This document shows, in pieces, positions 1 through 24,203 of a DNA stretch of 24,203 nucleotides. Position 1 is the first letter of the stretch; every line of letters begins with the position of its first letter. A program made the translations under genes and the position numbers. The notes below the pieces were generated by a model. The model saw only the letters and a program-made list of their open reading frames with translations, did no database searches and was not told where the DNA came from. This stretch comes from a virus (Duplodnaviria > Caudoviricetes), in the IMG/VR virus record IMGVR_UViG_3300031519_000220, positions 1-24,203 of that record. One strand, written 5' to 3'.

Positions 1-203
1 AAGAAAAAAAGAAAGGCATAGCTGCACGAGAAAGGCTTCGGGAGCTTATCGAGGGTAGTGATAAGGATTTAATACTCATATCGCACGGTGTGGGCAAGTA
101 CGGGCGCGTATTGGGTGAATTAATATTGCATCCAAACCTAGATGTCAATCAAACCTTAATCTTGGAAGGTCATGCAAAAGAATATCATGGAGGAAAAAAA
201 TAA
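1..203 (+). CDS. Thermonuclease (staphylococcal nuclease-like) protein, 5' truncated
   Basis: Frame starting at base 3 reads EKKKGIAARERLRELIEG...GVGKYGRVLGEL...DVNQTLILEGHAKEYHGGKK* (TAA 201-203). The K-Y-G-R-x-L and VN-x-x-L-x-x-EG-x-A motifs are typical of SNase-family proteins. Not in the ORF track because its start lies outside the window. Confidence 0.8.
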   Translation, partial: EKKKGIAARERLRELIEGSDKDLILISHGVGKYGRVLGELILHPNLDVNQTLILEGHAKEYHGGKK

Positions 204-1122
204 AAAAATATGCAAAATATGCGGCGAAACTTTCTCTTCTGATAAAAGCCTTCATATACATATAGCAAGAAAACATAAAATAATTCTTGCTGAATATTAT
301 ACTATATATTATCCTAAGTATGATTTATATAATAAAGAACCTATACCATTTATAGATAAACAACAATATAATAATACTTTTTTTATAAATAGAAATAATT
401 TAATTAAATGGAGCGAGCAAGCTCCATATGAAGAAGTAAAAGAATATTTAATAAACCAATTGAATTACAGAATACAATCTAAAAAATTAGAACGCGCGCC
501 ATGTCACTTAGATATTGAAACTAAGCAAATGCCTCCAATTGATCTTTATAGAAAGTTCTTTAAAGGTTACACAAATGCATGTAAAAAATTAGAAATAGAA
601 CCATTATTTTCAAGAAAAATAATGAAAAACTTTTTTAATCCTAATAATTCTCTCGAAGAAATAAAAATCTTAATCGATTCGCGTGAACAATTGCCGCTGT
701 CTTTTAAGAATTCTGCTAAAATGAAGTTAGACTTTGGGGACTATACAGCCGCAGGTAAAGATTATGATTATACATATATAGATAGAAAAACAGAAGGAGA
801 CTTCAAGGGGACAATGACTAAAGGCTTCGAAAGATTTAAAAGGGAAATATCAAGAGCAAAAGAATTTAACTCTTATATATTTGTTTTAGTGGAAAACACT
901 GTTGACCAAATCAACTCTAATAACGAATCATCTTTAAGCAAAACCAAAATGCCTTTTGTTTGGAATAGAATGAGATCCCTTATGCATAAGTATCCAGGAG
1001 TATGTCAATTTATATTTACTGGAAGTAGGGAAAGCTCAATGGATCTAGTGCCTAGAATTTTAAATTATGGTAAAAAACTTTGGGATGTGGATGTGCAATA
1101 TTTTATAGATAAAAAACTATGA
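187..1122 (+). CDS. C2H2 zinc finger + ERCC4 (XPF/Mus81-type) nuclease domain protein
   Basis: N-terminal CKICGETFSSDKSLHIHIARKH (C2H2). C-terminal ILIDSREQ...LDFGDY...IDRKTEGDF...RFKREI matches the ERCC4 signature D-x-RE, GDY, (E/D)RK-x-x-x-D. Start is ATG 187 or 172. The stop overlaps the terminase start (ATGA 1119-1122). Confidence 0.8.
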   Translation: MEEKNKKICKICGETFSSDKSLHIHIARKHKIILAEYYTIYYPKYDLYNKEPIPFIDKQQYNNTFFINRNNLIKWSEQAPYEEVKEYLINQLNYRIQSKKLERAPCHLDIETKQMPPIDLYRKFFKGYTNACKKLEIEPLFSRKIMKNFFNPNNSLEEIKILIDSREQLPLSFKNSAKMKLDFGDYTAAGKDYDYTYIDRKTEGDFKGTMTKGFERFKREISRAKEFNSYIFVLVENTVDQINSNNESSLSKTKMPFVWNRMRSLMHKYPGVCQFIFTGSRESSMDLVPRILNYGKKLWDVDVQYFIDKKL

Positions 1123-2987
1123 CCTGGGAAGTTGGAAAAGAAGGGTTATATGTACCCAAGAAGGGCGACTTCAATCAAAACTTGTTAGATATAGAAGGTT
1201 TTCTAGAAGAAGAAGATGCCAAGATGGAGTTGATTAAATTTTTAAAAGAAAACATAGGTTTCGCAACAAACTTAATAGCTGGAGTAGAGCTTTTTCCTTT
1301 TCAAAATATAGCTATTAAATCTATGCTAGAGGCTGATTACTTTTTGGGTATATGGAGTCGGGGGATGTCGAAATCTTTTAGTGCTGCTATTTATGCTTTT
1401 TTAGATGCAATATTCAATCAAGGTATACAGATAGGAATACTCGCAGCAACATTTAGGCAATCAAAAATGATTTTTGAAAAAATAGAAGATATTGCAAATA
1501 AGCCTGGAGCCAAAATACTAAACGGGTGTATTACAAAAAAATCAAAAAAGAATGATCAGTATACTCTTGAAATAGGAGATTCGAAAATCATCGCCTTACC
1601 GTTAGGAGATGGATCAAAACTTAGAGGATTTAGGTTTCACAGAATAATAATAGACGAAATGCTTCTTATGCCTGAGCATATATACAACGAAGTTATCCTT
1701 CCGTTTCTTAGTGTTGTTCAAAATCCCACCGAAAGACAAAAGGTGGAAAAGTTAGAAGACAAGCTTATAAAGCAAGGTAAGATGACAGAAAAAGAAAGGA
1801 CTAGATGGCAAAGTAATAAATTAATAGCCTTGAGTTCTGCAAGTTACAAATTTGAATATTTATATAAGTTATATGCAAGTTTCGAAGACCGAATAGTAAA
1901 TGGATCAAAAAACGACACGGCTAAAAGGGTGATCATGCACCTAGGTTATGATGTCGCTCCCCCTGCATTATATGACAAAAATCTAATAGAACAATCAAAG
2001 TCAACCATGAGTCAATCTCAATTTGACAGGGAATTTAATGCAATATTCACGGAAGATAGTTCTGGTTTTTTTAAAACATCAAGAATGGCTGCTTGCACAC
2101 TCGAGCCTGGAACCGATCCTTCCGTAGAGGTAGCGGGAGACAGGGATTCTAAATATTTAGTTGCATTTGACCCAAGTTGGTCAGAAAGCGAAAGTTCAGA
2201 TGATTTTGCAATGCACGTATTTAAGCTAAATGATCAAACAAAGAGCGGCACACTAGTGCATAGTTATGCAATGCCAGGGCTTAGAATGAATGACCACATA
2301 AAATATTTTCACTACATCCTGACCTATTTTAATGTAGTCTCAATAGTGGGAGACTATGGAGGGGGAGTTCAATTTCTTCAAGGAGCCAATGCAAGTGAAA
2401 TATTTGCAAAAGCAAAAATAGAAATAAAAGAGATACTCACCAATTTGGATGATGTAGAAAACTATCAAAATTCAATAATAGAGGCAAAAAAAGAATACGA
2501 CCTTAACTCAAAAAGAATTTGCATTTTAAGAAAACCAACCTCAGAATGGATTCGCAGAGCTAACGAATTACTTCAAGCTAATTTTGACCATAAAAAAATA
2601 TGGTTCGGGTCTCGAGCGATAAATGAATCTTTTAACAAGCAGGTCAAAAAGGTAATACCTATTAAAAATTTAAAATTTATACCAAGCTACGATTCTATAT
2701 CCTCAGGAGGGCCAGAATCAAAAATGATTGACTTCGTGGAGCACCAATTTGACATGATTAACTATACAAAGAATGAATGTGCATTGATACAGATCAAAAG
2801 TACTCCGCAGGGACATGTATCCTTCGACCTTCCTCAACAATTAAAAAGGCAGACAGGCCCCGCTAGGACAAGAAAAGATTCGTATTCCGCACTAATCTTA
2901 GGAAACTGGATGATAAAAACATACTACGATATAATGGATGCCAGTAATAAGCCAGTAAACTCCTCGTTTACTCCAATGTTCGTTTAA
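1119..2987 (+). CDS. terL: Terminase large subunit
   Basis: Q-motif LFPFQ, Walker A variant SRGMSKS, LRGFR followed by Walker B IIIDE, coupling motif LSSA, FDREFNA, RNase H-fold AFDPS...SDD and C-terminal KDSYSA. Located upstream of the portal. Confidence 0.93.
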   Translation: MTWEVGKEGLYVPKKGDFNQNLLDIEGFLEEEDAKMELIKFLKENIGFATNLIAGVELFPFQNIAIKSMLEADYFLGIWSRGMSKSFSAAIYAFLDAIFNQGIQIGILAATFRQSKMIFEKIEDIANKPGAKILNGCITKKSKKNDQYTLEIGDSKIIALPLGDGSKLRGFRFHRIIIDEMLLMPEHIYNEVILPFLSVVQNPTERQKVEKLEDKLIKQGKMTEKERTRWQSNKLIALSSASYKFEYLYKLYASFEDRIVNGSKNDTAKRVIMHLGYDVAPPALYDKNLIEQSKSTMSQSQFDREFNAIFTEDSSGFFKTSRMAACTLEPGTDPSVEVAGDRDSKYLVAFDPSWSESESSDDFAMHVFKLNDQTKSGTLVHSYAMPGLRMNDHIKYFHYILTYFNVVSIVGDYGGGVQFLQGANASEIFAKAKIEIKEILTNLDDVENYQNSIIEAKKEYDLNSKRICILRKPTSEWIRRANELLQANFDHKKIWFGSRAINESFNKQVKKVIPIKNLKFIPSYDSISSGGPESKMIDFVEHQFDMINYTKNECALIQIKSTPQGHVSFDLPQQLKRQTGPARTRKDSYSALILGNWMIKTYYDIMDASNKPVNSSFTPMFV

Positions 2988-3292
2988 GTTTTTATTCCGT
3001 TAACAGTCTTAGGCCTAAAGCCTCCATCATAGTTGTCGCCTATAGTGGTTATCTCAGAGCTCATTCCAAAATTGTCAAGCTTCCTATATAACTCTCTGCC
3101 TGTATGATTTTTATAATATCTTTCCTGATCATCCCCATTGGCAAGAAGTTCTGTTTTTATTTCGCTCTTAAATCCAGCTAGTTTAGAGTTCATTTCTGTA
3201 GGTGTAGCTACAGAGTGAATTTTTTTATTTATACTTTGAAGGCTCAATTTTTCTTGAAAGTTAGGTTTAGGTGTGCTATAATATATACACAC
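2984..3292 (-). CDS. Hypothetical protein (start uncertain; may be TTG or ATG 3193)
   Basis: Open frame filling the gap after terL. Its TAA overlaps the terL TAA in the palindrome TTAA (2984-2987), and a GTGTA motif lies on the minus strand at 3290-3286. Confidence 0.55.
   Translation of the reverse strand: MCIYYSTPKPNFQEKLSLQSINKKIHSVATPTEMNSKLAGFKSEIKTELLANGDDQERYYKNHTGRELYRKLDNFGMSSEITTIGDNYDGGFRPKTVNGIKT
3254..3282 (+). promoter_or_regulatory. sigma70-type promoter with extended -10
   Basis: TTGAAA (3254-3259), 17 bp spacer, TG at 3274-3275, TATAAT (3277-3282); 21 nt upstream of ATG 3304. Confidence 0.7.
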
Positions 3293-3303
3293 ATAATAAC
3301 TAA

Positions 3304-3573
3304 ATGAAAAATAAATTCAATAAAGCAAGACAAGAAGCCACTAATGCAGTCACCGAACAAGACGAAGAAATAAAAAAAACTCCAGAAGGGGATTATCCTG
3401 AAAAATTCAATAGTTTCATAGACTTTGCGAGAGAACAGGGAATTGAGGATGCGGCAATATTTGATGCAATCAATAAGGCAATAGTTGCAGAAGATAACCC
3501 AGAGCAAAAAGCAAAAAATAGAAAAAGTACCAAGGGGGCTTTTGGGGGGAAAAAACAAAAGTCCCAAAAGTAA
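3304..3573 (+). CDS. Hypothetical protein, acidic core with basic C-terminal tail
   Basis: 89 aa ORF with ATG, preceded by a consensus-like promoter; fills the gap before the portal gene. Confidence 0.65.
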   Translation: MKNKFNKARQEATNAVTEQDEEIKKTPEGDYPEKFNSFIDFAREQGIEDAAIFDAINKAIVAEDNPEQKAKNRKSTKGAFGGKKQKSQK

Positions 3574-3597
3574 CTTTAGACTTTTGTTTAGACTTTT
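3556..3597. repeat. Nested inverted and direct repeats upstream of portal
   Basis: CAAAAGTC (3556-3563) / GACTTTTG (3579-3586) inverted pair; TTTAGACTTTT directly repeated at 3575-3585 and 3587-3597. Confidence 0.5.
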
Positions 3598-3607
3598 ATT
3601 TTATTTG

Positions 3608-3621
3608 GTGTACTATATTGT
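3608..3621 (+). promoter_or_regulatory. GTGTA motif, putative late promoter (portal)
   Basis: GTGTACTATATTGT directly followed by ATG 3622, with no Shine-Dalgarno; the motif recurs before other structural genes. Confidence 0.55.
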
Positions 3622-5655
3622 ATGTCTAGAAAATATAATAAAAAATCTAAATATTGGGACCAGTTTAATTCGGCATCAAGTGAATCAGTACAGTCTTTAA
3701 ATAATTTAATAAATTCCGAGCAGGGATCTGAGCCTATATCGGAAGGTGAATCTTTTTACGAATCAATAGCTTCTTGTGCGACAAGGTCAGAATATTCTGG
3801 ATCAATAGATGGAGGCAATACCCACCAAAGGTCAAACTCTATCACCAAAACGAAGAAGAACGATAAATATAATAATATTGCCGAAGGCGGACTACCCTAC
3901 GATTATAAAACAAGTTATGTAAGCCCAAGAGAATCAATATTTCTTTGCCAAAAAGCGTATGCGAATATAGCGATATTCAGAAATGCTATCGATGTTATGG
4001 CGGAGTTTTCAAATTCAGAAATTCACATAAAAGGAGGTAACGAAAAAGTTAGAAAGTTCATTGAAAGATGGCTAGAAAAAGTTCAAATGTGGAAAATAAA
4101 AGACCAGTATTTTAGAGAATACTATAGGTCTGGGAATGTATTCATATATAGACTTGACGGAAAATTCACAAGCGAAGATCTTATAAAATTAAATCAGATA
4201 TATGGAGGCGAATCAAAGGCTGCAATACTTGGAAAAATACCTGTATCGTATACATTTTTAAATCCATATGATTTTGTAGCTAGTAGAGCTTTGTCTTATA
4301 AGGATCATTCGGGAGGCAAGAAAAACCAATCGGTATATAAAAAACTATTAAGCGAATACGACTTGGAAAAACTAAAAAACCCAAAAACTCCATACGATAA
4401 AGAAATCTTTAGGGCTTTAGATCCAGAAACAAGAAAAAAAATAAAAGAAGGATCGTATAATAGAGACGGAGTCCAAGTAAGTATAGATCCTAAGAAATTA
4501 ATATATTCTTTTTATAAAAAACAAGATTATGAACCTTTTGCCGTTCCTTTTGGATTTCCAGTGCTAGATGATTTAAATTGGAAATTAGAATTAAAAAAAG
4601 TTGACCAAGCTATTACTCGAACTATTGAGAATGTAATACTTCTTATAACTATGGGGGCAGAACCCGACAAAGGAGGTATTAATCAAAATAATCTTGCAGC
4701 CATGCAGAATTTATTTAGAAATCAAAGTATAGGGCGAGCCCTAATCGCTGACTGGACAACAAAAGCAGAGTTTGTAATTCCAGATATGAATAAGGTATTA
4801 GGGTCCGAAAAATACAAAATAGTAAACGAAGATATAAAAGAAGGTTTACAAAACATAATAGTAGGAAAAGAAAACTACTCAAGCACACAGGTTAAAGCTC
4901 AAATATTTTTAGAAAGATTAAAAGAGGCACGGAACGCATTCTTAAATGACTTCCTCAAACCTCAAATAAAAGAAGTTTGCAGGAAGATGGGGTTCAGGGT
5001 GTTTCCAAATGTAGAGTTCATAGAGATAGATATTAAGGATGAAGTCCAGCTTCAAAGAATTGCAACCAGGCTCATAGAACTTGGAGTTATCACTCCAGAG
5101 CAAGGAATGACCGCAATAAAGAAGGGGATATATCCAGACAAGGAAGAGCTCGATGATGCTCAGGATAAATTTGTTAGTCAAAGAAAAAGAGGGCATTATG
5201 TACCAGTTGTTAGTAGTCAAAATTTATTCGTACCAGAAGAAGAAGAAGAAGAGGGGGGAGGGCAAGTCAAAAAGAAAGCTCCGCCCCAGCAAGCTGGAAG
5301 GCCAGCAGGAGATTCACCAAAAGGAGGTGCTGTATTTGCATCAGAGGAAGTTAGTGCAAAAAAAGTTCAACAAACAATGTACGATATACAGAGTTTAACC
5401 ACAGACATAGAATCAAAGCTTAGAAAGAAATACTCCAAGCAAAGATTAAACAAGCAACAGAAAGAAATGGCTCAAACTTTATGCGAGCAAGTTGTTATAT
5501 CAACAAATAAAGATATGTGGGAAAAATCAGCAGATAAATGCATTAAAGACCATATACAGATTGAAAAACTAAAACCATTAAAAGAGATATTAAACATCTC
5601 TGAATCAAAAAATTTATTAGAATATCCTTCTGCAATATTATATCACAGTCAATAA
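3622..5655 (+). CDS. Portal protein
   Basis: 677 aa, between terL and the protease. Portal-like segments AYANIAIFRNAIDVMAEF, YYRSGNVFIY, FAVPFGFPVLDDL; acidic/low-complexity linker and GRP motif near the C-terminus. Confidence 0.85.
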   Translation: MSRKYNKKSKYWDQFNSASSESVQSLNNLINSEQGSEPISEGESFYESIASCATRSEYSGSIDGGNTHQRSNSITKTKKNDKYNNIAEGGLPYDYKTSYVSPRESIFLCQKAYANIAIFRNAIDVMAEFSNSEIHIKGGNEKVRKFIERWLEKVQMWKIKDQYFREYYRSGNVFIYRLDGKFTSEDLIKLNQIYGGESKAAILGKIPVSYTFLNPYDFVASRALSYKDHSGGKKNQSVYKKLLSEYDLEKLKNPKTPYDKEIFRALDPETRKKIKEGSYNRDGVQVSIDPKKLIYSFYKKQDYEPFAVPFGFPVLDDLNWKLELKKVDQAITRTIENVILLITMGAEPDKGGINQNNLAAMQNLFRNQSIGRALIADWTTKAEFVIPDMNKVLGSEKYKIVNEDIKEGLQNIIVGKENYSSTQVKAQIFLERLKEARNAFLNDFLKPQIKEVCRKMGFRVFPNVEFIEIDIKDEVQLQRIATRLIELGVITPEQGMTAIKKGIYPDKEELDDAQDKFVSQRKRGHYVPVVSSQNLFVPEEEEEEGGGQVKKKAPPQQAGRPAGDSPKGGAVFASEEVSAKKVQQTMYDIQSLTTDIESKLRKKYSKQRLNKQQKEMAQTLCEQVVISTNKDMWEKSADKCIKDHIQIEKLKPLKEILNISESKNLLEYPSAILYHSQ

Positions 5656-5661
5656 TATTTT

Positions 5662-5676
5662 GTGTATATATTTAAT
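5662..5676 (+). promoter_or_regulatory. GTGTA motif, putative late promoter (protease)
   Basis: GTGTATATATTTAAT directly followed by ATG 5677. Confidence 0.55.
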
Positions 5677-7248
5677 ATGTCAAAAAAATATAAGTATATA
5701 ACTTCTTTTTCTAGTGAAATTAATCCTATAGAAGTTCATCAGTTAAAAGAGTCTATAGCAAATGATTCTTTAGACTCTTTAAAAAGTTTAATCCCTGAAG
5801 ATATAGATTTTGAAAAAAATATTGATCTTATTGGGGTAGCATTTAATGCCGCAGTAATAAATAAGTTTAATAAAAACGGAGATGGAATAAATTCTGTTAC
5901 AGCATCAAGAATAAAAGATTATTTCATAAATAAACCTACAAATATAGAACATCAAAAATCAAAAATTGTTGGACATGTTGTTTCTGCAGGATTTTCCGCA
6001 TATGAAACAAATGAAATTATGTCAGAAGAATTTGCGGAAAAAGAAGGGCATCCATTTAACCTTTCGCTATCTGCAGTTATTTACAAAACTATAAATACAG
6101 ATTTCGTTAATTTAGTCGAGCGTTCATTCGAAGAAGAAGATGAAATGTACAAAAAGATTTCTGCAAGCTGGGAAATCGGATTTAATAAATATCATCTCGC
6201 GCTAGGCAGTTCAAATTTAAATGAAGCAGAAATTATTTCTGACGAAAATCAAATTTCAGAAATGAGATCATTTTTAAAGCAAAATGGTGGCAGCGGAAAA
6301 ACTGAAGATGGAGTAGATGTCTTTAGGCTTATAGTAGGAGAAGTGTATCCCCTCGGAATAGGCTTCACGACTAATCCAGCTGCCGATGTAAAAGGAATGA
6401 CACCCTTAAAAAAAACAAAGGTTTCGTTAAAAATTAAAGACTCAAGAGATGCAGGAGAAAATAATTTAGAAAAAAAATCAGAAAAAAGTTCCCATTTATC
6501 CGAAAAAGATGTATTTCTAAGCAAGAAACCCAATGACTTACAAACTATGAATCAATCAGAAATCCTAGAAAAGTTACAAGAGATCCTCGCTAAGAGTTCC
6601 GACTCCGACGTTACTGAAAAGGTAGTTGCTAATGTAAATAAACTTTTACACGAAACAATCCTTGAGAAGAACGAAATTTGGAAAAAAGAAAAAGACTCTC
6701 TTGAAAATGAAAAAGCTCAAATCACTGAAGACGCACAAGCAGCAAAAGACGAACTTGAAAAAGTAAAGGCTGACCTTAGCGACACTCATGAGAAGCTTAA
6801 TACAATTAAAACAGAATTTGAGGCAAAGATTGCTTCTGAGAAATTTAATCAAAGAATGGAAGAGATTGACTCCGCGTTTGATCTGGAAGATGAAGATCGT
6901 AAGATTATCGCTTCTGAATTAAAGGGTTTAGGAAACGAAAACTCTCAATTCTCTGAATATCTTGAAAAGCTTAATGCTTCCTGGAAGTACAAAACAAAAG
7001 CCTTCAAGGAAGAGCAAGAAAAATTATTCGAAGAAAAGGTTCAAGCAGAAATCGAAACCCGCTTGACCGAAATGTCCACCAAGGCAAATGAAGAAGGAGC
7101 TGAAGAAGTCGCTGAAGCTGCTATTGAAAATGCAGAAAAGGACCAAGAATTACCTAATAATAATGCTGAAGCATGTGAAGAAGAACTCTCAATGAGAGAA
7201 AAATTTACGAAAGCATTCAATAAGGAAGATATTTCAATCCAATATTAA
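5677..7248 (+). CDS. Prohead maturation protease fused to coiled-coil scaffold
   Basis: N-terminal NKNGD...KPTNIEH...IVGHV...SASWEIG...GIGFTTNPA resembles HK97/assemblin-type proteases (His and Ser candidates). The C-terminal ~230 aa is an E/K-rich coiled coil. ATG 5677 (MSKKY) is preferred over GTG 5662, which is part of the motif. Confidence 0.8.
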   Translation: MSKKYKYITSFSSEINPIEVHQLKESIANDSLDSLKSLIPEDIDFEKNIDLIGVAFNAAVINKFNKNGDGINSVTASRIKDYFINKPTNIEHQKSKIVGHVVSAGFSAYETNEIMSEEFAEKEGHPFNLSLSAVIYKTINTDFVNLVERSFEEEDEMYKKISASWEIGFNKYHLALGSSNLNEAEIISDENQISEMRSFLKQNGGSGKTEDGVDVFRLIVGEVYPLGIGFTTNPAADVKGMTPLKKTKVSLKIKDSRDAGENNLEKKSEKSSHLSEKDVFLSKKPNDLQTMNQSEILEKLQEILAKSSDSDVTEKVVANVNKLLHETILEKNEIWKKEKDSLENEKAQITEDAQAAKDELEKVKADLSDTHEKLNTIKTEFEAKIASEKFNQRMEEIDSAFDLEDEDRKIIASELKGLGNENSQFSEYLEKLNASWKYKTKAFKEEQEKLFEEKVQAEIETRLTEMSTKANEEGAEEVAEAAIENAEKDQELPNNNAEACEEELSMREKFTKAFNKEDISIQY

Positions 7249-7271
7249 TTTAACAAAAAAAGGAAACTAAA

Positions 7272-7934
7272 ATGGCTATTAGATTACTACCGTTCAGACA
7301 GTACAACGAGCAAGATGTTGTTAACCTGTTCTCTCTCGATGCAGAGGGAGGCATGGAAAGCAAAACCCCAACAGACAGTGGCACACATGATGCTGGAGTC
7401 CTAGTTGGTGTAACAAATGGAGATCTTGCAGAAGGTCCTACCAACTATACCGATGCTTCTTACATGGGTAAAGTAAATTACCCTCACGTAGGAAAGAATC
7501 AATATCCAGTTGTTCCTTTAAAGATAGCTCCTGCTACAGGAAACGCGAGTGCTCTTGGGGTTACTCTTAAGCAAACACTTACTCACGACGAGAATGGCGA
7601 GAAGCTCATTTACTATCCGCAAAAAGCTCTTGAGCTCAATGCAGTACGTAGTGGCGACGCAGTTCCTGTCCTTTCACGAGGAGTTATTACTCTTGATGAT
7701 AGTGCATTTGAGACATTCCCTGAAGTAGGACAATATCTTGATGCAAGCACTAGTGCTCCAGGCAAATTCAATGCTATCGGAGGAACTGTTAGTACATCCG
7801 ATAACCTTGGTATCGCTCACTGTCTCGCAACAGGCGAACGAGCTGCTGACTATGGTACGGATTATTTCGCTGACAGTACAAGTGATAGTATCACTGAAAC
7901 TGGTAAATACGCAATCATTAAGCTTAAACTTTAA
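7272..7934 (+). CDS. Probable head decoration / capsid cement protein
   Basis: 220 aa, Gly/Ala/Thr-rich, between scaffold and MCP; ALGVTL and VPVLSRGVITL segments typical of beta-tulip cement proteins; AAGGA SD upstream. Confidence 0.6.
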   Translation: MAIRLLPFRQYNEQDVVNLFSLDAEGGMESKTPTDSGTHDAGVLVGVTNGDLAEGPTNYTDASYMGKVNYPHVGKNQYPVVPLKIAPATGNASALGVTLKQTLTHDENGEKLIYYPQKALELNAVRSGDAVPVLSRGVITLDDSAFETFPEVGQYLDASTSAPGKFNAIGGTVSTSDNLGIAHCLATGERAADYGTDYFADSTSDSITETGKYAIIKLKL

Positions 7935-7954
7935 AAAGAAGGGCCACAAAAAAC

Positions 7955-9076
7955 ATGAAAATTACACTTAAAAGAACAGACGAACAAATCGAACTGGTTA
8001 AGGCAATGGCTTCCAAGAACAGGGAAGTTGCATATGAAGCTCAAATGGCATTAGCTGAATTTATCGGCCCTGTCTTAGCAGAGGTCATTAATCAAGCTCC
8101 CACATTGAGCAATATGTTTTCGAAATTTTCGTTCAACGAAAATGAATCGCCAAGCATTCCGCTTGATTTGTACTACGACATTACTGCTCCTGATTATGTG
8201 AAGGTCTATAGTGCCTCTCAACCAGGCGGTATGCCCACCAATACTGTAACTCCTACAGCAAGCGAAATGAAATTCTCGACCTATCGTCTTGATAGTGCCA
8301 TTGATTTCGAAAAGCGCTACGCTGCTCAGTCACGTATGGATGTTGTTAGCAAATCTTTCACAAGGATTGCTCAGGAAATCATGCTCAAGCAGGAAGATAC
8401 TTCTGCCAGCTTGATTCTCGGAAGTCTCATTGGTGCAGCTACAAACGGAAAGAAGCATGTTAATAAAGCTGCTGGAACAACAATCATTCTTGACGATTTT
8501 AATAAGCTCTTGACTCTCGCAAAGAGGATCAACACAGCTTGGACAGGCGGAACACCTGAGAGTCGAATCAAGGGGATTACTGATCTTATCGTTTCTCCTG
8601 AAATTGTACAGGGTCTTCGTGAAATGGCTTATAATCCAGTTAATACAAAAGACTCTGGTGGTGGAGCTGCCGCAGCTGGCAATCCTCCAATTGCCGCTAC
8701 CGACGAGATGCGCAATGCAATCTATTCAAATGCTGGTATTCCTGAGTTCTACGGGGTTTCCATCATGGAAATCAATGAGCTTGGGCCTAATCAGAAGTTC
8801 ACTAAGGTGTATGAAGCACTTGGTGGTGATTTTGGTAGCGGTTCTGGTACATTTTCAGCCGCAGCTGATGATATCGTTATTGGTATCGATAAGTCTCGCG
8901 AGTCCTTGTTCCGTGCAGTTGCTACCGATAGTGAAACTGGAGGAGAGTTTGCTCTTGTAGCCGATGATCAATACAGTGTTCGTCAGCAAAAGATTGGATA
9001 CTTTGGATCTCTCGAAGAAGGACGTATGATCCTTGACGACAGGGTCCTCTCTGGATTAGCTATCAGCGCTACCTAA
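7955..9076 (+). CDS. Major capsid protein (HK97 fold)
   Basis: 373 aa, at the canonical position and followed by a strong terminator; long-helix RIAQEIMLKQED, DLIVSPE and FYGVSIMEI segments typical of MCPs. Confidence 0.88.
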   Translation: MKITLKRTDEQIELVKAMASKNREVAYEAQMALAEFIGPVLAEVINQAPTLSNMFSKFSFNENESPSIPLDLYYDITAPDYVKVYSASQPGGMPTNTVTPTASEMKFSTYRLDSAIDFEKRYAAQSRMDVVSKSFTRIAQEIMLKQEDTSASLILGSLIGAATNGKKHVNKAAGTTIILDDFNKLLTLAKRINTAWTGGTPESRIKGITDLIVSPEIVQGLREMAYNPVNTKDSGGGAAAAGNPPIAATDEMRNAIYSNAGIPEFYGVSIMEINELGPNQKFTKVYEALGGDFGSGSGTFSAAADDIVIGIDKSRESLFRAVATDSETGGEFALVADDQYSVRQQKIGYFGSLEEGRMILDDRVLSGLAISAT

Positions 9077-9099
9077 GCTAAGATTAATCAACTTTTCTC

Positions 9100-9127
9100 A
9101 AAAAATCCACCTACGGGTGGATTTTTT
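9100..9127 (+). terminator. Rho-independent terminator (potentially bidirectional)
   Basis: AAAAAATCCACC-TACG-GGTGGATTTTTT perfect hairpin with a cUACGg tetraloop and U tract, downstream of MCP. Confidence 0.9.
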
Positions 9128-9160
9128 GTGTATATGGATTATAATTATGTGTAGGAATAA
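9128..9160 (+). promoter_or_regulatory. Two GTGTA motifs immediately after the terminator
   Basis: GTGTATATGG at 9128 and GTGTAGGAATAA at 9149, upstream of ATG 9192. Confidence 0.4.
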
Positions 9161-9191
9161 TTCTATTAATATTTAATAAAGGAAAAAGGTT

Positions 9192-9590
9192 ATGAATAAA
9201 AAAAGAAAGTATGTTAAGAAAACAGAGGCAAAAAAAGAACAGAATCAAGAGATGGAAATCGCTGATGGAGTAAGCACGGAAGGAAGCCATCAAACATTAA
9301 GCGAAATCCTTGGTCAGAAACAAAAGAATCCATTTGAGGTATCCAGCTCTTCGGAGCTTGATGATAAGATGTCAAACATGACACTAATAGATCTTCAGAA
9401 ATTAGCTGTAAAAGCTGGGGTGTTTCCGTCAGGAACAAAACCATCCTTGAAGACAAAGATTCAAAAAGCTTATTCTGCAGCCAATAGGGGGGCAGGAAGG
9501 ATTACTCCTGCTCCAAGTAATCCAATCATGGACCCAAGGTCAAAAGAGGGCATAGAGGCCGCCAGGAAGCTTAAAGAGCTATTGTCGTAA
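9192..9590 (+). CDS. Hypothetical protein with SAP/HeH-like motif
   Basis: MTLIDLQKLAVKAGVFPSGTKPSLKTKI resembles the helix-extension-helix SAP/Rho-N pattern; SD-like AAGGA upstream. Confidence 0.6.
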   Translation: MNKKRKYVKKTEAKKEQNQEMEIADGVSTEGSHQTLSEILGQKQKNPFEVSSSSELDDKMSNMTLIDLQKLAVKAGVFPSGTKPSLKTKIQKAYSAANRGAGRITPAPSNPIMDPRSKEGIEAARKLKELLS

Positions 9591-10231
9591 TGGGCTATAC
9601 CCAGATAGGTAATATAGCATCAGGAATTCTTCAATATCAGTTCGATTATATCACTGGTGCTGAAGAGCAATCCATAGAGCTAAATTTAATATCTGGATCG
9701 CTGAATGGACTAGTTGGAGATTTAAACAATCAATTGAATCAGAATTTTGATATACTAGATGGAGAGGTTTACCCAAAACTTCAAAATGTAGAAATCTCAA
9801 TACTTGAAGATTTATATCTCAGAGACTACAATAATAAGCAGGCCTCAAAGTTACTAAGAGGAGTATATACTACAGATACCGCTGGATCAATTGGGGGAGA
9901 AGCGGATTGGGTAGAAATTAGCGAGGGCGATACCACTATTAGAAGATCTGCGAATTCGAGCGCAAATAGTGCATCCACACGAATTACTTTATCGAGAGAG
10001 TTTAAAAATCTATCCGCAGAAGCAGCTCAAAGAATTAAAGAAGGGGTGTATTCATACAATATGTATGGGGCGTCACCAAGGCAGGTAGCTGGATCGGATG
10101 GATTAAATACAGGAAAAAAGGCTACAAAACATGTAGACTGTGAGCCAACTCCAACTCCTAGTCCTAGTCCATCTCCTAGTCCATCTCCTAGTCCGACTCC
10201 TAGTCCGACTCCGACCCCTACAGCGACTTAA
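9590..10231 (+). CDS. Probable head-tail adaptor with C-terminal Pro-Ser/Thr repeat
   Basis: Position after MCP; helical N-terminus and WVEISEGDTTIRR beta-hairpin typical of adaptor proteins; coupled to the upstream gene via TAATG. Confidence 0.55.
   Translation: MGYTQIGNIASGILQYQFDYITGAEEQSIELNLISGSLNGLVGDLNNQLNQNFDILDGEVYPKLQNVEISILEDLYLRDYNNKQASKLLRGVYTTDTAGSIGGEADWVEISEGDTTIRRSANSSANSASTRITLSREFKNLSAEAAQRIKEGVYSYNMYGASPRQVAGSDGLNTGKKATKHVDCEPTPTPSPSPSPSPSPSPTPSPTPTPTAT
10145..10228 (+). repeat. Low-complexity (PS/PT)n coding repeat
   Basis: CCA ACT CCA ACT CCT AGT CCT AGT CCA TCT... encodes PTPTPSPSPSPSPSPSPTPSPTPTPTAT. Confidence 0.9.
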
Positions 10232-11217
10232 ATTCCATGAAGATCCATTAGGTCTTTCATTGAAAGGCTTCCTCCTTTCTTTTCAGCTTCTTCATGTAGG
10301 TTTTTATCGCTTTGTTTCTTTTCCACACCAAGATACTCAAGATCTTCATTTGTCGCACCCATAATGGTTGATGCTCCAGCTTCTGGATTAGTCAGTTGGT
10401 CTTTAGCTTTTTCTCTAGCGCTATCAGATGCATTTCCAAAATCAAGTAGGGCATCTGGGTCTTTTCTTATTTTTTCTGGGATATTATCGTATCTTTCAAA
10501 AATATTTTTAAATATTCTTGTATAAACAATGGTTTTCAATTGATTATCGGTTAAATCAACGATAGGCTTTCCGAAAAAAGAAACTGGATCGTCACAAAAA
10601 GGAAAATAAATATAAAAGAAATCCTGTAAAATAAGAAGCTTAATATTTTTTTCAGAAAATTTTCCTGAAATATCATTGTAGCTCATTATATATTTAGACA
10701 TAGATTCGGCATCAAGGTCTACAACCTCATTGCCTTTAAAAACTGTATCAGATAAAGCCTTATCCTTAAAGAAAGAATTTAAAATATAGAAATCATTTGC
10801 TCTGCTGCTGGCAAATCTTTCTGCAGTGTGGCCAATAATTTCTTGTTTTTGTATTAGCTTCTCGTTGAGTTTTTCTCGCTCAATCCTCACTGTTTCATTA
10901 TGGGCATCAATTGAGCTTTTAAGATACAAAGCCTTCTTGCTGTTGACTAAATTAGCAATGAATTCAGTTTGTCTCTCTATAAAAATATCGTCATCTTTTT
11001 CCCAGAACCCTTCTTCTATCTGAAAATCGAGGTTCTCTCTTTCTGTAGGAACACCTTTTTTAATGGCATGGCTTAGGTGCTTTTGGTAAACTTGATTATA
11101 CTCTACTTGATCATGAGTAGAGAAATGTTTAATATACACCTTTTTTCCATCTATGTAAGATTCCGAAACACCGATGCTTATATCTCTAAATAAGAGCCTT
11201 GCATCTTCAATTTCCAT
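10228..11217 (-). CDS. Hypothetical protein, candidate tail assembly chaperone (paralog of 11236..12003)
   Basis: 329 aa ORF; shares AIKKGVPT and IIGHTAERFA...FYILNSFF with its neighbour's CIKRGILT and LFNHTADIKA...WYMINLTY. The function is inference. Confidence 0.6.
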   Translation of the reverse strand: MEIEDARLLFRDISIGVSESYIDGKKVYIKHFSTHDQVEYNQVYQKHLSHAIKKGVPTERENLDFQIEEGFWEKDDDIFIERQTEFIANLVNSKKALYLKSSIDAHNETVRIEREKLNEKLIQKQEIIGHTAERFASSRANDFYILNSFFKDKALSDTVFKGNEVVDLDAESMSKYIMSYNDISGKFSEKNIKLLILQDFFYIYFPFCDDPVSFFGKPIVDLTDNQLKTIVYTRIFKNIFERYDNIPEKIRKDPDALLDFGNASDSAREKAKDQLTNPEAGASTIMGATNEDLEYLGVEKKQSDKNLHEEAEKKGGSLSMKDLMDLHGI

Positions 11218-11235
11218 TTACAAAATATGGAACAC

Positions 11236-12003
11236 TTAGATTTTATCTTCTTCTAAATCTTTTTCTAATGATTTAAAGTCTTCTTCTGTTGCATTTGTAC
11301 TAAAATACCAAAAACTAAGAAAAGAAAGAAGCTTAGATCTTAAAGATTCATAAAATTCATCTTCTGACTCTTCTTTTTCATAATAAGAATCTTCTTTTTC
11401 TTCAGCAGTATCTCCTTTAAATAAAGGCTCGTAAAAATCATCTTCATCACTATCTTTTTTTACATAAGTAAGATTTATCATATACCAAAGCAAAGATTTA
11501 TTCTGAGCTTTAATATCTGCAGTATGATTAAATAAAGCTTGGTAAGAAGATTCAAGATCAACAATCCTTTTCCTTGTGTTAATCATATCTTCATCAATTT
11601 CGCTACCCTTCTTTTTATCTGAAGAATTTTTTGTCTTTTTTATATCTAGCTTTAGCCATTTGTTTTGCATTTCGGCAAGTTTAGCATAAAGCCTGGTGAG
11701 TTCTAGGGCATCTTCTTCTGATAGTAAGCCTCCAGTATCAGAGTACTTTTTAGCAAGCATTGCTTTGGTTAAGATCCCCCTCTTAATGCATCTACTCATT
11801 TCGACACTAAATTCCATGTCGGCATCTTCGACTTGTCTTCTGGTAGGCTGGCTTATTCTTATCCTGTGAAGGACATCTTCTTCTACGGTTGAAGTTTCTT
11901 TAACTTCCTCCATCTTCCCAGTCTCTTTATTTTTTCTTTTTTTTGTAGATTCTTTTTCTACTTCTTCTTTTTTATCTACTGTAAATGAGTATACTTCTTT
12001 CAT
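11236..12003 (-). CDS. Hypothetical protein, candidate tail assembly chaperone
   Basis: 255 aa charged helical protein in the inverted cassette. The ORF is solid; the function is inferred. Confidence 0.6.
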   Translation of the reverse strand: MKEVYSFTVDKKEEVEKESTKKRKNKETGKMEEVKETSTVEEDVLHRIRISQPTRRQVEDADMEFSVEMSRCIKRGILTKAMLAKKYSDTGGLLSEEDALELTRLYAKLAEMQNKWLKLDIKKTKNSSDKKKGSEIDEDMINTRKRIVDLESSYQALFNHTADIKAQNKSLLWYMINLTYVKKDSDEDDFYEPLFKGDTAEEKEDSYYEKEESEDEFYESLRSKLLSFLSFWYFSTNATEEDFKSLEKDLEEDKI

Positions 12004-12007
12004 GGTA

Positions 12008-12295
12008 TTATTTGAATTTAAAGCTAATTATAAATTTATCTGAATCGTTTTCAATATTTCTCATAGCATTATTGCCATAATCTAAGATTTTCTTTCTTAG
12101 GTACTTTCTTTTTTCCTCGCCGAAATAATCAGATTGAGATACTAAGCTATGATAGTCCGATGGAATAGATTCGTAAAGTTTCTTAAAGTTAATAGAGTGA
12201 TCTATATGCAAGTCCTCTATAAGAGTCAAGAAGTCAACAAATAGTTTCTTGGTATTATCCTTGAGCTCTAAACTTAACATTTTTTCTGCGTCCAT
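12008..12295 (-). CDS. Hypothetical protein, first gene of inverted cassette
   Basis: 95 aa ORF, ATG 6 nt downstream of a -10 box, tightly packed with the next gene. Confidence 0.7.
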   Translation of the reverse strand: MDAEKMLSLELKDNTKKLFVDFLTLIEDLHIDHSINFKKLYESIPSDYHSLVSQSDYFGEEKRKYLRKKILDYGNNAMRNIENDSDKFIISFKFK

Positions 12296-12301
12296 TTAAA
12301 T

Positions 12302-12330
12302 ATAATAATAAAAATTAAACGATTTTTCAA
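12302..12330 (-). promoter_or_regulatory. sigma70-type promoter, probably leaderless
   Basis: Minus strand reads TTGAAA (12330-12325), 17 bp, TATTAT (12307-12302), 6 nt, ATG (12295). Confidence 0.65.
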
Positions 12331-12335
12331 TATAT

Positions 12336-12349
12336 GTGTAATAAATAAT
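12336..12349 (+). promoter_or_regulatory. GTGTA motif, putative late promoter
   Basis: GTGTAATAAATAAT directly followed by ATG 12350. Confidence 0.55.
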
Positions 12350-12823
12350 ATGGCTTCATTGATTAATAACAATTTAAAAGCTGCAATTGAGCAAGCGATA
12401 GATGACATGCATGAAACTTTTGCTAGATCAATAATTGCCTATAAAGACTCTAAAAGAGTAATAATTAGTACAAATGAAGATTATAATTATTTGTATAAAA
12501 ATGTAAACGGAAGTATAGAGGAATCAATACAGCATACTGTTCAATTTGATACATTTAAAGCTAGAATACTTTATGCCGACAAACAAGGCCAGCAAATGAT
12601 CGATGGAGATGCAACGGCATCAATAAAGGTTGAAAGGCCAATTGGCGAAGTAAGAATAAAAGTTGACCAAGCGGGGTACGATTACATAAAAGATGCTAAA
12701 AGGATAGAAATAGACGGGACTTTATTCTATAAAAATTCCGATGTAAGGAAACACGGACTTCTATCCCCTAGGTATTATACATACTATTTAAGTCCTACAG
12801 ATTCCTTAGAAGATAGTGAGTAA
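12350..12823 (+). CDS. Probable head closure (stopper) protein
   Basis: 157 aa beta-rich (RIEIDGTLFY; YYTYYL), in the neck position. Confidence 0.5.
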   Translation: MASLINNNLKAAIEQAIDDMHETFARSIIAYKDSKRVIISTNEDYNYLYKNVNGSIEESIQHTVQFDTFKARILYADKQGQQMIDGDATASIKVERPIGEVRIKVDQAGYDYIKDAKRIEIDGTLFYKNSDVRKHGLLSPRYYTYYLSPTDSLEDSE

Positions 12824-13424
12824 AGTAAAAGTTACAGTTAACCAAGTTGGGCTATCCAAGGAAATAAAGTCTAAAGTACACTTAGATAAAAACCTGAACA
12901 AAGAAGTAGAACAACAAGGAAGAAGGAATTTTGAAAAAATAAAAAAAGATTTCATTTCAGAATTTTTAACTCATCCAGTAACAAGGGCAATAGAAGGGTC
13001 TGGCAGCTCAATAGGAATAATAAGTTATGGAGACCTAAGGTCTTTTATTGGCTTTGACAACGGCACGAATCCGATAGCTCCAATAGAAAAGATATTGCAA
13101 GATAAACTTTTCGTAAAGTATGTAGATTTCAACAGAAGAGGGAGGGCCAAGTTTTTTATTAATATTCCGTCAGAGGAAGAAATAGTGGAAGTCAGCCCAA
13201 TGCCCTGGGCTGGAGGGATAAGCTGGGCAAAAGGGATAGAAAACGGAATACCAAATTTTGGAAAATATTTAAACAGGCAAGGGTTAGGCATGTCAAGGTC
13301 TGGGGAAGGTATACAGGTAAAAAACGATATCAGGAAATCGAAATTCACACCAAAGCCATATGTCTTTAAAATGTTAAATAAATACTTAAAGATATTCAAT
13401 AAGTCTGGATTTTTGCTAAACTAA
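12816..13424 (+). CDS. Probable neck / tail completion protein (HK97 gp10-like position)
   Basis: 202 aa basic protein with WAKGIENG and C-terminal PKPY; GTG start overlapping the previous gene. Confidence 0.5.
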   Translation: MSKVKVTVNQVGLSKEIKSKVHLDKNLNKEVEQQGRRNFEKIKKDFISEFLTHPVTRAIEGSGSSIGIISYGDLRSFIGFDNGTNPIAPIEKILQDKLFVKYVDFNRRGRAKFFINIPSEEEIVEVSPMPWAGGISWAKGIENGIPNFGKYLNRQGLGMSRSGEGIQVKNDIRKSKFTPKPYVFKMLNKYLKIFNKSGFLLN

Positions 13425-14296
13425 TGAAACCTTTATTCCAACATAAAGCTACAACAAGCTTCGCAATGTGGTTTGATAACTATTTATCATGCCATGCTGA
13501 TTCTTTTAAAAATAAAACTGGAGTTCTATACCCTCAGGATGATGATAGATTGGATCCAAGATTTTCATCTTATGCCTCTCCCTATAAACAATGGCTGTTT
13601 GATTCTGCAAATCAATCGTCTGATGTTCCTACTGGAATATATATTAATGGAGAATTAATAGAAAGAGGCCAGAGTGGAATGTCAATAGATTTTGATAATG
13701 GAAGAGTGTTAATTGGCTCAGAATATAAAAATGAAATAAATGAAGTAAGCGGTTCGTTTTCAGTAAAAGATATAAATATTTATTTAGCAGATCAATCTGA
13801 AGAAAGCTTGATTATAGAAAACAAATACGACCTGAATAGTAGGTTTAGGCAGTCAACCTCAGGAATAAATCCTTATGATCAAGTTATACCAGCAGCATTT
13901 ATATCAATGGAACAAAGCAATAATACTCCAATTGCCTTTGGAGGGGAAGATAAAACAACTTTAAGTTATAGGTCAGTTATTTTTGCGGAAAATCTTTATT
14001 TTTTGGACGGAGCAATATCTTTATTTACTGATTCTAAAAATTCATCCTTTCCAGATATCGGATTTACAGGATACCCGCTTAATGAGAAAGGAGATCTAAA
14101 GGCTGAATTTACTGGTGAAGGGTATAGCTACTCAGAGCAGTGTAAGAATTATCAAGGAAGCAATATGTTTTACATAGAAAACGTTTACGCATCAAAAATA
14201 AACGACAGAGTTAATTCCCAAATGAACCCTGGAACATTCTTGGGGTTTATTGATTTTGAGGTTTCAATGTTTAGATTTCCAGGGCAATCAAAATAA
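13424..14296 (+). CDS. Probable tail terminator / tail completion protein
   Basis: 290 aa immediately before the tail tube; PAAFISME...AFGGED segment typical of terminator-like proteins; TAATG coupling. Confidence 0.5.
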   Translation: MKPLFQHKATTSFAMWFDNYLSCHADSFKNKTGVLYPQDDDRLDPRFSSYASPYKQWLFDSANQSSDVPTGIYINGELIERGQSGMSIDFDNGRVLIGSEYKNEINEVSGSFSVKDINIYLADQSEESLIIENKYDLNSRFRQSTSGINPYDQVIPAAFISMEQSNNTPIAFGGEDKTTLSYRSVIFAENLYFLDGAISLFTDSKNSSFPDIGFTGYPLNEKGDLKAEFTGEGYSYSEQCKNYQGSNMFYIENVYASKINDRVNSQMNPGTFLGFIDFEVSMFRFPGQSK

Positions 14297-14376
14297 TGGA
14301 AAAATATTTTCCCAAAACGATAAAAAAAATGTATATATAGACAAAGATTTCATTTTCAACCTAAACAAGAAAAATT

Positions 14377-15726
14377 ATGGCTACTTCAAGAAACAGAGTT
14401 ATTTATCAAAGCGAGGCACTCTTTGTGGGTGCGGCGGCTACGGGATATCATGCGACAGGCGAACACATTGCTGCGGGTGCTCCAGGGGTTAATCCAGGAT
14501 TAGATTGGACCACCGACGGTTCCATTAATGAGGCATCAGCGGCAGAAAGAGTAGATGCTGAGTCTATGTACACAGGTATTGGCTCAAATACAATTGTCAG
14601 GCAACTTAAACGTGTCCAAAATGCGAATTATAGTTTTACTGTTAATAGAACTGATGTAAATCAATTCGGCCAGCTTTCAAGAATTGATAGTCTGGTAACA
14701 GAAACCCCAACGGTGTCTTTAGATTTTAGTTATCTCTTGACTGATGGAGAAAACGAAAGGCTTCTCAATTTTGCAGTTAATGGGGCAACGAACTCTCTTA
14801 GTGGACAAATGGATCCAATAGTCGGAGGAAAAGGTCAAAACTTTTTCATTCTTACTGTCCCAGAAGGACAAGATGCAGTCAAAGGAGACAAACTTAAACC
14901 TGCAAGCAATACAGTTATATCTTTAGGTAACGGATTTGTTTCTGATTACTCAGTAGAAGCTGCAGTAGGTGCATTGCCAACTGCTTCTCTTACAGTAGAG
15001 GGATTCAATATTAAAAGTAACACGAACCTTACTGGAGATTCGACAGCTGGACAAGACGGTGGTTTTGGTACTGGAGTAATGACTCCCGCTATCGATCCAA
15101 ATGATGGAAGCAAGGTATGCTCTCGCTGGTTTGCTCTTCCACAAGCAGAAACAGGTGACGGAGTTACTGCTCTTCGCCCAGGCGACATTACTTTGGATCT
15201 GCAAAATGCAGCATTGTTCTCCAAGCAAGTTGATGGAAATGCAAACAACTTGATACCTGGAGCAGCTCATGTTCAGTCGGTTTCAATTAGTGTTCCTATG
15301 GCTCGTTCAGTCTTACAAAGACTTGGAAACACTTTCGGATTCTCGAGAGAGATTGATTTCCCAGTGAATGTTACTATTTCAGTAAATGCTCTTGTATCTG
15401 AACTTAAAGACGGAGACATGCTCGATCTTCTTTGCGGAGATGATGCAAAGGATCTCAAGATTACCTTGAGGAACCCAGAGTGTGTTACCTGTGAGAGAGG
15501 AGAAAGCGCAGTAGGAATGGTCTTTGAAGTCAAAGGTGCTATTCTTGAAAGCGAATCTTACTCTTCCTCTATTGGAGATAACAAGTCGGTTGATCTTACT
15601 TTTACCGCTCAGATCGGTGGAGCAACAGACACGACCAAGGGTTTATTTATCTCTGGATCAACAACCCATGGTAAAATGCCAAGATACTGGGATGATAGTG
15701 ATATGTTCATAAACGACGGTTATTGA
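14377..15726 (+). CDS. Major tail tube protein
   Basis: 449 aa, G/S/T/A-rich and beta-rich, with two internal tube-like repeats (RVQNANYSFTVNR..FG / HVQSVSISVPMAR..LG); followed by a strong terminator, as MCP is. Confidence 0.75.
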   Translation: MATSRNRVIYQSEALFVGAAATGYHATGEHIAAGAPGVNPGLDWTTDGSINEASAAERVDAESMYTGIGSNTIVRQLKRVQNANYSFTVNRTDVNQFGQLSRIDSLVTETPTVSLDFSYLLTDGENERLLNFAVNGATNSLSGQMDPIVGGKGQNFFILTVPEGQDAVKGDKLKPASNTVISLGNGFVSDYSVEAAVGALPTASLTVEGFNIKSNTNLTGDSTAGQDGGFGTGVMTPAIDPNDGSKVCSRWFALPQAETGDGVTALRPGDITLDLQNAALFSKQVDGNANNLIPGAAHVQSVSISVPMARSVLQRLGNTFGFSREIDFPVNVTISVNALVSELKDGDMLDLLCGDDAKDLKITLRNPECVTCERGESAVGMVFEVKGAILESESYSSSIGDNKSVDLTFTAQIGGATDTTKGLFISGSTTHGKMPRYWDDSDMFINDGY

Positions 15727-15745
15727 TAATAATCACATAACTTTT

Positions 15746-15777
15746 AAAAAGGGGAGCGTTAATGCTCCCCTTTTTTT
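15746..15777 (+). terminator. Rho-independent terminator
   Basis: AAAAA-GGGGAGC-GTTAAT-GCTCCCC-TTTTTTT. Confidence 0.9.
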
Positions 15778-15786
15778 GGTTTTAAT

Positions 15787-15803
15787 GTGTATATAACTTT
15801 ATA
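15787..15803 (+). promoter_or_regulatory. GTGTA motif, putative late promoter
   Basis: GTGTATATAACTTTATA just after the terminator, starting 22 nt before ATG 15809. Confidence 0.5.
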
Positions 15804-15808
15804 GTAAA

Positions 15809-16939
15809 ATGATGAGAAACTCTATAAAGTATAATACCATAGGTATGCTTGTAAGCAAAAGTCCAGGATTTAATCCTATTGATACTGGAATATACCAGTT
15901 AAATAGGGTGCAAAACTCAGAGTACTCAATATCTGTGAATAGGCAAAATATATCTCATATTGGGGATGACGATTTTTTAGTAAGAAAAATATATTCAGCA
16001 CCAACTGTAGAGTTTAGTTGCACATATTTGTCTACTGATGGGAAAAACGAGCACAACTTAGGATTTAACATCGCTAGATCTGGAGACTCCTTACCAGTAG
16101 ATACCTTTACGAGCGGCATAGATAAAGATATAAATTTATTTGCAATAGTTTCTCAACCTCAGCAAGATTTTAATTTTTTAACTGGGGACAGTTTGTCTGG
16201 ACTAGATGCCATTGGAATAGGGAATTGCTTTTTAAAGAATTATTCAATGAACGCAACAGTAGGATCCTTCGTTTTAACTAATTTAACTTTTGATGGATCA
16301 CATATAAGGTATGATAAATTTGGAGATCACGAATTTAACGGAGAAAAAATGGATATACCGAACCCTTCGGTAAACAGAATTGGCGACGGAGATTATAGTG
16401 TGGTTTCGGGATTTAACTTTGATGGATGGGAAGCTTCTTCTGGCATTAGTGCAATTAATCATGGATCTCTATCAATGAATCTGCCTGATTCTGCCCTGGA
16501 TATAGGGGGATCAGAATCAGATATCAGCATTCAATCTTTCGATATAAATATTCCTATAGAAAGAATAGACTTTGATGGACTGGGTTCTAACTATAAATAT
16601 TTTAGAAAAATAAATTACCCGCTGCTTGGTACATTAAGTGTAAGTGCATTAGCAAGCGATTTTGAAACAGGCATTCTAGATAGAATAATATGTAACGATA
16701 AAGAATACACCGTAGAAATATCAGTAGACAGAAGTGTTTGCTCTACAATATTTGCATGTGGGGGAGAGGGTGTAAGCGATAAAGCTATGAAATTTAAAAT
16801 TAATGGATTACTATTAGACTCTTATTCTTTTTCTAATTCAATAGGGAAAGGCCAAAACTCTTCTGTAAATTTAAATTATTCATTCTCTATAACAAAAAAT
16901 AAAAGAAAGGGTATTTTTGCTAGTGGAAGCTTCAATTAA
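15809..16939 (+). CDS. Minor tail tube-like protein (paralog of 14377..15726)
   Basis: Collinear similarity: QLNRVQNSEYSISVNR vs QLKRVQNANYSFTVNR; YLSTDGKNE vs YLLTDGENE; GIGNCFLKNYS vs SLGNGFVSDYS; SYSFSNSIG vs SESYSSSIG. Confidence 0.75.
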   Translation: MMRNSIKYNTIGMLVSKSPGFNPIDTGIYQLNRVQNSEYSISVNRQNISHIGDDDFLVRKIYSAPTVEFSCTYLSTDGKNEHNLGFNIARSGDSLPVDTFTSGIDKDINLFAIVSQPQQDFNFLTGDSLSGLDAIGIGNCFLKNYSMNATVGSFVLTNLTFDGSHIRYDKFGDHEFNGEKMDIPNPSVNRIGDGDYSVVSGFNFDGWEASSGISAINHGSLSMNLPDSALDIGGSESDISIQSFDINIPIERIDFDGLGSNYKYFRKINYPLLGTLSVSALASDFETGILDRIICNDKEYTVEISVDRSVCSTIFACGGEGVSDKAMKFKINGLLLDSYSFSNSIGKGQNSSVNLNYSFSITKNKRKGIFASGSFN

Positions 16940-16941
16940 AA

Positions 16942-16956
16942 GTGTACTAGTATATA
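16942..16956 (+). promoter_or_regulatory. GTGTA motif, putative late promoter (tape measure)
   Basis: GTGTACTAGTATATA followed by AGGAATAAGGT-ATG (16968). Confidence 0.5.
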
Positions 16957-16967
16957 AGGAATAAGGT

Positions 16968-19900
16968 ATGCCGTCAATCAATGTAGATGTAGGAGCTAAT
17001 ATTAGCTTGAATCAATCTTCTGTAAGAAGAGTGAGGTCTGATGCAAAATCATTATTGCGGGATGTTACTGGCGGAAGAGGCGGAGTTAATTTTAATGTTA
17101 ACTCAAAGTCTTTTACTCAACCGTTGGGTCAAATTACGAATGCCTCTAATGAATTCAGCAAATCACTTGAAGCTTCAAATGCCAGAGTTTTAGCTTTTGG
17201 AGCTTCAGTTGCAATAATCAATGCTGTTCAGGGGGCATTTAGAAGTTTAGTAGAGACATCCATTGATCTGCAAAAAACTTTAACAGACATTAATGTGGTT
17301 CTAGGCTTATCCTTAGAAGGCATTGAGAATTTTGGAACTAAATTATTTGGTGTTGCAAAAAATACCGCACAAAGTTTTGGCGTTGCGGCAGAAGCAGCTC
17401 TAGAATTTTCAAGGCAAGGCCTATCGGTTGAGGAAACCCTTAGAAGGACAAACGATGCCCTTACATTAACTCGACTAACTGGACTTGATGCATCAGAATC
17501 TGTGTCTGGATTAACTGCGGCAATCAATGGTCTTGGGGATGCAGCATTAACTACCACCGACATTATTGATAAATTTGCAGCGGTTGATGTAAAATTTGCA
17601 GTAAGTGCTGAGGATTTAGTTAGAGCACTAGCAAGAACAGGTGCAGTTGCTAGTGATGTAGGATTAGATATTGATAAATTATCTGGGATGGTAGCAGCCT
17701 TACAGCAAACTACAGCTAGAGGTGGACCAGTTATAGGTAACGCTTTAAAAACAATTTTTACCAGGTTACAGAGGCCAGCCACTATAAGCTCACTAGAAGA
17801 TATGGGGGTTGTTACTAGAGATTTATCTGGCACCCTTTTAAGCGCAGACTCAATACTAACTAATCTCTCTAAATCATTTGATGGATTAAGCCAGTCCCAG
17901 CAATCTAATACTGTTCAAATGGTGGCGGGAATATTTCAAGCAAACATACTTAGGGCATTGCTAAAAGATTTAAAAAAAGACCAAAGTCTTTTTGCTCAAG
18001 CTACAGAAGTTGCTAGTGAAGCAAACGGTGAGGCGGCTAAGAAAACAGAGCAATTAAATAAAACTCTCGCTGCCCTAGGAAGCCAAACTCTTACATCTTT
18101 TCAGGCTCTTGCAAAAACTATTGGTGACATCGCTCTTGCCCCAGGAATTAAAGATATACTTAGCGGATTAAAGTCGGTGTCCGAAACATTCAATGATCTT
18201 TTTGGAGGAGGAGAAAACCAAGGAAATGATTTTGCAAAAGGGTTACTAAAAGGAATAGGTAATATTCTCACTGGCCCTGGACTAGCGGTTCTTGCTGCTG
18301 TTTTTGGAAAACTAATATATAATGTTACAAGATTTGCGGCATCTGGTGTGCAGGATATATTAGGAATAGTTTCTGCAAAAGAAAAGCAAAAAGCAGTAGA
18401 GCAATCAATATTAACCCTACTTCAAACAAATAAAGGAGTAACTGAAAGCTTAAACAAGTTGGAACAAAGCAGGGGAGAGCAAGAAAAATACATCCTTGGA
18501 TTAATAAAAATGCAAACAAGTGCATTAAGGGAGCAAGAGGCCCTAGCAAGGGCTGTAGCTCCTGGTTTAGTGAGGAAAGGTGTTCAGTCAGATCTAATAA
18601 TAAAAAGAGGAGGCAGAACCGCCTCAGGCGGGCTAGTTCCAGAAGAAAATGCGGCATTAGGTTTGATGCCAGCGCAAAAAGAAAGAATAGGGGCATTTAA
18701 GGGAGGATACTCTCCAGGGGCAGTAAGCACAATGGATGTAAAAGGCATGGGCACTGTTGTATATAACAAAGCCGAAACGGTTAAAAAGTTCCCAAATTTT
18801 TCTCAACCTGCAATTATGCCTCCAGAAAAAAGCAGGGCAGGAAAAAACTACAAAGAGAAGTTTTCAAGCACTCACGGCTTTAACCCATATGCAAACGACG
18901 GACTCGTTCCAAATTTTGGATTAAGACCAAATAGGCAATTGCTAAATAGCATACCTAATATGAAATTGCTAACCTCTCCGCTTGGTTATTCTAAGTTTAA
19001 TAGTGATACAGATTTTGCGAAAAAAACTCTAGCTATATCAGAACTAGAAAGAATGCGATACGGAGGAAAACAAGCGAGATCTAGATATGCGCATCAAGAA
19101 GGAACTTTAAAATTTGACACAGATGTTGAGCATTTAAGAGGGGGGATTTTTACAACTAGAATAAGAGATAGCTTAGGAAGAGAAAAAGAGTTAAGCTTAG
19201 GCAAGCTACTAGAAAAAGCTGGAATAAAATCAGTAAGAACAGAATTAGAACTAGGTAGAATTCCATATGCAGAGGCAACTAATACTCCTCTAGATAAAAA
19301 ACTTCCAGAAGATATAACAAAAGTTCTAGCAAATACAAAAAATAGCAATAATGACAGAAAAGGAGAACTGGGAGAAGCATCTTATTTAAAAGTATTTGGA
19401 GCAAAAGATAAAAATGGAAATCTAATAAAAGATGGAGACCAGTTTGCGGAGACAGCTATAGCGGGATATGTAGGTACAACAAAAAATTCTAGAGTAGACG
19501 CTATAATGAAGGGGGCAAAATCTGCAGAGATAAAAGCTGGGGGAGCCAGCCTTACCGATGTTGCCCAAAAAGGAATGAGTTTATATTCAAATCGTGGATT
19601 TATTAATGAAATAATGAACGTAGGAGGAAGAGAAATTCAAAGAGGAACACATCACGGAATGCCTCAAGTTGCCGAAAGAGGAAAGCAAATCATGTATGTA
19701 GCCGAGCAGATGAGGCTCAAGAATATGAAAAACTCATTACTTGAACTGCATAAATTAAAAATGTGGCCAGCAAGAGATGGATCTCATGAAGCGAATATAA
19801 GATATAAATATGCTAAAGATTTGGCTGGCGGCGATAAACTAGGGTCAGCAATCATGCAAGGAAGGTTTAAGGTTACAGATGCAGACAGAAAAATGCTTGA

Positions 19901-22900
19901 TGACTATAGCTTGCACGATGGATTGGTTCCTAATGCTTCGGCTGGATTCATTCCTCGTTATAATCCAGATGCATTTGATAATGATAGAACTTATCAGTTT
20001 ATGCAAAACAAGCATAAAGAGGTAACTAGACCATTTTTTGAAAGACTCAGGGCGGGAGAGGCATACGGAAGTACGGATGCAAGGATTAATGATAGCTTAA
20101 TGAAGAGTGGCGAAGGATCTCCTGCCGAAGGAACATTTAAATCGACTGAAAGAGGAGAGCGCAAAATAGACGCACCAAGAGCTTTATCATTTTTTGAAAA
20201 ATCTGCAAAAAAAATTGGGCCAGTTGCGGCTGCTCAATTTATGATAGATCACGAAATGATGACAGATAGGGAAGCTCAAAAAGCAATACAAGATTTAAGA
20301 GGAGAAGCCGCACGAAGATCAGAAGGTGGCACTCAATCTAAAATGCCTATAGTTAAGCATTTAGATGAAGTAGAAAAGAATGCAGGTAAATTAAAATTTT
20401 TCGAAAAACAATATCCTGAAGATGCAGCAAAGTTTATGAGGGGTGTAGTCACAGGGGAGTCCGAAACGAGAAAAGGATATAAAAAAATACTCCCTAAAAA
20501 ATCAGGGCCTCAAATTGGAACAGACAGAATAAGATCAAGAAGAATGTCTCTACATAACTTAATTAGAAATAAAACAAAATCGCCGCATGGAGAATACAAA
20601 AACCTTTCTGATTTCCGAAATCAAACAGGGGCATTTGCTAGCAGCAATACTAGTTCAACTGAATCAGTTTTACGAGAAGAACGAGCAAGAAGAACTAGGG
20701 AAGCTTACATGCAGAAGATGCAGAAAGACGAGGGTTCAACTAGTAATCGCAAGTATAATTCTGTAACGGGGCAATTTGGAGCCAACATAGGCACTAAGAC
20801 AAGAAAAGCATTAGTTTCAGAAATAGGCATGGTGCCTGGCCCAGGATATAAGACGATCAACAGGCAAGCCGAAAAAAGTAAAGAACTTAATATCGGGGGG
20901 AATTCAAGTGTTAAATCGGTGTTGCAAGAAAGAACTCGATATAACCCAGAGACATTTAAGCAAGAAAAATTAGGAACAGATAGAGTGCTGTCAGTAGGCG
21001 GGCTTTATTCTCGTGGTGGAGAATCTGGGGCATTAGTACTTAAAAGATTGCTTAAAGAAATAACTTCTGCTGCACGTTCTGGTCAGCCATACACTGCTAT
21101 TGATGCAGGCCCAGTAATAGGGCCAAGGATTCCGTCAGTCATAATAAAAGCAAAAACAGTTTTAGACAGAATAAGGGAAAAAGAAGCAAAGAAGGCAAAT
21201 ACAGGAATGGCTCATACCAATATACCTCATATGAGGCTCCAAGGTTTTTTGACTCCCAGGAAACTGTTCAAAGGGCTGGCATCTAGAAGAAGGGAAAATA
21301 TAACAGAAGGAGGAACGATAAAAAGAGACCAAAGATCTCATTCTCAATATCAATTTGGAGAAGAAGGAGTACTAAAAGATTCGCTTAAGAATCTTTTTAA
21401 GAGCAGCTCGGGCAAATATTTAGGGCGGCGAGGAGAAGAGACTTCTCTTAGGAAGTTTCTTAAGTCACAAGATATTAGATATCTGGAAAAGTCAGTCTAT
21501 GGGGAGGGAGGGTTTAGCTCTGGATTAATACCTAATTTTTCAGAGTACATTTTTGATGCAGATAGAATCGCAGGAAAAGAAAAAAATCCAATACTTAATG
21601 CCATACTAGAAAGCGACAGTCGTATTAAAAAAGATTTGATTATAGGTCCATCTGGAGCAGGAAAAACAGAATATGCAAAAACTTTAGGAAATCCATTTAT
21701 TAATAGTGTTGATGATATAGCAAAAGCCACACAAATAACAATGCTATCTGGAGCAGGCAGAGCAAAAGATGAAAGTATGATGTCCGCTGGCTTGCAAAAA
21801 ATAATATCTTCCGTAAATAATTCAGGGGGGAATATTAACTTTCTTGAGGCAGGGGACGATCAAATAAAGAATCAAAGGCATGGCAGGATAGCTAAAGCTA
21901 TGGAAGGAGCCGCAGGATCAAGCGACCTGAGAAGTGTAGGGCAATTAAAGGGCACTGGGTATGCGCCTCTTAACCAACTTGACTTTATGTCAAAAATTAA
22001 AAAAGTGGCAGGCAGCTTTTCTGTTATAAAAAACCTTGGAGCAGGGAAGGGTTTCTTAAAAAATCAAATTCCAAATTTCGCAAGAGGATTCGGTTTTATG
22101 CCAGAAGATGTAAAATCAAAAATAAGAATGGGTAGAGCGCTTAACCTAGAAAAAAGAAACAGAGCTCTAGAAGGAAGAGACCCCAAATTGTTCGATCAAC
22201 ATTATCCCCATCCTTTTCTTAATAGAGGATCAAAAGAAAGATTAGATTTCCATAGGGCAAAGGGAGATGGACATAATGAGCAAATAATGGAATCAAAATT
22301 AAATTTTAAAAATTTTGAAATAAGTGGGGCGATTAGAAGAGACGCCAATAAGGGGCTAATATCTGAAGAAGAAAAGATTAGATATTCAAATTTATTAAAA
22401 GATAGTAAGAATCCAAATGGAGAATTAATAAATTTAGATAAAAAATACATAGGGGGAACATCATTAGGGGGAATGTCTGAAACAGACAAACTTCAAAAAT
22501 TAAGCCGCTATCAAATGCAATTATCTAATTTACAAAAAACGAAAAAAGATTTAAAGTCTCTTGACTTTAAAGATGGATACGATGATTTTGAATATGCTGC
22601 AAAATTAAGAAACTCAATAGTAAATCAAGAAAGTATTCTTCCTAAGGGCCCAGCATTAAAAGAATTAAAATCATATCAAAAACTAAAAAATACATATTCC
22701 CAATATTTAGACAGAACAAGATACTTGGACTCAGATACAAGATTGTCAATAGGGGCAGTTAGAAAATTCGGAAGAAACCCTCATGAAAAAGTAATAAATG
22801 ATTTGACTGGCACACACCTAGGGTCTAAGGGAGGTATAGCGAGATCAATTGGGGCGAAAGATGGCGACGAAGTATTTGATTACTTGACATATCAAACAAA

Positions 22901-24203
22901 AAAAGAATTACTTGAGGGGAAGGGTGTTGGTCATGTACTAAGAGACAACAACAGGAAGAGATATCTGAGCGATGGATTAGTTCCTAATTTTGGAATATTA
23001 AGCAACTTAACGAAAAGGTTTAAGACTTTTCCTCAGCAAAGTTCTCAAATTCATGCTTACAAAAAAGAACAAGATTTAAAAAATAATCCAAATTTCAGAA
23101 TGGGAATGGCGAAAGAGATGTACAACTCAATGTCCAATCCGCGTAGACAAATACGAAACAATCTCCCCGACTCATTAAGCATCAAGAATTGGATTAAAAA
23201 AAATAGAGAATTCCATGGTTCAAATATGGGGATAAAATCTGGAGTAGTTCAGGCTGAAGGTCTGGCAAAAAAAGATATCGCTAAAAACCAGATAGAAAAA
23301 ACAAAACATGAAACCTCATTAAGGTTAGGAGCGGCTAGACGTGTCGCTCTAAGCGGACCAGCGCTCCCAACAATAGGAGAAAAGATTGCAGGAGCAGAAA
23401 AGAAATCATTGGCCAGGAGGATATGGAAAGGCTCTGAGCAAGAAGGATGGCAATCACTTGAAAAACGAAGACAAAAGGTTTCCGCAGGGCCAGGAGTAGG
23501 TCATATGTATAGTATACTGCCTAAAGAAAAAGGATACAACGCTCCTTTTGAACCTAATACCATGTTAAAATTTAAAGGAAATGAAGGGCATGACATAGAA
23601 TCTAGATACAGAACAAGAGGCCGCAACGCATCATATAAAGAACCCGCTAGGCATGGAACGGTTTACGACAAAGTGCTAGAGGTGGGAGAAATTGCATCCA
23701 CGAAACAAGGGCAATCTGTATACAAAAGAATAATTAATGAAATATTAGCTTCAGCTAAATCAGGAAGACCTTATACCGTACTAGATGCTGGGCATATAGT
23801 AGGAGAAAGAATCCCCAGCGCTATAGTTGGACTAAAGAAGATCCTTGACAGGCGAAGAGAAAAATCAGAATTCTTTATTCCTAAAATTAGACTCGAAGGA
23901 GAAATGAATTCTCCAGAGTTTTTGGAAAGAAAAATAAAGATGAATAATGCTCCTGAGGGTGGATTGTTCGGAAAGCAGGGACAAAAATTCAAAAATGCAC
24001 TAGATACTCTTGATCCTACGGGGCAAAGAATCAGCCATACAAACAATGTAAGGCTGGAAAGCTTAAAATTCGAGTTAAACGAAGGGTTTGTTCCTAACTT
24101 TGCAAAGCTATCAACATTAAGGGGAAAACTTTTTAATAAAAAACAAAAAAAGGATGAAGGGTTAAGATTTAATACAACAAAAGAAGGGTTCAGGATTCCT
24201 CAT
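16968..24203 (+). CDS. Tape measure protein with multi-domain cargo region, 3' truncated (>=2412 aa)
   Basis: ATG 16968 with SD; the frame appears open to the window end (I translated 18600-24203 fully with no stop, and no stop-terminated ORF from 16968 is in the track). N-terminal TP901-type core EFSRQGLS...IIDKFAAVD...TARGGPVIGNALKTIFTRL...LEDMGV and a hydrophobic segment near 18270-18370. Confidence 0.9.
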   Translation, partial: MPSINVDVGANISLNQSSVRRVRSDAKSLLRDVTGGRGGVNFNVNSKSFTQPLGQITNASNEFSKSLEASNARVLAFGASVAIINAVQGAFRSLVETSIDLQKTLTDINVVLGLSLEGIENFGTKLFGVAKNTAQSFGVAAEAALEFSRQGLSVEETLRRTNDALTLTRLTGLDASESVSGLTAAINGLGDAALTTTDIIDKFAAVDVKFAVSAEDLVRALARTGAVASDVGLDIDKLSGMVAALQQTTARGGPVIGNALKTIFTRLQRPATISSLEDMGVVTRDLSGTLLSADSILTNLSKSFDGLSQSQQSNTVQMVAGIFQANILRALLKDLKKDQSLFAQATEVASEANGEAAKKTEQLNKTLAALGSQTLTSFQALAKTIGDIALAPGIKDILSGLKSVSETFNDLFGGGENQGNDFAKGLLKGIGNILTGPGLAVLAAVFGKLIYNVTRFAASGVQDILGIVSAKEKQKAVEQSILTLLQTNKGVTESLNKLEQSRGEQEKYILGLIKMQTSALREQEALARAVAPGLVRKGVQSDLIIKRGGRTASGGLVPEENAALGLMPAQKERIGAFKGGYSPGAVSTMDVKGMGTVVYNKAETVKKFPNFSQPAIMPPEKSRAGKNYKEKFSSTHGFNPYANDGLVPNFGLRPNRQLLNSIPNMKLLTSPLGYSKFNSDTDFAKKTLAISELERMRYGGKQARSRYAHQEGTLKFDTDVEHLRGGIFTTRIRDSLGREKELSLGKLLEKAGIKSVRTELELGRIPYAEATNTPLDKKLPEDITKVLANTKNSNNDRKGELGEASYLKVFGAKDKNGNLIKDGDQFAETAIAGYVGTTKNSRVDAIMKGAKSAEIKAGGASLTDVAQKGMSLYSNRGFINEIMNVGGREIQRGTHHGMPQVAERGKQIMYVAEQMRLKNMKNSLLELHKLKMWPARDGSHEANIRYKYAKDLAGGDKLGSAIMQGRFKVTDADRKMLDDYSLHDGLVPNASAGFIPRYNPDAFDNDRTYQFMQNKHKEVTRPFFERLRAGEAYGSTDARINDSLMKSGEGSPAEGTFKSTERGERKIDAPRALSFFEKSAKKIGPVAAAQFMIDHEMMTDREAQKAIQDLRGEAARRSEGGTQSKMPIVKHLDEVEKNAGKLKFFEKQYPEDAAKFMRGVVTGESETRKGYKKILPKKSGPQIGTDRIRSRRMSLHNLIRNKTKSPHGEYKNLSDFRNQTGAFASSNTSSTESVLREERARRTREAYMQKMQKDEGSTSNRKYNSVTGQFGANIGTKTRKALVSEIGMVPGPGYKTINRQAEKSKELNIGGNSSVKSVLQERTRYNPETFKQEKLGTDRVLSVGGLYSRGGESGALVLKRLLKEITSAARSGQPYTAIDAGPVIGPRIPSVIIKAKTVLDRIREKEAKKANTGMAHTNIPHMRLQGFLTPRKLFKGLASRRRENITEGGTIKRDQRSHSQYQFGEEGVLKDSLKNLFKSSSGKYLGRRGEETSLRKFLKSQDIRYLEKSVYGEGGFSSGLIPNFSEYIFDADRIAGKEKNPILNAILESDSRIKKDLIIGPSGAGKTEYAKTLGNPFINSVDDIAKATQITMLSGAGRAKDESMMSAGLQKIISSVNNSGGNINFLEAGDDQIKNQRHGRIAKAMEGAAGSSDLRSVGQLKGTGYAPLNQLDFMSKIKKVAGSFSVIKNLGAGKGFLKNQIPNFARGFGFMPEDVKSKIRMGRALNLEKRNRALEGRDPKLFDQHYPHPFLNRGSKERLDFHRAKGDGHNEQIMESKLNFKNFEISGAIRRDANKGLISEEEKIRYSNLLKDSKNPNGELINLDKKYIGGTSLGGMSETDKLQKLSRYQMQLSNLQKTKKDLKSLDFKDGYDDFEYAAKLRNSIVNQESILPKGPALKELKSYQKLKNTYSQYLDRTRYLDSDTRLSIGAVRKFGRNPHEKVINDLTGTHLGSKGGIARSIGAKDGDEVFDYLTYQTKKELLEGKGVGHVLRDNNRKRYLSDGLVPNFGILSNLTKRFKTFPQQSSQIHAYKKEQDLKNNPNFRMGMAKEMYNSMSNPRRQIRNNLPDSLSIKNWIKKNREFHGSNMGIKSGVVQAEGLAKKDIAKNQIEKTKHETSLRLGAARRVALSGPALPTIGEKIAGAEKKSLARRIWKGSEQEGWQSLEKRRQKVSAGPGVGHMYSILPKEKGYNAPFEPNTMLKFKGNEGHDIESRYRTRGRNASYKEPARHGTVYDKVLEVGEIASTKQGQSVYKRIINEILASAKSGRPYTVLDAGHIVGERIPSAIVGLKKILDRRREKSEFFIPKIRLEGEMNSPEFLERKIKMNNAPEGGLFGKQGQKFKNALDTLDPTGQRISHTNNVRLESLKFELNEGFVPNFAKLSTLRGKLFNKKQKKDEGLRFNTTKEGFRIPH
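18630..24101 (+). repeat. Dispersed peptide repeat G-[LF]-[VI]-P-N-F within tape measure gene
   Basis: GLVPE 18630, GLVPNF 18900, GLVPNA 19920 + GFIPRY 19944, GLIPNF 21522, GFLKNQIPNF 22050-22079, GLVPNF 22974, GFVPNF 24084. Confidence 0.9.

Follow-up and report, generated by a model that had tools for sequence, protein, structure and literature searches.

A recurring junction peptide divides the middle of a family of phage tape measure proteins into exchangeable cassettes

We analyzed a 24,203-nucleotide stretch of viral DNA (the window), which is a whole contig and contains a phage head-tail module with most genes placed by position alone. The middle of its tape measure protein proved to be a variable row of modules, each fenced by a short recurring peptide, and a comparison with relatives indicated that this cassette architecture is well supported. 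The array is real and family-wide, and it joins two known kinds of protein, the processed tape measures and the phage polyvalent proteins. Tape measures are usually regarded as rulers and as conduits for DNA, but in a large phage clade the central part of this ruler is a cassette array. We lean towards the view that a protease cuts at the peptide, which would free the cargo for delivery into the host at injection. If such delivery is true, it would be a second route, besides the head, for proteins that enter the cell before phage gene expression.

Profile searches confirmed the open reading frame at 16968-24203 as a TP901-type tape measure protein. Pfam PF10145 matched residues 131-321 with an E-value of 6.1e-24 (85 bits against a cut-off of 33), and 16 tape-measure families of PHROG matched the same frame, which has no stop codon up to the contig end. 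Upstream of it, profile searches indicated a terminase and PHROG gave a weak major-capsid match. The head-tail module also has putative portal and protease/scaffold genes, and the tail-tube and chaperone genes of the window (chaperone candidates at 10228-12003) were placed by position only, no family match being found for them. The best GenBank phage matches among those listed were 23-29% identical to the tape measure. Ten bins with relatives are of unrelated taxa and point to no host. The features of the gene are collected in Table 1.

Table 1. Tape measure gene of the window and the units of its cassette array, by nucleotide position
Feature	Position	Strand	Remarks
Tape measure protein gene	16968..24203	+	2412 aa; 3' end open, contig stops inside the cassette array
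Conserved TP901-type core, aa 1-550	16968..18617	+	PF10145, PHROG, homolog identity
Partial first motif TASGGLVPE (G555)	18618..18644	+	PSSM 5.9; full motif here in many relatives
Domain 1, ~75 aa	18663..18887	+	Fixed first array unit; invariant N600, E603, P618-P619
Motif YANDGLVPNFG (G645)	18888..18920	+	PSSM 26.0; pLDDT <50 between two folded domains
Cassette B, ~330 aa	18921..19907	+	Predicted PD-(D/E)XK-type nuclease, E...VD...EIK by eye
Double degenerate motif SLHDGLVPNA-SAGFIPRY (G985, G993)	19908..19961	+	PSSM 15.0 and 13.5
Segment C, ~515 aa	19962..21509	+	N-terminal ~330 aa, then 'GPRIP' domain (about 20955-21497)
Motif GFSSGLIPNFS (G1519)	21510..21542	+	PSSM 29.2; low pLDDT
Cassette D, ~165 aa, P-loop (GPSGAGKT)	21543..22037	+	Homologs with same borders; AAA_24 below cut-off
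Degenerate motif AGKGFLKNQIPNFA	22041..22082	+	4-residue insertion relative to AGQGFIPNF of relatives; PSSM 1.9, alone not significant
Segment E, ~293 aa	22083..22961	+	No homolog found
Motif YLSDGLVPNFG (G2003)	22962..22994	+	PSSM 27.3
Segment F, ~360 aa	22995..24071	+	N-terminal part, then second 'GPRIP' copy (about 23622-24071)
Motif ELNEGFVPNFA (G2373)	24072..24104	+	PSSM 25.9
Start of next cassette	24105..24203	+	Cut by contig end

The pattern G[LF][VI]PN[FA] occurred five times in the tape measure of the window and in none of 2000 shuffles, and the shorter G[LF][VI]P occurred seven times against a shuffle mean of 0.099. Three looser copies accompany the five strict ones. The motif glycines lie at nt 18630 (partial), 18900, 19920, 19944 (second copy), 21522, 22062 (the QIPNF form), 22974 and 24084, with G-to-G spacings of 90, 340, 8, 526, 180, 304 and 370 aa. 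A position-specific scoring matrix (PSSM) built from relatives, for which shuffled sequence gave a 95th percentile of 4.5 and a maximum of 13.9, gave six of the copies scores of 13.5-29; the first, partial one reached 5.9 and the QIPNF form 1.9. The linker coordinates and segment sizes in an earlier note on this DNA held, with the partial glycine moved to 18630 (18621 is the start of ASGG). So did its descriptions of the segments as K/R-rich (13-19% K+R against 10% in the core) and of a peptide conserved at the protein level, the codons varying from copy to copy within the gene. The 526-aa and 370-aa segments are composite.

A homolog search with aa 1-660 returned 1481 proteins, the best 120 of which were analyzed. 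All 120 carried the peptide, in 3-13 copies each; most were 45-60% identical to the window protein over aa 1-660, and many of the source contigs were ~200 kb long. A glycine stood two places before [IV]PN[FY] in 98% of 704 sites, although it was outside the search pattern. Of 536 distinct contexts, 401 had S or A at the second position ahead of this glycine (background 18%) and 358 had A, F, L, Y or M at the third (background 26%). The peptide consensus is [AFLYM]-[SA]-x-G-[FLY]-[VI]-P-N-[FY]-[AS]. The layout common to the family is core, peptide, domain 1, variable array, a second conserved domain of ~70 aa, a long second half and C-terminal FxxGG..GE units. The second half spans 1367-2689 aa after the array in the 90 complete-looking proteins of 121. 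Since complete relatives continue past the array, it is internal and not C-terminal, and the window has neither the array end nor the second half. One relative, P0097, has a 25-aa mini-cassette that occurs four times between peptides, which suggests that very short spacers are also duplicable.

The peptide was confined to the tape measure. In 81 IMG/VR loci (the best 80 of 457 plus one), we counted 468 copies in the tape measures, which total 237,193 aa, and none in 354,867 aa of other frames. These 1462 peptide-free frames included 20 capsid and 10 protease/scaffold homologs (within 10 kb), the latter mostly partial. The head genes of the window were also scanned for the peptide and none was found. 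Two of the 81 tape measures, L052 and L053, had no strict copy; as related tape measures (51% identity over aa 53-566), they may be an outgroup from which to trace how the array arose.

When the proteins were split at the peptide, we obtained 88 segment clusters, of which 42 had several members. The 121 proteins showed 86 architectures, a count that truncated proteins and undetected degenerate copies push up. There were 1952 distinct alignment ends in the cargo region; 1212 of them (62%) lay no more than 12 aa from a motif, compared with 364 (19%) for random positions. Among 59 pairs with core identity of at least 95%, 35 differed by 70 aa or more of cargo; the maximum was 1039 aa, between P0009 and P0020, whose second halves differ by 13 aa. 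Both orders were seen for 9 of 104 co-occurring cassette pairs. Module order is thus mostly kept, suggesting that exchange is mainly gain, loss and replacement and that reordering is rare. On a FastTree phylogeny of the core, raw counts taken without a shuffled-label baseline gave 12 changes for an SNase cassette (24 carriers), 9 for an ADP-ribosyltransferase-like cassette (15 carriers) and 4 for a P-loop cassette (4 carriers). The proposal of exchangeable cassettes between linkers was borne out by the breaks at the peptide and by near-identical cores with differing cargo. The pattern expected among homologs was seen in part: core and linkers are conserved and module number and identity vary, but the order is mostly kept.

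Breaks of homology at the motif would also be expected if the repeat served as a site of recombination or insertion in the DNA itself, with modules that are passengers or length filler, since crossovers could start from 30 similar bases. However, third-codon identity between copies in one gene was 0.462 against 0.474 expected from codon use (2702 comparisons). This agreement with the expectation indicates that selection acts on the peptide and not on the DNA, and it largely refutes a DNA site. Catalytic-type residues are conserved in the cassettes, which also argues against passengers, and conservation at the protein level can by itself yield crossovers at the motif. We therefore consider a DNA site highly improbable.

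Domain 1 matched all 120 homologs (the best 120 of 1481), and searches of Pfam, NCBIfam, PDB and fold libraries with it gave no match. In L085 (3583-11421), P0134, P0136, P0141, P0142 and P0144, the first slot is held by a variant domain 1 with the pattern [HN]-T-[GSD]-E-[YWFHV]-[IMV] and with internal PNF/PNY-x-GGG stretches. Cassette B groups with clusters 18 and 2 (HMM E-values of 2.7e-20 and 1.5e-7), and its slot is occupied by a divergent relative in most homologs. Library and fold searches with cassette B returned no match; the E, D and E-x-K residues are conserved in its group, and we take these to be the PD-(D/E)XK nuclease pattern. Cassette D, a P-loop domain, is likely a small kinase. 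It is 43-46% identical across nearly its full length to segments of P0002, P0007, P0009 and L027, and L085 also has a related one; all five have the same borders. It matched Pfam AAA_24 at an E-value of 0.0076, below the cut-off, and its ten best family-bearing Atlas matches fell in one clan with AAA-type names, at scores below 0.9. The enzyme motifs that had been read into several segments are weak in the window itself, where they come down to this sub-cut-off P-loop match and to the PD-(D/E)XK-type pattern seen by eye. Segment E had no match in the 120 proteins and 81 loci and no family match either, and the homolog search found none for the N-terminal parts of segments C (~330 aa) and F.

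A GPRIP domain of ~170 aa closes both segment C and segment F; its two copies are 37.7% identical over 138 columns. This domain is a separate cassette in relatives. In the window no recognisable peptide was found upstream of either copy, so C and F each comprise two or more units that the peptide does not visibly separate, and some joints would stay uncut if the peptide is a cutting signal. All 23 GPRIP loci (4 of them contigs already in the locus set) lay in giant peptide-bearing frames, with a strict peptide within 35 aa upstream of the domain in 12 of the 23. Among 1.84 billion representatives there were 29 GPRIP matches, 27 of which carry the peptide or the core; the other two are one 87-aa fragment and one 33-residue match. 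Four short matches read as tape-measure fragments. An assignment of the GPRIP domain as a GNAT acetyltransferase was unsupported, with no profile match and no usable Atlas match; its best structural Z score, from a two-domain model, was 5.2, to an unrelated editing domain.

Most of the cargo in the family is unclassified. Pfam gave no match at an E-value of 0.01 or below for 79 of the 85 cassette representatives, and none reached a curated cut-off; with so few family matches, we mostly infer effector function. The family matches in relatives included an SNase (Pfam, 6e-6) and a HAD/polynucleotide-kinase phosphatase (PHROG, 6e-6), and the representatives further matched PGDYG and, weakly, GNAT. 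Catalytic-type patterns are conserved inside cassette clusters, and the kinase, ADP-ribosyltransferase and further nuclease labels of family cassettes are putative ones assigned by eye. Candidates for host takeover and counter-defence are thereby offered by dozens of cassette families that have no classification. We calculated charge for 111 of the 121 proteins, those with a long second half. The median net charge of the cargo was +6.6 per 100 aa, compared with +1.1 in the core and -0.3 in the middle of the second half, and the cargo was net positive in 106 of 109 proteins. Cysteine made up 0.005% of the cargo and is absent from the 2412 aa of the window's tape measure, and no hydrophobic (membrane-type) 19-mer was found in 70,494 aa of cargo. 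This composition suits proteins that would be soluble and directed at nucleic acids.

We used AlphaFold to predict the structure around the peptide. For aa 540-1000 the mean pLDDT was 75.5, with values of ~90 for domain 1 and 80-97 across much of cassette B, while the peptide between them (model residues 107-115) was below 50; the other two copies lie at the model ends and are little informative. For aa 1317-1711 the mean was 61.8, the peptide was again below 50, and the low stretch continued into the thinly aligned P-loop module. The peptide is thus predicted to lie in unstructured linkers between separately folding domains. That domains do not straddle the motifs, as had been expected, is seen in both models, the second of which is weak. 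Fold searches with the two-domain models gave nothing clear (Foldseek best E-value 0.46, VIA best Z 4.8 and 5.3).

Two tape measures offer a precedent for cutting. In T5, the tape measure pb2 is cleaved after R1127 and the tail retains the two fragments (PMC10038345). Cleavage of lambda gpH, which yields gpH* and gpHC, follows tail assembly and precedes the joining of the head (PMC12617516). The accessible text of the latter paper (2025) names these two as the only tape measures shown to be cut in particles and gives the catalyst and the lambda site as unestablished. Like the protein described here, both are siphophage-type tape measures. The T5 site, SFVPR/AEGG in the GenBank record, weakly resembles both halves of the peptide and can be overlaid on it in two ways, A-x-G on [SA]-x-G or FVPR/A on FVPNF/A. 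When the family PSSM was run on pb2, the cut window ranked first, at a score of -8 against a median shuffled best of -3.2. On lambda H the best window scored 7.5, at residue 102, which is not a known cut. The C-terminal FxxGG..GE[YF]V units of relatives match lambda H 732-785 (8e-5 against two sequences), and an A-x-G-G...G-E unit was present at the C-terminus of 114 of 130 relatives, matching lambda H and not T5. No link was found between domain 1 and the C-terminal units of T5 or lambda by HMM or hhalign (best 9 columns, E-value 0.03). The [HN]-x-[GAD]-E of the variant domains resembles lambda HRGEF by eye, and profiles gave no confirmation. A connection between the peptide array and T5/lambda processing is suggestive only. 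The systems also differ: a single cut, close to the C-terminus, is known for T5 and for lambda, whereas here 3-13 copies of a longer peptide, the putative cuts, fence an internal variable array.

Five relatives of 4350-4831 aa (P0126, P0128, P0129, P0130 and P0138) also have peptide pairs within the second half and a weak second copy of the closing domain of the array. The lambda-H-like C-terminal units that most members have were not found in these five, and their place, 200-300 aa from the C-terminus, is taken by a domain 1 with flanking peptides.

With cutting as the preferred reading, the chain would be threaded unfolded into the tail tube and, once the tail is assembled, severed at every peptide, just as those of T5 and lambda are severed at one site each. 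The cut would fall either before [SA]-x-G or after PN[FY], both of which fit the T5 site. The pieces would then exit ahead of the DNA and refold, and the released modules may act as early host-takeover or counter-defence enzymes in the manner of phage polyvalent proteins. We put forward the fullest version of this model tentatively, as a possibility short of probable. In it the tail tube would be a magazine whose threaded polyprotein is cut at a ten-residue code derived from the maturation site of T5/lambda and fired ahead of the DNA as a salvo of nucleases, kinases, phosphatases and ADP-ribosyltransferases, with domain 1 self-processing, in a widespread clade of ~200-kb uncultured phages.

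The peptide could instead be a recognition or handling signal that is never cut, such as a point that keeps the tape-measure chains in register, or a site where a tail-assembly chaperone or host chaperonin binds and holds each module unfolded for threading, with the whole polyvalent chain ejected. A chaperone tag would be required once for every folded module, as is seen, and the motif combines length, hydrophobicity and a proline with a tolerance of degenerate and tandem copies. Delivery without processing is described for ArdC, TraC1 and the virion RNA polymerase of N4 (PMC5512222). On the other hand, the resemblance to the T5 cut site, in either register, and the motif-flanked unit in the C-terminal place of five relatives both speak against this reading, as does the single-chain AlphaFold model, in which docking of the flanking peptides on domain 1 was not seen. 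We regard an uncut signal as unlikely, though a serious contender.

If the peptide is indeed cut, the earlier note's proposal of the prohead protease (5677..7248) as the processor did not fare well. The peptide was found in none of the 20 capsid and 10 mostly partial protease/scaffold homologs, and lambda gpH is cut before head joining, so this enzyme is unlikely to do the cutting. We think it more probable that the activity is linked to the tail, comes from the host or is self-cleaving. ORF 5662 has the His/Ser patterns of a prohead protease by eye and no library or PDB match. Since the peptide is repeated hundreds of times, it is a ready reporter substrate for finding the cutter of the tape measure.

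The main difficulty for threading is tail length. Cargo length is not offset by the second half, so that, if the cargo is threaded, the tails of near-identical phages would differ by up to ~135 nm (by the T5 ratio of 160 nm per 1219 aa). Alternatively, the peptide might be cut before or during tail assembly, with cassettes that loop out and are released in the producing cell or packed in the head, never entering the lumen. Folded domains would be too big for a lumen already holding several tape-measure chains, and the uncompensated variation of up to 1039 aa between near-identical cores fits such early excision. However, removing the middle before assembly would part the two halves of the ruler, and the cut pieces of T5 and lambda stay in the tail, the lambda cut following tail assembly (PMC10038345, PMC12617516). 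In addition, neither of the two cassettes that we tested, D and GPRIP, was found as a free gene (for D, in a word-limited search of proteins of 91-291 aa), suggesting that fusion to the tape measure matters. Early excision thus appears improbable to us, and cutting after assembly remains the preferred reading.

The array resembles the polyvalent proteins described by Iyer et al. in 2017 (PMC5512222), in which many unrelated, often enzyme-like domains share one variable chain encoded among virion genes, and for which processing and early delivery were proposed. The cassettes of our family carry nuclease, kinase, phosphatase and ADP-ribosyltransferase-like patterns, as polyvalent proteins do; disparate activities in one chain were found as SNase, HAD-type and P-loop matches, the rest by eye, and the array gene lies among late virion genes. 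In contrast to the polyvalent carriers, which are mostly head- or MuF-linked and often have a zincin peptidase (PMC5512222), the carrier here is a tape measure with a fixed junction peptide. No HExxH (zincin) motif was found in the 2412 aa of the window protein, whose second half lies beyond the contig, and no peptidase family in 14 relatives scanned whole. Neither 'tape' nor 'linker' occurs in the main text of PMC5512222 as accessible to us. The tape measure gp96 of Thermus phage P23-45, fused to a virion RNA polymerase, is likewise a giant tape measure that brings an enzyme into the cell (PMC10770324). It has one fixed N-terminal enzyme, and the accessible text mentions no junction peptide or processing, whereas the cargo here is internal, multiple and exchangeable. 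The literature searched, which mostly excludes subscription papers, contained no description of such a cassette array, and none is described in the accessible text of PMC10713586, PMC7824862 and PMC13585406.

The window holds several other features. The gene at 172-1122, immediately upstream of the terminase, encodes an ERCC4-type nuclease (PHROG 3490, 1.6e-12) with an N-terminal C2H2-like finger. The product of 9590-10231 ends in a Pro-Ser/Pro-Thr repeat (PTPTPSPSPS...), and relatives align to its first 170-184 aa only. Three minus-strand genes lie at 10228-12295 within the plus-strand tail module. In many relatives the homolog of 10228 is on the plus strand just before the tape measure and the homologs of 12350-14296 are reversed; these differences in orientation of the 10228-14296 homologs point to inversions of the block. 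No family match was found for either of the adjacent genes at 14377-15726 and 15809-16939, which look like paralogous tail-tube-type proteins by their similar N-terminal wording (NRVIYQSEALFV / NSIKYNTIGMLV; QLKRVQNANYSF / QLNRVQNSEYSI).

Follow-up and report, generated by a model that had tools for sequence, protein, structure and literature searches.

The tape measure protein and its module array

The window (the whole stretch of DNA analysed, 24,203 nucleotides) is a phage structural operon, in which the following genes frame the locus of interest:

1119-2987, terminase large subunit (PHROG, E 4e-24)
7955-9076, major head protein (weak PHROG match)
16968..24203, plus strand, tape measure protein (TMP), at least 2412 aa, the last ORF, open at the 3' contig end

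The ORF starting at 16968 has matches to 16 tape measure families in PHROG (best E 4e-44), and both its position after the tail genes and its PhageMin_Tail domain (PF10145, aa 131–321, E 6.1e-24, 85.4 bits against a cut-off of 33.2) identify it as a TMP. This N-terminal domain is followed by one hydrophobic segment near aa 433 and then by an array of modules delimited by linkers; according to hydropathy, 36 of 42 TMPs have such a segment at aa 400–433, ahead of the array, and just 1 of the 42 has one inside it. From aa 645 the window TMP is punctuated by [IV]PNF motifs, 5 of which are observed against 0.016 expected (2000 shuffles of the TMP), and the family-wide linker consensus is A[AS]xG[FY][IV]PNFA (372 motif instances). 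Two short conserved units (70–80 aa; window 18618–18917 and a unit after the array in relatives), which may be structural or protease-related, flank the array in most of the family's TMPs. Elsewhere in the window, three minus-strand genes without family match (10228–12295) split the structural operon between the head and tail genes, and the ORF at 9590–10231 ends at its C-terminus in a Pro-Ser/Pro-Thr repeat (10120–10231).

One module of this array had been described in a first-pass annotation as a stand-alone P-loop kinase-like domain bounded exactly by two linkers. Its features, with residues numbered within the module (hereafter the cassette), are:

21522..21539, plus strand, upstream linker GLIPNF (from the translation, fitting the family consensus)
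21540..22049, plus strand, predicted P-loop kinase cassette, 170 aa, TMP aa 1525–1694
21555..21563, plus strand, DxD motif (D6, D8) closing the first strand, with D8 predicted to serve as catalytic base
21645..21668, plus strand, Walker A GPSGAGKT, TMP aa 1560–1567; K42 at 21663-21665
21747..21749, plus strand, S70, occupying the Walker B position; HHalign sets it on Glu133 of zeta-1
21876..21887, plus strand, lid motif R113-x-x-R116 in helix 106–121, between strands 99–103 and 160–164
21924..21932, plus strand, D129-x-R131 motif after the lid helix, recognized by conservation
22050..22079, plus strand, degenerate downstream linker GFLKNQIPNF (from the translation)
22080..22973, plus strand, next module, which we take by eye, from its motif, to be PD-(D/E)XK-like; without Pfam match

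The exact bounding holds on the left and nearly so on the right, since the downstream linker is a looser copy. The translation agrees with the Walker A at 21645–21668, with the FINSVDDI reported after it and with the arginines placed at 21876 (aa 1637, R113) and 21885 (aa 1640, R116), and the PF10145 domain, the linkers and the existence of a cassette family bear out the view of a discrete module within a TMP. The Walker A alone is weak evidence, because the bare pattern GxxxxGK[ST] is expected 0.28 times by chance in the TMP (2000 shuffles); a stricter pattern including the hydrophobic strand is expected 0.0005 times, but this pattern was picked after the sequence had been seen. Judging from the alignment, the decisive support for the module is conservation, with G39, G41 and K42 present in 40/40 aligned relatives.

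Distribution and conservation of the cassette

The profile built from the window and its first relative retrieved 16 viral loci, in all of which the match (158 aa) lies inside an ORF of 2172–3023 aa, is flanked on both sides by the G[YF][IV]PNF linker and forms the first or second module of the array. An exhaustive search yielded 57 representatives at 50% clustering, 56 of them confirmed by the family HMM and together containing 57 copies of the cassette, most of them in TMPs. Thirty-nine copies follow a PNF linker, 5 follow FAxGG, 5 are preceded by sequence that lacks a linker and 8 are N-terminal, i.e. a linker stands directly ahead of the cassette in 44 of the 49 copies with upstream sequence; PNF linkers are found on both sides of 28 of the 57. 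The N-terminal copies comprise 6 full-length free-standing proteins of 147–159 aa and 2 fragments, thus the cassette can exist without a TMP carrier. The one free-standing gene viewed in its DNA (L041, 8001–8412) lies outside any TMP, has its own ribosome-binding-like site and stop, and is frameshifted near the start; genes labelled by eye as terminase, ClpP-like, ERCC4-like and GDP-mannose dehydratase-like are present on the same phage contig. In a second TMP subfamily (L072 6423–14726; P0041, P0042, P0054–P0056), FAxGG replaces the PNF linkers around the kinase cassette. The two linker types have an AxGG core in common, and one protein of this subfamily (P0042) carries the cassette in two tandem copies.

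With the window's own pre-linker unit, 18 TMP loci were fetched, of which 16 were examined, 2 of these being cut off at the 3' end. The kinase cassette is found in 0 of these 16 TMPs closest to the window, an absence that holds for the 14 not cut off, and the cassette-free set includes the closest N-terminal relatives of the window TMP (48–51% identity). A quick tree built from the N-termini of 54 TMPs (41 with and 13 without the cassette) requires 2 changes in the presence label, which fits an old, widespread cargo that would have been lost or gained in few lineages; as the two sets were gathered differently, the tree gives no cassette frequency. No cultured relative or host was found (INPHARED, no match). 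The cassette is a real, conserved and exchangeable module of the TMP.

Among 40 diverse relatives, D8, G39, G41, K42, R116 and R131 are invariant (40/40), while D6, R113 and D129 are each present in 39. The conservation of Walker A among homologous modules, on which the first-pass annotation had staked its kinase assignment, is therefore seen at G39, G41 and K42, the last lying at the start of a predicted helix (42–48) that follows strand 30–35. The first Gly of the motif is replaced by Ala in 10/40, and the residue after GKT is Glu in the window copy vs Thr in 38/40. FINSVDDI, considered as a source of the conserved acid, was ruled out, with D58 kept in 7/40 and D59 in 26/40; the conserved acids are D8 and D6 instead. 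Values of dN/dS range from 0.03 to 0.26 (41/45 computable pairs; 10 of 16 loci, near-duplicates dropped), and on these estimates the cassette is under strong purifying selection. A chance Walker A in a spacer, to which the expectation of 0.28 bare motifs would lend some credit, is excluded by this selection together with the free-standing copies.

The acidic Walker B residue at the end of the third strand, which belongs to the definition of the P-loop kinase class, is absent, the position being occupied by Ser in 37/40 relatives and by Asp in 1/40. It could be argued from this replacement, as well as from the small size, the little substrate-binding insert and the linker-free fusion, in L017 and several representatives, to the nuclease-like domain that follows, that the cassette is a weakly active or inactive nucleotide-binding P-loop domain, which would sequester a nucleotide signal or switch the adjoining module. 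However, the invariant residues are those expected for catalysis (D8, K42, R116, R131), and a fixed partner is not needed, since free-standing genes exist and the neighbors vary. We consider such a domain unlikely, and the cassette to be probably an active enzyme.

Predicted fold and active-site layout

The AlphaFold model of the cassette (pLDDT 94) displays a P-loop kinase layout with an RxxR lid. The P-loop fold, without which the kinase assignment would have fallen, is thus predicted; the lid of this class has been defined as helical, located between strands 4 and 5 and carrying Rx(2-3)R (PMC1876218), and in the predicted structure R113 and R116 lie on helix 106–121. P-loop kinases account for 48 of the 50 best structural matches, with modest Z-scores (8.2 at most), and we regard membership in the P-loop kinase-class fold as very highly probable on the basis of the model. 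Sequence searches of the PDB give a different order, in which Clp and other AAA+ proteins come first (best E 3.9e-4, single sequence) and would suggest a fragment of a Clp-like ATPase. These matches are centered on Walker A, the modelled lid is of the kinase type and no AAA+ protein is found among the best 50 structural matches; such a fragment, like the chance motif in a spacer discussed above, is largely refuted and extremely improbable. Profile searches that had been proposed as a check did not place the window module in a known family: it passes no Pfam cut-off, with AAA_33 (PF13671) reaching 12.9 bits vs 27 over 18 residues.

The layout is not the standard one of NMP or polynucleotide kinases, since the conserved Asp comes ahead of Walker A and a Ser takes the place of the Walker B acid; of the earlier assignment to an NMP/polynucleotide/zeta-type arrangement, the P-loop kinase core and the arginine lid are retained. 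The closest counterpart appears to be the kinase domain of Neisseria gonorrhoeae zeta-1 (PDB 6EPG/6EPH/6EPI), in which, according to Rocker et al. (PMC5923241), two blocks of sequence have exchanged places compared with the other zeta toxins; Asp56, the likely base, precedes the P-loop lysine K115, and Arg175 and Arg181 form a phosphate-binding patch. As in zeta-1, the strand with the catalytic Asp comes before Walker A in the cassette model, which aligns from 1 to 170 to residues 49–222 of 6eph, making zeta-1 the sole structure aligned across the whole model among the matches listed. If residue 1 is set on 49 with no gap, D8 falls on Asp56, in agreement with the local sequences (RYVYDSD in the family, RYVCAD in zeta-1); from the range start and this local similarity we infer that D8 corresponds to Asp56, giving the predicted correspondences D8/K42/R116 with D56/K115/R175. 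R131 is likely to be the counterpart of Arg181, judging from its order, since it lies outside the aligned block. HHalign of the cassette against a zeta-1 profile (120 of 175 zeta-1 relatives) covers 73 columns with a probability of 28%, setting R116 on R175 and S70 on E133 and not reaching the N-terminal strand.

The two proteins differ in many respects. Identity is just 12–14%, zeta-1 has Glu133 where the cassette has Ser, its substrate insert is about 25 residues longer, and the cassette adds the invariant motifs DxD and DxR, lacks an OB domain, has no antitoxin in view (the contig ends inside the TMP) and sits in a TMP array. The catalytic Asp and the P-loop Lys are separated by 34 residues in the cassette vs 59 in zeta-1, therefore much of the region of the UNAM-binding K59 and N75 is missing; K59, N75 and E133 are not matched, there being no conserved Lys at D+3 and a Ser for the Glu. 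Cross-HMM searches between the cassette family and the zeta-1 relatives gave 0/120 and 0/40 matches, Pfam Zeta_toxin (PF06414) gives the window module no match with an E of 1 or below, and it is not among the 25 of 63 Pfam families listed for 40 members. Thus, the cassette is zeta-1-like in its predicted layout but without family membership at the sequence level, and the zeta-1 substrate cannot therefore be transferred to it. These same results bear on whether it could be a true zeta-type UDP-sugar kinase, which would weaken peptidoglycan synthesis or help lysis, in the producing cell or after injection. The rewired layout and the catalytic positions match zeta-1, and Iyer et al. propose such a role for the zeta-like kinases they describe in phage polyvalent proteins (PMC5512222), but with sequence-level membership absent, the K59/N75 region shortened and not conserved, and no Zeta_toxin match, we hold this to be quite unlikely.

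Bacterial and T4 polynucleotide kinases (4GP7; T4 PseT) also possess a P-loop kinase core with an RxxR lid, and their top Z of 8.2 is shared with zeta-1. This tie keeps alive the alternative of a polynucleotide kinase for 5'-OH ends of RNA or DNA, which might repair tRNA after cuts by host nucleases, or else protect or process the incoming genome at its ends, acting together with HAD phosphatase or nuclease modules carried by that same TMP. The general-base Asp of polynucleotide kinases lies on the strand after Walker A. In the cassette family, no Asp is invariant there (the D58 and D59 counts given above), and the structural alignments to these kinases begin at residue 26–27, leaving out the invariant D8; the HHalign match to the T4 kinase domain is confined to 20 columns around Walker A. 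A combination of such a kinase with HAD has precedent, as reported in PMC7824862, but the window has no fused HAD domain, HAD-like modules occur in just 2 proteins among the 260 clustered segments, and the nuclease-like cluster also occurs in TMPs without the kinase. A polynucleotide kinase is accordingly a possible but rather doubtful reading.

Possible function, precedents and companion modules

We give about even chances to the complete proposal that a minimal zeta-1-like P-loop kinase cassette, likely delivered with the TMP, uses ATP to phosphorylate a hydroxyl of a small molecule that bears phosphate, either a nucleotide or a nucleotide-sugar. Since the invariant Asp occupies the zeta-1 position, such an acceptor is slightly favored by analogy over the ends of nucleic acids. 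In this reaction ATP would be held by the P-loop and K42 and covered by R113, D8 would act as the base deprotonating the acceptor hydroxyl, R116 and R131 would bind phosphates, and D6 might replace the acid lacking at Walker B. The location in a TMP suggests delivery with the genome, and delivery at infection is likely; the cassette would be packaged in the tail, ejected, and would act early, before phage gene expression, altering host pools of nucleotides or cell-wall precursors or disarming a nucleotide-based defense. A bolder and rather improbable extension is that the TMP of these widespread uncultured phages is a polyprotein magazine, in which the G[FY][IV]PNF/FAxGG linkers would be both protease sites and recombination points and the modules would be freed as enzymes in the host, the new minimal kinase neutralizing a nucleotide defense signal or draining a nucleotide-sugar pool before phage gene expression.

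Phage polyvalent proteins, as presented by Iyer et al. 2017 (PMC5512222), are big virion-associated chains of domains (GNAT, ART, protein kinase and zeta-like kinase), a repertoire like that of the TMP arrays, and in some cases have stand-alone cassettes nearby, like the free-standing kinase copies. They include zeta-like kinases fused to MuF, by analogy a precedent for a P-loop kinase as virion cargo. The chassis differs, being here a TMP with a repeated linker; the word 'tape' is absent from the main text of PMC5512222, whose FTP supplements could list such proteins. In actinobacterial contractile injection systems (PMC13277306), Sle1-type effectors likewise combine a TMP-related protein with an exchangeable functional domain, but these systems are bacterial rather than phage, and one functional domain is described there instead of a linker-delimited array. 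Literature listings, with most subscription journals outside their coverage, gave no report of a linker-delimited enzyme array in phage TMPs. The theme of polyvalent virion proteins is known and the TMP array is a variant of it, and the best reading of the cassette is a new minimal zeta-1-like kinase family carried as virion cargo in a polyvalent TMP. The predicted family would be compact, with a rare rewired active site and Ser at Walker B, and it can be assayed as is, given the naturally occurring free-standing copies of about 150 aa. The findings also draw attention to TMPs as vehicles for exchangeable enzyme arrays, whose visible linker makes it simple to search uncultured phages for anti-host or anti-defense enzymes acting before phage gene expression; such an array may also offer a natural means of delivering proteins into bacteria.

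The array is a family-wide cassette system (window 18918–24203; L001–L040, L072; P0003–P0057), in which the number of modules reaches about ten in one protein (L036) and the length 4831 aa in another (P0009). The segments between linkers, 260 in number, fall into 71 clusters, the largest being the kinase cassette (44), a PD-(D/E)XK-like group (41) and the two short flanking units. As in polyvalent proteins, several unrelated enzymatic domains are combined and vary between relatives, with labels besides GNAT given by eye; one GNAT module scores above the Pfam cut-off. Pfam gave no names to the modules that we presume, from motifs seen by eye, to be ART-like, HAD-like, Ser/Thr-kinase-like and nuclease-like. 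A Ser/Thr-kinase-like module follows the kinase in P0003, P0006, P0021, P0025 and P0026 (GxGxxG, VxVK, DxHxxN and DxG by eye), and modules resembling ADP-ribosyltransferases (by eye) and one of the PGDYG family (E 2.8e-5, below cut-off) were noted at P0009 1976–2149, L036 12086–12625 and L036 14597–15139. HAD-like modules (DxDxT, by eye) lie at P0040 536–689 and L009 11723–12325, the former directly ahead of the kinase in an arrangement resembling a split PNK-phosphatase. Modules 2 and 5 of the window (about 20970–21450 and 23650–24080) end in related domains with the motif YTxxDAGxxxGxRIP, GNAT-like by eye and without Pfam match, which are also seen at P0009 1478–1642.
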